DNA of 64,000 bases, taken from Obrimoposthia wandeli. Taxonomy: Eukaryota. This document shows positions 1-64,000 of the stretch, one piece after another. The notes beneath the pieces are model-generated. The model was not told the DNA's origin. It made no database searches and worked only from the letters and a program-made list of their open reading frames with translations. Position 1 is the stretch's first letter. Every line of letters begins with the position of its first letter. Location: NCBI GenBank assembly GCA_977020255.1, contig CDROCS010001647.1:1-64000 (forward strand). Reading direction: 5' to 3'. Both the position numbers and the translations under genes were made by a program.

Positions 1-49
1 ATATAGCTAAATAATCAGGGGCCTTTGAGCCCTTGAAGGAAAATGGTCT

Positions 50-749
50 ATGCGATTATTTACAACCTTGTTGATTGCGATTGTCCCTGTTTTCTCCGTG
101 CTTATGCCTTTGAACTCCCTATGGTCGTTTTACATCAGACCAAGGAAGTAAAAGTGAATATTTTTACCAAATTAATAGCACGACGGATAAAGCCTTGCTA
201 AAAGATTTTCGTTAAGCAACGCAATATATCCGGTGAAAGTCTGAACTATTTGAGCGACTCTGAAGATTTCTTCATTTTCCACCTCAGGTACTTATCCAGC
301 CGGGAAGAAACACAAATGATAAAGAGATTCTAAATATATTGAGTGAACTTGTCGATATATCTACATCTTACCGTATCGTCTTTAATGATTACCTATCAAT
401 GATACTTGACAAAAGCAGTATAAAAATGCTATTCAAATTGGGTGCACTCGCGTTTTGTTTCTGCAAATAACGTACAAATATTGCTACCGCAGAAATAATT
501 TATCAAGACAAAATACCAACAAAATACCCCAGATAACAAACCAAAGGCTCTGGCATCATTATTATTCAGAACTGTCTTTTTCTATGACAAAGTGAGCATG
601 CGAAAATTTACACATAGCAATGGGACCAATCTTAAGCACTTATTCGACCGACAATTTTTCTTGTTCGGGAGATCATTAATGTAGCTATGGATGCATTACT
701 ATTACCGCGAGATAGAAGCGCAGCATCAGTAACTATAAAGGTGGAGTAG
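50..749 (+). pseudogene. Fimbrial (chaperone-usher) periplasmic chaperone, multiply frameshifted
   Basis: Manual frame-stitching gives a signal-like MRLFTTLLIAI, then the PapD-type motif FIFPPQVLIQPGxTQMIK, then SYRIVFN, ending DALLLPRDRSAASVTIKVE* (TAG 747-749). No intact ORF. Confidence 0.7.
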
Positions 750-752
750 GTG

Positions 753-3283
753 ATGAGAGAGACTTACCAGCAGTTTCCCCTGCATACCTGTGGATATTGG
801 TTCTAATATTGCTGATAACATCCGGACATACAATCGGAATGACCTTTTCACTGCCGCTTGAGATTAATGAATCGAGAAATGGGTTCACTGCCGGTCTCGT
901 TAGATGGAGCTGAAGTCAATGCTGTATCACACTGACCTCGCTAAAATCGATACTCGGCCCTCGCGTATCTGAGCGTTGTTTGGCAAACCCTGTGGCCAAA
1001 GAGCATATAAAAATGATACCGCTGATGCCATGGTGCCACTTACAAGTGTGTGCAGAACAAGGGGATAGACACAGTATTCAGCTCAATGCTGATTCTTACT
1101 GAACATATCACCAGAGGCGTTTGAGGTCAATCTAATGTCGATTTTTGGTGAAGGTTTGAATTTATTCAGACATTCCTTCTAAAAGTGGCGAAGATTTTAG
1201 TTGGTTAAACGAAGGAAGTTATTAACTTTACGCATAACCCAGAGCTGGCAGGCTGACAGCAGTGATAACTTTCCTCCGTCGATTGGCTTGGACAGATAAA
1301 TATCGAGTGGGTACCAACAGTTTCAATATGGTGACGACCAATTACCTTGAAGTAGCCAAACAATGATACCAATATGTATTTCGCAGTGAGTGGAAAGCAT
1401 TTTACGATAATCAGCGCACCATTTAGGCTATCATCAAAGGATGTTCTATCGGGGGCAAGTTCGGAGTTCCGTAGGTCATCTTTCTAATAGGCTTAGGTGA
1501 AACGTCGATTAAGAGTGATTATGCCGAGTTACAGCGAACGCACTATTGGCCTAATAATAATAGCCAAGGCTGATCCTTAATGAAAGTGCTGCAATAGACG
1601 TTAGCATCAATGGCAGAATTATTTTAGTAGTCGCCAAGAGGCTGGTCGCTATAACCTGAGCAACTTACCCATGGCCAGCTAGCGCCAACGATATTGTCGT
1701 TAATATCACTTATCTTTCAGGCAGAACCAGGCGACTTATCTTTAGCCAGTTCTACAGCAATAACCTTAATGAAGGCATGATCAATTGCTTGGCGCTACAA
1801 GTGGGGTCCCGTCTGTTTTTACCGACGAAGGTATCAGTATCTAGATTCATGGGCGGTAACCGGGTTCGCGCTGAATACGGGGTGTCATCTTAGTTAACGC
1901 TAGGCTGATGATAGCCGAAGCGCAGTTGCCAAAATATGGTCGGAGTGCTGGGAACAACGGCAACGCTAGGAACTGATTAGGGCAATTTATCTGGGCGTTT
2001 GTCTTTTTAGTAATCTGGAAAATACAGGCGCTGGTAATATCCTGTCACATTTCACCTTTTTGAAAAGCTCATTAGAAGCAGTAAAAGAAGACAACACGCC
2101 TCAAGACTTTCAGATTAGGTATCGATTTTTGCCAGGATTCATTTTACGACGACAATCTGGGATGCGGATACTGTGGTGACATCAATACGATCGCTATTGC
2201 TTTACCGGTATGTCTGGCTGTTTAATGGGCATTGGGATGCCACATTATCAGGTGATTATTCTAAAGCGCTAGGGGATGAAATACTAAACGCGACGTTTTA
2301 AATTGAAACTATAAAACTGGGTAATAATTGGACCTTTAGTTCCAGGCGTTAATTACCAAGAGTAAGGCAGTATAATGATGCTGATATCGAATACTTTTTT
2401 CACTTTTTGACTGGCGTAAATACGAATATTAACAGTGGCATAGCTTTGAGTACCAATTGCCGAAGCGAAGTGTTAATAAATCACTGCCAGCCTAGACGTA
2501 ATCGAACGGGTCAAGACCGTCTATCCGGTAGTGTCCGGTTATCGCGTGCAGGCTGAATATGAGATAACCGCGACAGCCAGACTGCCCAGCGCCCACCTAT
2601 ACCGCTAACAGGTTAGGTTAGAGGGGCAAAGTTGAGCGTAAATAAAACCCGCAGTAGTGACGCCTCTTATTCTGCCTCTTCGCCATTAATACTGCTATTG
2701 GTATTGTTGATACTTGAGTCAGTTTGGGGACGAGCAACAGATGGCTTCCCATTCATGGTTACCCATCTTCACCCCTCGTTATCTGGACAAAGCCACAGCT
2801 AGGTAGGACAGCAAAGAGGACTATAAAGCGGCAGCTAATAGGAGTCATTGGAGGATTAATACTTCGGACGTGGCTTACAGCAAAACATTATCGATGTGAA
2901 TGCTTACCCAATGCGCCTGTCGGTTATGGCTGGGGAGAAAGCCGGATCATAATATCTCTGGCGCTACTACTGGTCACTTCTTAATGATCGGCTCCCGGAT
3001 AAGATTCTTATACCGCAAAGGGTGTTTTTAAAGATGCGAATGGCGACCCTATCTTCCCTACTTGCAGGGGCAAATTGTCAGTAGAGCAAGTCACAACTAT
3101 CATTCTTGCTTTTTTACAAATAAAGCCGGACGCTTCTATGTACAAGGCATAGGCCCAGGAAATACACAGTCATAATGGCGGATGACAAATATGAATCACT
3201 ATCAATAGTGATTGAACAAGCTGATAATACCATTTAATTGAACTTGGCGCTAAACATAAAATGTATCAAGGAGGGTGCATTAG
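753..3283 (+). pseudogene. Fimbrial outer-membrane usher, multiply frameshifted
   Basis: Stitched fragments MTFSLPLEIN..EMGSLPVSLDGAEVNAVS, AGRYNLSNLPMA..NDIVVNITYLSG, GVFKDANGDP, FFTNKAGRFYVQGIGPG. The ~2.5 kb length fits an usher and it follows the chaperone directly. End is approximate. Confidence 0.7.
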
Positions 3284-3284
3284 A

Positions 3285-4219
3285 GATCTTTAACTCAGTG
3301 CAAATTGATTTGACTTTACTGCTGGCCAATTTACCGTCTCTTTCTCTGGATTAGCGATCACACCAGAGTGAGATAACCCGGCAGCTTATGCTGGTAATTG
3401 GCATCTTGAAGATTTCGGAAACCAATTCATCCACTGAAGAAGAAAGAGCGGACGCAGGAGTTTGGATCCCAGGGTTGTATCTCGATAGAAGGTTGGCGGC
3501 TTGTGCTAAATATATAATCCTTACACCACCGCAAAGAGGTGCGCTGCTGTGCGCGGTGCTCGCTCTCAACATCGTTATGAATTAAAGAATAGTGCTCCGT
3601 CAAACTCTGACTGTGATAGAGTAAAACAACTATTACATTCCAGTATTGGGTAAGCAAAATTTAGTTTATGGTTATATATATACCGGGCAGTATAAGGGCT
3701 TCGCTCCGGGGCGCTATCAAGGCACACTCATTGGGGTATTAAATAATAATACCGCGAATGAAATATCGAAGGAACGTACACCTTTAATTATCAGGTTAGG
3801 CCATATGCTCCGAGCTAAAATGGCAGCAGCAGTTGGAACCAGTCATCAGGAACATCAGTGCGTCTTCGCCCGGGGATTTAGCCATAAAAACAATTAAATG
3901 ATTTACCCATATATATGAAATGGCCTTGTCGATTATGACACGGTATTTGACCTTTGAATAAAGGCAGTCTGGTGAGTGGTACCGGAATAAGCAAAACAAG
4001 GTGCCTTACCAGCTCTATTTTCGCGGTAAAGAATCGGCAATGAGTCAAACGGCGTTTAGGCTAAACAACCCGTCAATCTTCTCAACAAAAATGATCATGT
4101 CATTTTTCAAAATGCAAAGCCAAACCTTTTGCTCGTGCAGGGGGCAGTATGAAGATATAGTCACTATCAATTTTAAATGCCGAGATAGCATGTATTTGCT
4201 TGAAAGAGTCAAAGTTTAG
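3285..4219 (+). pseudogene. Probable fimbrial tip adhesin/pilin-domain gene, frameshifted
   Basis: Fragments YGYIYTGQYKGFAPGRYQGTL, KVPYQLYF and C-terminal GQYEDIVTINF resemble pilin G-x-Y-x-D-x-I-T-x-x-F ends; lies just after the usher. Boundaries approximate; could be two genes. Confidence 0.45.
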
Positions 4220-4386
4220 GCCTGAAGAATAAATCAGTTTAGTAAAAACGCTAAAACTCAACAATATCGATATTCAATCTTTGCCTGTGTGATATCGCTA
4301 TTATTAACTCATCAATTTGGTGCTCGCACTGAATAACCCGGCATTAATCATTATTAATAGACGAGATCATCATCGCCAATACAGCC

Positions 4387-5430
4387 ATGAACATTACGCC
4401 CAGCACTGCCTCAGTTAGGCTGGAAGCATTTTTCAACAACAGCTGACGTTAGAAGAACTGACTGAATTGCTGTTAGTCGCGTTGGCAGAACAACACCGCA
4501 GTATGAAAAGTATTGTGGTGATGGCTGAACAAGGCCAACCAAGTCCGTTAACCTTAGCGCCAAACAGCGAGCGTGTTTTGTATTTGGTGACTGGTATTGT
4601 TTGACGAGACATTAAGAGTCCATAAAACTTAGAACGCCAATCATTTGTTTGATCGTAAAGCGCACCAGGTTCAAAGGTTGATACGCAACTGGTACGCGAA
4701 TATCGACAGCGTGATGATCATTGTGTTCGTTGAATAACGATTTTAACTTTAGGCCGTAAGGCGTTACGGTTGCTAAAGAAGCGCAGGTTGAACCTGTAAT
4801 TATATTAACCAAAGCCGATTTATGTGACGACGTTGCAGGTAAGCAAGCGGAAGTACAAGCGCTTGATTCACTGCTTGCTGTGTACGCAGTTAATGCGTTG
4901 GATAGCCAAGATTTAGAACAGCTTAGTAGTTTCTGCAAATCAGGTAAAACCGTGGCCTTTTTAGGTTCATCTGGCGTGGGTAAATCGACATTAGTAAATG
5001 GCCTGTTAGGCGCTGAAGCACAGCAGACCGGTGGTATTCGTGAAGACGATAGCAAAGGTCGCCATACGACAACGTATCGGGCATTAAAACAAAGAAATTT
5101 CAAGGCGGCATGCTATCGGATACCCCATAAGATGCGCGAATTGCCAACTAAGCAGTTGTGAGACTGGCGTGAGCGAAACCTTCAGTGAAATAACCGCCAT
5201 CGCAGCGCAATGTCGCTTTTGCAATTGTTCGCACGACAGTGAACCGGGCTGTGCGGTTAGAGCTGCAAATGAAGATGGTTCTTGCCATTACGCCTAACAA
5301 GTCAAAACTAAACCGCGAGCAAGCCATGAATAGCGCGACGTTAGTAGAAAAAGATCGAAAGATAAAAGCGTTAGGAAAACTGGATTAATACCGCAAAAAC
5401 GAAGCTAAGCGTTTTAAGAGAGGGGGCTAA
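4387..5430 (+). pseudogene. rsgA: Ribosome small subunit-dependent GTPase RsgA paralog, frameshifted
   Basis: Circularly permuted GTPase order: IILTKADL (G4), then [12 protein letters not shown] (G1), KGRHTTT (G2), and a downstream Zn-finger-like C-x-x-C..H.SEPGCAV stretch. Broken over several frames. Confidence 0.85.
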
Positions 5431-5489
5431 GTTAAGGGGGATTTTTTAATATCAAATTTTAATGGCAGTCATTGAATTTGCCGAAGGTT

Positions 5490-5519
5490 AGATCAAGAAA
5501 GCCTCCAAATAAGGAGGCT
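5490..5519. terminator. Hairpin AAAGCCTCC-N5-GGAGGCT, copy 1 of a dispersed repeat
   Basis: AGATCAAGAAAGCCTCCAAATAAGGAGGCT between convergent rsgA and DUF3103; near-identical at 7015 and 14655. Confidence 0.7.
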
Positions 5520-5573
5520 AACTTCAATGAACAACTGCATGCCGATTACAATTGACCCAATTTAAGTAATAAA

Positions 5574-5597
5574 TTACCTACTTACCTACTTACCTAC
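5574..5597. repeat. Tandem repeat (TTACCTAC)x3
   Basis: Read directly; overlaps the DUF3103 stop codon. Confidence 0.9.
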
Positions 5598-6809
5598 CTT
5601 GGATCAATGACTAGAGGGGTGAAGGTTGCTTTTGCATTGCCCCCTGAACCATAGTGATTTGTGTATGTTTCACCTTCTTGTAATGTGTAATAGGCATCGA
5701 CAAAATCATCATCATTAGTAAACCAGGCATCAGGTAAGGCTTTGAGTATGCCATTGGTGATGGTGGCTACAATAGCAAAGCCTTGTACTTCAGGATCTGG
5801 GATCGATTTTAAAATTGTTTCCGCAGCAGAGAGAAGTGCCGTAGCAAGTTCTTTTGTAATTAGTACCGTCATCATGCTCCATCAATACTGGCATCTGCCG
5901 CAGCCCAACGATAGCGCTCCCAATGAATGGCGACTTGATTTGGATAGTATTCTTTCTCGGCATAATCAAGATAAGGCATTTCAATGATATCCAATACTGG
6001 CTTATCACGAGTTGGGTTAATGCCATTTACTATCGCGTATACCTCTGCAGCACCTGATATCCAAGGTTCTTGATCATCTTGTAAGCTTATTTGATTAATC
6101 ACTGTGGTCGATATCGGTTTATCTGCAGTTCTAGACGCGCGCTGCGCTGAAGATGAACACTTGAGTGGTTTTGCTGAATCAGTGTTTTAGCCAAGATCCG
6201 CGCATGACAGTTAGCCCTTCGTACCGTTTGTTGTTTATCTAATTCAACCACGAAAAACCGGTCTGTCCGGCAGTTGGTATACATCTAGCAGCGCTGAATA
6301 TTACCATCTACATCATAAGCTTTCTCCAATATTAGCCCCAGTCTTTATCGCTGGGCAAATAACGGTGGCACACCTTGCTGCCAGTCACTTAGCATACTGG
6401 CGTCAGCGAGACGAAATTGCACTATATTCGGATTCTCAACACGCATAAAAGAGGAGCTTTGTGCTGATCGAGTTGATAAACCTTTTGCCGAACGAATCGC
6501 TTGCTCGCTTTTATGCAATGCTTTAGTCGCCACGCCGCCCGGACTGTAATACTTGATCCGCATTGACGGTTAAATTATATCGATTGATGTCAGATTGCAG
6601 CGTCGGCAAGATTTGAATATATTGTCGACTGAGTTCCAAGGCTATTTTAATGTTTAGCATTGAAACACTGATACCGTGTTCAGGTTGTTTTTGAACTATT
6701 TGCTTTGTATCAAGGTCAGGTTTCGCTGCAGAAACAAAGGAGGAATTAATTAACGTGAGAGGTGCGATAACCAGCATCGCTAAAGTTACTTTTTTTCTGG
6801 CTAGAACAT
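5594..6809 (-). pseudogene. DUF3103-family secreted protein, frameshifted
   Basis: Fragments join to MFSQKKVTLAMLVIAPL (signal-like)...INQISLQDDQEPWISGAAEVYAIVNG...MPYLDY...HWERYRW...EHDDGTNYKELA...DAWFTNDDDFVDAYYTL, which I recognise as DUF3103-like. Confidence 0.7.
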
Positions 6810-6854
6810 CCTTATCAATTGTTACCCATTTTAACCGTTACGGGTTTGATTTAA

Positions 6855-6883
6855 ATCGTATTGATAATGATTATCAGTGTCAA
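6855..6883 (-). promoter_or_regulatory. Sigma70 promoter with a Fur box in the spacer, upstream of DUF3103
   Basis: Minus strand TTGACA-17 nt-TACGAT. Plus strand 6863-6881 GATAATGATTATCAGTGTC matches the Fur consensus GATAATGATAATCATTATC at 16/19. Confidence 0.8.
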
Positions 6884-7014
6884 AGGCTTTGTTTAAACTA
6901 TGCTGTGTTAGATTGTTTTTCTGCATTTGGGGGCTTTTAAATTATGATTAAAGTCGTTATTCACTTATGGGTATTTCGAGTTTGTATGCTTATGTTTATA
7001 CAGACTTTACCCCA

Positions 7015-7044
7015 AGATCAAAAAAGCCTCCAAAGAAGGAGGCT
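7015..7044 (-). terminator. Hairpin repeat copy 2, downstream of phasin-like copy 1
   Basis: AGATCAAAAAAGCCTCCAAAGAAGGAGGCT. Confidence 0.7.
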
Positions 7045-7077
7045 CATTTCAATTTAACCGCGATGGTTAATGCATTA

Positions 7078-7500
7078 TTATGCTCAGTAGTTTCTTTTTT
7101 TGCTTTAACTACTTTTTTTCGGTGCTGTATCAGCAACAATATTTAGCTCTACGCGATCATTGCAGTTAGTTGGTCAATTTTGGCAACTTTCAACTTCACT
7201 GATTTTTTGAACCTTGGTCGCCAGTAAAACGGCTAGTGATGCTTTTAGTTTTAGCTTCAACTGAGCTTAACGTTTTTTTAGAAAAAATTGCAGACGTTTG
7301 CTCTTTCAGTTTAGGTTCTACTTGCGTACCGCGCTCAACAAGTGATTCAAATAATTGCGTTGCTTTATCTGATGATTTTGATGCTTCATCAACGATAGTG
7401 CCATAAACACCAAAACCAGCAGTGATAGATGTTTGCAGTGTCTTTTTGCAACAGTTAAGATAGTTTGTGCTTGGTTAAGTAATTTACTCATGATGATCAC
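7078..7500 (-). pseudogene. Phasin (PhaF/PhaI)-like protein copy 1, frameshifted
   Basis: Clear paralog of 14705-15082 (MSKLLNQAQTILTVAK...), with a longer Lys-rich tail IAELNIVADTAPKKVVKAKKETT. Confidence 0.7.
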
Positions 7501-7689
7501 TCCTAGTTAGGTAATTTTGATTAAGGTTTCTTTCAACTGAGGCAATCATATTGGTTTTATTTAGAAAGATAATTCCAGAGTAAAAAATAAATTATCTAAA
7601 CATTATAAATACTGGCTTTGCTTTTCTAACTAAGCGTAAAACATACCTTCTGTAACACCGAACCACACATTCAATACTGATCGTTTGTT

Positions 7690-9327
7690 TTACAGATACT
7701 TCTCTATAGGCAATAACTGTAAAAATCCAGATTTAAAACGTTGCCACTGGCTTGTCTCTGGATCATGATCCCAGCTTTGTGTTGCTGAATGCCAACGCAC
7801 ATCGCCGTCGTCTAAATCTAGATTCCAGCTGTTATCTACATGCATCGCTTGCTCAATATCATTCGCCAAACTTATCGCGACAGCTTCATTTTCAATAATC
7901 AAAATAGATTCTGTATTAAGGTAAGTTGAGCGTAAGTTGTAGTTAAACGAACCGATGACCGCGATCTTTCTATCAAACACTGCTGACTTAGCATGCAGAC
8001 CGTAAGCCGCGATTGGTGCACATTTCGATACGTCTTTAGTCGATGCTTCACACAAACTTGATTCTGGTTTTAACTCGAACAGTTGTATGCCGCTTTCAAG
8101 CATGTCCTGACGTCGGGCTGCGTAACCAGAATGATTAGCCACTAGGTCGTTAGAGGCTTGAGAGTTGGTCAGCGCTTTTACCTGCACACCTTTGTTGGTT
8201 AATGTGAGTAATTTGTCGAGTTGACCATCATCGAATATCAGATAAGCAGATTCTAAGATCACTTCTTGTTCGGCGTTAATCGCTAATTCACCGAGTGTTT
8301 GGGCTGTCAGTTTCGGTTTGCTGGTATCACTGGCATCGGTAGGTACTGGTTGGTCATAAACAAAACGTGCTTCTACCCAAGACCATTTATTCATTGCATC
8401 ATTTAATAAGCGCTTGGCAGTCTGCTTGTCTGCCGGTAACGCGGGATAGTTTTTGTAGTGGGGCGTTGCAACTTCATCTAGCAGGGTGAATTCGACAGGT
8501 TCTACACTGTTTGTTTGTGAATTATTTTCTAGATCATTGCTTTGTTGATCGTCATTTAGTGCATTACCGTCTGTCAGTAAATTAACAGGGTAAGACCATT
8601 GGCTGTTCCAGTATTGTCCAAAGCTAGTTTGAATATCGTTTACCACTGGACCTGATACCAGCACATCGCGATCGCGGAAATTGATGTCATCAGCAAGGTC
8701 AAAATATTCATCACCGATATTACGGCCACCGACAATCGACACTGCCCCGTCGACAGTAAATGACTTATTGTGCATGCGGCGGTTTAGGCGAGAAAAGTCC
8801 CCCATAAAATTAAACCACTTAGTGTATCCGCGAGCGGGTATTGGATTGAATATGCGAATGTCTATTTGCGAGTGGCTATCAAGTACCGCTAGCAAAGCCT
8901 CTCGTTCGTTAAGGTTGATATCATCAAGCATGACTCGAACCTTAACGCCGCGATCTGCTGCTGCCAGCAGGCGACTGGCTAGGTAGCTTCCAGATACATC
9001 GCTGTTCCAAATATAATATTGGATATCAATGCTGTGCTCTGCTGTTTCGATAAGTGCCAAACGCTGCGCTAATGCATCCCAACCGCTATCTAATAATAGG
9101 ACCGCACTCATTGAAGCCTGTGCTTGATTTGGCAAAGCTTGTACGAGTTCTTGTTCTGCCTCTGGCTCAAGTTCAGCTTTATGAGTATCAACCAATGTCG
9201 ATAATGTGCTGACTGGCTGCGTGACCAAGGGCTCTGCAGGATGCTTAATCTCTTCGGGCAATGACGCGCACCCTGTCAGCGTGACGATTAAAAATAGGGT
9301 GGCAGTGATCTGTTGCAGCACAGGCAT
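7690..9327 (-). CDS. Phospholipase D family lipoprotein (ClsC/YmdC-like cardiolipin synthase type)
   Basis: Two HKD motifs (HNKSFTVD, HAKSAVFD), GGRNIGDEYF, GSFNYNLRS, and lipobox LTGC. Confidence 0.9.
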   Translation of the reverse strand: MPVLQQITATLFLIVTLTGCASLPEEIKHPAEPLVTQPVSTLSTLVDTHKAELEPEAEQELVQALPNQAQASMSAVLLLDSGWDALAQRLALIETAEHSIDIQYYIWNSDVSGSYLASRLLAAADRGVKVRVMLDDINLNEREALLAVLDSHSQIDIRIFNPIPARGYTKWFNFMGDFSRLNRRMHNKSFTVDGAVSIVGGRNIGDEYFDLADDINFRDRDVLVSGPVVNDIQTSFGQYWNSQWSYPVNLLTDGNALNDDQQSNDLENNSQTNSVEPVEFTLLDEVATPHYKNYPALPADKQTAKRLLNDAMNKWSWVEARFVYDQPVPTDASDTSKPKLTAQTLGELAINAEQEVILESAYLIFDDGQLDKLLTLTNKGVQVKALTNSQASNDLVANHSGYAARRQDMLESGIQLFELKPESSLCEASTKDVSKCAPIAAYGLHAKSAVFDRKIAVIGSFNYNLRSTYLNTESILIIENEAVAISLANDIEQAMHVDNSWNLDLDDGDVRWHSATQSWDHDPETSQWQRFKSGFLQLLPIEKYL

Positions 9328-9447
9328 TTGTAATACTTCCTTTGATTATTTAGGTAACCATATCATTAGGGGCTGTTTTCTGCTTATTTTTTTATATACA
9401 GTGTCTATATGGAAGTCGCAATATTTGAATGGTTATATTAAGGAGTC

Positions 9448-9642
9448 ATGATGAATAGTAGATTAAAATGTACGGCTACAGCGTTGGTGTACTTGGCTGT
9501 TTTATCTGGGTGTACCACTAAGCCTGAAACTATCGAAATTATTAACCCGACCGACTTTATTGACAACACCGCCGCTGTTAACACGATTAACAATTCACAA
9601 CTGATAACGGTGACGTGGTTTGATATCCACTTATTGGCATAA
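9448..9642 (+). CDS. Small hypothetical lipoprotein (63-64 aa)
   Basis: RBS AAGGAG, lipobox VLSGC; lies 27 nt before the AEC transporter. Confidence 0.55.
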   Translation: MMNSRLKCTATALVYLAVLSGCTTKPETIEIINPTDFIDNTAAVNTINNSQLITVTWFDIHLLA

Positions 9643-9669
9643 TAAAATTATTTAAAGAAAGGTATTCGG

Positions 9670-10626
9670 ATGTTTTGGCAGTCTCTTTATTTCTCATTTT
9701 CTGTGACAGGCCCTATCTGCATATTATTGTTTTTGGGCTATTTTCTAAAACGAATCAAATTTTTTAACGATGCTTTTGTCGATATTGCATCGAAATTAGT
9801 TTTTAAAGTGACCCTACCGGCCTTACTCTTTTTAAGCATTGTTAATTCGGATAAAACGGTCGAAATCAATGCCACTTATATTGCCTTCGGCCTTGTTGCG
9901 AACATCACTTTCTTTTTGTTTATCACCCTTGCCTGCAAGTTATGTATTCAAGATAAACAAAATCATGGGGTGATTATTCAAGGTGGATTCCGCTCAAACA
10001 CGGCGATTATAGGACTTGCTTACGTGGCGAATGTCTATGGTGATTCAGGCGTTTCGCTCGCGGCAGTCTATGTTGCGTTCACGACCGTGTTATATAATAT
10101 TTTAGCCGTTATATGCTTAACACCAACGCAGTCAAAGCTGGGCTTAGCAAGACTTAAAGATATCGTCACTTCTATTGCTAAAAACCCATTAATTATAGGC
10201 ATTATGCTTGGCGTGCTGTGTTTAACGTTAAACATAAAAATACCCACTGTGCTGGTCAGTACGGGGCAGTATTTTGCCAATATGACGTTACCTTTAGCGT
10301 TATTATGCACAGGGGCAACACTTAATTTATCGGCGCTACGAAGTGATGGTCGGCATGCTTGGTTTGCGAGTTTCTTTAAGCTACTGCTTGCGCCAATCTT
10401 GATCACCGGCAGTGCGTATTTGTGGGGGTTTAGTCAGCTCGAAGTCGGTTTGTTATTTTTTATGACCGCAGGCCCGAGCGCCTCAGCGAGTTATGTGATG
10501 GCGCGTTCAATGGGTGGCAATGCGGATCTTGCCGCTAATATCATCGCGACAACGACTGCGGGATCTATCATCACTTGCAGCTTAGGTATTTCGATCTTGC
10601 ACAGTGTTCATTTTTTCCCATCGTAA
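9670..10626 (+). CDS. AEC (auxin efflux carrier) family transporter
   Basis: About 10 TM segments; LVFKVTLPALLF, RSNTAIIGL, NPLIIG, LALLCTGATL, AGPSASASYVMA motifs. Confidence 0.9.
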   Translation: MFWQSLYFSFSVTGPICILLFLGYFLKRIKFFNDAFVDIASKLVFKVTLPALLFLSIVNSDKTVEINATYIAFGLVANITFFLFITLACKLCIQDKQNHGVIIQGGFRSNTAIIGLAYVANVYGDSGVSLAAVYVAFTTVLYNILAVICLTPTQSKLGLARLKDIVTSIAKNPLIIGIMLGVLCLTLNIKIPTVLVSTGQYFANMTLPLALLCTGATLNLSALRSDGRHAWFASFFKLLLAPILITGSAYLWGFSQLEVGLLFFMTAGPSASASYVMARSMGGNADLAANIIATTTAGSIITCSLGISILHSVHFFPS

Positions 10627-10672
10627 GGGCATGATCTTAAATCTGTCTATGGGTATATCCTAAATTTAATTC

Positions 10673-10750
10673 ATTTCCATGTTTATCGAAATAACGTTGA
10701 CATCGTTTTATCACATCGGTATATTACAATTATTCCAGAAACATCGAAAC
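10673..10750 (+). promoter_or_regulatory. Sigma70 promoter flanked by two ArsR-type operator-like sites
   Basis: TTGACA 10697-10702, 17 nt, TATATT 10720-10725. Sites ATTTCCATGTTTATCGAAAT (10673-10692) and TATTCCAGAAACATCGAAAC (10731-10750). Confidence 0.7.
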
Positions 10751-10795
10751 ATCTAAACATTAAATAGAAACAACAAAAAGACAGAGGCAGATATT

Positions 10796-11713
10796 ATGTT
10801 TGAAATTACACAAGACATGGTGATGGACACACTCGGAATGTTTGCATTCCTTGCAGTTGAATTAACAATACTATTTTTATTGATTAGCTATATCGTTGGC
10901 GTATTACAAGAATATATTCCACCATCAAAGATACAAAGTATCCTAAGTGGTAAAAACGGTAAGGGTTACTTTGTTGCAGGCCTACTCGGTGCCATAACAC
11001 CGTTTTGCTCATGTTCTACAATTCCTTTTCTTAAAGGACTGTTAAGAGCAAAAGCCGGGTTTGGTACTATGATGGTATTTTTATTCGCAAGCCCACTGCT
11101 TAACCCAATTATTATTGGTTTATTTGCAGTCACATTCGGCCTTGAAGTCACAGTATTCTACTTCGTTATCGCCATGGGTGTATCTGTTATCGCGGGTTAC
11201 ACATTGGAAAAACTAGGCTTTGAAAAATACGTTAAAGCAGAAGCATATATAACGCCAGAAGCAAAAGGTTGTGCGACAGCGTGCGGTGGTAAAAAAGCGC
11301 CGGTGAACAAATGGAAACGTATTTGGAACACAACTTGGGTTGATTTCAAAAAAGTAGTGCCGTATTTAGTCGGTGGTATTGCCCTTGGTTCAATGATTTA
11401 CGGCTTTATGCCAACTGAATTTGTAGCGAGTGTAGCAAGTGCTGACAACCCGTTTGCTATCCCAGTTGCAGCTGTCATTGGTATTCCACTGTATATCAGA
11501 GCTGAAGCGGTGATTCCTTTAAGTGCAGCATTAGCAGCAAAAGGCATGGGACTTGGCGCGGTAATGGCATTGATTATTGGTAGTGCGGGTGCAAGTTTAA
11601 CGGAAGTTGTATTACTAAAATCTATCTTTAAAAACCAAATGATTGCAGCGTTCTTATTCGTCATTCTTAGTATGGCAATTGGTGCGGGCTTCCTTTACGA
11701 ATTTATCTTCTAG
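10796..11713 (+). CDS. DUF318/ArsP-family permease
   Basis: GAITPFCSCSTIP, FASPLLNP, GIPLYIRAEAVIP and GAGASLTE motifs; central CATACG loop. Confidence 0.85.
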   Translation: MFEITQDMVMDTLGMFAFLAVELTILFLLISYIVGVLQEYIPPSKIQSILSGKNGKGYFVAGLLGAITPFCSCSTIPFLKGLLRAKAGFGTMMVFLFASPLLNPIIIGLFAVTFGLEVTVFYFVIAMGVSVIAGYTLEKLGFEKYVKAEAYITPEAKGCATACGGKKAPVNKWKRIWNTTWVDFKKVVPYLVGGIALGSMIYGFMPTEFVASVASADNPFAIPVAAVIGIPLYIRAEAVIPLSAALAAKGMGLGAVMALIIGSAGASLTEVVLLKSIFKNQMIAAFLFVILSMAIGAGFLYEFIF

Positions 11714-11718
11714 GGCAT

Positions 11719-11754
11719 TTGTTAGGTTATGTTTTAGATTATGTTTTAGGTTAT
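11719..11754. repeat. Degenerate 12-mer tandem repeat (GTTTTAGGTTAT)x3
   Basis: Begins just after the permease stop; followed by hairpin AAGGCCACA-N5-TGTGGCCTTTTT (11768-11793). Confidence 0.7.
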
Positions 11755-11813
11755 CGTTAAGCAATATAAGGCCACATCGTTTGTGGCCTTTTTACTTTAT
11801 GAGATTCTTTATA

Positions 11814-13160
11814 TTAAAATATCATGTGCGCACAAAGGGCGATGATAGGTAATGTAACCAGTGTACGCAGAATGAAGATTGCCATTAGTTCAACAATGTT
11901 CACTGGGATCTTGCTTGATAAGATAACCGAGCCCGTTTCTGACATAAAGATAAGCTGAGAGATAGACAGTGCTGCAATCACGAATTTAGTGATGTCACTT
12001 TCAATCGTTGATGCGGCGATAATTGATGGTACATACATATCGGTAAAACCAACTAATACTGTTTCCGCTGCTGCTTGTGCTTCAGGTAGATTTAATAGAT
12101 TGAGCAGTGGTACAAACGGCATACCTAACCAAGCAAATAACGGTGTCGTTTCAGCAATGATTAAACCCATGGTACCCACAGCCATGATCACAGGTAATAC
12201 CCCAAACATCATATCTAATGAATTTTGTAGGCCTTCCGCAACCGTCGATTTTACGCTTGTTACTTTACTCGCTCTTTCTAATGCTAATTGGTAACCATAT
12301 TTAACCGCTGACATTGATTCAGGGATAAGTTCGTTATCAAGATCAGGTGAACTACCGTCAATGTAGGTATCTTTTTTATAGCTTAGCGGTGGTAAGAACT
12401 GAATAATCATCGCCGCCACAATACCCGATAAGCAAATAGTTAAGTAGAAAGGCACGAAGTAGTTTTCTAAACCAACCTGCGTTAATACCACTAACGAAAA
12501 CGAAATGCCAACAGGTGAGAACATAGTCGCTACAACCGCAGCTTCTCTTTGGGTATATTTTTTCTCTTCGTATTGCTTGCTCGTTAAGATCACACCTACG
12601 GTGCCGTCACCTAACCACGATGAAATACAGTCAATCGCAGAACGACCTGGTAAGCGAAATACCGGGCGCATTACCTTACTTAACATAGTGCCTAGAAATT
12701 CTAATAAGCCGAAGTTTAATAATAATGGCAGTAACAAACCGGCGAAGAAGAAGGTAACTAGTAGTGATGGCAGTAGGTCATGCAATACTAGTCCACCGGT
12801 ATTGGCGCTCCAAATAAATTCAGGACCGACCTGATTCAAGGCTAATAAAGTGAATGCTGCACCAAGTACACGGATCACAACCCAAACCGGAGTAAGCATA
12901 AATAAACGTGTTAATAATGCGGAGTTAACAATAAAGGCGGGTTTAATCGTATTCGCGAATACCGAAATCAGTGCTGAAAAACAAATAATAACCGTGATTA
13001 ATGGGTGAATTGCGTCACCTAGCAGGCTCTTTACACCCTTCGCCATTAACGCCAGTGGAAAGGTAAAATTACCATCAACACTGAGTGGGGCAAGAAAGAA
13101 AAATAGCCCGAATAAAGAGGGGATTAAAAACACTAAGATATTTTTTCTGGTATTACTCAT
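11814..13160 (-). CDS. YjiH/COG3314 Gate-domain transporter, predicted arginine transporter (ArgW-like)
   Basis: PVFRLPGRSAIDCISSWLGDGTVG, GFTDMYVPS and SQLIFMSETG are YjiH-family motifs; tandem ARG boxes upstream. Confidence 0.8.
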   Translation of the reverse strand: MSNTRKNILVFLIPSLFGLFFFLAPLSVDGNFTFPLALMAKGVKSLLGDAIHPLITVIICFSALISVFANTIKPAFIVNSALLTRLFMLTPVWVVIRVLGAAFTLLALNQVGPEFIWSANTGGLVLHDLLPSLLVTFFFAGLLLPLLLNFGLLEFLGTMLSKVMRPVFRLPGRSAIDCISSWLGDGTVGVILTSKQYEEKKYTQREAAVVATMFSPVGISFSLVVLTQVGLENYFVPFYLTICLSGIVAAMIIQFLPPLSYKKDTYIDGSSPDLDNELIPESMSAVKYGYQLALERASKVTSVKSTVAEGLQNSLDMMFGVLPVIMAVGTMGLIIAETTPLFAWLGMPFVPLLNLLNLPEAQAAAETVLVGFTDMYVPSIIAASTIESDITKFVIAALSISQLIFMSETGSVILSSKIPVNIVELMAIFILRTLVTLPIIALCAHMIF

Positions 13161-13169
13161 TAAATTCGC

Positions 13170-13208
13170 CTTGATTTTTTATTCATTAAAACTGAGTTTT
13201 TATTCTAT
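13170..13208 (-). promoter_or_regulatory. Tandem ARG boxes (ArgR operator)
   Basis: ctTGATTTTTTATTCAtt, 3-bp spacer, acTGAGTTTTTATTCTat: two 18-mers matching nnTGAAT-w4-ATTCAnn with the canonical spacing. Confidence 0.75.
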
Positions 13209-13529
13209 CGGGCGATTTTACTTTTATATGCTATATAGTCAATATATAAATCTGGTTATATTACCAATAACCATACTCTAAGTTGTTGGTGGCTACTTAT
13301 GCATGTTAAACGTCTTTAATGGTGTTTTTGGTTGGAAATATAAGGGCGGGGGGATATTTAAGAACACACGCCTTAGCAAAACTAACATGAACAGAACCTG
13401 AACGAGGCTTGGGTAATGTTACTACTGGTCTTGTATTTAGTTATTTAGTGAACAGAATAGTAAGATAAGTAAAGTAAAGTCAGTAAGTTAGTAGTTAAAG
13501 TAAAGTACAGTAAGAAAATTTAGTTCCAT

Positions 13530-13558
13530 TTGATTTAACTAAGTATTTTAAATATATT
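13530..13558 (+). promoter_or_regulatory. Sigma70 promoter of the porin gene
   Basis: TTGATT-17 nt-TATATT; predicted +1 near 13564-13565. Confidence 0.6.
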
Positions 13559-13564
13559 GGCGCG

Positions 13565-13638
13565 GCTGACGAAGCTCGACTTAGTTTATAGATGATTTTG
13601 AGCCGAGATCTTGCCATTACTGTAATGGCCTCGTCAGC
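13565..13638 (+). ncRNA. Putative structured 5' leader of the porin mRNA
   Basis: GCTGACGA(13565-72) pairs with TCGTCAGC(13631-38), enclosing GCTC/GAGC and GCCATTA/TAATGGC stems. Confidence 0.45.
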
Positions 13639-13693
13639 TTAATTATTGACTCAACTCTTACTTTAATTATGACTTTAACTATGACCTTAAAAA

Positions 13694-14644
13694 ATGGAAC
13701 TGCTCATGAATCACATCAATAAAGCATTATCTTTTACACTGACTGCACTTGTATCTACTGTTGCTATTGCAGACGATAAAAACGCCAACGAATTTTCTTT
13801 TGGTGGACGTGTTGAAGCACAAGGTTTTCTTACTGATAGCTCTTATTCCGATGAATTTACAGCTCGCTTACATGGTCAAGGCAAATACCAACTTAATGAT
13901 GCTATTACGGCAGTTGGTAAATTAGAACTTGAATCTGAACTTCTAACGTCTTTATCTAATACGAATTTTTCAGATTATACTCGTTATGCCTATGCGGGTG
14001 TTGAAACGGCTTATGGTACGCTGACATACGGTACTCAAGATAATGCGGTTACCTATCTAACAGACTTTACTGATATGGCTGAAGTTTATAGCGGTTATAC
14101 CAACTCAAATATTATCGCAAGTGATGATCGCGCTGAAAGTACGTTACTTTATAGTGTGACCAAGGGTGATTTTAAATTTAATGCCTCAGCAAATTTAGAC
14201 GAAAATGAAAAAGGTGGCGGTGTGATGCTTGCTTACCAATTACGTCCGGATGTTGAAGTGAGCGCGGGTTATGCTACAACAGAAGCGGCTGAGTTCTTAT
14301 CAGATTCGTCAGAGGTATACATGCTTGGTGCTCGTTATACTAAAGACGGTTTCTTACTGTCTGGTTTAGTGCAAAAAGGCACGGTATTCGATGATGACTT
14401 TAATGCTGTGGATGCATTTGCGTCTTATGGCTTTGGTGAAAACACCGTTAGTCTTTCGTATAACTATTTAAGTGCTGATGCACGAGAACATCTAGATATT
14501 AACTTCCTTGCCGTTGAATATGGTCGTTATTTTGGTGGCGTCGCGCTATATACAGGTTATAAAGTTTCATTAGGTTCTGATACTTCAGCTGCGCTAGGCA
14601 AAAATGCAGATGAGTTCATGCTGGGTGCTCGTTACGAGTTCTAA
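13694..14644 (+). CDS. Gram-negative trimeric porin (OmpU-like); start may be 13706
   Basis: Signal peptide, FSFGGRVEA, RYAYAG...GTLTYG, C-terminal GARYEF ending in Phe. Confidence 0.9.
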   Translation: MELLMNHINKALSFTLTALVSTVAIADDKNANEFSFGGRVEAQGFLTDSSYSDEFTARLHGQGKYQLNDAITAVGKLELESELLTSLSNTNFSDYTRYAYAGVETAYGTLTYGTQDNAVTYLTDFTDMAEVYSGYTNSNIIASDDRAESTLLYSVTKGDFKFNASANLDENEKGGGVMLAYQLRPDVEVSAGYATTEAAEFLSDSSEVYMLGARYTKDGFLLSGLVQKGTVFDDDFNAVDAFASYGFGENTVSLSYNYLSADAREHLDINFLAVEYGRYFGGVALYTGYKVSLGSDTSAALGKNADEFMLGARYEF

Positions 14645-14654
14645 CTTTATCCCA

Positions 14655-14684
14655 AGATCAAAAAAGCCTCCAAGGAAGGAGGCT
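14655..14684. terminator. Hairpin repeat copy 3, between convergent porin and phasin-like genes
   Basis: AGATCAAAAAAGCCTCCAAGGAAGGAGGCT. Confidence 0.7.
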
Positions 14685-14704
14685 AATAACAATAAAGCGT
14701 ATGA

Positions 14705-15082
14705 TTATACTTTTGCTGGTTCAGCTTTAAGTTCGCTGATCATTGCAGTCAGTTGGTCAATTTTAGCTTCTACTTCATTCAATTTTTGACCTTGAACACC
14801 AGTAAAACGACTTGTGATGCTTTGCGCTTTAGTTTCAATTGAGTCTAACGTGATTTTTTTAGCAAAAAGACCAGACGCTTTTTCTTTTAGTTTAGGTTCA
14901 ACTTGCGTACCGCGTTCAACTAAAGATTCAAAAAGTTGCGTTGCTTTATCTGATGATTTTGATGCTTCATCAAGGATAGTGCCATAAACACCAAAACCAG
15001 CAGTGACAGATGTTTTAGCAGTGTCTTTTGCGACAGTTAAGATAGTTTTTGCTTGGTTAAGTAAGTTACTCATGATAATCAC
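14705..15082 (-). CDS. Phasin (PhaF/PhaI, poly-granule associated)-like protein copy 2; start may be 15073
   Basis: TAGFGVYG...LFESLVERGTQVE and a C-terminal coiled coil LNEVEAKIDQLTAMISEL resemble the PhaI/PhaF family. Confidence 0.65.
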   Translation of the reverse strand: MIIMSNLLNQAKTILTVAKDTAKTSVTAGFGVYGTILDEASKSSDKATQLFESLVERGTQVEPKLKEKASGLFAKKITLDSIETKAQSITSRFTGVQGQKLNEVEAKIDQLTAMISELKAEPAKV

Positions 15083-15274
15083 TCCTCGTTAAATAATTTG
15101 ATTTAGGTTTTTTTCAACTGAGTTAATCATATTGGTTTTATTTAGAAATAGAATTCCAGAACGTTATTCCAGCACACTTATCTAACAACTATATTCTTTA
15201 TGGCTGGGCTGGTGAGTTCTGTTATAGTGACATCAGTACGATTTTTATCGTTAACTCACTAAGGAATAAAATAA

Positions 15275-15892
15275 ATGAGTCTATTACTAGAACATGCGTT
15301 GACTGTTTTTATGGCCTTTTTTGCGATTATGAATCCGATTGCAAATACGACTGTTTTTGCTGGACTAACAGGGTCGATGGGGAAGTCTGAACAAATTAAA
15401 ATTGCGGTTAAATCGCTTACTATTACCTTTGTGATTATTGTTTTGTTTTCAATTTTAGGTAAATCAATCTTCCACCTATTTGGGATCACGCTGCCTGCAT
15501 TGCGTATAACTGGAGGGATTTTGGTATTTCTTGTTGGTTATCACATGTTGCAAGGTAAAAGTTCTAAGCTGCATACAGCAGAAGAAACTAATGATTCAGA
15601 TATTGCGGTATCTCCGTTAGCTGTGCCGCTGCTTGCAGGCCCTGGCACGATAGCGACAGCAATGAATTATTCATCGGCAGGTGGATGGAGTGAAATTGTT
15701 ATCACTGTTGTCGCATTTGCGGTGTTATGTCTTATCACATTCTTTTGTTTTATTTTTTCGTCGAAGATTATTTCGGCAATCGGTGAGAGTGGCTTGAGTA
15801 TTGTGACCCGCTTAATGGGACTTATCTTGGCTGTTATTGGTGTGCAAATGTTGATTGGTGGCGTTACCGCAGTTATCGGTTCGCTAAGCTGA
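15275..15892 (+). CDS. MarC family membrane protein
   Basis: FFAIMNPI, LFGITLPALRITGG, PLAVPLLAGPG, RLMGLILAVIGVQM. Confidence 0.92.
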   Translation: MSLLLEHALTVFMAFFAIMNPIANTTVFAGLTGSMGKSEQIKIAVKSLTITFVIIVLFSILGKSIFHLFGITLPALRITGGILVFLVGYHMLQGKSSKLHTAEETNDSDIAVSPLAVPLLAGPGTIATAMNYSSAGGWSEIVITVVAFAVLCLITFFCFIFSSKIISAIGESGLSIVTRLMGLILAVIGVQMLIGGVTAVIGSLS

Positions 15893-15916
15893 TATACCGA
15901 TAAGGGTATGATTTAT

Positions 15917-15956
15917 TTACGCGGCACACCGATACTATTATCGATGTGCCGCGTAA
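15917..15956. terminator. Long hairpin between convergent MarC and hflX
   Basis: TTACGCGGCACACCGATA...TATCGATGTGCCGCGTAA. Confidence 0.7.
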
Positions 15957-15963
15957 CGATTAA

Positions 15964-17340
15964 TTAAAACGTAGTTAGTTGCAGCATTTTATGCAAACGT
16001 TCTAACGCTACAGGACTGGCTTTCATGGTAATACGAATACCAGTCTCGTGATATTCCTCTTCAATAACCTGCATTTTACTGTGAATTTCACCCATCACGC
16101 CGCTGGCAGTGTAAGGGATATCAAAACACGCTGCGCACATTTTCTTTTCAAGTAATTTTTGAATTTCTTTATGTACGAATGCAACATCGGCTTTATCGTG
16201 TGCACTGATTTGTAATGCATCAGGGTAACGCTCTAGCAGGTCTAACTGTTGTTCTTCAGTTAAACGGTCAACCTTGTTTAACAATAATACCTTGTTGTTT
16301 AAATCTATATTTAACTGATCTAATACATGGTCAACAATGGCTAACTGCGAAGTGAAATTCGGATCTGAGGCATCAACGACGTAAAGTAATAAGTCGGCAT
16401 TTTTAGCTTCTTCCAAAGTGGAATGAAACGATGCAACTAAATCATGTGGCAGTTTTTGGATAAAACCAACGGTGTCCGAGATTAAAATACGCGGTTGTGT
16501 TGGCGGCTGTAGCGTACGCACTGTGGTATCTAGCGTCGCAAACAGTTTATCTTCAACTAATACTTCAGTATCTGTTAAAGCGCGCATTAATGATGATTTA
16601 CCAGCATTGGTATAACCAACAAGTGCTACGGTTAACTGCTCAACACGACCACTACTACGACCGTCCATTTCACGTTGTAGCTTGACTAGCTCACGTCTTA
16701 GCTCGGCGATTTGTGTGCGAACACGGCGACGATTAATCTCAAACACTGTTTCACTGATTGAACGGCCTTTTTGGCGTTCACGATCGCCACTGCTTTCATC
16801 ACGTAATCGCGGTGTTAGGTAGTTAAGTCGCGCAATTTCTACTTGTAGCTTTGCTGTACGAGTACGGGCGTGTTTACTAAAAATTTCGATAATAACGCGG
16901 GTACGATCGTAAACTTCTACGCCGAGTGCCTCTTCAACATTACTTAATTGATTCGGGCTTAGCTCGCAATCGAATACCACAACGTTAGCTTGGCATGTAA
17001 TATCTGTTGTTGCTAATAATTGGCTTAACTCGTCTTGGTCTAATTCAATCTGAACTTCATCTTCATAAAATGTGCTTTCACCGGTTAATGTGGCTAATTC
17101 TTCTAGTTTACCCGAGCCTAATACAGACAGCTGTTTAGTCGATCTTTGGCGTTGGGTTTTAGCGCCAACTACAGAGAAACCAAGGGTGCTAACTAAGCGG
17201 CCTAATTCAGATAATGATTCGTCTACTTCTTGCTGGCTAACACAAGGCGTGCGAATAGCGATTAATAAGGCGCGGTTAACGGAGTGTTCTGTTGTTGCGA
17301 TCGACATGTCGGTACTCATTTTAAGTAATATGGGGTGCAT
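15964..17340 (-). CDS. hflX: GTPase HflX paralog (start uncertain, 17340/17319/17307)
   Basis: DRTRVIIEIF..HART..AKLQVEIA, GYTNAGKSS, DKLFATLDTT, DTVGF, NKVD, ISA; not in the usual miaA-hfq-hflKC context. Confidence 0.92.
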   Translation of the reverse strand: MHPILLKMSTDMSIATTEHSVNRALLIAIRTPCVSQQEVDESLSELGRLVSTLGFSVVGAKTQRQRSTKQLSVLGSGKLEELATLTGESTFYEDEVQIELDQDELSQLLATTDITCQANVVVFDCELSPNQLSNVEEALGVEVYDRTRVIIEIFSKHARTRTAKLQVEIARLNYLTPRLRDESSGDRERQKGRSISETVFEINRRRVRTQIAELRRELVKLQREMDGRSSGRVEQLTVALVGYTNAGKSSLMRALTDTEVLVEDKLFATLDTTVRTLQPPTQPRILISDTVGFIQKLPHDLVASFHSTLEEAKNADLLLYVVDASDPNFTSQLAIVDHVLDQLNIDLNNKVLLLNKVDRLTEEQQLDLLERYPDALQISAHDKADVAFVHKEIQKLLEKKMCAACFDIPYTASGVMGEIHSKMQVIEEEYHETGIRITMKASPVALERLHKMLQLTTF

Positions 17341-17413
17341 CCTACCCGTTTGTGCTCTGCTTTTATATACGCATTTCGAGTTTCTCTGTTTAGAGTAAAG
17401 CGATAGATGCTTT

Positions 17414-17854
17414 TTATTGCATCGGTACTGTGTTTGGTATGCATTTTCGGCTGATAATAACGGCTCTTATGTTGTCGTACACCCAGTTGAAGATAAAAGC
17501 ATAAATAGTAATGAAAACCGTCACCACAATATCCATCATGAATGCATCGACAATACTGATCGTTAAAATATAAGCCATCACAGGTACGGTGAGTACTAAT
17601 AGCCCCAATTCAAAAATGATGACATGAAATAATCGTAGCTTCATGGTTCGTTTGTTTTTATCCCCAGTGAAGAATAGATCGAATAACCAATTAAAGAAAA
17701 AATTCCACGCCATGGCGATACTCGCGATAACTATCATGGTACCTGATAAGACCTGAGGGTCATGATTGGTAAAGATAATTAATCCGAGGATGGAAAGCGA
17801 AACTGCTAATACTTCAAATAGCAGGGCGTGAAAAATACGTTCTAGTGTCGACAT
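17414..17854 (-). CDS. PACE (AceI-like) efflux transporter
   Basis: ERIFHALLFE..., AWNFFFNWLFD, RLFHVIIFELG, FNWVYD duplicated BTP motif. Confidence 0.92.
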   Translation of the reverse strand: MSTLERIFHALLFEVLAVSLSILGLIIFTNHDPQVLSGTMIVIASIAMAWNFFFNWLFDLFFTGDKNKRTMKLRLFHVIIFELGLLVLTVPVMAYILTISIVDAFMMDIVVTVFITIYAFIFNWVYDNIRAVIISRKCIPNTVPMQ

Positions 17855-17955
17855 GGCGTTGCTCTCTATGGTTTATAGCGGTCAATAAGATCGCTCTTAT
17901 TGGTAGTAATGCGAGGATTATTGCATTGCTGTGATGTAGCGCAAAGTTAACAGCC

Positions 17956-17970
17956 ATCACAAAGTGTGAT
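17956..17970. promoter_or_regulatory. LysR-type T-N11-A palindrome
   Basis: ATCAC-AAAGT-GTGAT between the divergent PACE and LysR genes. Confidence 0.55.
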
Positions 17971-18007
17971 AGCTTGGTGAATTGATGACAATGCGGGTGG
18001 GAAGTCG

Positions 18008-18895
18008 ATGTACAGTTTTGAGCAACTGAAAATATTTGTCTGTGTGTGCGAGTGTGGCTCTTTTTCAGCAGCGGCTCGGCAATTAAAACGGGCGCAATCA
18101 GGTGTTAGCCAATCAATCTCGAATCTGGAGATTGCGGTCAATCAAGATCTGTTTTCACGCGATAAAAATACCCCTGTGTTAACCGACAATGGTAAGGCCT
18201 TGCTGCCGATTGCCCGCGCGATCTTACATCAACAGCATTTTTTCGATCAAAAAGTGGAATCGTTAAGCAGCCTCGATGAACATGAATTGGTGATCGCGAT
18301 TGATGAAAGTGCCGTTAATCAGATTTTGCTCGATTTACTTTGTCAGTGCGCAGAACGATTTCCGCTAACGCATATTGAAATTTTATTAGGCTCGACGTTT
18401 GATGTTGAAGAGATGGTGCGAAGTGGCAGAGCGCATGTGGGCATACTTTATTTTAATGGCTTACTGAAAAGCGATATGGACCATTATATTATCGGTCACA
18501 ATAAATTCATCACGATTGTTTCTCCTGAACACGCTTTAAATGCGTTACCTCAAGTGAGCGAGGCGGATTTACAAGTGCATCGTCAAATTGTATATCGTAG
18601 TGCGGAATATAAAGAATTGTGGTTTAGTTATGGCATCAGTACTCATTCTTGGTATGCCAATAGCCATCAAATGCTGTTAGATCTAGCTAGTCGTGGTGTC
18701 GGTTGGGCAGTTGTTCCTGAAAGTATGGCGGCGGCTTATTTATGTGATAAAAGGCTGGTGGCATTACCTGTAGTATTTGAACCCAATGGTTGGATGACGG
18801 CGGTGGGTTGCTTGGTATCAAGAAGGCAGCAGAGAGGCCCTGTGTTGGAACACATATTGTCGATGCTGCAGACGAAATATGATGTCACTATTTAA
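18008..18895 (+). CDS. LysR family regulator (AceR-like, divergent from PACE)
   Basis: GSFSAAARQLKRAQSGVSQSISNLE helix-turn-helix plus substrate-binding domain. Confidence 0.95.
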   Translation: MYSFEQLKIFVCVCECGSFSAAARQLKRAQSGVSQSISNLEIAVNQDLFSRDKNTPVLTDNGKALLPIARAILHQQHFFDQKVESLSSLDEHELVIAIDESAVNQILLDLLCQCAERFPLTHIEILLGSTFDVEEMVRSGRAHVGILYFNGLLKSDMDHYIIGHNKFITIVSPEHALNALPQVSEADLQVHRQIVYRSAEYKELWFSYGISTHSWYANSHQMLLDLASRGVGWAVVPESMAAAYLCDKRLVALPVVFEPNGWMTAVGCLVSRRQQRGPVLEHILSMLQTKYDVTI

Positions 18896-18936
18896 ACGGT
18901 ATAAATAACCATATAAATAATGACATCGATAAATGC

Positions 18937-20031
18937 TTAACGCTGTTCTAAAGGATATGAGCGATAGCTCCACATGCCGTAAACACGTAATGCATCACGA
19001 TAAATACCTAATAGCTCACCACCTGTTGGGATCTTTAATTCTGCTAACGGCTTATCATTGGCTGCGTAAGTATCAAAGGTTATGCCTTTAGGACCAGTCT
19101 GCCAATTCGCTACTTCAAACAATGCTTGTCCACGACGGACGTGGCTTGCAGAACTAATAATCGTCGCGTGGTCGATATTATGACGAGCCAATGCATAACT
19201 GCTATAAAGGGCATTTTCTACCGTACTTCTAGCGTAGTTGTCTTCAATAATTCGTGAGGCATCAATGCCATTTTTAACTAACCAATCCGCCATCAACTTA
19301 CCTTCGGTTTTATGATTTTTAGGCACGCCTCCGGTCACTACAATGTAAGCGTTCGGGCGTTGTTTCGCCATCGCTAAAGTGGCGTTGAGTCTTTCGATGA
19401 GGATTGTGTTCATGCTGCCATCAGGATTTAACGCGTAACCTAAGGTGATGATTGCGGTATTGCCAGTCGCGTTATCTTTGATTTTATTACTTAGTGGGGT
19501 AGCGACGATCTTATCAACGGTTGTAATGATTTTTTTCAAATCGTCCATACGGCCTTTGTTTAATTTTTCTAATGCATTGAGATGTTGAGTCACGGCGCTT
19601 TTGTTATGTTTGAAATTTTGCCAGATCGCTAAATAAGAGTGGGCATCTACGTCATCTGGAGCCACATCTAAAATTTGGCTGAATAACTCGATGGCGCGAT
19701 CTACGTTACTGTTATAGATTTGGGCATTCGCGGCTGAAAATAATAAATCAACTCTGTAGGGTTCGAGTTTATAAGCATCAAGCAAGTTATTGGTGATCAT
19801 TTCCATATTGCTTGGCATTTTTGCCGTGAACCCAGCGTGAGAGATACGTGCTGGATTTTTAAAAACTTGATAAGCATCGTTAAGTAGTTGATCTACAACT
19901 TGACGTTGCGAGGTCATTTCGGTGTAACTGATTTGTGGTTGCACAGCATCTAACGCAGCGAAACTTGGCGTTGAATAAACAGTGCTAGAAAGAATAACGG
20001 CTAAAGAAAGTGTTAAGAAGGTGCGTTTCAT
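18937..20031 (-). CDS. Secreted TPR + YdcF/ElyC/SanA (DUF218) protein
   Basis: Signal peptide MKRTFLTLSLAV; TPR-like helices (AIELFSQILDVAPDDVDAH); DUF218 motifs IITLGYAL, VVTGG, EDNYARSTVENA, SSASHVRR. Start set at ATG 20031. Confidence 0.85.
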   Translation of the reverse strand: MKRTFLTLSLAVILSSTVYSTPSFAALDAVQPQISYTEMTSQRQVVDQLLNDAYQVFKNPARISHAGFTAKMPSNMEMITNNLLDAYKLEPYRVDLLFSAANAQIYNSNVDRAIELFSQILDVAPDDVDAHSYLAIWQNFKHNKSAVTQHLNALEKLNKGRMDDLKKIITTVDKIVATPLSNKIKDNATGNTAIITLGYALNPDGSMNTILIERLNATLAMAKQRPNAYIVVTGGVPKNHKTEGKLMADWLVKNGIDASRIIEDNYARSTVENALYSSYALARHNIDHATIISSASHVRRGQALFEVANWQTGPKGITFDTYAANDKPLAELKIPTGGELLGIYRDALRVYGMWSYRSYPLEQR

Positions 20032-20170
20032 TATTAACCCAAGATATAAAATATAATTAATTATATTATCGATAACGGTAGCGTAATTCTGTGAGTGTTG
20101 TCGCAATAGAACGGTATAAAGGCCTGTAAATGTATTGCTGTTGAATATTTAACTTTAAATATTATTAGTT

Positions 20171-20200
20171 TATAGGGATTTATAATTAAAAACAGCGATA
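20171..20200 (+). pseudogene. Relic 5' end of a third yhfL-like copy
   Basis: 26/30 identical to 20825-20854 (RBS and first codons of copy 2), with ATG changed to ATT. Confidence 0.5.
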
Positions 20201-20319
20201 GCGAGATGACGTTCGCTTGTCCTATTTCAACATTTAGATGTGAGATTCTATTTTATTAAATTATATTGAATTCGGAAATAATATTAACCTTAATATTATA
20301 TTTTTAAATGGATTTAATC

Positions 20320-20481
20320 ATGAAAAACCTTGCTAAATTAGCTGTTGTTGCTTTCACTTTCACTATTCTTTCTGGCTGTACTGGTACAACTTACAACCAA
20401 GATAAAAGCTGTGGCGCAGACTACCTGATCCACCCAGCGATCTCTGTACCTGCAATGATCGGCGCATGTGACGCAAAATAA
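20320..20481 (+). CDS. yhfL: YhfL/DUF4223 small lipoprotein copy 1 (53 aa)
   Basis: MKNLAKLAVVAFTFTILSGCTGTTYNQDKSCGADYLIHPAISVPAMIGAC; matches the YhfL pattern CTG..N.DK.C..DYL.HPAIS...IG.C. Confidence 0.9.
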   Translation: MKNLAKLAVVAFTFTILSGCTGTTYNQDKSCGADYLIHPAISVPAMIGACDAK

Positions 20482-20572
20482 TTTTTATTACGGACATTAA
20501 TACGCTAAGCAGTATGCTTTATTGCTAATTTTAAATGTAATGATGACGTATATTGTTCGTGGTGATAATTTC

Positions 20573-20600
20573 AAAAAGGCTATCAATGGATAGCCTTTTT
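20573..20600 (+). terminator. Intrinsic terminator after yhfL copy 1
   Basis: AAAAAGGCTATC-N4-GATAGCCTTTTT. Confidence 0.8.
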
Positions 20601-20838
20601 ATTTGCCTGATGAAACCTGGCTATATAGCTAATAATTATATATAGACTGTTGAATATAAAAGAAATCATTATTTTTGTATGATATTCGTTCGGTTTGGTG
20701 TGCCGCGAAGGGGATAAAGACTTCATTAACACTTTAGTGATATTTTTTTTGAACTTTTATGGATATCTATAAATGAATGAGTTACATTAGCCGCGATAAT
20801 AATATTGCTTTAATATTATGAACTTATAGGGATTTATC

Positions 20839-21000
20839 ATGAAAAACTGCGTTAAATTAGCTGTTGTTGCTTTCACTTTTACTATTCTTTCTGGCTGTAC
20901 TGGTACTACTTACAACAAAGATCAAAGTTGTTCTGCAGACTACCTGATCCACCCAGCTATCTCTATCCCGACTATGATCGGTGCTTGTGAAGCAAAATAA
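20839..21000 (+). CDS. yhfL: YhfL/DUF4223 small lipoprotein copy 2 (53 aa)
   Basis: MKNCVKLAVVAFTFTILSGCTGTTYNKDQSCSADYLIHPAISIPTMIGACEAK*. Confidence 0.9.
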   Translation: MKNCVKLAVVAFTFTILSGCTGTTYNKDQSCSADYLIHPAISIPTMIGACEAK

Positions 21001-21038
21001 TAATTTTTGCGCGTATTCATACGTGTAAACATTATTTC

Positions 21039-21068
21039 AAAAAGGCTACTTATTCAGTAGCCTTTTTT
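21039..21068. terminator. Bidirectional terminator after yhfL copy 2
   Basis: AAAAAGGCTACT-N5-AGTAGCCTTTTTT. Confidence 0.8.
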
Positions 21069-21130
21069 AGTTTTAATTTCTGTTCAATATCACTAATTCA
21101 GTTAGTCTCAAATCCTAAGAAAAGCGCTAC

Positions 21131-21889
21131 CTAGAAAGCGTATAACAAGGTCATGTTCGTTTCTGTATCTGTGCTTTCTTTATTATCCAGCGGGGTATTG
21201 TTGTAACGTACTACCACTGCAAATTTCATTGCTAATGCGTCGATAATATTAGCGGTGATTGATGTTTCAGAACGCGCTTCAAAGACTTCGCCATACTCAC
21301 CGACGAACATCTGCTTGAATTTAGAGCTTGCTGATAGTTGTTTTTCAAAGTTCATTACACCGTAAGCCAGCCACGTATTGTCGGTATCGTAACCTGCTTC
21401 TGCGGCACTTTCGTCGTCTAAACGTTTAAATTTATAACCTGGACCCACTTCAATATTAAATTCAGTTTTATCAGTATTAATAAATTTATGACCGTAACCA
21501 GAAGAGATCGTTGTGGTCGAGGTAAAACCGGTAAAGGGGTCGACTTCATGGTTGGCGGTGGCAAAGATATAATTAACTGTAGATAGCTGATAGTTACCCT
21601 GTAGTCGTCCAAGGTAACGTTTACCTGTTACTTCACCAGTATCTTTTTTGTATAAAGCTTCAAGTAAATACTGGTTTTCCCAGTTACCCCAGTCGTGATC
21701 AATATCTAAACGTGCTTTTACTGACGTTGTCTCGGTATTACCCGTAGTGATTGTTGCGCCTAACTCGGCGTCGCCACTAAAACTATTTTTTTTCTCTGTT
21801 ACATCTGCCGTTACATCGACATCAGCCTGCGCTAGAAAAGGTTGTGCTATAAAAATCGCAAATACGATGAGTGCTTTATTCATTATCAT
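21131..21889 (-). CDS. DUF481/YdiY-family outer-membrane beta-barrel protein
   Basis: Signal peptide, FSGDAELGATITTGNTET, VEVGPGY-type strand (IEVGPGY), terminal aromatic LLYAF. Confidence 0.88.
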   Translation of the reverse strand: MIMNKALIVFAIFIAQPFLAQADVDVTADVTEKKNSFSGDAELGATITTGNTETTSVKARLDIDHDWGNWENQYLLEALYKKDTGEVTGKRYLGRLQGNYQLSTVNYIFATANHEVDPFTGFTSTTTISSGYGHKFINTDKTEFNIEVGPGYKFKRLDDESAAEAGYDTDNTWLAYGVMNFEKQLSASSKFKQMFVGEYGEVFEARSETSITANIIDALAMKFAVVVRYNNTPLDNKESTDTETNMTLLYAF

Positions 21890-22064
21890 TTACTCCGAAA
21901 AATTAATCCTTTAATACCGAGGTAATGGTTACATTTACTAAATTCAATAAGTTATAAGTATAAGCTAGACTTTTAATATCGCACGACTTTACTTGTACCT
22001 CAAACATAAAAAGGCTATAAAAACTAATCAGATAAAAAGTAATCAGATAAAAACTTGGTGGCAT

Positions 22065-22970
22065 ATGGATTTAAACTTACTTAAAACATTTGATGTGGTG
22101 ATGAAAACGCGCAGTGTGAATGAAGCAGCTAACACTTTGGGCATTACTGCTCCGGCGGTCAGTCATGCGTTAAATCGCTTGCGTGAACAATACCAAGACC
22201 GTTTATTCATTCGCCAGGGCCGAGGCATAGTACCAACCAGTTTTGCTTTGGAGTTACATGCCGAGATCCAAGCGCCTTTTGAGCTACTCATGAGTAGTGT
22301 TCGTTCTAATCAAACATTTAATCCCGCTGTTAGTCAGCGTACCTTTCGTATATCCAGCCACAAAGATATTGATTTACTTATCGTGCCGAAAATGAATAGT
22401 TATCGAGATTTAAACGCGCCGAATATACAGTTTCAAGCTGATATAGAGCACCTTAATGAAGAAGATCGACAAACTGATTTACGAACACGTAAAGTTGACT
22501 TTATTTTGGCGACTGTGCCTTTAAAAGATCAGGGTTATCATAATCACTTGTTGTTTGAACAAAAATTGGTTGTCGTGTGTTGCAAGAACCATCCTCGGAT
22601 TAAAGGTGAGCTTTCTAAAACGCAATTTTTTGCCGAGCGCCATTTAACATGGAGCACGCAAAGAATGAATAATGATATTCTGAGTTCATTATCCAGCGTT
22701 GATTTACCGCCGCGTGATACAGCTTATTCCAGTAGTTCGATTTGTACTGCGATCATGATGGCAGCGCAAACGGATTGGCTCTGTTTGTGTTCAGAATGGC
22801 ATGCACAAGCTATGTCGAAGCATCTTGAGATAGAGACATACCCATTACCTTTTGCATTAGATCGTCTGCCTATTTACATGACTTGGCATCATTCACAAGA
22901 AACCGATCGCGGTCATCAATGGCTAAAAGAAGCTATTATCGAATTAACTCGCGATTTTTCTTCAGTGTAA
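22065..22970 (+). CDS. LysR family regulator (LeuO/NodD type)
   Basis: MDLNLLKTFDVVM..RSVNEAA..LGITAPAVSHALNRLR; start set at ATG 22065. Confidence 0.95.
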   Translation: MDLNLLKTFDVVMKTRSVNEAANTLGITAPAVSHALNRLREQYQDRLFIRQGRGIVPTSFALELHAEIQAPFELLMSSVRSNQTFNPAVSQRTFRISSHKDIDLLIVPKMNSYRDLNAPNIQFQADIEHLNEEDRQTDLRTRKVDFILATVPLKDQGYHNHLLFEQKLVVVCCKNHPRIKGELSKTQFFAERHLTWSTQRMNNDILSSLSSVDLPPRDTAYSSSSICTAIMMAAQTDWLCLCSEWHAQAMSKHLEIETYPLPFALDRLPIYMTWHHSQETDRGHQWLKEAIIELTRDFSSV

Positions 22971-23134
22971 AATGCCATGTTAAAAATACTATGTTAAAAA
23001 TGCATGTCTGGATTGAATATAACTAAATCCACATTTCATCTTTACTCTATCGTTTAATTAATCCGCAACGAGCATACTCTCTCCATCGGCAGACATTGAC
23101 ACAGTCTCTGCCTAGTTAAATTGAGAGGTTCATT

Positions 23135-25102
23135 ATGTTATTCAAAAAATCGATTGTCTCGCTGGCGGTTTTAGCTACGTTAGCGCCAGTGCTGACAATG
23201 GCAGCACCTGTGACGGCCATTCAAAAAGATGCATCGGCATTTACTGTCCAGAGCAATGATCAACTAAAACAATATTTAGATTTTGATAATAAAGCCGACT
23301 TTGAAAGTGCATCACGTGGTTTTATTGCCACTTGGCCAGCAAAAACCATCACTAATGCACAAGGTAAAGTGGTTTGGGATTTTGGTAAGTTTGCTTTTAT
23401 TGACCAGGATAAAGAAACACAAACCATTAACCCATCGCTGCTGCGTCAAGCAAAGTTGAATAATATTAATGGCCTGTTTAAAGTAAAAGACGGTATCTAT
23501 CAGGTGCGCGGTTTTGATTTATCGGTAATGTCATTTATCCGTGGCGATGATGGCTGGGTTGTTATCGACCCATTGTTGTCACCTGATACATCTGCGGCGG
23601 GCTTAAAACTGTTACGTGAAAATGTGGAAGACCTGCCTGTTACTGGCGTTATTTTCACCCATTCTCATGCGGACCATTTTGGTGGCGTACTGGGTGTGAC
23701 GACACAAGCAGATATAGATGCTGGCGCGGTTGAAGTTGTCGCACCGGAAGCATTTTATAATAATTCGATAGCTGAGAACTTAATGGCTGGTACCACCATG
23801 TCGCGCCGTTCTTCATATATGTACGGCAATTTACTTGATGCGAATAGCAAAGGCATGGTTGATGGTGGGCTGGGTAAAACCACTTCATCTGGTAATTTAG
23901 GTATTGTGAAACCGACTGAGATTGCCAGTAAAACCGGTCAGGAAATGACGATTGATGGCGTCGATATTGAAGTGATGATGGCGCAAGATTCTGAAGCACC
24001 GTCAGAGTTTATGTTTTATTTCCCAGAGCATAAGACCCTGATGGCAGCGGAAGTGATGACGCACACCATTCATAATATTTCCACATTACGTGGTGCTAAG
24101 ACCCGTGATGCTTCAGCCTGGTCTGAATATGTTGACCAAGCGCTGATTGCTTATGGTGATAAAGCGGATACCATGATTGCGTCACATCATTGGCCTACTT
24201 GGGGTCAAGATAAGATCCAACAACAGTTAGAAAAAACCCGTGATATGTATAAATTTGTTCATGACCAAACGCTACGTTTGGCAAACAAAGGTTATACCCC
24301 GAATGAGATCTCTGCATCGATTAATTTACCTGAATCACTCGGTAAAGAGTGGTACAACCGTGGCTACTACGGCACTGTATCTCATAACTCACGTGCTACT
24401 TACGATTACTACTTCGGCGCATGGTGGGACGGTAATCCAGCAAACCTTAATCCTCTAACACCGACAGAGCAAGGTACTAAGTATGTTGCGGCTATGGGTG
24501 GGCAGGATAAGGTGATTGAGCTTGCTGAGGTAGCTATCGACAAAGGTGAATACCGCTGGGCTGTGACCTTGTTGAATAATGTGACTTTTGCGTTCCCTGA
24601 AAATATGGATGCGCGTTATCTGGAAGCGGATGCCATGGAACAATTAGGTTACCAAGCTGAATCTGGTCCTTGGCGCAATTATTACTTAGGCGGCGCGAAA
24701 GAGTTACGTGATGGTATTAAACCGGTTGATACACCAAATACCGCGTTAATTGCCGTTAATATGCCATTTGAACAGTTCATGAATTACTTGGGCGTGACAG
24801 TAAAACCTGACGTTGCTAAAAACATTGATATGCAAGTCAACATTGATGTTGAAGGTGATGGTCTGTATTCAATGGAACTCAGTAATTCTGTGCTTAAATC
24901 TTATAGCGAATCACAATTTGAGAATGCTGATTTGACGATCAAAATGACGCGTCAAGGTTTCGAAGATTTACTCGTGAAGAAAGCCACCTTACAAGATGAA
25001 ATGCAAGCGGGATCATTTGCGGTATCAGACCAAGCTAAGTTTAAACAACTGATGTCTGTGTTTGATAAATTCAATCTTTGGTTCGGGGTTGTGACACCGT
25101 AA
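23135..25102 (+). CDS. Secreted alkyl/aryl sulfatase (SdsA1/YjcS family, MBL fold)
   Basis: THSHADHFGG zinc motif, HNISTLRGAKTRD, SHHWP, RGYYG, AMEQLGYQAESGPWRNYYL, C-terminal SCP2-like domain. Confidence 0.95.
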   Translation: MLFKKSIVSLAVLATLAPVLTMAAPVTAIQKDASAFTVQSNDQLKQYLDFDNKADFESASRGFIATWPAKTITNAQGKVVWDFGKFAFIDQDKETQTINPSLLRQAKLNNINGLFKVKDGIYQVRGFDLSVMSFIRGDDGWVVIDPLLSPDTSAAGLKLLRENVEDLPVTGVIFTHSHADHFGGVLGVTTQADIDAGAVEVVAPEAFYNNSIAENLMAGTTMSRRSSYMYGNLLDANSKGMVDGGLGKTTSSGNLGIVKPTEIASKTGQEMTIDGVDIEVMMAQDSEAPSEFMFYFPEHKTLMAAEVMTHTIHNISTLRGAKTRDASAWSEYVDQALIAYGDKADTMIASHHWPTWGQDKIQQQLEKTRDMYKFVHDQTLRLANKGYTPNEISASINLPESLGKEWYNRGYYGTVSHNSRATYDYYFGAWWDGNPANLNPLTPTEQGTKYVAAMGGQDKVIELAEVAIDKGEYRWAVTLLNNVTFAFPENMDARYLEADAMEQLGYQAESGPWRNYYLGGAKELRDGIKPVDTPNTALIAVNMPFEQFMNYLGVTVKPDVAKNIDMQVNIDVEGDGLYSMELSNSVLKSYSESQFENADLTIKMTRQGFEDLLVKKATLQDEMQAGSFAVSDQAKFKQLMSVFDKFNLWFGVVTP

Positions 25103-25132
25103 TTCTTAGCATTGTTCGACCATGTATATTTT

Positions 25133-25206
25133 TATCGGTATCGGTATCGGTATCGCTATCGGTCAATAAGAAATAAGAAATAAGAAATAAGAAATAAGAA
25201 ATAAGA
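25133..25206. repeat. Adjacent tandem repeats (TATCGG)x5 and (AATAAGA)x6
   Basis: Read directly; downstream of the sulfatase stop and upstream of its terminator hairpin. Confidence 0.95.
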
Positions 25207-25427
25207 AATAATAAGCCCATTTAACGAATCAAGTTGATGGGCTTTTTTGTATAAAAAAAAGTATGTGTTATGCGATTTAGAGACGTTTACGATGAACAAA
25301 CGCAAGTTAGGACATGTCTGATCCGTTAGCTGTGTATACACAAGGCGGAGTCGGGGGAATGTGGCAGATGTCGTATCGATTTAAATTTATCATTTAGCCT
25401 TCTCAGGCTAAATGAGTCGGCATTGAA

Positions 25428-25730
25428 TTATGCTAATTCAGGCCCTAAACGTAGACGTGCTTCATAGTCGTCGTAGTAATCTCTTTCAGCTAATAAAACG
25501 GTTAGTTTGTCTAATGTGAAGTCTTGATTATTCATGCCATTTTCTAAGCGTTGTAGGCAATGATCAATCGCTGTCTGCTCGTCTTGCTCTAAATATTCAC
25601 GGCAAAAGTACAGTGGTGGTAAGCCATAAGCAAATGACGTTAATTGGGCAATGTGCATCGCATCGAGTGATTGTGTTAATTGTGCGATAGAAATGTTAGC
25701 AGTTGACTGATTTTGACAGGTATTTGACAT
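25428..25730 (-). CDS. Hypothetical protein (100 aa)
   Basis: Standalone ORF with normal composition (LDAMHIAQLTSFAYGLPPLYFCREYL...YEARLRLGPE); function not recognised. Confidence 0.75.
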   Translation of the reverse strand: MSNTCQNQSTANISIAQLTQSLDAMHIAQLTSFAYGLPPLYFCREYLEQDEQTAIDHCLQRLENGMNNQDFTLDKLTVLLAERDYYDDYEARLRLGPELA

Positions 25731-25906
25731 TGAAAGCGCTCATATAAGAAAGACCTAAATATACTACAGCAAAATTATTTTTATTACTGAGCTTATTCAG
25801 TATAAATTTAATGATTTCTGCTGTAGTAGCTTCAGTTTATGCAATCAAGCTCTGAGAAGCATACAAAAGGCTTATACGTGCGCTAATACGGGCATCCTGT
25901 GGTGGG

Positions 25907-28534
25907 TCAGCGTATTATATCGCCACTGTCTAGCCATTGCTGGTTGGGAATATAACTGTGTAACCAGTTTGGCAGATCTGCTGCCGGCATCGGCCGTGCA
26001 ATGCCATAACCCTGGGCGGCATAACAACCCATTTCAATTAGCATTAACCCGTGCGCTGTTGTTTCAACCCCTTCGGCAATGACGTCTCGATTAAAAGATA
26101 GTGCTAGCGCAAGTACGCCGTTGATGATGGCATAGTCATCAGATTCTTCTAGCATGTTTTTGACAAAGCTCTGATCTATTTTAATGGTACTTGCAGGTAA
26201 ATCCTTGAGGTGAGTCAGTGATGAATAACCAGTACCAAAATCATCGAGGGCGATATTCACGCCAAACTTATCACGGCAAGTATTGAGAATGCCACGAATG
26301 GTATTGAGATCTGTTAGCGCGCCGCTTTCTAATATTTCTAATTGTAAATATTTGGCATCAAAGTCAGGGTAGCTTGCTAATGCATTTTCCAATTGAGTTA
26401 AAAAGGCTGATGAGATCAAATGATAACAAGCAATGTTGACACTCACTTCAAGAAAAATACCTTGTTGTTGCCATGTAACTGTTTGTTTTAGGGCTTGGTT
26501 TATGACCCAGTCACCGATTTGAATTTCTAATTCACAACATTCAATAATCGGTAAGAAATCGTTTGGGGGGATCATGCCTTTTTCTGGGTGTAACCAGCGG
26601 ATCAAGGCTTCAACACCATACACTTCGCCTGTCTTCATATTTATTTTTGGTTGGTAATATAAAGTAAACTCGTTATTCGCTAAGGCTTGTTGTATTTCAT
26701 CAAGCTGCTGGTTTTTTTGGGATTTTTGTTTATCTTGCTCTGGGTTAAATAAATGAAAGCGATTCTTACCAGCGAGTTTAGCTTGGTACATAGAGTAATC
26801 AGCGTGACGTAATAAAGTATCTAGATCCGCATTATTATCTGGGTACAAGGTGAAGCCTATCGATGCGCTGATATTAAACGTATTCCCCGCTATAAGATAA
26901 GGCAGGGCAAGGGCATTATTAATGCGTCCTAATATTTCTTGGCAGTGGGTCAGAGATTTAATGTCTCCTAATAAGACGACGAACTCATCTCCACCTTGGC
27001 GTGACGCGGTATCTTGAACATCAATATTGAGGCTTAGGCGTTGTGCTACCTCGATAAGTAATTGATCGCCAATATCATGACCATAGCGATCATTTACTGG
27101 CTTGAAGTTGTCCAAATCAAGAAAGCATACCGCAAGCATACTACCGGATTGTTGGCTGTGAACAGTACCTAACTTGAAACGCTCTGCCAGTAATGAACGA
27201 TTGGGTAATTTGGTGAGCATGTCGTAATGTGCCATTAACTCGAGCTTTTGTTGCTGTTGTTTACGCTGTGATACATCGGTATGTACACCTGTGCACCAAA
27301 GCGGCTGCTGCTGATCATTCCATGCGGTGAATTCGCCGGTGGTTTGGATCCATAACCAATGTCCCTCTTTACTTTTTCTTCTGTATTCGAATTCAAACGA
27401 TACGCCCTTGTGCAAGGCTTGTTGATATTTACGTGAAGCAGATTCAAGATCATCGGGATGAATGCTTTGTAGCCAAAATTTTAAGGTCGTTTGCATGTCG
27501 GTTGCTGCATAGCCCGCCATTTTTCCGGTTTGACCACCAAATGAAATGTCACCGCTTTGTACGTTAAGTTCAAACCAGATTTGACCGGCCGAGGTTAATG
27601 CTAGGTTTAAGCGTTTTAAATTATCGTCTAACTCTTTCGTGCGCGCCGTGACAAGATTTTTAAGCCCGGCTTTATCGTCTCTTATCTGTAATATTGAAAC
27701 AGCAGAAAAGGTGACTAATATGGTAAATACGATCCCCAGTAGCGACATGATTAACAATGAAGTGTAGTGAGCGCAGGCATTACTGTGCGATACCTTTAAC
27801 ACCCAAGTCACGTTAGCAATGTTGACCGTATTTATAATGGGATCGGCTGATAATAATTGAGGTGAGGCTATTAAAATTTGTGTTTCACCGGTATCGGGGT
27901 GCACACGAGATAATTGATAGGATAATCCAGCATCGCTTAAAGCTGTTAGTTTTACAGACGTAATTACATCAGGAAAACGCAGTAATACCGTGGCGAATCC
28001 CCAGAAATATACCTCACCGCTTGGACGATCTAAATATATTGGTAAGCGTCCTGCTGCCCCATAACCACCCTGTACTAAATCAAAAGGGCCTGCCAAGGTT
28101 AATTTACCGCTATTTTTGGTGGCGACAGATTCTTTATTTCTATTTGGCGCAGTCAATAAGTTGTGTCCAAGCGCGCCTTCGTTACCTGCTAGCGGTGCTG
28201 TATAGCGAATTATACCTCCCGGAGCAAGTTGCAACGCGGCGATATTGGGATAGAAGGGCAGCATTTCAGTGGCGAACTGGCTGAATTCATCAGCACTTAT
28301 TTGTTCTTTTTTAACGAGGGCTGCTAATGGGAATGTCGCTGATAATGCTTGGTTGATCGTACTCTCAATAAGGTTGACATAAATATGCGATAAATTTTGA
28401 ATAGCTAAGCGTTCTTTCTGATGTTGGTAGCTGTAAATCGAGTAGACAGCAATAGCAGATAGCGCGATCGACACTGTAAAGATCAGTTGTATAACGATAG
28501 ATGTCTGTAATTTTTTTAACATGGAATGCTTCAA
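25907..28534 (-). CDS. CHASE-PAS-GGDEF-EAL c-di-GMP signalling protein
   Basis: TM-CHASE-TM (LAGPFDLVQGG), PAS (HPDD, YRRKSKEGHWLWI), GGDEF intact, EAL and DDFGTGYSS intact. Confidence 0.95.
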   Translation of the reverse strand: MKHSMLKKLQTSIVIQLIFTVSIALSAIAVYSIYSYQHQKERLAIQNLSHIYVNLIESTINQALSATFPLAALVKKEQISADEFSQFATEMLPFYPNIAALQLAPGGIIRYTAPLAGNEGALGHNLLTAPNRNKESVATKNSGKLTLAGPFDLVQGGYGAAGRLPIYLDRPSGEVYFWGFATVLLRFPDVITSVKLTALSDAGLSYQLSRVHPDTGETQILIASPQLLSADPIINTVNIANVTWVLKVSHSNACAHYTSLLIMSLLGIVFTILVTFSAVSILQIRDDKAGLKNLVTARTKELDDNLKRLNLALTSAGQIWFELNVQSGDISFGGQTGKMAGYAATDMQTTLKFWLQSIHPDDLESASRKYQQALHKGVSFEFEYRRKSKEGHWLWIQTTGEFTAWNDQQQPLWCTGVHTDVSQRKQQQQKLELMAHYDMLTKLPNRSLLAERFKLGTVHSQQSGSMLAVCFLDLDNFKPVNDRYGHDIGDQLLIEVAQRLSLNIDVQDTASRQGGDEFVVLLGDIKSLTHCQEILGRINNALALPYLIAGNTFNISASIGFTLYPDNNADLDTLLRHADYSMYQAKLAGKNRFHLFNPEQDKQKSQKNQQLDEIQQALANNEFTLYYQPKINMKTGEVYGVEALIRWLHPEKGMIPPNDFLPIIECCELEIQIGDWVINQALKQTVTWQQQGIFLEVSVNIACYHLISSAFLTQLENALASYPDFDAKYLQLEILESGALTDLNTIRGILNTCRDKFGVNIALDDFGTGYSSLTHLKDLPASTIKIDQSFVKNMLEESDDYAIINGVLALALSFNRDVIAEGVETTAHGLMLIEMGCYAAQGYGIARPMPAADLPNWLHSYIPNQQWLDSGDIIR

Positions 28535-29105
28535 GGTGTGTGACGCCTATTTTGTTATACAACTTGATTGACCCCGCTTGATCGGGGATAAATACTATTA
28601 ATAACATTATGCTGAAGGACGGGATATATACATTAAGTATAATTTATTTGTTTGATTCTTGCCTGCAACGACCGTGTTATAGACCTGTTATCTTGCTCGA
28701 ACTTGCCATTATCTTATTCATCAATGCGGTAGTGCTGAGATTTGCAGTGTTGTGAGCTAACTTTAAGTGTGGTCGCCACATTATAATTATTTGTATAAAT
28801 TTGAGGTGTTTGTGAGTTGTATCACTAACAGTCTGTTACTCGTGGTGTTTTTAATACTGATCCCACTGTGTTCACTGCAAATACTAAAATGTTGGTAATA
28901 AAACGAAGGTTATATGCTGGTTATTATTAAATTTTTGACGCAGAGCTTGTTTTTACTCATTTGTGGTTAATTAAGATCGTTTTAATTGATCGGTTCGTGT
29001 AAATAAATACCTAATATGTGCTTTAATTACAATTCGATATAAAGTTATTTTCGATTTAGCCGATAGCTTTATTTATCCATAATTTTATTTATAGAAGTGC
29101 TGTTA

Positions 29106-30728
29106 ATGAATTTAAAAACACAATCATATTTACTTGCCGGAATCATATTATCAGCACTTGTCGCGATTACTGCTGTGGGTCTATGGACGCTTAAAGCATC
29201 AAGTACTGCGGATAATAAATCGCGGGTAACGGAAGTTTTTCAAACGACTTATAACTTTATTACTGAAATGGAAAAGATGGTGGCGGCTGGAGAGTTAGAA
29301 GAAACTCAAGCTAAAGGCATTGCTATTCGTGTACTGCAAAATAATATTTATAAAGATAATGAATATGTGTACGTCGCAGATGAAAACTTAATGTTTCTTG
29401 CTGCGCCTTTGGACCCACAATTACACGGTACCAGCTTTAATGATTTTAAAGACAGTGAAGGTAAAAGTGTTGGCCAGATCTTACAAAATGCAGTGAATCG
29501 TCAAGGTAACAAACTTGCCGAATATACTTGGACGCAAAGACTGCCTGATGGTTCTATTGAAGAGAAACATTCTATCGCTGAAAGAACCGTGCGTTGGGGT
29601 TGGATCGTGGGCACGGGCATTGGTGAAAATGAAGTTAATGCGCGTTTTTGGTCAAGTGCCCAGTGGCAGTTCGGTCTATGCTTTGTGGTGGCGAGTTTGA
29701 TTTTTGGACTGTTAATGACGGCAATCAAACGCATGATTGCGATTATTGGTGGTGAACCGAGTGATGTATTAGCGGCTATACAAGCTGTTGCGGATGGTAA
29801 AATCAGTACATCATTTAATGAGTCGGCACCAAGAAATAGTATTTATGGCGCAGTACAAACAATGAGTATGTCTTTAGGTGAGTTAGTTCAGCATCTAGGC
29901 AAGGCGATGAACGCACTAAGCTCAGAGTTACACGATGTGGATTCACGAGCTAAACAAATGAGTGAATTGACTGAAACACAACGACAGTCAACGGTGATGA
30001 TCGCAACAGCGATGACCGAAATGGCTGAATCGGCGAATGGTGTTGCAGATTCTGCTCAAGCTACTGCGCAGAATACTCTTGATGCTGATAAGCAAAGTGT
30101 CGATACCCACAATTTAATTAATTCGACGGTGAATAATATTCAAGGACTTGCTGATCAGTTACACACGGCTAGTTCTGCGGTATCTTCATTAGATAGCGAT
30201 GTACATAACATCACTAAGATATTAGATGTGATTGGTGACATTGCCGAGCAAACGAACTTGTTGGCATTGAATGCTGCGATTGAAGCTGCGCGAGCAGGCG
30301 AACAGGGTCGCGGTTTTGCAGTTGTTGCTGACGAGGTACGTAACTTAGCTGGGCGCACACAAAATTGTACGAAAGAAATTCAGCAAATGGTAACGAATCT
30401 GCAAACTGGTTCTCGTAATGCGATTTCAACCATGGATATTTGTGCTGACACCAGTGCAAGTACAGTGACTGAATCACAACATGCATCGGCAGCACTCGCG
30501 CAAATTGTTACCGCACTAGAAACTATTTCATCAATGAGCCACGAAATTGCTACCGCAGCAGAGCAACAAAAAGTCGTTGGTGAAGACATTGCCATGCAGG
30601 TCAACATGATTGAACAGAGCAGCTGCCAATTATCTACAACGGTATCAGAGGGCGCTGAAAGTTCACAAAGCCTAGTGAGACTAACGGCAGATTTAGCCAG
30701 CTGGTTGAATAAATTTCAAGTTAAATAA
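29106..30728 (+). CDS. Methyl-accepting chemotaxis protein with Cache sensor domain
   Basis: Periplasmic Cache-like domain between two TMs; [34 protein letters not shown]. Confidence 0.97.
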
Positions 30729-30780
30729 TTTAACTTAATTCAGCTTAATACGGCGCTGAAAGGTGCTAAGTTGGCAGACT

Positions 30781-30821
30781 AAAAATCCAGTATGTAATTA
30801 ATTTTGCTGCTGGATTTTTTT
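30781..30821. terminator. Hairpin terminator between convergent MCP and LysR
   Basis: AAAAATCCAG...CTGGATTTTTTT. Confidence 0.7.
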
Positions 30822-30873
30822 ATGTCTTCGTTGTAACCACTGAAAGCCGTTATTTTAATAATAAATAATCACA

Positions 30874-31743
30874 TCAATGATGATTTAAAAATTTATCGCG
30901 CAATAAGTTGATCATACTGCGGGTTTTCTCGGGTAAAAATTGGCGTGATGAATACACTAAGGTCATGGCAATTTCGGACTGATAAATATCTGGTAGCAAA
31001 TGGATTAATTCACCTTGCTGAAGTTGTTGTCGCACTAGAATCATTGGTAGTAAAGCAATGCCATGGCCTGATAGTGCCATGTGATTAATTAACCCCAAGT
31101 CCTCGGAAATCAAACGAATATTCAAGCCTTCTGGCAAAATACTAGAATCATAACGGCTGGTTAAAATCGAATGGGTAAAGAGATCGTTAAGACATTGCGG
31201 TTGCTGGTTATGGTTGAGGTAATCAGGTGAGCAAAATAAGCCCTTTTTCGACGGGAAAAATACCTGCTGCACGTAATCCTCATTAATGATATCGACTACA
31301 TCGGGTAGCAGTTGCAAATCTATATTTTCACGTTTCAAATCGACACTTTCGTGACGGTGAATAATTTCTAAGGTGATATCAGGAAACTGTCGCGCATAAT
31401 CATCCAATAATTCTGCAAACAAGGTTGAAGCGATAAACGCTGCTGGTACAGCGATGCGCAATATCCCTTGCAGACTTTGTTGTTGGTTTTTCAGTAGTGA
31501 GATAGCTTGATTTACATCGCTTAACGGTTGATTAATGTGTTGGTAGAGCAAGCGGCCATGTTCGGTGAGTTCTATTTGTCGGGTGGTGCGAATAAGTAAT
31601 TGGCAACCCAGTGCTTTTTCTAGCTCTTGTAGGCGACGACTGATTTTAGATCGTTGCAATCCATGGGCTTGTGCTGCAGCGCTAATACCGCCATGTCTTA
31701 CTGTTAATATGAATAAGTACAGATCGTCCATCGATGCTTTCAT
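30874..31743 (-). CDS. LysR family regulator (divergent from HlyD/DUF2955)
   Basis: GGISAAAQAHGLQRSKISRRLQELEKALGCQLLIRTTR. Confidence 0.95.
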   Translation of the reverse strand: MKASMDDLYLFILTVRHGGISAAAQAHGLQRSKISRRLQELEKALGCQLLIRTTRQIELTEHGRLLYQHINQPLSDVNQAISLLKNQQQSLQGILRIAVPAAFIASTLFAELLDDYARQFPDITLEIIHRHESVDLKRENIDLQLLPDVVDIINEDYVQQVFFPSKKGLFCSPDYLNHNQQPQCLNDLFTHSILTSRYDSSILPEGLNIRLISEDLGLINHMALSGHGIALLPMILVRQQLQQGELIHLLPDIYQSEIAMTLVYSSRQFLPEKTRSMINLLRDKFLNHH

Positions 31744-31753
31744 TATTTTTCCT

Positions 31754-31785
31754 AATTATTCAATTATTCAATTATTCAATTATTC
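31754..31785. repeat. Tandem repeat (AATTATTC)x4
   Basis: Read directly; 5' of the LysR start codon. Confidence 0.9.
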
Positions 31786-31902
31786 AGTGTGTAAGAATAA
31801 GTTGTCCTACTTATAGGACGTAAATGGTGCTTTAATCATAGTATTTAATCAAGTGGAATGTTTCTATAATCCGCACTGTTTTATTTGTTATCGGAAATTT
31901 AT

Positions 31903-32970
31903 ATGTCTCATACCCAGTCCGTTTTTCATCGTTGGATGCGCCGCCTTATTGTCTTGTTCATTGTTTTTATGGCTTACATCATCGTTGCCGATAGATATGC
32001 CCCGTTAACCACTGAGAGTCGTGTTTATGGTTATGTTGTGCAATTAGCCCCGGAGGTATCAGGACCAATCACTGGCGTTATGATCCGTAATAATCAAAAC
32101 GTTGAAAAAGGTCAGTTGTTGTTTACTATTAATGACAGTAAATACACTATCGCGGTTAACAAGGCCGAAGTGGCGCTGCAACAAGCCTATGAGCAAGAAG
32201 AATCCTTGTATGCGCAGGTTGAAGCAGCCATTGCCAATACTGCCAGTAGTAAGGCTAACTATACTAATGCGGTTGCCGAATATAAGCGTATCGGTAAATT
32301 AGCGAAAAACAATCTCGTCTCTAAATCAATGCAAGACAGTGCTTATGCACGGTATCAAGCTGCGGGTTCGACACTGCATGCCTATCAACAGCAAACATTG
32401 GCGATCAAGGCCAAGCTAGGCGATGACGTCGGTGGTAGTTCGCTGGTGATGGCGGCTAAAAATAATCTTGCTGAAGCGCAACTGAACCTATCTCATACAC
32501 AAATATTTGCGCCGAATAAAGGCGTGATCACCAATCTGCAATTGGAAGTAGGGGCGATGGCCATCGTGAATCAACCCATGCTTACATTTATTTCCAGTGA
32601 TTCATTATGGGTTGCGGCAGATTTTCGTGAAAAAGCCACGGCGCTTATTAGCAATACATCCGCGGCTTATGTCACTTATGATGCGCTGCCTGGGCAAGTC
32701 TTTGATTTCACCGTCGGCAGCCGTGACTTTGGCGTCGCGTCTGCACAGCAAACCGCTAGTGGTAAGTTAACATCAGTCGAAGTGAGTAACCGTTGGGTGC
32801 GTGATGCGCAGCGGATTCGGGTTAACTTAGTGAGTGAAGAGGCCATTCCTGTGCAACTATTTGTGGGTTCGCGGGCGACGGTGGTGCTTTATCCTGCCGG
32901 TAATGTGTGGTGGCAAACATTAGCAAGTCTACAAATAAAACTCGCAGGTTTACTGCATTATATTTATTAA
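31903..32970 (+). CDS. HlyD-family membrane fusion protein
   Basis: One N-terminal TM, LAPEVSGPITGV..NQNVEKGQLLF, TQIFAPNKGVITN; start set at ATG 31903. Confidence 0.93.
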   Translation: MSHTQSVFHRWMRRLIVLFIVFMAYIIVADRYAPLTTESRVYGYVVQLAPEVSGPITGVMIRNNQNVEKGQLLFTINDSKYTIAVNKAEVALQQAYEQEESLYAQVEAAIANTASSKANYTNAVAEYKRIGKLAKNNLVSKSMQDSAYARYQAAGSTLHAYQQQTLAIKAKLGDDVGGSSLVMAAKNNLAEAQLNLSHTQIFAPNKGVITNLQLEVGAMAIVNQPMLTFISSDSLWVAADFREKATALISNTSAAYVTYDALPGQVFDFTVGSRDFGVASAQQTASGKLTSVEVSNRWVRDAQRIRVNLVSEEAIPVQLFVGSRATVVLYPAGNVWWQTLASLQIKLAGLLHYIY

Positions 32971-33014
32971 CTCGATTTATTAACTCGATTTATTAACTCG
33001 ATTTACTCATTCGA
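32963..33014. repeat. Tandem repeat (TTTATTAACTCGA)x3 plus 1 degenerate
   Basis: Contains the HlyD stop codon; lies inside the operon spacer. Confidence 0.92.
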
Positions 33015-33047
33015 TCTATTAATGCTGTTGAGTGCAGTGGGGAATAC

Positions 33048-34079
33048 ATGATGAAAACAATGCGACTTTGGTTTGCTTGTGTTTTTGGCTTAGCGTTAAG
33101 CATGGTGTTTGGTTGGTCGAATGGTTTTTTTGCTATATTGCTGCCGACGTTTATTATCGCCCGCGCCGATCATTTTAATATCAGCTTAATTAATCAAATG
33201 GTACTTGGTATTGTTTGGGTTAGTTTAGAAGTGAATTTTATTACCGGATTTTTACAGCCCTATCCGTGGTTAATGACTGTCGCCGTGGCTATTTTATTTA
33301 TGAGTAAATGTATCGCCATGACTAAACCAAGCGGTTATCTGTTTGGTTTTACTGGCTTGCTGGTGGGCTCTATAGCGCTTAACTTTATGAGCTATTCAAG
33401 TTTTGATAACGAAGAGTTTACGCTGACATTGTGGGTCAGTGCGTTCGCGATCTATCCTATCTGCGGGCTAGCGTATTATTTGTTTAGCGAACCCGAACTC
33501 GCAGCTGATCACGAACCAGAATCTGCGAAATCAGAGTCCAATAATATGCCCGTGCAGCACGATCATATTGGCATGTTACGACAAACAGCCATGGGGTGGA
33601 CTATCTCCATGTTAGCTTTTTTAATCTTTCAGTTTGGCGACTTGAGTGATTCAGTCTCTGCGCAAGCGTCCATTTTTATTGTGCTCACGCCAATGACATT
33701 TATTGGCGCAATGGCGGCGGCTAAAATTCGTATTAGTGGCACATTACTTGGCTGCCTGGCGGGTATGGCGATCCAATTAGGTTTATCAAGTTGGGCTAAC
33801 AATGGTCTGCTATTTTTGATGGCATTTGCAATCGCGGTTGGTTTTTTTGCTTGGTTATTGGCTTTAGGTGGAGTTAAAGGCGGGCTTGGTTTCTCGGCAA
33901 TGAGCGCCTTAAGTGTGCCGCTAACCACGACTTTCCAGCCGGGACAGCAAGATGCTTTCTTCGCTATTCTTTATCGCTTTAGCTCTATTACCTTTACCGT
34001 TATCCTCACATCGTTGGCAATATGGCTGGTACATTGTGTTTTAGTTAGAGTTATTAAGGCGCCTAGCACATATACTTAG
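33048..34079 (+). CDS. DUF2955/FUSC-like inner-membrane protein
   Basis: Polytopic membrane protein directly after HlyD; this pairing is typical of DUF2955. Confidence 0.75.
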   Translation: MMKTMRLWFACVFGLALSMVFGWSNGFFAILLPTFIIARADHFNISLINQMVLGIVWVSLEVNFITGFLQPYPWLMTVAVAILFMSKCIAMTKPSGYLFGFTGLLVGSIALNFMSYSSFDNEEFTLTLWVSAFAIYPICGLAYYLFSEPELAADHEPESAKSESNNMPVQHDHIGMLRQTAMGWTISMLAFLIFQFGDLSDSVSAQASIFIVLTPMTFIGAMAAAKIRISGTLLGCLAGMAIQLGLSSWANNGLLFLMAFAIAVGFFAWLLALGGVKGGLGFSAMSALSVPLTTTFQPGQQDAFFAILYRFSSITFTVILTSLAIWLVHCVLVRVIKAPSTYT

Positions 34080-34131
34080 GTGCAATTCTTAAGTTTAAGA
34101 AAAGACTGACTCTAATAAGGCTGGATATGTA

Positions 34132-34698
34132 ATGAAACAGAGATGTACTTGGTGTGGCGAAGATCCGCTATATGTTGCTTATCATGATGAAGAATGGGGC
34201 GTGCCGGTTCATGACGAGCAACGTTTATTTGAATTTTTAATCTTAGAAGGCGCACAGGCTGGACTTAGCTGGATCACGATATTAAGAAAGCGTGAAAATT
34301 ACCGTGATGCTTTGCACCAATTTGATTACAGGGTCATTGCTAATTATAGCGAAGACGATGTTAACCGTTTACTCAGAAATGAAGGGATTGTGCGTAATAA
34401 ACTTAAAATCCGCTCTGTGATAAAAAATGCCCAAGGCTTTTTAAATATCCAGGCTGAGTTTGGTTCGTTCGATGCTTATATTTGGGGCTTTGTTAATGGC
34501 GTGACGCTGCAAAATAATTTACCTTCACTGGCTGAAACACCGGCTAAAACAGACATCTCAGAAGCGATGAGCAAAGATTTAAAGAAACGTGGTTTTAACT
34601 TTGTCGGGCCGACGATTTGTTATGCGTTTATGCAAGCAACCGGTATGGTTAATGATCACACCACCGGTTGCTTTCGTCATTCACAAATTAAGTATTAA
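34132..34698 (+). CDS. tag: DNA-3-methyladenine glycosylase I
   Basis: RCTWC...YHDEEWGVP, LEGAQAGLSW, RNKLKI, GPTICYAFMQATGMVNDH. Confidence 0.97.
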   Translation: MKQRCTWCGEDPLYVAYHDEEWGVPVHDEQRLFEFLILEGAQAGLSWITILRKRENYRDALHQFDYRVIANYSEDDVNRLLRNEGIVRNKLKIRSVIKNAQGFLNIQAEFGSFDAYIWGFVNGVTLQNNLPSLAETPAKTDISEAMSKDLKKRGFNFVGPTICYAFMQATGMVNDHTTGCFRHSQIKY

Positions 34699-34730
34699 TT
34701 CATGTGCTACGACTATTGGTAATACTATTC

Positions 34731-35951
34731 TTACGAATGAGTCGTAGGGCTAATTAACGTTGATTTACCGGCAAACATTGCTAAACCTATCCAGATAAGA
34801 CTCATACCTGCAGCGAGTATTAATGGCATATCCCAACTGCTTGTTGTTTCATGCAGTGAGCCAAAAATAATAGGGCTGGTTGCGGCAAATAAATAACCAA
34901 TACATTGCGCCATGCCTGACAGTGATGCTGCTTGATGCGAATTATGAGTTCGTAGGCCAACAAAAGATAACCCGAGAATAAAACCACCACCACAGCTAAA
35001 GCCAAGTAATGTCACCCAAATAACGGCGTGTTGATGCATCATCAGTAAACCTGTGATGCCGATGAAGGCCAATATTGTCATCGCCAAACCTAAGGTGCGT
35101 TTGTCTTTTACTTTTGCCATTAATGGAATAAGTACCAGCGCTGGTGCTGCAGATGCAAGTTGTAAAATACCGTGGATGTAACCAGCGTCGTGTTCAGAAT
35201 AACCGTAACTGACTAAGATACTCGGTAACCAGGCAATGAAGGCATACATAATAAATGAATTGAACGCTAAGAACCCTGACACTTGCCATGCTGCTTTGTT
35301 GCGCCACATATAGCTGTGGCTATCAATATCTGGCGTATCAGCGGCAGGTCTGGTGTGATTCTTTAGCTGTGGCAACCAAATTAGCATGGTAATGATAGGC
35401 AGTATGATAGTGCCTGCGAGTGCGAATGCCCAGTTAGGGATAAAAGTGATATTTAAATTATCTGCGACATTAAGCATCGGAATGGTGGTGCTGGCACTGA
35501 GTGTTGCGCCTACGCCCATAGTGAGTACATAAAATGCGGTTAACGTCGGGCCTTGATTAGGAAAATCACGTTTTAATAAACTCGGCAACAATACATTACC
35601 GATAGCAATGCCGATGCCGATAACACACGTGCCTAAATACAAGGTGAGGCTTGAGCCTGCTGAACGTAGAACGACACCGCTAGTGATGGCGACAAGGGCT
35701 AGCATGAGTGACGGTTCAAGACCAATTCTTCGGGCCAATCCTGATGATATAGGTGAAAAGATGGCAAAGGCGAGCAGTGGTAATGTGGTTAACATACCTG
35801 CTTGCGTAGCCGATAAATTGAGATCGTTAGAGATAAAATCTAAGATCGGCCCTATACCGGTAATGGGTCCACGTAAGTTACTGGCGATGAGTAAAATACT
35901 GACAATGAGCAATATAGGGTGAGCAATATTTGGTTTGTTATGTTGTGGCAT
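34731..35951 (-). CDS. MFS transporter, CynX/NimT (YeaN) family
   Basis: ASNLRGPITGIGP, LLTTLPLLAFA, GNVLLPSLLKRDF, LSGMAQCIGY. Confidence 0.9.
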   Translation of the reverse strand: MPQHNKPNIAHPILLIVSILLIASNLRGPITGIGPILDFISNDLNLSATQAGMLTTLPLLAFAIFSPISSGLARRIGLEPSLMLALVAITSGVVLRSAGSSLTLYLGTCVIGIGIAIGNVLLPSLLKRDFPNQGPTLTAFYVLTMGVGATLSASTTIPMLNVADNLNITFIPNWAFALAGTIILPIITMLIWLPQLKNHTRPAADTPDIDSHSYMWRNKAAWQVSGFLAFNSFIMYAFIAWLPSILVSYGYSEHDAGYIHGILQLASAAPALVLIPLMAKVKDKRTLGLAMTILAFIGITGLLMMHQHAVIWVTLLGFSCGGGFILGLSFVGLRTHNSHQAASLSGMAQCIGYLFAATSPIIFGSLHETTSSWDMPLILAAGMSLIWIGLAMFAGKSTLISPTTHS

Positions 35952-36045
35952 GAGTCTGTCCTCTTAAGCGATGTCTTATATTACCCATTCCTAATCGATC
36001 TGAATTTGTGTATATTGACATTTTATTGCTAAAAACAGTCAACCA

Positions 36046-36828
36046 ATGAAATTACATAATAATGCTGCTGAGTTTGATTCCGAAAACTATACCGAAAGTG
36101 TCAATGTGCTTCGGACATCAGGTCTAGATAGGGCGTTGGAAATGCCAATGCATCAACATCGGCGTTGCCAGTTAGTCATGCCATTAACCGGTTTTGTACG
36201 TTGTTCAATTGCCGATGCAATCTGGATGGTACCTGCAAATTGTGCTGTTTGGATCCCAAGCCAAGTACCGCACAGTAATCATATTTCTATCAGTGATGAT
36301 GTATGCATGTTATTTGTGGATCCTGACGTTGTGGGGATCCCAGATAAAATTTGCACCCTGTCTATCTCGCCATTGTTACGCGAGTTAATTATTAGTTTAG
36401 CGGATAAAGATCAACATTACGCAGCAGATGCTAGTACGGTGAGGTTAGCGCAAGTATTGATTGATGAACTTATTTGCATGCCGAAGGAACATTTTGATTT
36501 TCCGATACCTGCGGAGCCGAGACTTAATAAGATTGCTAATCAGCTATTGCTTAACCCTGCAGATCGGAAAACCGTCGGAGAATGGGCTGCGTTGTATGCT
36601 ATGAGCGAAAGGACATTTTCTCGATTAGTAAAACAAGAAATTGGCATGACATTTGGGCGTTGGCGCGGGCAACTTCATTTGGTGATGGCGTTGCAAAAAC
36701 TGTCATCAAACGAGTCGGTGCAGCGTATATCGGAAGATTTAGGTTATGAGTCGGTGAGTGCGTTTATTACTTTCTTCAAAAAGACCTTAGGTAAACCACC
36801 AAAGCAATATATGAAACAGCCAATTTAA
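36046..36828 (+). CDS. AraC family regulator (NimR-like, cupin + HTH)
   Basis: HQHRRCQL..., MSERTFSRL..EIGMTFGRWR, LGYESVSAF. Confidence 0.93.
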   Translation: MKLHNNAAEFDSENYTESVNVLRTSGLDRALEMPMHQHRRCQLVMPLTGFVRCSIADAIWMVPANCAVWIPSQVPHSNHISISDDVCMLFVDPDVVGIPDKICTLSISPLLRELIISLADKDQHYAADASTVRLAQVLIDELICMPKEHFDFPIPAEPRLNKIANQLLLNPADRKTVGEWAALYAMSERTFSRLVKQEIGMTFGRWRGQLHLVMALQKLSSNESVQRISEDLGYESVSAFITFFKKTLGKPPKQYMKQPI

Positions 36829-36875
36829 ATAATTTTAAATTGGCTGTTTTGATTACTATCGTTACGTGTAGCTAT

Positions 36876-37439
36876 TTATTTATTAAAAACCAAGTTGATG
36901 TTCACTGGTACTGCGTCTGATAGTGCTAGACCACCAACTGTTGCTGCTAACTTAGTTAGGTTCGCAGCAGGGATCGAGAAATCACTGGCTTTAACGATGA
37001 CTGACTTATATGAATTGACGATAATAGCGTCGTCCGTTTTGGTGATAATAACGGGAAAGTTAAATGTTTTTTTATGGCCATAGAAAGAGACTTCTGCAGG
37101 CACGGTCATTTTTGAAACGGGCTGGGTTAGTGAGCTTAAATCAAATTGTCCGCTAACCATAATGACTGGGTTTTCAGACGAATCAAAAAACAATGAATTA
37201 AGACGTTCATTACGGATTGAAACACCTGTATCTATGTTTGTTACTGGCGCGATAACCGCAAATCGACCCTGTTCATCTAAGCTACCTGTTAATCCACTAA
37301 TGGTTGCGGGTTCAACGACATATTGTTTTTTTATGGTGGCAAAACTGATTGATGAAAAATCTGTGGTTAGATTGAATTTTTCTGTCGCAAATGATTGAAA
37401 TGACAATAAAGCCAGTGATAAAACAAGTGTCTTTTTCAT
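36876..37439 (-). CDS. YceI family periplasmic protein
   Basis: Signal peptide, SSISFATIKK, IDTGVSIRNERL. Confidence 0.85.
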   Translation of the reverse strand: MKKTLVLSLALLSFQSFATEKFNLTTDFSSISFATIKKQYVVEPATISGLTGSLDEQGRFAVIAPVTNIDTGVSIRNERLNSLFFDSSENPVIMVSGQFDLSSLTQPVSKMTVPAEVSFYGHKKTFNFPVIITKTDDAIIVNSYKSVIVKASDFSIPAANLTKLAATVGGLALSDAVPVNINLVFNK

Positions 37440-37509
37440 GTTTATTTTCCTTAATGAACGTTATTTTAACTATATATTATATTGTACGAAAGCCTATACC
37501 AAGACTAGT

Positions 37510-37564
37510 TCAAAGCTATTTCAAAATCATTTCAAAGCTATTCCAAAACTATTCTAAAACTATC
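37510..37564. repeat. Degenerate 11-mer tandem repeat (TCAAAGCTATT)x5
   Basis: Abuts the msrA-like stop codon. Confidence 0.8.
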
Positions 37565-38183
37565 ACGTCTTTATCACGGTGGTGATCTGCTCTGTTATTA
37601 GGTTTGCAGGCAGTTTCGCCTTATTGATTAAGCTTGCATGACTATCGAGTAGTTTGGTTAATTTCGGCGAGATGATATTTTCACAAAATGGCCGTTGCGG
37701 ATCGCTGTAGTAATAATTTTGCATGCTTTCATCTGACGGTTTAAATTGGTTGAACTTATAGGCGCGGGTAATCAAAGGCTGTTCAAATTCAGTTTGCAGT
37801 AAGGCTAGATTGTGTTTTATTTCGGTGACTTGATAAGGTTCCATGGCATAGACAGCGCTACGATATTTATCTCGCATAGAATGGGCCTTAGTACTGCTGT
37901 GAGTATGTAAATGAATGGCGATTAGATTCTTTAAACTGATCACGTCAGGAATATAAGTCACGATAATACCTTCGGTAAACCAGTCATCGTCAGCAAACGA
38001 AGATAGCCAACCTTGCTCTACGTTTGTTACGCCTCGTAGTGATAAAAAGATCGCCTCGGTACACCAATAGCAGCTGCCACTCAGACCTATTTTTTTGCCG
38101 ATACAGTTTGTATCACTACTTATAGAACTGTCTATAGCACAGCCTATCATAGTGTCTTTTATATTCGTTATTGCACTAGCCAT
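37563..38183 (-). CDS. msrA: Atypical peptide-methionine (S)-S-oxide reductase
   Basis: GSCYWCTEAIF (canonical GGCFWC), YRSAVY, QNYYY..PQRPFC..ISPKL; start uncertain. Confidence 0.8.
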   Translation of the reverse strand: MASAITNIKDTMIGCAIDSSISSDTNCIGKKIGLSGSCYWCTEAIFLSLRGVTNVEQGWLSSFADDDWFTEGIIVTYIPDVISLKNLIAIHLHTHSSTKAHSMRDKYRSAVYAMEPYQVTEIKHNLALLQTEFEQPLITRAYKFNQFKPSDESMQNYYYSDPQRPFCENIISPKLTKLLDSHASLINKAKLPANLITEQITTVIKT

Positions 38184-38308
38184 TATACTTCCTTGTATGA
38201 GCCTATTCGGTATGACATTAATAACGCAACGGTATAGATTAAGTGACATCAGTTATTAAACTATTTAATTATGGACTATAAAAAAGCATCATTGCTAGTG
38301 TTATGTGA

Positions 38309-39130
38309 TTATTTTTTATAAATTTGTTTGGTTTTTATGAGCCCAAGCGGAAACAGTTTTCGAACGTTTTGACGCAATGCATTATCAGCTTGTAAAGCTA
38401 TATCCCTGAAACCCTGATCGGGTCTGCCGCGAAATGAAGTCACATGGAATTGATCTGTGGGTTTGAGCGCATGATCTGAAAAGTAATAATTAGAGATACA
38501 GGTTCTATTTTTACCTGCGGTAATAGGACTAACTGAGTGCCATGATCCGTCATGTGTAGCCATGACAATAAGGCGATTGAATGCACTATCGATAGTTATA
38601 TTCGGGTGTTCGATACCACCTGGCCAGAGTTCTAAATTACCCCCGTTAGCCCGTTGCCAATTTGGTGTTATATAATATAAAAGGTTGAGTACTCGCCATT
38701 GCTTGCGATCTTTTTCATGTGAATTGTCTAAATGTGGATTCAGAAATTGGCCTTGATTCATCAACGATATTCCTCCTGCATGCAAGTGTTCATCAGCATC
38801 GAGGCTATCAATGGCGCAGATATTCTTAATCAGATCTAAAATACGCGGGTCATGAAATGCAAAGATTGTTTCTTCTAAAAGTGGGTGATAGTGATCCATC
38901 TGAGCAGTGAAATATTTGTATTCCCGTAAGTTATATTGACTGCCAATTAACATCATATCGTTATAGTGAGGGAATACATCATGGACTTCAGAGGCTATTT
39001 CGGGAGGAAGGAGATTATCAATATAGAAGTAACCAATATCACCAACCGAGGAGTTATACATATTCTTGGCCGTGTTAGCTTGCTCGGTTATTTTTTCAAT
39101 AATTAAGTTTGCGATATCGAGTCTGTTCAT
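38309..39130 (-). CDS. 2OG-Fe(II) oxygenase
   Basis: LHAGGIS...LNPHLD, RVLNLLYY, GGNLELW, NRLIVM, SWHSV, R.CISNYY (HxD...H triad); start set at ATG 39130. Confidence 0.88.
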   Translation of the reverse strand: MNRLDIANLIIEKITEQANTAKNMYNSSVGDIGYFYIDNLLPPEIASEVHDVFPHYNDMMLIGSQYNLREYKYFTAQMDHYHPLLEETIFAFHDPRILDLIKNICAIDSLDADEHLHAGGISLMNQGQFLNPHLDNSHEKDRKQWRVLNLLYYITPNWQRANGGNLELWPGGIEHPNITIDSAFNRLIVMATHDGSWHSVSPITAGKNRTCISNYYFSDHALKPTDQFHVTSFRGRPDQGFRDIALQADNALRQNVRKLFPLGLIKTKQIYKK

Positions 39131-39351
39131 AGAACACCTACTTAACACGTTATTGATCAAGTTTTGATACACATTTTAGCACATTGAAAATGACTCATTT
39201 GTCTCATGCTAAGGCTCTAAATCAGCATGTCATCATTATCGTAATCAGCTCATAGAGTTAACTTATTAAAATAATGAAAATAACTTTTAAAATAATGAAA
39301 AGAAAATTTACGTTATGATGATGTACTGACTATCTGCGATGGCGAATCATC

Positions 39352-40287
39352 TTGAATAACTATAAATTATTACCGGCGTTAATTTCGATATTACAAACTC
39401 GTAATTTGACCGAATCTGCACGACAACTCAATGTGACCCAGTCGGCTATCAGCAAAACCCTAACGCAAATTCGCGCGGCGTTTCATGACAAGATCGTTAT
39501 CAGAGAGGGTAATCAATTTGTATTAACGCGTAAGGGGGAAGAATTAAAAGCACAATTACCTTTATTAATGCAAACGTTGGATAATTTATATTTACCAAGC
39601 GTGATGGATCCAAGCCAGTGTAAGCGCCAGTTTACCTTGGCCTCAAGTGATTATGTTGCGCAAGCGATCTTGCCATCGATATGTTGTGAGTTAGCTGTCG
39701 ATGCTCAGAATGCCAGTGTCGAATATCAGCTTTGGCATAAAGATAAGTTAACAGAACTCGCAGACATGCCGTTGGATCTCGTTAGTACAATCACCGATCA
39801 TGTGCCGGAAAACTTACACGGTAAAAGTCTTGGAGAAGACCAATTGATCGTAGTTTGTCGCCGTCAGCATCCTTTGTGTCAGGCTGATGCGCTCTCTATT
39901 AAGGAATATATTAATGCCAAGCACTTACTGATCAGCGGTGGTGGCGATAAAGACAGTTCGGTGGATCTAGCGTTATCAGCACTTGGTGAACAACGTAAGA
40001 TCTTTGCATCGGTACCGTTTTTTCAGTCGGCTATCGAACTGTTATTAAAGACCGATACCTTGCTGACAACACCGTTACATATTGCCGCTGATTTTGCGCA
40101 AACCCACGATCTGCGGATCATGATTCTGCCGATCAAGTTACAGCCGCAGCAGTATTATTTGTTGTGGCATGCTAAACATCATCAAGATCCAGAACATACT
40201 TGGTTTAGAGAGTTGTGCTATCCCTTTTTAAAAAATCATCTTGAGAACACTAAAACGCTGGGTATGAAATTACTTCATGCTTGTTAG
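39352..40287 (+). CDS. LysR family regulator
   Basis: RNLTESARQLNVTQSAISKTL; TTG start. Confidence 0.95.
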   Translation: MNNYKLLPALISILQTRNLTESARQLNVTQSAISKTLTQIRAAFHDKIVIREGNQFVLTRKGEELKAQLPLLMQTLDNLYLPSVMDPSQCKRQFTLASSDYVAQAILPSICCELAVDAQNASVEYQLWHKDKLTELADMPLDLVSTITDHVPENLHGKSLGEDQLIVVCRRQHPLCQADALSIKEYINAKHLLISGGGDKDSSVDLALSALGEQRKIFASVPFFQSAIELLLKTDTLLTTPLHIAADFAQTHDLRIMILPIKLQPQQYYLLWHAKHHQDPEHTWFRELCYPFLKNHLENTKTLGMKLLHAC

Positions 40288-40389
40288 TATTAAATGCAAC
40301 TTCCTCTCATGCTTAAGCTAGCTTATGATGAAACCAGATAAACGCATTGAGCTGAATTAACAATTTATAGATAAGAATAGAGGTTGAGT

Positions 40390-40998
40390 ATGGAATTAAC
40401 TGCATGGATGTCTTTGGCGCTGATTTGTATGATGGGTGCGATGACTCCGGGTCCAAGTTTGGCGGTGGTATTAAAGCATACTATCTCGGGTGGGCGAGTT
40501 AACGGTGTCGCGGCGAGTATTGCCCACGGTGTCGGTGTTGGTGTGTATGCGACGTTAACAGTGGTTGGTTTGGCCATTGTGATCCAGCAAACGCCGTGGT
40601 TATTCAATGTGATTAAATATGCTGGTGTAGCGATGTTATTACGTTTGGCTTATAAAGCGTTAACGTCAAAACCTGCGGTAGATAATGTCGATCAGCAACA
40701 ACAAGTAGTGACCTTAAAAGACAGTATCGTCGAAGGCTTTATGATTGCATTTTTGAATCCTAAATTAGCCATTTTCTTTTTAGCTGTATTTGGTCAATTT
40801 GTTGAAGCAGATGCGGGTTGGTTACAAAACCTGATCATGGTTGGCACGGTATTTACGTTTGATACTTTGTGGTATTGCTTGATTGCGGTGGTGTTATCAC
40901 AGTCGTCATTATTAGCTAAATTAAAGAATAATGTGCACAAGATTGATAAAGTAACGGGCGTGGTATTACTGGCAGTTGCAGCACGTGTCGCGATGTAG
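40390..40998 (+). CDS. LysE/RhtB family exporter
   Basis: GAMTPGPSLAVVL, GFMIAFLNPKLAIFF. Confidence 0.93.
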   Translation: MELTAWMSLALICMMGAMTPGPSLAVVLKHTISGGRVNGVAASIAHGVGVGVYATLTVVGLAIVIQQTPWLFNVIKYAGVAMLLRLAYKALTSKPAVDNVDQQQQVVTLKDSIVEGFMIAFLNPKLAIFFLAVFGQFVEADAGWLQNLIMVGTVFTFDTLWYCLIAVVLSQSSLLAKLKNNVHKIDKVTGVVLLAVAARVAM

Positions 40999-41005
40999 AC
41001 TTTTT

Positions 41006-41045
41006 ATAGAAATATAGAAATATAGAAATATAGAAATATAGAAAA
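41006..41045. repeat. Tandem repeat (ATAGAAAT)x5
   Basis: Just after the LysE stop, before the hairpin AAAAGCACCACAAC...GTTGTGGTGCTTTT (41047-41095). Confidence 0.92.
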
Positions 41046-41143
41046 TAAAAGCACCACAACTGACTAGTAGATCACTGTCGTTGTGGTGCTTTTTTAGTAT
41101 TCAGGGATTACTATTTTTTTAACGATTTAAACTGAGTGTACGA

Positions 41144-42121
41144 TTACGCTGTTAACGTGATCTTACCTACTGATTTACCTGAACCTAGGTGATCATGTGC
41201 TTGTGCTACTTCCCAGATAGTGAAGTTACTGTCGTCAATGATTGGCGTGATCTTACCTGCATCAACAAGCGTTGCAATTTCAGTTAAGATACGGCCGTGT
41301 GATTCGTGGTTAATGCCGTGACATAACGGGATCAACATTAATACACTGTGGAATGACAAGCTTTTAAGTGCCACTTGTAATACATTTTCAATCGGTAGAA
41401 TAGTAGCTACATGACCGTTATATTTAGCTGCTTCAAATGATTTTTGAATGTTGTCGCCAGCCACAGTATCAAAGATCTTATCAAAACCAGTACCGCCTGT
41501 GTGCGCTTGTACATAGTCAGCTACTGTTGCTGTAGTGAAATCAACTAAGTTATCTGCACCCAGTGTTTTCGCTAGTTCAGCATTCGCTGGAGAGTGCGTT
41601 GACGTTACTGTTGCGCCAAGTACTTTTGCAAGTTGTACTGCGATGTGACCAACGCCACCTGTAGCACCATGAATAAGTACATTGTCACCAGCTTGCACAT
41701 TCATTTTATGTACGAGTGCTTCATATGATGTGATAGCAACCAGTGGTAATGCAGCCGCTTGTTTCATGGTTAATGTTTTAGGCTTTAATGCCATTAGACG
41801 GGCATCAACTAACATGAATTCTGCTAGTGCACCGTCAACGCCATTAATACCGCCTGCCATGCCGTAAACTTCGTCGCCAACATTGAAGTTTGCAACGTCT
41901 TCACTTACTTCAACAACGATACCGGCAACATCACCGTGTAATACTTCAGGTAAGTTAGCAGACCAAGGTAGTTCAATTGAACGCAGCATAGTATCGAGTG
42001 GGTTAACACTTGTTGCTTTAACTTCAACAACCATGTGACCTGATTTTAATGTTGGTTTTGCTTTTTCTACTAATTGAAAAACGTCGCTTGCACCGATTTC
42101 TTTAATGATCATTGCTTTCAT
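41144..42121 (-). CDS. MDR-family (zinc-type ADH/quinone) oxidoreductase
   Basis: VKATSVNPLD, GDVAGIV, IHGATGGVGH, GKITL. Confidence 0.93.
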   Translation of the reverse strand: MKAMIIKEIGASDVFQLVEKAKPTLKSGHMVVEVKATSVNPLDTMLRSIELPWSANLPEVLHGDVAGIVVEVSEDVANFNVGDEVYGMAGGINGVDGALAEFMLVDARLMALKPKTLTMKQAAALPLVAITSYEALVHKMNVQAGDNVLIHGATGGVGHIAVQLAKVLGATVTSTHSPANAELAKTLGADNLVDFTTATVADYVQAHTGGTGFDKIFDTVAGDNIQKSFEAAKYNGHVATILPIENVLQVALKSLSFHSVLMLIPLCHGINHESHGRILTEIATLVDAGKITPIIDDSNFTIWEVAQAHDHLGSGKSVGKITLTA

Positions 42122-42280
42122 GGTTGCTGCCTTTTGATGTAATTATTGGGACTTGCTTAACAAGATGGCGCTATTCTATGTTTTGTGCAGTCAACCAACA
42201 ATTACCCAACAAGCAAACTACCTTTGCTTTTTAGGCAAAGGTGATAATTTCTTTAATGGGGAAGGTCGCGTAAATATCTT

Positions 42281-43210
42281 TTACTGTTGCTGGTAATAGA
42301 TAAAAATACGCTCGCCTATTTCAGCAATAGCTTGATTAAGTTGTGTAATTGGCTTACCTGTTTGTCCCAAATAAATAGTGATAATGAGTGGGGCGTGATC
42401 TTCGGACCAAACTGCAGCTGTTATACCTCTTGAACCATGATTAGAATCGTAACCTGAACGATCGGCAATAGACCATTGGCTTGGTAATGTTGCGCGCAGT
42501 AGTGAGTCAGATACTTTATTGTTGACCATCCATTGCTTTAATTTTAGTGCTGATTGTGTCGAAAGAGCACCTTTATAAAGTAATTTCGCAAGTGTATTAG
42601 CCATTGCATTTGGGGTCGTTGTATCACGGATTTCATTGATATCAACGTTATTAAGGAAAGGTTCTATGCGATCTAATCGTGTCGTTGAATCATTTAACTC
42701 ACGTATAAATGCAGTGAGAGCAGTCGGACCGCCAATGTGGCGCAAAATAATGTTAGCAGCGGTATTATCGCTTGATAACATAGTCGCTTCACAAACTTCG
42801 CTTAAGGTCATCGTTTTTCCAACCATCGTTTTGGTGATGGGTGCGTATGATAAAATATCTGATTGCTTGATCGTGATAGGGGTATTGAGATCGATTCGCT
42901 TGTTATCGGCATCATAGAGTAATTTCGCACATGCTAATGTTTTGAATGTACTCATTAATGGAAAGCGATCATCACCATTGTAGTGCCATTGCTGGCCTGT
43001 TGTTATGTCTAGAATAGAGAGACCAATACCTGCACTATCTTCTGTATTTTCAAATAGCTGTTGTTCTATTTTTTTGATGCTGGGTAATAAGCTCTCGATA
43101 GGATCTGTCGGGTTTATCGTTGTGGCTGAAGTTGATCCTATTGATGATAAAATGGTAATGATCAATATAATGTGATTAATAAATGCTTTTGAGATTAGTC
43201 GGGAATTCAA
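42281..43210 (-). CDS. Class A beta-lactamase, CARB/PSE-like
   Basis: RFPLMSTFK (SxxK), SDN, DRIEPFLN (Glu166/Asn170), DTTTP, IADRSG (Arg234 variant of KTG); signal peptide; TTG start. Confidence 0.93.
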   Translation of the reverse strand: MNSRLISKAFINHIILIITILSSIGSTSATTINPTDPIESLLPSIKKIEQQLFENTEDSAGIGLSILDITTGQQWHYNGDDRFPLMSTFKTLACAKLLYDADNKRIDLNTPITIKQSDILSYAPITKTMVGKTMTLSEVCEATMLSSDNTAANIILRHIGGPTALTAFIRELNDSTTRLDRIEPFLNNVDINEIRDTTTPNAMANTLAKLLYKGALSTQSALKLKQWMVNNKVSDSLLRATLPSQWSIADRSGYDSNHGSRGITAAVWSEDHAPLIITIYLGQTGKPITQLNQAIAEIGERIFIYYQQQ

Positions 43211-43309
43211 GTTGATATGCTCATGGTAAGTGTATTTAGATCGGCATTATATAATCAAATAGTGGCAATAATGTGTCAGTGTATGTCAATATTATGATTT
43301 ATATATGCC

Positions 43310-44521
43310 TTACGTATTTAGCGTTATGTTATCTAGGCTGAGCCGAGAACTAGACACATGCCTTAATGCAAAGACCAAGGCGACCATCAAAGTTTGTATG
43401 ATAGACGTTGCGCCTAATACCATCCACCATCCACCGACTTGCCAGCAATAAATAAGAATAAAACCACCGACACTACCGCCAGAATAATACATCACCAGGT
43501 ATAGCGCGGTTGCCGTTGATTTACCTTGTGTGGCACTGCGGCCAATGTGGCTGTAAGCAAGTGCATGAATAAAGAATGCCCCTGCGCTTAATACCAGTAA
43601 ACCAATAATGATGGTTAGCATCGTTTGCACCGATAAGATCATCAGCCCAAGCAGACTAATACCGATACCGAGTAATAAGCCGCTGAATAAGGAATGGTTG
43701 TGCATCCAACGACCGCTTAATTTGGCGGATAAAGTGCCACTGAGGTAACACAAGAACACCAATGATAATAAACTGGCAGGTAAAGAAATAGGCGCTGCAG
43801 ATAGCTTAAATCCCATCACTGAAAATATATTAATGAATACCGAAAAGTTCAGCCCACCAATCAACATGGCAAAAAATAGCCTTGGTGTGTTGATATGCTT
43901 AAGCAGTTGTTTGCCGTGATGAGATAGGCGTCCTTGTTGGGCGACAAAATGACGTTGTTTTAATATCAGCGGGAAGATGATCAGCAGCGCGATAACACTG
44001 AGTATCGACATTGCAAGAATGGTCCATTGTAGTCCGATTGCATCTGTCATTACCCCGCCATATATACGACCAATAATTCCGCCTAGCGTGTTGGCGCTAA
44101 TATAACCTCCAACCGCGATAATCAGTGCCGCTGGTGCCAATTCTTCAGCCATATAAGCGACAGCGACAGCAATGAACCCTGCCAGCGCGATACCAAGTAA
44201 CGCCCGCAATATAATTAAGGTTTGTAAGTCTGGACTGATAAACATCAAAAAATTAATACAGGGAATTAGTACTAAACTGCAACGCATGATGGGGCGGCGG
44301 CCTATGACTTCAGACAAGATTGCCCAAGGTAATAGCGATACTGCGACGGCTAAAGTCGTGCTAGAGAATAACCAATTAACTTGTAATTCAGTGGCGTTAA
44401 ACTTAACCATGAAATAGGGCAGTAATGGTTGGAAATAATATAAATTGCAAAATACCAGAAATGAACCGAGTCCAAGTCCTAATGTTACTTTTTTATAATC
44501 TTGAGAATGCAGTGCAATCAT
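43310..44521 (-). CDS. MFS transporter (YnfM-like)
   Basis: LYYFQPLLP, LSEVIGRRPIM, AVAYMAEE, YISANTLGGIIGR. Confidence 0.9.
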   Translation of the reverse strand: MIALHSQDYKKVTLGLGLGSFLVFCNLYYFQPLLPYFMVKFNATELQVNWLFSSTTLAVAVSLLPWAILSEVIGRRPIMRCSLVLIPCINFLMFISPDLQTLIILRALLGIALAGFIAVAVAYMAEELAPAALIIAVGGYISANTLGGIIGRIYGGVMTDAIGLQWTILAMSILSVIALLIIFPLILKQRHFVAQQGRLSHHGKQLLKHINTPRLFFAMLIGGLNFSVFINIFSVMGFKLSAAPISLPASLLSLVFLCYLSGTLSAKLSGRWMHNHSLFSGLLLGIGISLLGLMILSVQTMLTIIIGLLVLSAGAFFIHALAYSHIGRSATQGKSTATALYLVMYYSGGSVGGFILIYCWQVGGWWMVLGATSIIQTLMVALVFALRHVSSSRLSLDNITLNT

Positions 44522-44695
44522 TCATCCGTCCTGCTGATGCTAAGTTGATAGCTAGGGTAATAACAAAGGAAATAGTGAAGCCGATAGCATGATCACCTTT
44601 ATTCGGCTCATGTACTACTAACAATGGTTATAGAGTAGAGGAGTAATGCTAATATGAAAAATATATAAAGATCATGGAAGGTATCTATTTTAGTT

Positions 44696-45574
44696 ATGCT
44701 TAATTCTAAAATATTGCATTATTTCGCCACTATTGTTGCACAGGGCAGTTATACCAAGGCCGCCGAGCATTTGGGTATCGCCCAATCGGCGCTGAGTATT
44801 GCTATGCGTAAGTTTGAAGATCAACTCGGCATGCCGTTATTGATCCGTAGCAGTAAGGGCGTTGTTGTGACCAAAGAAGGTGAGGTACTGCTTGTCCACT
44901 GCAAAGATATTCTTGCTCGTATTAGCGATGCTGAAACGGCGTTAAATGATTTACGTGGTTTAGAACAAGGCGAGGTCAGTATTGGTATTCCTGGCATGAT
45001 GGGGTCGTATTTCTTTCCTGAAATACTCATGGCCTTTAAGTTTAAATACCCAAATTTAAAATTGAGTATTATAGAAGGTGGCACGCAAACCATTAAAGAA
45101 AAGCTACTCTCGGGTGAGTTAGATTTAGGCGTGATCGTCGATGATCATCTGCCGGATAGTTTACAAGTCCAACGTTTTGTACGTCCACAAATGGTCGCCG
45201 CTGTGGGTAAAAACCATGCCTTAGCAGGTGCCAAATCGGTGACTTATGCTGATTTTTTTACCCATGAATTAGTGATGTTTAAAGCCGGTTATTTTCATCG
45301 TGAAGTTATTGATGGTTTGTGCGAAGCCAATAATATGACAGTGAACTACTCTTTTGAAACCAACCTGATCACGATGATCTTGAATATCGTCAAGAATGAA
45401 TTTGCTATTACCGCACTGTTAGAGTTAGTCACAGATCAAGAAGCAGATGTAATGGGGATCCCGTTTGATCCGCCTATCTATTTGGATCTGGCGTTGGCAT
45501 GGCGTAAAGATGGTTATTTGTCTCTGGCGAACAGACGTTTTGTTGAGTTTACTTTGGCGCAAGTGAATAAATAG
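44696..45574 (+). CDS. LysR family regulator (divergent from YnfM-like MFS)
   Basis: GSYTKAAEHLGIAQSALS. Confidence 0.95.
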   Translation: MLNSKILHYFATIVAQGSYTKAAEHLGIAQSALSIAMRKFEDQLGMPLLIRSSKGVVVTKEGEVLLVHCKDILARISDAETALNDLRGLEQGEVSIGIPGMMGSYFFPEILMAFKFKYPNLKLSIIEGGTQTIKEKLLSGELDLGVIVDDHLPDSLQVQRFVRPQMVAAVGKNHALAGAKSVTYADFFTHELVMFKAGYFHREVIDGLCEANNMTVNYSFETNLITMILNIVKNEFAITALLELVTDQEADVMGIPFDPPIYLDLALAWRKDGYLSLANRRFVEFTLAQVNK

Positions 45575-45658
45575 TAAAATGGCTTTGAGCTGATATTTCT
45601 TCAAATAAATGAGCAATATTGTACTATTAAATAATGCTCCAATACGATAAGAAGCAAG

Positions 45659-46504
45659 ATGCCTAAAATAAGCAAAGAGAAAGCTGAATTTAAAATTGTA
45701 GATGCTTTTAACGGATTGGAAATTGTCGATGCTGATTATCAAGAACAGACATTTTCAAAACATGTCCATGAAGGTTATACAATAGGTGTGATTGATAAAG
45801 GGGCACAACGTTTTTATCGCAGTGGCAATACACATATAGCGGATGAAGATTCGATGATTCTAGTGAATGCTGATGATGTTCATACTGGCGAGTCTGCGAC
45901 ACTGGGAGGTTGGCGTTATCGCGCTATGTATCCGCATCCCTCACATTTTGAGAGCATTACTCATGATCTCTATGATGGTAAATTACATGCGCCTTATTTT
46001 AGTAATGCGGTGATCAAAGATCCTCAATTATCAGAACAACTAAGATTACTCTTTGCTCAAATCGATAGTCATGCTTCGAAATTACTCATTGAGACAATTT
46101 TGTATAGCATCATGATGAATATGACCCTGCGTCATTCCTCAACAAGAGATACACCTTGTGATCTTTCTGGCAGTAAGCAGCGGCTGCTATTAGTTAAAGA
46201 GTATCTTGATGCATATCCTCAAGAAGATGTATCACTGGTAACGCTGGCGACGATGGCTGGATTAAGTCAATTTCATTTTATCCGTCAATTTAAAAAACAG
46301 TTCCATATGGCTCCCCATAGTTACCAGATTCAAGTTCGACTAAAGAAAGCTAAATCATTATTAATGTTAGGTATTAAGCCCGTTGAAGTTGCTGTTGATT
46401 GTGGTTTTCACGATCAGAGCCATTTCAATCGCCATTTTAAAAGATCGATGGGAACATCCCCGAGTAAATTTCAAAAACAAGCAGTTTTGTACAAGATGAC
46501 TTAG
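45659..46504 (+). CDS. AraC family regulator
   Basis: FSKHVHEGYTIG cupin; LSQFHFIRQFKK, GFHDQSHFNRHFK. Confidence 0.95.
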   Translation: MPKISKEKAEFKIVDAFNGLEIVDADYQEQTFSKHVHEGYTIGVIDKGAQRFYRSGNTHIADEDSMILVNADDVHTGESATLGGWRYRAMYPHPSHFESITHDLYDGKLHAPYFSNAVIKDPQLSEQLRLLFAQIDSHASKLLIETILYSIMMNMTLRHSSTRDTPCDLSGSKQRLLLVKEYLDAYPQEDVSLVTLATMAGLSQFHFIRQFKKQFHMAPHSYQIQVRLKKAKSLLMLGIKPVEVAVDCGFHDQSHFNRHFKRSMGTSPSKFQKQAVLYKMT

Positions 46505-46547
46505 TTTTTTATTCTAAGCTGCTTCTAAATTTTGAAGGGGTTTATTT

Positions 46548-47276
46548 ATGTTAAATGAAACTGATGTTGTTGCTAGCTCAAGAACAAACGATGTGAGAGT
46601 AATGAGCGGTGCGGTAATCGATATTATGCCGTTAGCATTGGCGACGGTACCGTGGGGGATTTTGTGCGGTTCATTAGCAATTAAAATTGGACTCACCGCT
46701 ATTCAGGCTCAACTGATGTCGCTATTGGTTTTTGCTGGAGCTGCACAACTTGCTAGCATAACGATAATGGGCGCAACTGGCGCCATTTCATCTATTTTTT
46801 CATCTACGTTTGTGATCAGTTCTCGGCATCTTTTATATTCAGCGGTGTTTAGAGAACATGTTCGACAGCGATCTTTTTTATCTCGAATTTGTATTGCATT
46901 TTTTCTAACGGATGAAATGTTTGCTGTCACTTGCGCTTATATTGAGAAGCACAGAGTTTTCTCTGCGTTATATGCCTTAAGCGCTGGTATTACGTTTTAT
47001 GTGGTTTGGAATTTGTCGACTTTCGCAGGTATTGTTGCGGGTCAATACATACCAAATCTAGAGAGTATGGGGTTAGAGTTTGCGATAGCGGCGACTTTTA
47101 TTGCCATCGTTATTCCCACCATTAAAGATGTTTCAATATTGATTTCTGCCGTCGTGAGTGGTTTTAGCGTCTTATTATTCTCAATTTACATACCTGACTA
47201 TGCGTTGATAGTGGCTACTTTTTGTGGGATGTTAGCGGGCTATTTAAATCCGATGAAGGAGTATGATAATGGATAA
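46548..47276 (+). CDS. azlC: AzlC family branched-chain amino acid exporter subunit
   Basis: LVFAGAAQ, SRHLLYS, FLTDEMFA, GLEFA. Confidence 0.9.
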   Translation: MLNETDVVASSRTNDVRVMSGAVIDIMPLALATVPWGILCGSLAIKIGLTAIQAQLMSLLVFAGAAQLASITIMGATGAISSIFSSTFVISSRHLLYSAVFREHVRQRSFLSRICIAFFLTDEMFAVTCAYIEKHRVFSALYALSAGITFYVVWNLSTFAGIVAGQYIPNLESMGLEFAIAATFIAIVIPTIKDVSILISAVVSGFSVLLFSIYIPDYALIVATFCGMLAGYLNPMKEYDNG

Positions 47277-47589
47277 TTTTTGGTTGGTTTTAGCTGTGAT
47301 GACATGTATTACTTTTTCATGTCGCTATTTGTTTTTATCGCGAACTATTTCATTTGAATTAAATCCGAGAATTAAGCGTGTTTTAAGTTTTACCGCTCCT
47401 GCGGTATTAACTGCAATGTGGATGCCGATTGTATTCCAGGGGCATACCGCTAGTGATGTCGCATTTTTCAATAGCCCTTTCTTGTATGCAGGTTTATTTA
47501 CCGTGTTATTAAGTTTGAAAATGAAAAATACTTTAGCTGTGGTATTTCTGGGAATGTCTGCTTTTGTAATTTTTAGGATTATCTTATAG
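47263..47589 (+). CDS. azlD: AzlD family membrane subunit
   Basis: Overlaps azlC; TFSCRYLF, LSFTAPAVLTAM. Confidence 0.88.
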   Translation: MIMDNFWLVLAVMTCITFSCRYLFLSRTISFELNPRIKRVLSFTAPAVLTAMWMPIVFQGHTASDVAFFNSPFLYAGLFTVLLSLKMKNTLAVVFLGMSAFVIFRIIL

Positions 47590-47650
47590 ATATATAGTCT
47601 TAAATGTTTTATATATTATAGGATTACAAATCTGTTGTAGAGGTAGGGAT

Positions 47651-48172
47651 ATGTTAATAACCACAGAGCGTTTAACGATGCGTCAAATTACCGAGTCTGA
47701 TTGGCCGCTATTTTTGCGTTTAAATACAGAACAAAGTGTTATCGAAAAATGTTTTGATCAACCTTGTGTTGATGATGTTCGCGCTAGATTTGATTCACGT
47801 TTACCACGCTGGTCGGTGACGTCTGGTGCTTGGCTGTGTTTGGTTATCATTGATAGTGAGACTAATCAGGCTGTTGGGATCACTGGTTTTGATTATGATG
47901 GTCGATCTGCAGAAGTCGGTTATCTGTTATTACCGGAATATTTTGGACTGGGTTATGCGACTGAATCATTACAGGGCGTTATCGCTTGGGCAGCACGTGT
48001 GCATTTGATATCTCTATTTCAAGGTATTGTGACAGAGGGGAATGTTGATTCAGAAAAGGTATTAGCTAAGTGTGGCTTTAAGTTACACGAGGTGATCGCG
48101 GATGCTTATCGTATCGGTGGCGTATTATACGCGGATCGGATTTATAAGCTGAATACCGCTTCACTCGATTAA
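47651..48172 (+). CDS. GNAT (RimJ/RimL-type) acetyltransferase
   Basis: TERLTMR, AEVGYLLLPEYFGLGYATE, N..S.KVL.KCGF. Confidence 0.92.
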   Translation: MLITTERLTMRQITESDWPLFLRLNTEQSVIEKCFDQPCVDDVRARFDSRLPRWSVTSGAWLCLVIIDSETNQAVGITGFDYDGRSAEVGYLLLPEYFGLGYATESLQGVIAWAARVHLISLFQGIVTEGNVDSEKVLAKCGFKLHEVIADAYRIGGVLYADRIYKLNTASLD

Positions 48173-48202
48173 TAAGTGAAGGGCATTCAGCTGTAATTAT
48201 TA

Positions 48203-49240
48203 CTAAGCAGCTTGTGTGTTTTCTACGGTATTATCAGTGCTATTTATAACGCCATCTATAGCGCTATCTATAATGTTAGCGCTTGACTGAATTGCTGGTG
48301 GATTCATTAACCATGGCGTTAAATTGTTTGCCATTGTAACTTCACTTTCATCCAACCACTGGTAGCGTTTGGTATACATTTTACGCTTGGTTTTCTTCAG
48401 TGTTAGAGGATCTTTTCGGGGCGTAAATACAGGTAAGCCATAGAAGTAAGTGTCTATTTTAGTCGCTTCAAACTCGTCCCACAGACCATCATAATCGAAA
48501 GTAACAGAGCTACGTTTCGAGCCGATATAACGTAATGCTTGGTAGATATGGCCTTTGTTGGAAATCGCTTTTACTTCATCGACGCCTAAAACTCGAGCTA
48601 GCATTAAGGCCATTTCAACGAGTAATGATTTAGTGCGTAAACCGTGTAATGATTTGGTTAATACCTTAATCAATGCGTGACGATCTTCGATTGAATCTCG
48701 TGGGCCTTGTAGCATACCGATATGCATTGTTTTAGTTGTAGTACCTGAAATGTTACAGGCTAAAGCATACACACTTTGGTCTTTGTCATTCACTAAACGA
48801 ATACCTAGGCCACCTTCACGGCTGGCTCCGCGATATAGTTGCACACGGTATGTGTCCCCGTTTAAGCTTTCAAAGTCTAAAATTGTTATCCCTTTACTAG
48901 AAATAACGGCATTTGAGTTTTTGCCAAAGGTATCATCAATATATTGATAATGTTCCGTAATATGTTTGATGCGCTCTGAATTAGACCAATTTACGCAAAG
49001 AAAAGGCTTTAAAGGTTTTTCTAGGATCTCGGGATTGTTGGCTAAAATTGGCTTTAAATTATCATTAGCAAACAAAGTTGTCATTGCTTCGATGGCTTTA
49101 CCGTTAGTCGCTGCCCAAAAGTAGAATCTCGCTTTCTTTTTTATTTTCTTCAGGCCTTTGCTTTTTGGGTAAATCAGGTCGGCGAGTTCAGAGAGATTAG
49201 TTTTAGACATCGATTTTTTGTTCCTAGTAAACCACCTCAC
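48203..49240 (-). CDS. VirK/YbjX (DUF535) family protein, copy A (start may be 49210)
   Basis: KPLKPFL..NW...R...I..HY, REGGLGI, IGMLQG, K.LHGLRTK.LL, DYD.LWDE, KRKMYTKRY.WLD. Confidence 0.88.
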   Translation of the reverse strand: MRWFTRNKKSMSKTNLSELADLIYPKSKGLKKIKKKARFYFWAATNGKAIEAMTTLFANDNLKPILANNPEILEKPLKPFLCVNWSNSERIKHITEHYQYIDDTFGKNSNAVISSKGITILDFESLNGDTYRVQLYRGASREGGLGIRLVNDKDQSVYALACNISGTTTKTMHIGMLQGPRDSIEDRHALIKVLTKSLHGLRTKSLLVEMALMLARVLGVDEVKAISNKGHIYQALRYIGSKRSSVTFDYDGLWDEFEATKIDTYFYGLPVFTPRKDPLTLKKTKRKMYTKRYQWLDESEVTMANNLTPWLMNPPAIQSSANIIDSAIDGVINSTDNTVENTQAA

Positions 49241-49554
49241 AGCGGATGATTTATATGTATATTTAAAGTTGAAGTGCGTATTTTCATTGCTATATCATGT
49301 TATGACTGCGCAATAATCGAGAGCACACTATCAGCGGTTATGTCGAATATATGTGAAATTTAGCGTTATTGTCTATTTAACTGTTCAAGCGCAGCGTAAC
49401 TGCTTAGTTAATAATACTTAAACCACTAAATTTCACTAAGGAAATATTTGTAAGCATCTGTCAGTGATCTGTTTTGGAGAAGCCAACAGCATCGCTATAG
49501 AGGTTATGCTGTTAGCTGTAGTGAGGATGTAAAATATGATTTGATAGAAAAGTA

Positions 49555-49893
49555 CTATTGTATGCAAACACCCTTCATTAATATTTTGTTATACCAACTT
49601 AAAAAACTATGGTCGGTAGAATATTGCGTGCTTACTGCCGTCAATTCACCATCACACTGGGCTATAAGTGATTGGCGGGCTTCATCAACATAGTTGGTGT
49701 TCGCGGCAAAGCCTAAAATCACATGTTGTTTAGTACTTGCTTCGACGTATTTATAATCGAGACCTGCTGGGATCACTTGATCAAAACCGTCGGTGTTTAC
49801 CATGTGAATACTACTGGTGCAGCCATTTAATAACAGTACTGCAGACAGTAATACCAAGGTGCTAAATGTATTTTTTATCACGCTATTTATCAC
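49555..49893 (-). CDS. Hypothetical lipoprotein L3 (third of a paralogous trio)
   Basis: Lipobox LNGC; GTG start overlaps the TGA of L2; QC...C pair. Confidence 0.8.
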   Translation of the reverse strand: MINSVIKNTFSTLVLLSAVLLLNGCTSSIHMVNTDGFDQVIPAGLDYKYVEASTKQHVILGFAANTNYVDEARQSLIAQCDGELTAVSTQYSTDHSFLSWYNKILMKGVCIQ

Positions 49894-50204
49894 ATTCTGT
49901 CCTTAGGTAGGCTGCAATACCCACTGACGATGACTTCGCGTTTAAATACTAGAAGATAACTAGTGGTTTGGTGTTTTGTAAAGACACCACTGATTTTACC
50001 ACCAACACATTGGTCTTTTAAATTATCTACAGCTCTGTCGGCAAAGTCATTTTGTGTGGTGAAATTGAGGAATACCCAGTCATGTGCATTAGCTTCAACA
50101 AGCTGGCCTTTGTCTTTTGGGATTTGCGTCATTGATACTGTGTTTAAACCAACACAGCCACTGAGTGTTAGGACGATAAATAGTAAACAAAATTTACGGA
50201 TCAT
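49890..50204 (-). CDS. Hypothetical lipoprotein L2
   Basis: RBS TAAGGA overlapping the L1 stop, ATG 50204, lipobox LSGC; QC...C pair. Confidence 0.82.
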   Translation of the reverse strand: MIRKFCLLFIVLTLSGCVGLNTVSMTQIPKDKGQLVEANAHDWVFLNFTTQNDFADRAVDNLKDQCVGGKISGVFTKHQTTSYLLVFKREVIVSGYCSLPKDRM

Positions 50205-50214
50205 GATTAATTCC

Positions 50215-50631
50215 TTAGAGTATACAATCGGCATCGATACGCACAATTTCACCACTCGCAATGGCATAATCATTAGCTTCTCGAACACTACGAATGGCGG
50301 TTATTTTGCCGGATTGGCATTGTGCATGGAGTTGGTTTAGTACGTTTTGAGCATAAGCATCATTAAATACCGGGTTACCTGTTCTAGGTCCCATATTCAT
50401 AAGGGCCCAGATAGTTCTGAGAGCTTCCACCTCATCACTGCCAGCTCCATTACTTAATACGGCGTCGGTAAGCGCTAAAGTCGCGTCTACATTGATGGTA
50501 TTTTCAGATACTTTGACTGAAATTGGCTTTAGCTTTCCCTGGCTCTGGTCTATATCACCGATCTGGATGTGATCCATGCGAGCGCAGGCTGAGAGCAATA
50601 ATATAGGGGTAAGCAACAAATATTTTTTCAT
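50215..50631 (-). CDS. Hypothetical lipoprotein L1
   Basis: Lipobox LSAC; QC...C pair; ~35 aa insertion relative to L2/L3. Confidence 0.82.
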   Translation of the reverse strand: MKKYLLLTPILLLSACARMDHIQIGDIDQSQGKLKPISVKVSENTINVDATLALTDAVLSNGAGSDEVEALRTIWALMNMGPRTGNPVFNDAYAQNVLNQLHAQCQSGKITAIRSVREANDYAIASGEIVRIDADCIL

Positions 50632-50766
50632 TGTAAATGTCCCATTGATGTAAGCGAACGAGTGGCTGACGCTACCTTTATTTAGTATTCGCCGGACTCG
50701 TTGTCATTTGTTTGTATAGAGATATTGTAAACAGGGCGGCCGCGTTTGGGGGTAAGCTTGTGTATG

Positions 50767-50782
50767 GATTTGTCAACAAATC
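50767..50782. promoter_or_regulatory. Palindromic operator-like site GATTTGT-CA-ACAAATC
   Basis: Perfect 7-2-7 inverted repeat containing a minus-strand TTGACA, between the divergent lipoprotein trio and PACE gene. Confidence 0.45.
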
Positions 50783-50939
50783 TACTGATGGAGTTTTATG
50801 TATCCGAAAAACGGATGGAAGCTAACTTTAAGTTGTGGTTAATTGAGATAGAATGACGGTCATAATAAAGTTTTAATAGTATATGCAGAGTAATTACGAT
50901 GATTACAGCATAAAGAATAATGATTTGGAGAAGACTGAA

Positions 50940-51359
50940 ATGAGAACAAGATTAGACCGTATTAGACACGCTATTTTATTTGAAATAATTGGCCTACTGG
51001 CAATCATGGGCGTGTTAAGCCAGCTTGGTTTTGAGCTCGGTCATGTCGGTGTCATGGGGGTATTGTTTTCGGTTGTCGCAACGGGTTGGAATTATGTTTA
51101 TAACTTAGGTTTTGATAAGTACATGTTGAAAAAAATGGGTACGGTAACCAAAACAACCCTGATCCGTGTTGTGCATAGCCTTGGTTTTGAAGGCGGTTTG
51201 CTGTTTCTTACTATCCCGTTTATGGCATGGTTTTTAGATCTGAGCTTATGGGATGCATTTGTGCTTGATATCGGTATGGTAGTGTTCTATTTGTTTTACG
51301 CTTATGGCTACAACTTAGCGTATGACAAGATATTCCCAGTGCCGACGACTACGGCATAA
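50940..51359 (+). CDS. PACE (AceI-like) efflux transporter, second copy
   Basis: MRTRLDRIRHAILFEIIG, WNYVYNLGFD, RVVHSLGFEGG, YNLAYD. Confidence 0.92.
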   Translation: MRTRLDRIRHAILFEIIGLLAIMGVLSQLGFELGHVGVMGVLFSVVATGWNYVYNLGFDKYMLKKMGTVTKTTLIRVVHSLGFEGGLLFLTIPFMAWFLDLSLWDAFVLDIGMVVFYLFYAYGYNLAYDKIFPVPTTTA

Positions 51360-51455
51360 TAGAATTTAAATACATTTAAAACCTGACGAGAATGATGTTT
51401 ATTTCACTTATGTTAAAAACATCTTGACCAAAATATGTAGAACGCTTAGTGTTGT

Positions 51456-51507
51456 GGCTATCTGGAAGTCCAGAAGTTTGACCATCCATGGGGTTGTTGA
51501 ATATAAT
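51456..51507 (+). promoter_or_regulatory. Tandem Met boxes (MetJ operator) overlapping the metB promoter
   Basis: GGCTATCT GGAAGTCC AGAAGTTT (8-bp period; 4, 5 and 6 of 8 matches to AGACGTCT); TTGACC 51478-83, 18 nt, TATAAT 51502-07. Confidence 0.7.
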
Positions 51508-51540
51508 TATGACCACGGTTGTCGAATACAGGGAAAAAGT

Positions 51541-52707
51541 ATGTCAAATGCCAAGATAAAAAGTATCACTACAGCAGCAGTGAGAGCAGGAATAAATACC
51601 GATGAACATCATGGTGCTGTCGTTGCTCCCATTCATTTATCAAGTACTTATTCATTAAAAGGCTTTAATGATAAACGTCAGTTTGACTATTCTCGTACGG
51701 GAAATCCAACGAGAGCAACGTTTGCACAAGCCGTTGCTGATTTAGAGCAAGGCTGCGTAGGTATTGTTACCAGTACCGGTATGTCAGCAGTGCATCTTCT
51801 TTGTCAGTTATTGTCGACAGATGACTTAGTGGTTATTCCTCATGATTGTTATGGTGGTAGTTTCCGTTTATTTACTCATTTAGCTAAACGTGGTCAATTT
51901 AAACTGATTGTTGTTGATCAAAATGATCAAGTCGCATTAGCCAAAGCATTAGTTGAAAAACCTAAGTTAGTGTTACTTGAAAGTCCAAGTAATCCATTGT
52001 TACGCTTAGTTGATATTGAGGCGGTTACTAAAGCGTGTCACGAGGTCGGAGCCTTGGTTGCGGTAGATAACACCTTCCTTTCCCCTGCGTTACAACAACC
52101 GTTAGGGCTAGGCGCTGATATTGTTTTTCACTCTACGACGAAATACATTAATGGCCATAGTGATGTGGTTGGTGGTGTTTTAGTGACTAAAGAACAAGCC
52201 CTAGGTGAAAAACTAGCTTGGTGGGCAAACTGCATTGGCATTACAGGTAGCGCTTTTGATAGCTTTTTAGCGTTACGAGGCCTAAAAACGTTACCGATTC
52301 GGATGAAGCAACACCAAGAGAATGCGTTGCAAGTGGCGAGCTTTTTAAAGTCTCATCATGCTATTGATGCCGTGTATTTTCCAGGTTTTGAAGATCACCC
52401 AGGCCATGATATTGCTAAAAAGCAGCAGGCTGGTTTTGGCGCGATGCTCAGTTTTAATGTTAAAGGTGGCGAAGCGGCAGTGAAAAAATTATTTGCTAAC
52501 CTAGAGCTGTTTACGTTAGCGCAGTCATTAGGTGGTGTTGAAAGTCTTATTTCTCATCCAGCCACAATGACGCATGCTGGCATGGAAGAAAGTGCTCGTC
52601 TTGCTGCTGGTATTACAAATTCACTCGTCAGAATTTCTGTTGGTATTGAAGATATAGATGATATCTTAGCCGACTTAGCAAATGGCTTAACTCAGAGCCA
52701 GTTATAG
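51541..52707 (+). CDS. metB: Cystathionine gamma-synthase
   Basis: YSRTGNPTR, LESPSNP, VDNTF, HSTTKYINGHSD (PLP lysine), SLGGVESLI. Confidence 0.93.
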   Translation: MSNAKIKSITTAAVRAGINTDEHHGAVVAPIHLSSTYSLKGFNDKRQFDYSRTGNPTRATFAQAVADLEQGCVGIVTSTGMSAVHLLCQLLSTDDLVVIPHDCYGGSFRLFTHLAKRGQFKLIVVDQNDQVALAKALVEKPKLVLLESPSNPLLRLVDIEAVTKACHEVGALVAVDNTFLSPALQQPLGLGADIVFHSTTKYINGHSDVVGGVLVTKEQALGEKLAWWANCIGITGSAFDSFLALRGLKTLPIRMKQHQENALQVASFLKSHHAIDAVYFPGFEDHPGHDIAKKQQAGFGAMLSFNVKGGEAAVKKLFANLELFTLAQSLGGVESLISHPATMTHAGMEESARLAAGITNSLVRISVGIEDIDDILADLANGLTQSQL

Positions 52708-52751
52708 TTAATAGTTAATAGTTAATAGTTAATAGTTAATAGTTAATAGTT
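52705..52751. repeat. Tandem repeat (TAGTTAA)x6.7
   Basis: The first unit supplies the metB TAG stop; followed by hairpin AAAATAGGGTGAT-N4-ATCACCCTATTTT (52767-52796). Confidence 0.95.
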
Positions 52752-52864
52752 TAGGGCTGAGAGTTTAAAATAGGGTGATAACAATCACCCTATTTTATTG
52801 TGGGTCGTACCGGATTGAAAATAGGATATAATACCGACCTCTTATCTTTATAATAGAAACCCGC

Positions 52865-53188
52865 ATGACACAGCCAACTACCATGACCTTCTTTGAACGC
52901 TTTGAAACCGATATTCTTAGCGGTAAAAAAACCATTACCATTCGTGATGAATCTGAAAATAACTATGTTCCGGGTTCGACTGTGACGGTTTCTACATTAG
53001 AAGGAGGACGTGAATTTTGCCAACTATCCATCCTCTCTGTAGAACCTATTTTATTTTCAGCACTATCTGATTTTCATGCAGAGCAAGAAAACATGACATT
53101 AGCTGTACTGAAAGCAGTGATCCAAGATATTTACCCAGGTATTGAACAGTTATATGTGGTGTCTTATAAGCTTGTTGGTTCAGCTTAA
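52865..53188 (+). CDS. yqfB: ASCH-domain N4-acetylcytidine amidohydrolase
   Basis: TFFERFETDILSGKKTITIRD..E, HAEQENM.L..LK.VI..IYPG. Confidence 0.92.
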   Translation: MTQPTTMTFFERFETDILSGKKTITIRDESENNYVPGSTVTVSTLEGGREFCQLSILSVEPILFSALSDFHAEQENMTLAVLKAVIQDIYPGIEQLYVVSYKLVGSA

Positions 53189-54123
53189 GCACTCACTTTT
53201 AGCACTATTTTTCCACGTGCGCGCTGTGACTCACTGAGTGCATGTGCTTGTTTCACCTCTTCAAGTGGAAATACGCTATCTATGTGTACGTTCATTTGAC
53301 CATTATCGATGAGTGCTGCAATACTTTGCAGATCGGCCGCGCTTGGCGTTACCCACCAACGTTGAGCATTGATGTTTTTTGCTGTTGCGGCAGCGATATC
53401 GACGTCATCCAGTAGGGAAACCAATTCTCCACCGTTTTTAATGATTTGTAATGAACGCTGTAAGATATCGTCGCCACCGACAGCAGCAAGCACGCTATTT
53501 ACTTCACCCTTGATAACGTCTTCAAAACGCTGAGAGCGGTAATCGATGAATTCGTCCACACCTAAGCTTTTTATAAAATCAGCTTTTGATGCCGACGCAG
53601 TGCCGATGACATACGCACCCAGTGATTTCGCTATTTGCACAGCAAAACTGCCAACACCACCTGATGCATTATGGATGAGTATGCGCTCACCAGCTTTTAA
53701 TTTGCACCCATAAACAAGCGACTGCCAAGCAGTTGTCGCTGCAAGGGGAACCGCGGCCGCTGTTAACGTATCTATCGATTGCGGTTTCGCTGCCACCAGG
53801 TCGCTATCAACTGCAATATATTCTGCGTAAGCTCCTTGTTTCGCTATCGGCGCATAGGTAAATACGCTATCACCGACTGTGAAATTATGTACATCTTTGC
53901 CTATTTCGGCTATTTCACCTGCAGCGTCCCAACCGAGTATTAAAGGTAATTGGTGTTCTCCACTGTCTTGTAAAAAACCTTCTCTAACCATCCAGTCTAC
54001 AGGGTTAACAGCAGCGCCTTGTACTTTGATGAGTACTTGATTATCTGCAATTGTTGGTTTGGTTAATTGACCTAAAGTAAGTTGATTTGCATTTCCGTAT
54101 TGTTCGATATAAATAGCTTTCAT
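53185..54123 (-). CDS. NADP-dependent MDR/quinone oxidoreductase
   Basis: AAVNPVDW, LGWDAAG, GAYAEY, HNASGGVG, RARGKIVL. Confidence 0.93.
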   Translation of the reverse strand: MKAIYIEQYGNANQLTLGQLTKPTIADNQVLIKVQGAAVNPVDWMVREGFLQDSGEHQLPLILGWDAAGEIAEIGKDVHNFTVGDSVFTYAPIAKQGAYAEYIAVDSDLVAAKPQSIDTLTAAAVPLAATTAWQSLVYGCKLKAGERILIHNASGGVGSFAVQIAKSLGAYVIGTASASKADFIKSLGVDEFIDYRSQRFEDVIKGEVNSVLAAVGGDDILQRSLQIIKNGGELVSLLDDVDIAAATAKNINAQRWWVTPSAADLQSIAALIDNGQMNVHIDSVFPLEEVKQAHALSESQRARGKIVLKVSA

Positions 54124-54270
54124 GATTTGTTCCTGGTCTTGTTTAGTTGATATAGCTAATTTGCCAAAAAACATGCATACCGTCTAATTGATTGTTTGGA
54201 TGATATTCATTGATGTTAACAATATGTTAAACTGCGCTTATTGTTATCCTTACTTGGTAAACACAGAAAT

Positions 54271-55191
54271 ATGGCTAATGTAGATTTAAATTTGATGGTT
54301 ATTTTTGATGCCATCATGCAAGAGCAATCCATTACGCTTGCAGCACTGCGGTTATCGATGACACAGCCATCGGTGTCTAATGCCGTTTCTCGTATGCGGC
54401 ATGTTTGGAAGGATCCATTATTTGTTAAAAAAGGGCGCGGAATAAGACCGACGCCTTTTGCTGAATCTATGTGGAGAGAGATTGAGGCGCCCTTACATTC
54501 GATAAGAAATGCTACTCAGCAACAGGCATTCGATATCCGTGATATCAAACGCACTTTTCGTATCGCGCTAACGGATTGGATGGTTGATATATTTTGGCTA
54601 CCATTACGGCAGCTGATTGAAGCGCAAGCTCCAGATATTAATATTCATGCGGTCCCTTACACTGTCAACGGGGAACGATTATTGCTGGATGCCGATGTTG
54701 ACATGGTGCTCGATTATTACGAAGGCAGTAATGAGAGAGTGAAAACGCAGTGGTTGTTTGATAATCATTTTGTCTGCGCAATGCGGCCCGAACATCCGTT
54801 GGTCAATCAATCATTGGACTTGGCTACATTTGCGAACGCGGAGCATTTATTGATGTCATTGTCGGGTGATGCATCGGGCGGTGTCGATACGATATTAAGC
54901 AAACATAGCCTTGAACGGCGTATCGCGATGACGGTTAATCACTGTTATAACTTACCGAAGTTACTGGAACACACTGACTTGATCACTACAATTCCGCTCC
55001 CCGTGATCTTAGACAGCGTTAAGTCGGGTAGGTTAGTTGTCCGCAAGTTACCTTTTGATTTAGCACCGGGGCCGATATCAATGTCTTGGCACTTACGTAA
55101 TGATCGTGATCCAGCGTTGTTGTGGTTAAGAACACAGGTATTACAAGTGTTGGAGACGCACTTACATCCTCGATTAGAATCTGTTTTATAG
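54271..55191 (+). CDS. LysR family regulator (divergent from oxidoreductase)
   Basis: DLNLMVIFDAIMQEQSITLAA.RLSMTQPSVSNAVSRMR. Confidence 0.95.
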   Translation: MANVDLNLMVIFDAIMQEQSITLAALRLSMTQPSVSNAVSRMRHVWKDPLFVKKGRGIRPTPFAESMWREIEAPLHSIRNATQQQAFDIRDIKRTFRIALTDWMVDIFWLPLRQLIEAQAPDINIHAVPYTVNGERLLLDADVDMVLDYYEGSNERVKTQWLFDNHFVCAMRPEHPLVNQSLDLATFANAEHLLMSLSGDASGGVDTILSKHSLERRIAMTVNHCYNLPKLLEHTDLITTIPLPVILDSVKSGRLVVRKLPFDLAPGPISMSWHLRNDRDPALLWLRTQVLQVLETHLHPRLESVL

Positions 55192-55300
55192 TTATTGAGA
55201 TTAAGTGTTTTCACTTTATCTATAAGTGCCAAACCGGGCATTGATTATTATGGCTGAACAGGGATAATAGCCTTCTTTAGCTGATATAGAATCTCGTTGC

Positions 55301-56011
55301 ATGCGATTGGACAAGTTTGTTTGTAAAAGTACGATGCTAAGCCGAGCACAAGCTACGGCGGCGATCTGTGATGGTCACGTTGTGGTTAATCATGTTGTTA
55401 TTGTTGATGTCTCCACACAGGTTCATGAAGATAATCACATTTGCTTAAAGGGTGAAGTGCTAACAGCAAGAAAGTCGCGTTATATTCTCATGCACAAACC
55501 AGCTGATACTATTTGTTCTAATATTGATGAAGCTTACCCGTCATTATTTAATTATATCGATGTCGAAAATGCATCTGAACTTCATGTTGCTGGGCGTTTA
55601 GATGCCGATACAACAGGGCTGGTATTAGTGACCGATGATGGCCGTTGGTCATTTAATATTATTACCCCCACTAAACATTGTCAGAAAGTCTATCGGGTTG
55701 GATTATCACGCCCTATTAGTGATGATGTCGCGGCTAAATTTGCCCATGGCGTGCAATTACAAGGCGAACAGCAATTAACACGCCCGGCGATATTAGAGAT
55801 AGTGACACCAAAAGAAGTATTACTGACGATTACCGAAGGTAAGTTCCATCAAGTAAAACGTATGTTTGCGGCTGTCGGTAATCGAGTGGTGAGTTTACAC
55901 CGCGAAAGCATCGGCGCAATACAACTAGACATTGAAGTCGGGCAGTGGCGTTATTTAACGGATAATGAAGTGAACTCGTTTATAAATATAGCGGAGTCTA
56001 AAACATCATGA
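55301..56011 (+). CDS. rsuA: RsuA-family pseudouridine synthase (paralog)
   Basis: MRLDKFV S4 domain, HVAGRLDADTTGL, EGKFHQVKRMF. Confidence 0.9.
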   Translation: MRLDKFVCKSTMLSRAQATAAICDGHVVVNHVVIVDVSTQVHEDNHICLKGEVLTARKSRYILMHKPADTICSNIDEAYPSLFNYIDVENASELHVAGRLDADTTGLVLVTDDGRWSFNIITPTKHCQKVYRVGLSRPISDDVAAKFAHGVQLQGEQQLTRPAILEIVTPKEVLLTITEGKFHQVKRMFAAVGNRVVSLHRESIGAIQLDIEVGQWRYLTDNEVNSFINIAESKTS

Positions 56012-56880
56012 TTAATCCAATATTACTTCGCAGCTTTTGTACGCTGGTGGAAGTTGGCCATTTTACCCGTAGTGCCGAGCGTCTGAATATGACGCAATCC
56101 GGTATTAGTCAGCATATCCGTAAGCTAGAAGAGCAGCTTGGTCAAGATTTGCTTATTCGAGAAGGAAAGCAGTTTACTTTAACGGATGCGGGGCAGCGGT
56201 TATATACCGAGGGTAAACAGATCATTTATTCACTCTCCGAGCTAGAACAACGAGTGACAACAGATCCTGCTTTTGAAGGTCTGGTCAGGGTTATGTCACC
56301 GGGGAGTATTGGCTTGAAACTGTATCGTTATTTACTGACGTTACAAACACAGCATCCCAAATTGGTGATTGATTATCGCTTTGCACCCAATGCAACGATA
56401 GAAAAAGCCATTGCCGAGCATACGGTCGATATTGGTTTTATGACGAGTTCATCGACACTAGCGGAAGTGAGTTTGAAACCGATAGCGGAAGAAGCGCTGT
56501 TGTTAGTTACTCCTGCCGATATTGAAGAACCAAGTTGGCAAGCATTAATGCAATTAGGTTTTATCGACCACCCTGACGGTGCGTTCCACTCAAGTTTGTT
56601 ACTTGGGGCTAATTACCCAGAATTTAAACATTATAATCAGTTTAAAAAGGCCGGTTTTTCCAATCAAATAAGCCTGATTTTAGAGCCTGTGAGCTTAGGC
56701 CTTGGTTTTTCGGTATTACCAGCTTATGCGGTAGCAGACTTCCCTCATCCAGATAAAGTGAAGATCCACCACCTTAAAATCCCTGTTGCGGAAACACTAT
56801 ATCTTGGTGTTCACCTGAATAAATTTATGCCGAGTCGTGTTAACAGCGTAATCGTGGCGGCGAAGCAATGTTTAAAATAA
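56008..56880 (+). CDS. LysR family regulator, ATGA-coupled to rsuA
   Basis: GHFTRSAERLNMTQSGISQHIRKLE. Confidence 0.95.
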   Translation: MINPILLRSFCTLVEVGHFTRSAERLNMTQSGISQHIRKLEEQLGQDLLIREGKQFTLTDAGQRLYTEGKQIIYSLSELEQRVTTDPAFEGLVRVMSPGSIGLKLYRYLLTLQTQHPKLVIDYRFAPNATIEKAIAEHTVDIGFMTSSSTLAEVSLKPIAEEALLLVTPADIEEPSWQALMQLGFIDHPDGAFHSSLLLGANYPEFKHYNQFKKAGFSNQISLILEPVSLGLGFSVLPAYAVADFPHPDKVKIHHLKIPVAETLYLGVHLNKFMPSRVNSVIVAAKQCLK

Positions 56881-56915
56881 AGGTTTAGAGTCAGGTTTAC
56901 AGTCAGGTTTGCACT
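56881..56915. repeat. Degenerate 12-mer repeat (AGGTTTASAGTC)x3
   Basis: Starts at the base after the LysR stop. Confidence 0.7.
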
Positions 56916-56956
56916 AAGCGTTTGCAATAGGTATTAGAGTAAATATTGTTATTGCA

Positions 56957-56975
56957 AATGAGATGTATTACTATT
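56957..56975 (+). promoter_or_regulatory. Probable Fur box upstream of the ChaN gene
   Basis: AATGAGATGTATTACTATT vs AATGATAATnATTATCATT (13/18), consistent with heme/iron-related ChaN. Confidence 0.5.
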
Positions 56976-57001
56976 GGTGGTCGTTATTATTAGGGTGTTA
57001 T

Positions 57002-58036
57002 ATGTTTATTTTTCCGCAACTATCTTCTCCATCTTTACTCGTACTAAAAAATTATAAATGCAGTGTCATCAGTATTTTAATGGCCTCAGCACTGGCTGGT
57101 TGTAGTACCTATCCATCTTCAGAAAAACCTTTAATAGAAACGGTTAAATCAGAAGTAACTACTTACTTTGATTATAATTTACAGTCTCCATCTGGTCAGG
57201 ATATTAATGTAACTGATTTTGTTGAGCAGATTAAAGATGCTGATGTCGTGCTGGTGGGTGAGTGGCATACGCATACCGGTATCCATCGTTTTCAAACCGC
57301 CTTATTACAAGCTATGCTGGCAGATAATGACAATGTCACATTATCAATGGAGCAATTCACTCGTGATAACCAGGCTATTGTGAATACTTACTTAGCTGGC
57401 GAGATAGGTGAGGGCACATTAATAAAGCAGGGTAACGCATGGCCAAATTACACCAGTGATTACCGCCCATTAGTGGAACTGGCAAAAGCTAACAACATTG
57501 ATATTATTGCTGCCAATGCACCTAAACAAATTATCCGCTGTATCGCCAAAGAAGGGATTAGCTATATTGATAAATTACCGGCAGATGAACGCGTTTGGCT
57601 AGCTGAAAATATTAATACGCAAGATTCACCTTATAAAACCCATTTTATGGCCTCGATGCATCATGGTGATGAAAGCCAAAATGAAAGTAAATTTGCTTCG
57701 CAAGTGACGTGGGATGAAACCATGGCTGAGAGTATCGTTAATTATTTATCAGACGATTTAAATGCAGGTAAACAAGTGTTACACATCGCTGGTAAATTCC
57801 ATACTGAAAATGGCTTGGGAACAGCAGCGAGTATTCTGGCTCGCGCACCGGAATTAAAAGTCGTCATCGTCACGCCTGTTGATGTAAATAGCGTACTTGC
57901 TGATACTAAAGACAAGGCAAGCGATTATCGATTACAAGTGATTACGCCACCGAAGCAATTCGTGAAAAAAGCAAACATGATGGCGTCATTTAAAGACTTA
58001 TCTAAGCGTAATGATAAGTTAACGTGTATTGAATAA
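57002..58036 (+). CDS. ChaN/PhuW family heme-associated lipoprotein
   Basis: Lipobox LAGC, DVVLVGEWH, SMEQF, YRPLVE.AK, IIAANAP, WDETMAESI, HIAGKFH; start uncertain. Confidence 0.88.
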   Translation: MFIFPQLSSPSLLVLKNYKCSVISILMASALAGCSTYPSSEKPLIETVKSEVTTYFDYNLQSPSGQDINVTDFVEQIKDADVVLVGEWHTHTGIHRFQTALLQAMLADNDNVTLSMEQFTRDNQAIVNTYLAGEIGEGTLIKQGNAWPNYTSDYRPLVELAKANNIDIIAANAPKQIIRCIAKEGISYIDKLPADERVWLAENINTQDSPYKTHFMASMHHGDESQNESKFASQVTWDETMAESIVNYLSDDLNAGKQVLHIAGKFHTENGLGTAASILARAPELKVVIVTPVDVNSVLADTKDKASDYRLQVITPPKQFVKKANMMASFKDLSKRNDKLTCIE

Positions 58037-58057
58037 AGCGCTGTTAGATGCTTTTAT

Positions 58058-58999
58058 TTAACTGGTTTTAGCTGTCGAGCAGGATGAAGAGTCCTGCTTG
58101 ATACAACGTGCTAAAATAGCAATAACAACAAAACCAAACAGCAAGCGTCCCCATAAAATAGACATTAGATCAGCACCTAATAATAAAATCAAAATGGTAT
58201 CTTCAATCATGCTGTGAGCCAATCCTAAAAAGCACACGGCGAGGAAAATATCACGCTTACTGATTCTTCCTGTACGCGCTTCATCAATTAATAATCCAGC
58301 GCCAAAACTAAGCCCCAGTACTAAGCCGATGACACAGACATTGGTGGTTTCCTTACCTATGGTTAAAGCTTTTAAAAACGGTGATAATAAGGTTTGCATC
58401 AGTTTTTCGATACCACACCATTTTAATAACCGCAGTAATATCATTAACGCGGCAATAATAAAGAAGATAGAAAATAGCATGCTGAGTTGTGCCATCGTCC
58501 AATCAAATAAACTTGAAGACGCAGGCGTTGGCTGCCAAACAATGACCGCAGGCTGTTGTTGCCAATTACCTAATTGATAGACTTGATTAGCGATCATACC
58601 GAGGATAAAACCACCGCCAATACGCAAAGGCAGGGTGACACGCCAAGATACACCCGATAATTTAGCTACCGCGCCTTCCACAGGTAAGGCGTGAGCCAGT
58701 AACATCATGATGCCTAGTACTGATACTTGCGCCACCGTTAATGGACTATCACCCGCTAAATCAAAATAGACCGCCATACCGGTATAGATATTGGTAAGCA
58801 TAGCGGTTGCCCATACCAAGCCCATTTCTTCCGGTAAGCCAACTAGGCTCATTAACGGCGCGAGTAGTTTGGCTAACCATTGCGTACCGCCGAGCATGTC
58901 TAATATTTTGACGATAATAAGTGCTGGCACCATCACTTTAAGTAATGTGAGATAAACGCGCCAGACATCGAGAAATAATGATTTTAAGGTCGTGAACAT
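58058..58999 (-). CDS. Nucleoside-recognition (Gate) domain membrane protein
   Basis: LAPLMSLVGLP, MLTNIY, AHALPVE, AHSMIEDT; divergent from Lrp. Confidence 0.75.
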   Translation of the reverse strand: MFTTLKSLFLDVWRVYLTLLKVMVPALIIVKILDMLGGTQWLAKLLAPLMSLVGLPEEMGLVWATAMLTNIYTGMAVYFDLAGDSPLTVAQVSVLGIMMLLAHALPVEGAVAKLSGVSWRVTLPLRIGGGFILGMIANQVYQLGNWQQQPAVIVWQPTPASSSLFDWTMAQLSMLFSIFFIIAALMILLRLLKWCGIEKLMQTLLSPFLKALTIGKETTNVCVIGLVLGLSFGAGLLIDEARTGRISKRDIFLAVCFLGLAHSMIEDTILILLLGADLMSILWGRLLFGFVVIAILARCIKQDSSSCSTAKTS

Positions 59000-59150
59000 G
59001 TGTTTGCTTCCTAGCTGCTAGATGAAATTGATATTGCTAATAAATAATGCTGTTTGATGTAACTAATTATATTCAACTGACTAGAAATTATTTCAAAGTT
59101 AACGTACAAATGTTTATATAAATTTCTTATTTACTAGGCGTTAGTTAATT

Positions 59151-59615
59151 ATGTTTCTCGACAGGATTGATAAAGCAATATTACGTCAGCTGCAGCAAGA
59201 TGCTTCGGTGAGTAATTTACAATTAGCCTCACTGGTTGGTCTTTCTCCTCCAGCTTGTTTTAAACGAGTGAAAAAATTAAAAAGTGCAGGTGTCATTGCC
59301 AGTCAAGTGGTACTGCTTGACCAAGATAAACTAGGTGCGTGCTTGCACATGATTGTGAGTGTGGAAATGGAAAGAGACCGTTTAGATTTGAATGATGGTT
59401 TTATTAAACGTATTCGCCTATCGCCTGAAGTCAGAGAGTGTTATCAAGTCACAGGTGGAATTGATTTTGTGCTATTGGTGACTGTTGCGAATATGCCTGA
59501 CTATGAAGATTTTTGTCAGCGTCATTTGTATAGCGAGGCGAATATGAAAAACTTTAAAACGCAGATATCAATGAACCGAGTTAAATATGATACCTGCGCT
59601 GTTATTCCTGATTAG
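59151..59615 (+). CDS. Lrp/AsnC family regulator
   Basis: LDRIDKAILRQLQQDA..SNLQLA..VGLSP, CYQVTG..DFVL. Confidence 0.95.
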   Translation: MFLDRIDKAILRQLQQDASVSNLQLASLVGLSPPACFKRVKKLKSAGVIASQVVLLDQDKLGACLHMIVSVEMERDRLDLNDGFIKRIRLSPEVRECYQVTGGIDFVLLVTVANMPDYEDFCQRHLYSEANMKNFKTQISMNRVKYDTCAVIPD

Positions 59616-59631
59616 GGTATTAACGAGCAGG

Positions 59632-60270
59632 TTATAGCAATGCTTGTTTGATAAATGAGGCCATGCCCTCGATCGTTGCTTGTAAATGTGCTTGATGAGT
59701 AAAGCCACTTTTCACTCGTGGTTTTAAATCATGATCGCCATCTGTTAACCACAAAAATTCAATGTCTGCTGGCAAACCATAACTGGCTACTTCTTCTCTA
59801 GTACCTAACTTATCACGATCGCCTTGGGCGATAAAAACGGGTTGCTGGATCAATGGAAAATGTTCAGTACGCAGTGATTCAGGTTTATTGGCCGGATGAA
59901 AAGGAAAACCTAAACAGGCAATACCTTTTATCTTTGCGTTAACCGTTAATTCATCTGTGCTAGCGTCGGATGCGACTAATGACGCCATGCGTCCACCCAT
60001 AGACTTTCCGCCGATCACCATTGGCTGATCAATACTGGCAATCAATTGCTGGAACTGGGCGATTAATTTTGGCGCGCGCTCTGGTGGGCGACGCGTGCCA
60101 TTATCAACACGTTGTTGCATGTAAGGAAAGTTGAAACGTGCAACTCGAATACCGTGCAGCGCGAGTCCTTTAGCAATAGTTTCCATCACGTCAGAAGTTG
60201 CGGGTGCACCAGCGCCGTGCGCAAATACAAATAATGGGCCATCGACAGGGCCGTTATAAATGAGTTCCAT
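59632..60270 (-). CDS. Alpha/beta hydrolase (KANL3/Tex30-like)
   Basis: FAHGAGA, GGKSMGG nucleophile elbow, GFPFHP, QGDRD, DGDHDL. Confidence 0.9.
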   Translation of the reverse strand: MELIYNGPVDGPLFVFAHGAGAPATSDVMETIAKGLALHGIRVARFNFPYMQQRVDNGTRRPPERAPKLIAQFQQLIASIDQPMVIGGKSMGGRMASLVASDASTDELTVNAKIKGIACLGFPFHPANKPESLRTEHFPLIQQPVFIAQGDRDKLGTREEVASYGLPADIEFLWLTDGDHDLKPRVKSGFTHQAHLQATIEGMASFIKQALL

Positions 60271-60482
60271 AATATTCCTATGCTCTGAATCGTATCTAAG
60301 TGAGGTACCGCGTTAAAAAATCATTATACGTGATTGCGAATAGAAGCCTAACAATCTCATTAGATTAGCGCCGTAGACGGTAAAAATAATAAGTGCTAGT
60401 GTTAATTAACTTGAGCTTTAACTGCTCTGTACTTTAATACCTAGAAATTTAACTGTAATAACGGAACGTGGAGAGATAACAC

Positions 60483-60860
60483 ATGGAAATGTATGATTCA
60501 GTCAATGTATTTGGGGAAAAGTTAGCGTTATGTGGCGATGATCCTATCACTGGTTTTTATCGCGATGGCGCCTGTAATACCTGCAGTCAAGATGCGGGAT
60601 CGCACACAGTGTGTATTGAAGTGTCAGTTGAATTCTTAGAGTATTCACGTTTTAAGGGCAATGATTTATCCACCGCTGTACCAGAATCTGGTTTTCCAGG
60701 TTTACGCGCAGGAGATCGCTGGTGTTTGTGTGCCGCACGCTGGTTACAAGCATTGGAAGAAAATATGGCGCCGAGAGTGTATTTGCAAAGAACACACATT
60801 AAAGCATTAGAAATTGTGCCGATGGAATTACTTAAACGTTATTCAATGGACTTGAGCTGA
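60483..60860 (+). CDS. DUF2237 family protein
   Basis: NVFGEKL..C..DP.TGFYRDG.C, G.H.VC, PGL..GDRWCLCA.RW. Confidence 0.92.
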   Translation: MEMYDSVNVFGEKLALCGDDPITGFYRDGACNTCSQDAGSHTVCIEVSVEFLEYSRFKGNDLSTAVPESGFPGLRAGDRWCLCAARWLQALEENMAPRVYLQRTHIKALEIVPMELLKRYSMDLS

Positions 60861-61059
60861 ATAATTAAAATATAACCTTAAATTTACACCGCAAATACCT
60901 TTACGAACTATAGATTACTGACATTCTCTTACAGTTCTTTTGTTTTCCATCAGGTATTTCGGGTGTATATATGACCACTAGTTTGTTTTATTTCAGTCAT
61001 TAATTCCGTTGGACGAGCAATCGTACTTGGTGTGATGGGACTGTAATATTGAGTGAGTA

Positions 61060-62049
61060 GTGTCCATAATTAAGGTATCAACAATGCACAGCAAGAGTAT
61101 CCGAGAGTTAAGTTGGCTTGCCTATCCAGATTTGAACGAAAGTCCGTGTTCTAATGTGAAAATGCAACAGAAACAAAAAAAATACCGATCTAAATTTGTA
61201 TTCAGAGCTATGATGCATTATCCGTATTTTCGTCAATTTCAACGTGGTATTAATGCTCCCTTTCTCCAAATGTTATTGCAACAAGATGTGCGTTTTTTAG
61301 GAAAAACGTTTCGTCCTTATTTGCACGTTGGTAATGGTATTGCTAGTCGTACTAAATTAGTTGTTGGGCATTATCGCTTTATTAGCGAATGTTTACCTGC
61401 TCTAACGGGTCTTGCTATTTACAACACAGCGCAGGGAATTGAAATATCTCGATTTGCTGTGGGTGATGATGAGTACAGTGTAACCTTGAGCTATTTTGCT
61501 TCAAATCATAAAGAAGGTGATTTATGCATGAAGCTGTTAGATCCAAACGGAAACATTTTTTATTCTATCACCTTCAGCGTTTTTGATGATCCGATCAAGG
61601 GACGTACGATTACTGTCGGTAGCCTGCAAGGGCCGAAAAGTACGCCTGAAATTAATGAGAAAATTAAATATTTTACTAAGCAACATTTTGGGCAGAGACC
61701 TAAAGATTTGATGGTTAAAATACTCACCATAATTGCTAATGTTTGGGATGTTAAATTGCTTTTGTTGGTGACTAATGAAGGGCATATTTATAGTTCTAAA
61801 CGTTATGCTGATGACAAAATAAAAACCAATTATAACAGCCACTGGGAATCATTAGGGGCGACGAAGTACAGCAAGCATCTGTATCAACTTGATCTGCTTG
61901 AAGTCAGAAAATTACCGGAAGATATAAAACGTAGTAAACGTGCAATGTATCGCAAACGTTATGAATGGCTTGATGTATTAATGCAAGGACTTAGCGAGAA
62001 GCTCGCTTTAAAAGTAACTATCAGTAACAATATCAATACTGTTCATTAA
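61060..62049 (+). CDS. VirK/YbjX (DUF535) family protein, copy B (start may be 61084)
   Basis: KTFRPYL, HKEGDL, VGSLQG, HFGQRPK.L, NYNSHWE, KRAMYRKRY.WLD. Confidence 0.88.
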   Translation: MSIIKVSTMHSKSIRELSWLAYPDLNESPCSNVKMQQKQKKYRSKFVFRAMMHYPYFRQFQRGINAPFLQMLLQQDVRFLGKTFRPYLHVGNGIASRTKLVVGHYRFISECLPALTGLAIYNTAQGIEISRFAVGDDEYSVTLSYFASNHKEGDLCMKLLDPNGNIFYSITFSVFDDPIKGRTITVGSLQGPKSTPEINEKIKYFTKQHFGQRPKDLMVKILTIIANVWDVKLLLLVTNEGHIYSSKRYADDKIKTNYNSHWESLGATKYSKHLYQLDLLEVRKLPEDIKRSKRAMYRKRYEWLDVLMQGLSEKLALKVTISNNINTVH

Positions 62050-62085
62050 ATTGACGATCCTATCTGCGATTATGATGTTATCTAT

Positions 62086-62118
62086 TAGTACTTAGATAGT
62101 ACTTAGATAGTACTTGGG
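62086..62118. repeat. Tandem repeat (TAGTACTTAGA)x3
   Basis: Read directly, between VirK copy B and arsR. Confidence 0.85.
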
Positions 62119-62122
62119 CTAT

Positions 62123-62142
62123 ATTTCTGTTAATATCGAAAT
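62123..62142 (+). promoter_or_regulatory. ArsR autoregulatory operator-like site
   Basis: ATTTCTGTTAATATCGAAAT has the same ATTTC-N7-ATCGAAAT form as 10673-10692. Confidence 0.65.
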
Positions 62143-62184
62143 ATAGTCTAGAAAAAGATATGTTGTATAAACAGGGGCACATAA

Positions 62185-62502
62185 ATGGATATTGATATTA
62201 TTGCGAAAGCGCTAAAAGAGCTTGGCCATCCGACGCGGTTAACTATTTTTAAAAGTATTATTCGTGCTGGCTATCAAGGTATTGCGGTGGGGGGATTACA
62301 AGAACAATTAGCAATCCCAGGTTCAACCTTATCTCATCATATTTCTAGTTTAGCATCTGCAGGTTTACTGTCACAACGCCGTGAAGGGCGCACTTTGTAT
62401 TGCGTCGCTGAGTATGACAAGTTAAAAGCTGTTATTGGCTTTTTACAAGATGAATGTTGTATTGATGAAGTAGCACTTAACGCGACCGAACCTAATAAAT
62501 AG
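62185..62502 (+). CDS. ArsR/SmtB family regulator
   Basis: LKELGHPTRL, STLSHH...L..AGL, RREGR, C-terminal ECC. Confidence 0.93.
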   Translation: MDIDIIAKALKELGHPTRLTIFKSIIRAGYQGIAVGGLQEQLAIPGSTLSHHISSLASAGLLSQRREGRTLYCVAEYDKLKAVIGFLQDECCIDEVALNATEPNK

Positions 62503-62626
62503 TTATCAGTGGTCATAATTGATAACGGTTATACGTTCCGTAATTCACATTTACTACCTTTGAGAATACGGAACGAACTTAACTTTTTATGACTTAACTG
62601 TTTCTGACTTAAATGAGTATCGTAGA

Positions 62627-63145
62627 CTAAATCATTCTTCTCAAAATACGTTTCCCCATCACTTCATGTTTTAGTAATGCCGCTAAATGACACACCACTA
62701 ATAACGCTAGCAATCGACAAGTATACAAATGTAGGTTTTCAAAAAAATGAATACTGGATTGATCGTGTACTAGCTGTGGAATAGTAAATAACCCAAACAC
62801 GGCAATATCATGGCTCATCATTAATATTCCACTGACTAGCACCAATGACACTAATACGTAGAGTAAGGTGTGGCCGATGTGCGCTAGTTTTATTTCGAAC
62901 ATGTTCATTGCCGAATGTGCTTCTGGCGCGCCATGCTTTAGTCGATGATAAATACGCCAACAAAATAAGGGAATAAATACAGTTGTAATCGATACATTGA
63001 AACTTAAAATATTATTTTTAATGTTTGGCGCTAGTTCGAAAAAAGCGATGTATAACCCCGATATACTTGCCCATAAGATCACCAGTGCAGAAATCCAGTG
63101 AAGATATTTAGCGGTACGATCAAATTGATGCGTGAGTTGATTCAT
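62627..63145 (-). CDS. Cytochrome b561 family protein
   Basis: YLHWISA, AHIGHTLLY...SGI, HLY..., HLAALLKH; 4 TM segments. Confidence 0.88.
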   Translation of the reverse strand: MNQLTHQFDRTAKYLHWISALVILWASISGLYIAFFELAPNIKNNILSFNVSITTVFIPLFCWRIYHRLKHGAPEAHSAMNMFEIKLAHIGHTLLYVLVSLVLVSGILMMSHDIAVFGLFTIPQLVHDQSSIHFFENLHLYTCRLLALLVVCHLAALLKHEVMGKRILRRMI

Positions 63146-63173
63146 ATGCAGTCCTATTTTTATGCAGATAAAA

Positions 63174-63202
63174 AAACAGCGTAAATATGATTTACGCTGT
63201 TT
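63174..63202 (-). terminator. Terminator after gbpA
   Basis: AAACAGCGTAAAT-N3-ATTTACGCTGTTT. Confidence 0.8.
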
Positions 63203-63260
63203 GATTTAGACTATGTCGATGGTTTCTTTAATTGCGATTAACCGCAACTATGAATCGAAA

Positions 63261-64000
63261 TTATGCACATGGACCAACAAGTACCCAGCCAGAATAAGGC
63301 TGTTCAGGTGTCATGCCTGTATCTGTCCAACGTTCTGCAACGTAGATATTCTCTTTATAAGACACTTTATCATCTGGTTTGTATTGCTTGTTTAGATCAA
63401 TCGCTTGCACATCTTGGCAATCACCTGGGACGTCAGCATTAACGATATTAAAGCTATTTGATTCTTGTAATGATAAGTTACTATCATCATTAGAGTTAGC
63501 AACTGATACCAGTTTGAAGGTGCCAGCTGTTACATCATTAAGTGATATGGTGAAGCTTTTCACTGTATCGTTAACGTGAGCAGATGCCGAACCAATCGCT
63601 TTATTATTTGCATCAAAGACAGTATTGGTGACGTTTAAGTTACCAACAGCTTCAATATTAAAAGTAACCTCTACAGCATTTTCGTTGATTACATATTCAT
63701 TTTCTAAGCCGACAACTGTGATGCTGTCATCAACAGGTATATCAGCTTTAATAATATCAACTTCAACAGAGCTAAGGTTAGAATCTGTTTTTAGGTAGAT
63801 AGGGTTGTTACCATAAATAGGGGTAAATATGTCCTCACTACTTTTAACGCCAGATTTTGCATCTGTTTGTTCAGCGTTGATTGCCATCGCAAGATTGTAA
63901 GACCAAGTATTGCGTTGACCATTTTCTGCTGAGCTAATTTCAATCGTGGTGTAGGTAGTGAACGAGCCAACCGATGAATCAAAGAAACGTGCTTTAACTT
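63261..64000 (-). CDS. gbpA: N-acetylglucosamine/chitin-binding protein GbpA, 3' part (5' end beyond window)
   Basis: Frame open to the window edge: VKARFFD...WSYNLAMAIN...FTPIYGNNPIYLK..S.LSSVEV resembles GbpA domains 2-3; C-terminal chitin-binding module YKPDDKVSY...Y.A.RWT...W.LVGPC. Confidence 0.85.
   Translation of the reverse strand, partial: VKARFFDSSVGSFTTYTTIEISSAENGQRNTWSYNLAMAINAEQTDAKSGVKSSEDIFTPIYGNNPIYLKTDSNLSSVEVDIIKADIPVDDSITVVGLENEYVINENAVEVTFNIEAVGNLNVTNTVFDANNKAIGSASAHVNDTVKSFTISLNDVTAGTFKLVSVANSNDDSNLSLQESNSFNIVNADVPGDCQDVQAIDLNKQYKPDDKVSYKENIYVAERWTDTGMTPEQPYSGWVLVGPCA

Follow-up and report, generated by a model that had tools for sequence, protein, structure and literature searches.

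The window (the whole 64,000-nucleotide stretch of contig CDROCS010001647.1 that was analysed) carries, on the minus strand between 49555 and 50631, three tightly packed open reading frames that are evident from a direct reading of the DNA and are here called L1, L2 and L3 (Table 1). The three-gene operon sits on a Moritella chromosome; when one genome was scanned per species, L2 proved to share 97% identity with its Moritella dasanensis counterpart. The mechanical reading frame of L2 extends upstream to a GTG at 50288 but, on sequence grounds, the ATG at 50204 is the better start, because it has AAGGA 7 nt upstream, opens on a normal signal peptide and gives a protein of the length seen in its homologs, all of which have 100–105 residues. 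The first-pass annotation had described an overlap of the L1 stop with the ribosome-binding site of L2, and of the L2 TGA with the L3 GTG, and both are seen in the sequence. The L1 stop (TAA, 50217-50215) lies within a TAAGGA placed 7 nt before the L2 ATG, leaving a gap of 10 nt between the two genes, while L3 has its own AAGGA (49900-49904) 6 nt upstream of the GTG. Similar spacing is found elsewhere: the L1-L2 gap is mostly 9–17 nt in related loci and -4 in distant ones, and the L2-L3 gap in related loci ranges from -4 to 12 nt. The G+C fraction of the trio (0.409) matches that of the window (0.404), so that there is no compositional sign of recent import, and an HMM search of all window reading frames found no further copy of L1, L2 or L3.

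Table 1. Features of the L1-L2-L3 locus and its surroundings (positions are those of the window).
Feature	Position	Strand	Description
DUF535 (VirK/YbjX family) gene	48203-49240	-	E 3e-77; 314 nt downstream of L3
L3 gene	49555..49893	-	GTG start, 112 aa; lipoprotein precursor
L3 Cys pair	49564..49656	-	Cys80 (49654-49656) and Cys110 (49564-49566); invariant in L3 alignment A3
L3 lipobox	49819..49830	-	L-N-G-C, residues 22-25; +2 residue Thr
L2 stop/L3 start overlap	49890..49893	-	TGA and GTG; common bases GTGA
L2 gene	49890..50204	-	ATG start, 104 aa; lipoprotein precursor
L2 Cys pair	49914..50009	-	Cys66 (50007-50009) and Cys97 (49914-49916); invariant in L2 alignments A1, A4
L2 lipobox	50154..50165	-	L-S-G-C, residues 14-17; +2 residue Val
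L1 stop/L2 ribosome-binding site overlap	50212..50217	-	TAAGGA; AAGGA is the L2 site
L1 gene	50215..50631	-	ATG start, 138 aa; lipoprotein precursor, largest paralog, with inserted segment
L1 Cys pair	50224..50319	-	Cys105 (50317-50319) and Cys136 (50224-50226); invariant in L1 alignments A2, A7
L1-specific insertion	50368..50529	-	Residues ~35-88; BLASTP gaps against L2, hhalign, invariant GPxTG
L1 lipobox	50584..50595	-	L-S-A-C, residues 13-16; +2 residue Ala
7-2-7 palindrome	50767-50782	.	GATTTGT-CA-ACAAATC; holds a TTGACA box on the minus strand
PACE/BTP-family transporter gene	50883-51359	+	PF05232, E 3e-44; divergent from L1

With a signal peptide and a lipobox (criterion [LVI][ASTVI][GAS]C), L1, L2 and L3 all qualify as lipoproteins. 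The three lipoboxes had been noticed earlier and can be read directly in the sequence, and virtually every homolog has an equivalent one. Over 41 loci, the residue at position +2 is Ala or Ser in L1, Val, Met or Thr in L2, and Thr or Ser in L3, and it is never Asp. Under the Lol-avoidance rule of E. coli, Asp at +2 withholds a lipoprotein from outer-membrane sorting. Going by this +2 rule alone, the inner leaflet of the outer membrane is where the lipid anchors of all three proteins would be expected.

All of the shared motifs quoted in the first-pass annotation are present in L1, L2 and L3, respectively: the strand near the N-terminus (ISVKVSE, VEANAHD, VEASTKQ), the helix end (LHAQC, LKDQC, LIAQC), the segment GKITAI, GKISGV or GELTAV, and the end of the last strand (IDADC, VSGYC, MKGVC). 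Exactly two cysteines follow the lipobox cysteine (in 41 of 41 L1, 41 of 41 L2 and 39 of 40 L3 proteins), at the helix end and the last-strand end as had been claimed, and in the modelled fold they probably form one conserved disulfide per protein that joins these two ends. In the L1 family alignment (A2), the invariant positions are C16, D28, Q29, G32, GPxTG, C105, RE, GE and C136. Each class also has its own conserved polar motifs, namely GPxTG and SVRE in L1, TKHQTT/FKRE in L2, and SxH...STxxGFxxWTNK in L3. A conserved strand begins only 2-3 residues past the lipidated cysteine in all three, and the segment directly after that cysteine (CARLDHVQIGDIDQSQG, CVSLNSVSLTQIP, CTHSIHM) is among the most conserved parts of the proteins. 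The extra segment that had been ascribed to L1 is real, appearing in BLASTP as gaps of 33, 6 and 1 residues against L2. It consists of a variable amphipathic stretch followed by a conserved NMGPRTGNPV loop, in which GPxTG is the most conserved motif of L1, being invariant even in the most distant L1 proteins.

The earlier proposal that the three proteins are mutually homologous holds up in both pairwise and profile comparisons. BLASTP gives E values of 6e-7 for L1-L2 and 3e-8 for L2-L3, and 0.17 for L1-L3. For profile comparison by hhalign, one alignment was made per family (A2 for L1, A4 for L2, A3 for L3), each from 23–24 genomes; the full-length scores are 97.3% (E 2.5e-11) for L1-L2, 98.8% (E 6.6e-17) for L2-L3 and 93.6% (E 2e-7) for L1-L3. 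Because signal peptides could inflate these values, the comparison was repeated on the mature parts, giving 95.7%, 97.3% and 81.4%, respectively. The aligned cores comprise the helix and the last two strands, with both cysteines in the same columns. These similarities are beyond chance, and homology of all three is well supported at the sequence level: by direct comparison for L1-L2 and L2-L3, and by way of L2 for L1-L3.

The trio is widespread and its order is strongly conserved. A word search with L2 returned 67 clusters, and scanning one genome per species gave 37 loci, to which four further contigs were added. In all 41 of these related loci (individual loci are given below by three-digit handles such as L026), L1 and L2 keep their places in the order L1-L2-L3. 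L3 is complete in 39 of the loci and is truncated or undetected in only two, both of them draft Vibrio assemblies. The loci represent Moritella, Bermanella, Oleispira, Colwellia, Vibrio and Photobacterium, together with members of the Oceanospirillaceae and Saccharospirillaceae. A profile search with the mature L2 and L3 alignment over 1.84 billion representative proteins found 309 clusters at E <= 0.001 (193 at E <= 1e-10), while a word search with the L1 profile (A7) found 647 clusters at 90% identity. The distant relatives of L2 and L3 fall into two clearly separate types, L2 and L3, the latter being the commonest class (99 of the best 150 representatives), and no natural fusion of trio members occurs among these 150.

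Ten distant members were viewed within their contigs. HMM scoring confirmed the order L1-L2-L3 in five of these contigs (L044, L045, L046, L047 and L048), including an Oligoflexales MAG (L047) and a 'Deltaproteobacteria' MAG (L048); GC content in the five is 47–68% (40% in the window), and in several of them genes overlap by 4 nt. Judged by gene size alone, two further JGI contigs also match the trio (166-121-101 and 137-106-106), and one short contig has L2 followed by L3 up to the contig edge. In each genus sampled, homologs occur as a rule in ordered trios and not singly. A lone L3-type gene is found in L042 (72% GC, positions 4001-4375), with neither L1 nor L2 as a neighbor, which means that at least one member may work alone. 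The L3-type domain of this gene scores 72 bits, but its N-terminal strand is L1-like (CSQLHRAQLDEID), and the gene may be chimeric or a single-gene variant.

Maximum-likelihood analysis of 14 trios places every L1 protein in one clade (support 100/100) and every L3 protein in another (100/99), with L2 between them; the L1 row of L048 was trimmed 13 residues too far in the input, which did not affect the result. Since the positional classes form clades, the triplication must be older than all of the sampled trios, and the module has been inherited or transferred whole. A single genome, or even a single contig, can hold two separate trios, which indicates that duplication or acquisition involves the entire module. 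Complete trios of different subtypes are seen together in contig CAWKOX010000033.1 (L018 and L031) and in the Oleispira MAG JBLGBO01 (L020 and L022). In the tree, L1, L2 and L3 of Moritella group with those of Bermanella and other Oceanospirillaceae (L002, L013), with L2 69% identical, and stand apart from the copies of Colwellia, Vibrio and Photobacterium (L024, L035, L038). This position suggests a past transfer of the whole trio, although its GC content equals that of the window.

In contrast to the trio itself, the flanking genes vary from genus to genus, so that the trio appears to travel as a unit. When the flanking reading frames of 42 loci were clustered all-against-all, no neighbor was shared across genera other than a PACE/BTP gene with a LysR gene, common to Moritella and Bermanella, and a DUF535 gene, common to Moritella and one Vibrio lineage. 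A DUF535-family gene, which lies downstream of the trio in the window, also follows it in two Vibrio JCM loci (L026 and L028), a recurrence that may reflect inherited synteny or a weak connection with the envelope. In Bermanella (L002 and others), a BTP gene and a LysR regulator flank the trio on the L3 side in convergent orientation, so the PACE/BTP gene stands on different sides of the trio in Moritella and Bermanella. Both neighbors are weak, contextual hints to function.

Searches of known families gave no assignment for the three proteins. Pfam and NCBIfam scans of L1, L2 and L3 (Pfam at E <= 1), a Pfam scan of 47 aligned L2 and L3 members at E <= 10, and PDB sequence searches with single proteins and profiles gave only chance-level matches, and the literature search found no description of such a trio or of relevant RcsF-like or YbjQ-like lipoproteins. 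The view of the first-pass annotation, that the proteins are uncharacterized and belong to no named system, agrees with this lack of Pfam, NCBIfam and PDB sequence matches.

An AlphaFold2 model of mature L2, made with a 47-row alignment, has a pLDDT of 71.7 and shows the order beta-beta-alpha-beta-beta, in which a short N-terminal strand leads into a long hairpin, followed by a helix and then another long hairpin. The N-terminal strand has a pLDDT of only 44 despite its highly conserved sequence. The two cysteines are at the C-terminus of the helix and the end of the last strand, sites that are neighbors in this topology, making a disulfide plausible. The L1 model (pLDDT 57) has this core too, plus one additional helix and a disordered stretch, and its insertion is modeled at a pLDDT of about 33–56. 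With the L2 model, Foldseek found nothing in the PDB at E <= 0.001 (best E 0.8–1.0), the most probable match being 1vr4 of the YbjQ family (probability 0.92, TM 0.60). In the exhaustive VIA-align search, the top three were YbjQ/DUF74 proteins (3qkb, Z 7.4; 2gtc, Z 6.6; 1y2i, Z 6.4); such matches cover 72–78 of the 88 residues at 17–22% identity. They were followed by a SIMPL-like protein (6.1), RcsF (5.3, with the RcsF chain of the IgaA complex within 5.3–5.4), Francisella FvfA (5.0), dodecins, Lpp20 (4.0) and SrfN (3.8), and all of these Z values are below 8, where a match may reflect merely a common arrangement. The L1 model weakly matches the same proteins, with SrfN best at Z 4.0, but its confidence is too low for such a search to carry meaning. 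The structural matches are modest evidence for a fold class, a YbjQ/RcsF-like fold as modeled, and not for membership of a family.

RcsF, DUF1471, YbjQ and DUF74 have been grouped as one fold, with YbjQ and DUF74 reported as pentamers (PMC4092069), and YbjQ-like pentamers are also described elsewhere (PMC2954204). The YbjQ/DUF74 proteins (UPF0145, PF01906) are similar in size to L2, appear from its model to share the beta-alpha-beta-beta core and, as known homopentamers, provide a precedent for oligomers of this fold. They differ in having no signal peptide, lipobox or disulfide and in being encoded by single genes rather than a trio, and the PF01906 profile matches none of the 47 L2 and L3 members (E <= 10) and none of the window proteins (E <= 1). 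E. coli RcsF (PDB 2y1b) is a small outer-membrane lipoprotein with a disulfide-stabilized alpha+beta domain, 70 residues of which align to L2. RcsF carries two disulfides, formed by four cysteines, as well as a long disordered N-terminal linker, and is the product of a single gene that acts through IgaA. By comparison, L1-L3 have two cysteines each, lack the linker, are three paralogs and show no match to the RcsF Pfam profile. DUF1471 proteins (YhcN/BhsA/SrfN) belong to the same fold class (PMC4092069) and have several paralogs in enterobacteria. They are, however, secreted periplasmic proteins that are not lipoproteins and lack the cysteines, any sequence match and the fixed trio; the DUF1471 Pfam profile matches no window protein and none of the 47 members. 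Lpp20 of Helicobacter pylori (HP1456) is a small lipoprotein with a weakly similar fold and no sequence relation. It is encoded with two neighboring small envelope proteins, which interact with it and are not known to be paralogs. The first-pass annotation had likened the topology to Bor, TRL and RcsF. The RcsF part of this survives loosely, through the structural match at Z 5.3, while Bor and TRL find no sequence support: only one of the 47 members matches TRL (PF13146), at E 0.075, and Bor is not listed in the same scan. Judging from the models, the trio resembles small, disulfide-stabilized outer-membrane lipoproteins of the RcsF/YbjQ/DUF1471 fold class, but it lies outside the RcsF, YbjQ and DUF1471 families, since profiles, cysteine pattern, linker and cellular location all fail to agree.

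The interpretation we prefer, and to which we give about an even chance, is that L1, L2 and L3 constitute an ancient, self-contained module of three predicted outer-membrane-anchored periplasmic lipoproteins, probably working as a hetero-oligomer. It is proposed because the presence and order of the three genes have been kept since before the sampled lineages diverged, and because overlapping or nearly overlapping genes favor coupled translation. Each mature protein would be one small alpha+beta domain, in which an N-terminal strand is followed by a beta hairpin, a helix and one more hairpin, and a predicted disulfide would link the helix end with the last-strand end. Coupled translation would yield the three proteins in a fixed proportion, and they would then assemble next to the membrane, the subunits possibly joining by strand pairing as in pentameric YbjQ/DUF74. 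Ordinary lipoproteins have a loose tether directly after the lipidated cysteine. In the trio, this segment is highly conserved yet is the least confident part of the monomer model, which would fit strand pairing with a neighboring subunit. The assembled trio would act as one unit of the envelope, for which scaffold, sensor and ligand binder are candidate roles. A fuller version of this reading is held only tentatively: an outer-membrane hetero-oligomer of YbjQ/RcsF-like paralogs that pair by their membrane-proximal strands, with the GPxTG of L1 as a working site, and serving an envelope function that has no known machine. On that version, the assembly would be common to cold-marine Gammaproteobacteria and Bdellovibrionota-type bacteria.

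The main rival is that the three paralogs are co-regulated but act separately, as monomers or as homo-oligomers of their own, each with a different ligand or partner, in which case the operon would serve co-expression and not the stoichiometry of one complex. This is possible, though we do not regard it as probable. Each class does have its distinct conserved polar motifs, the closest folds are homo-oligomers (such as the YbjQ-like homopentamer) or monomers, and the L3-type gene of L042 stands alone. Against these points is the strict retention of all three genes, in order and with 4-nt overlaps, across very distant lineages, a pattern that fits subunits better than independent paralogs, since the latter tend to be lost or rearranged individually.

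An unlikely alternative is that the trio acts as an RcsF-like sensor of envelope stress, reporting damage to a signaling partner in the inner membrane. Such a role would accord with the structural matches to RcsF and to the RcsF chain of the IgaA complex (Z 5.3–5.4), with the lipid anchor and putative disulfide, with the response regulator and putative sensor kinase upstream of the trio in Oleispira-type loci, and with the DUF535/VirK-YbjX gene that follows it in Moritella and in a Vibrio. Against it, the RcsF Pfam profile does not match, there are two cysteines instead of four, and a conserved strand directly follows the lipidated cysteine where RcsF has its long linker. In addition, no signaling gene is a conserved neighbor of the trio across genera. 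That the trio is a lineage-specific tandem duplication of an unimportant small lipoprotein, devoid of functional meaning, is very improbable and was rejected: the proteins are small and lack functional annotation, but there are 647 L1 clusters and 309 representative clusters for L2/L3, and the classes sit on long, fully supported branches, each kept from Gammaproteobacteria to Oligoflexales.

What is new here is the lipoprotein family and its obligate three-paralog organization, the fold class being already known. The family has hundreds of members, yet it has no Pfam or NCBIfam entry. The joint, ordered arrangement of its paralogs predates the sharing of the trio between Gammaproteobacteria and Oligoflexales-type lineages and has been kept ever since, a strong sign of one conserved unit. 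Small outer-membrane lipoproteins are often key parts of envelope machines or sensors, as with RcsF, LptE, the Bam lipoproteins and LpoA/B. If the interpretation is correct, a new family, and possibly a new complex, would be added to the biology of the envelope; the trio has no known phenotype and no direct bearing on a long-standing open question.

Two smaller features of the locus concern its DNA rather than its proteins. The upstream palindrome, which had been described as dedicated to the operon, is present, but it is not conserved in the nearest relatives: M. dasanensis and a Moritella MAG (L005, L006) have a different right arm and retain just the embedded TTGACA. In 250 nt, by our estimate, chance would supply about 0.6 perfect 7-nt inverted pairs within 40 nt. 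The palindrome is probably no dedicated operator, a role rejected for this lack of conservation among Moritella relatives. No good -10 element was found at the proper distance from the TTGACA, and a consensus scan gave no convincing sigma-70 promoter or terminator for the operon. Lastly, a 125-codon reading frame runs antisense to L2 and L1 (49963-50340, plus strand) and is open also in 12 related loci; rather than being a gene, it most likely mirrors the conservation of the opposite, coding strand.
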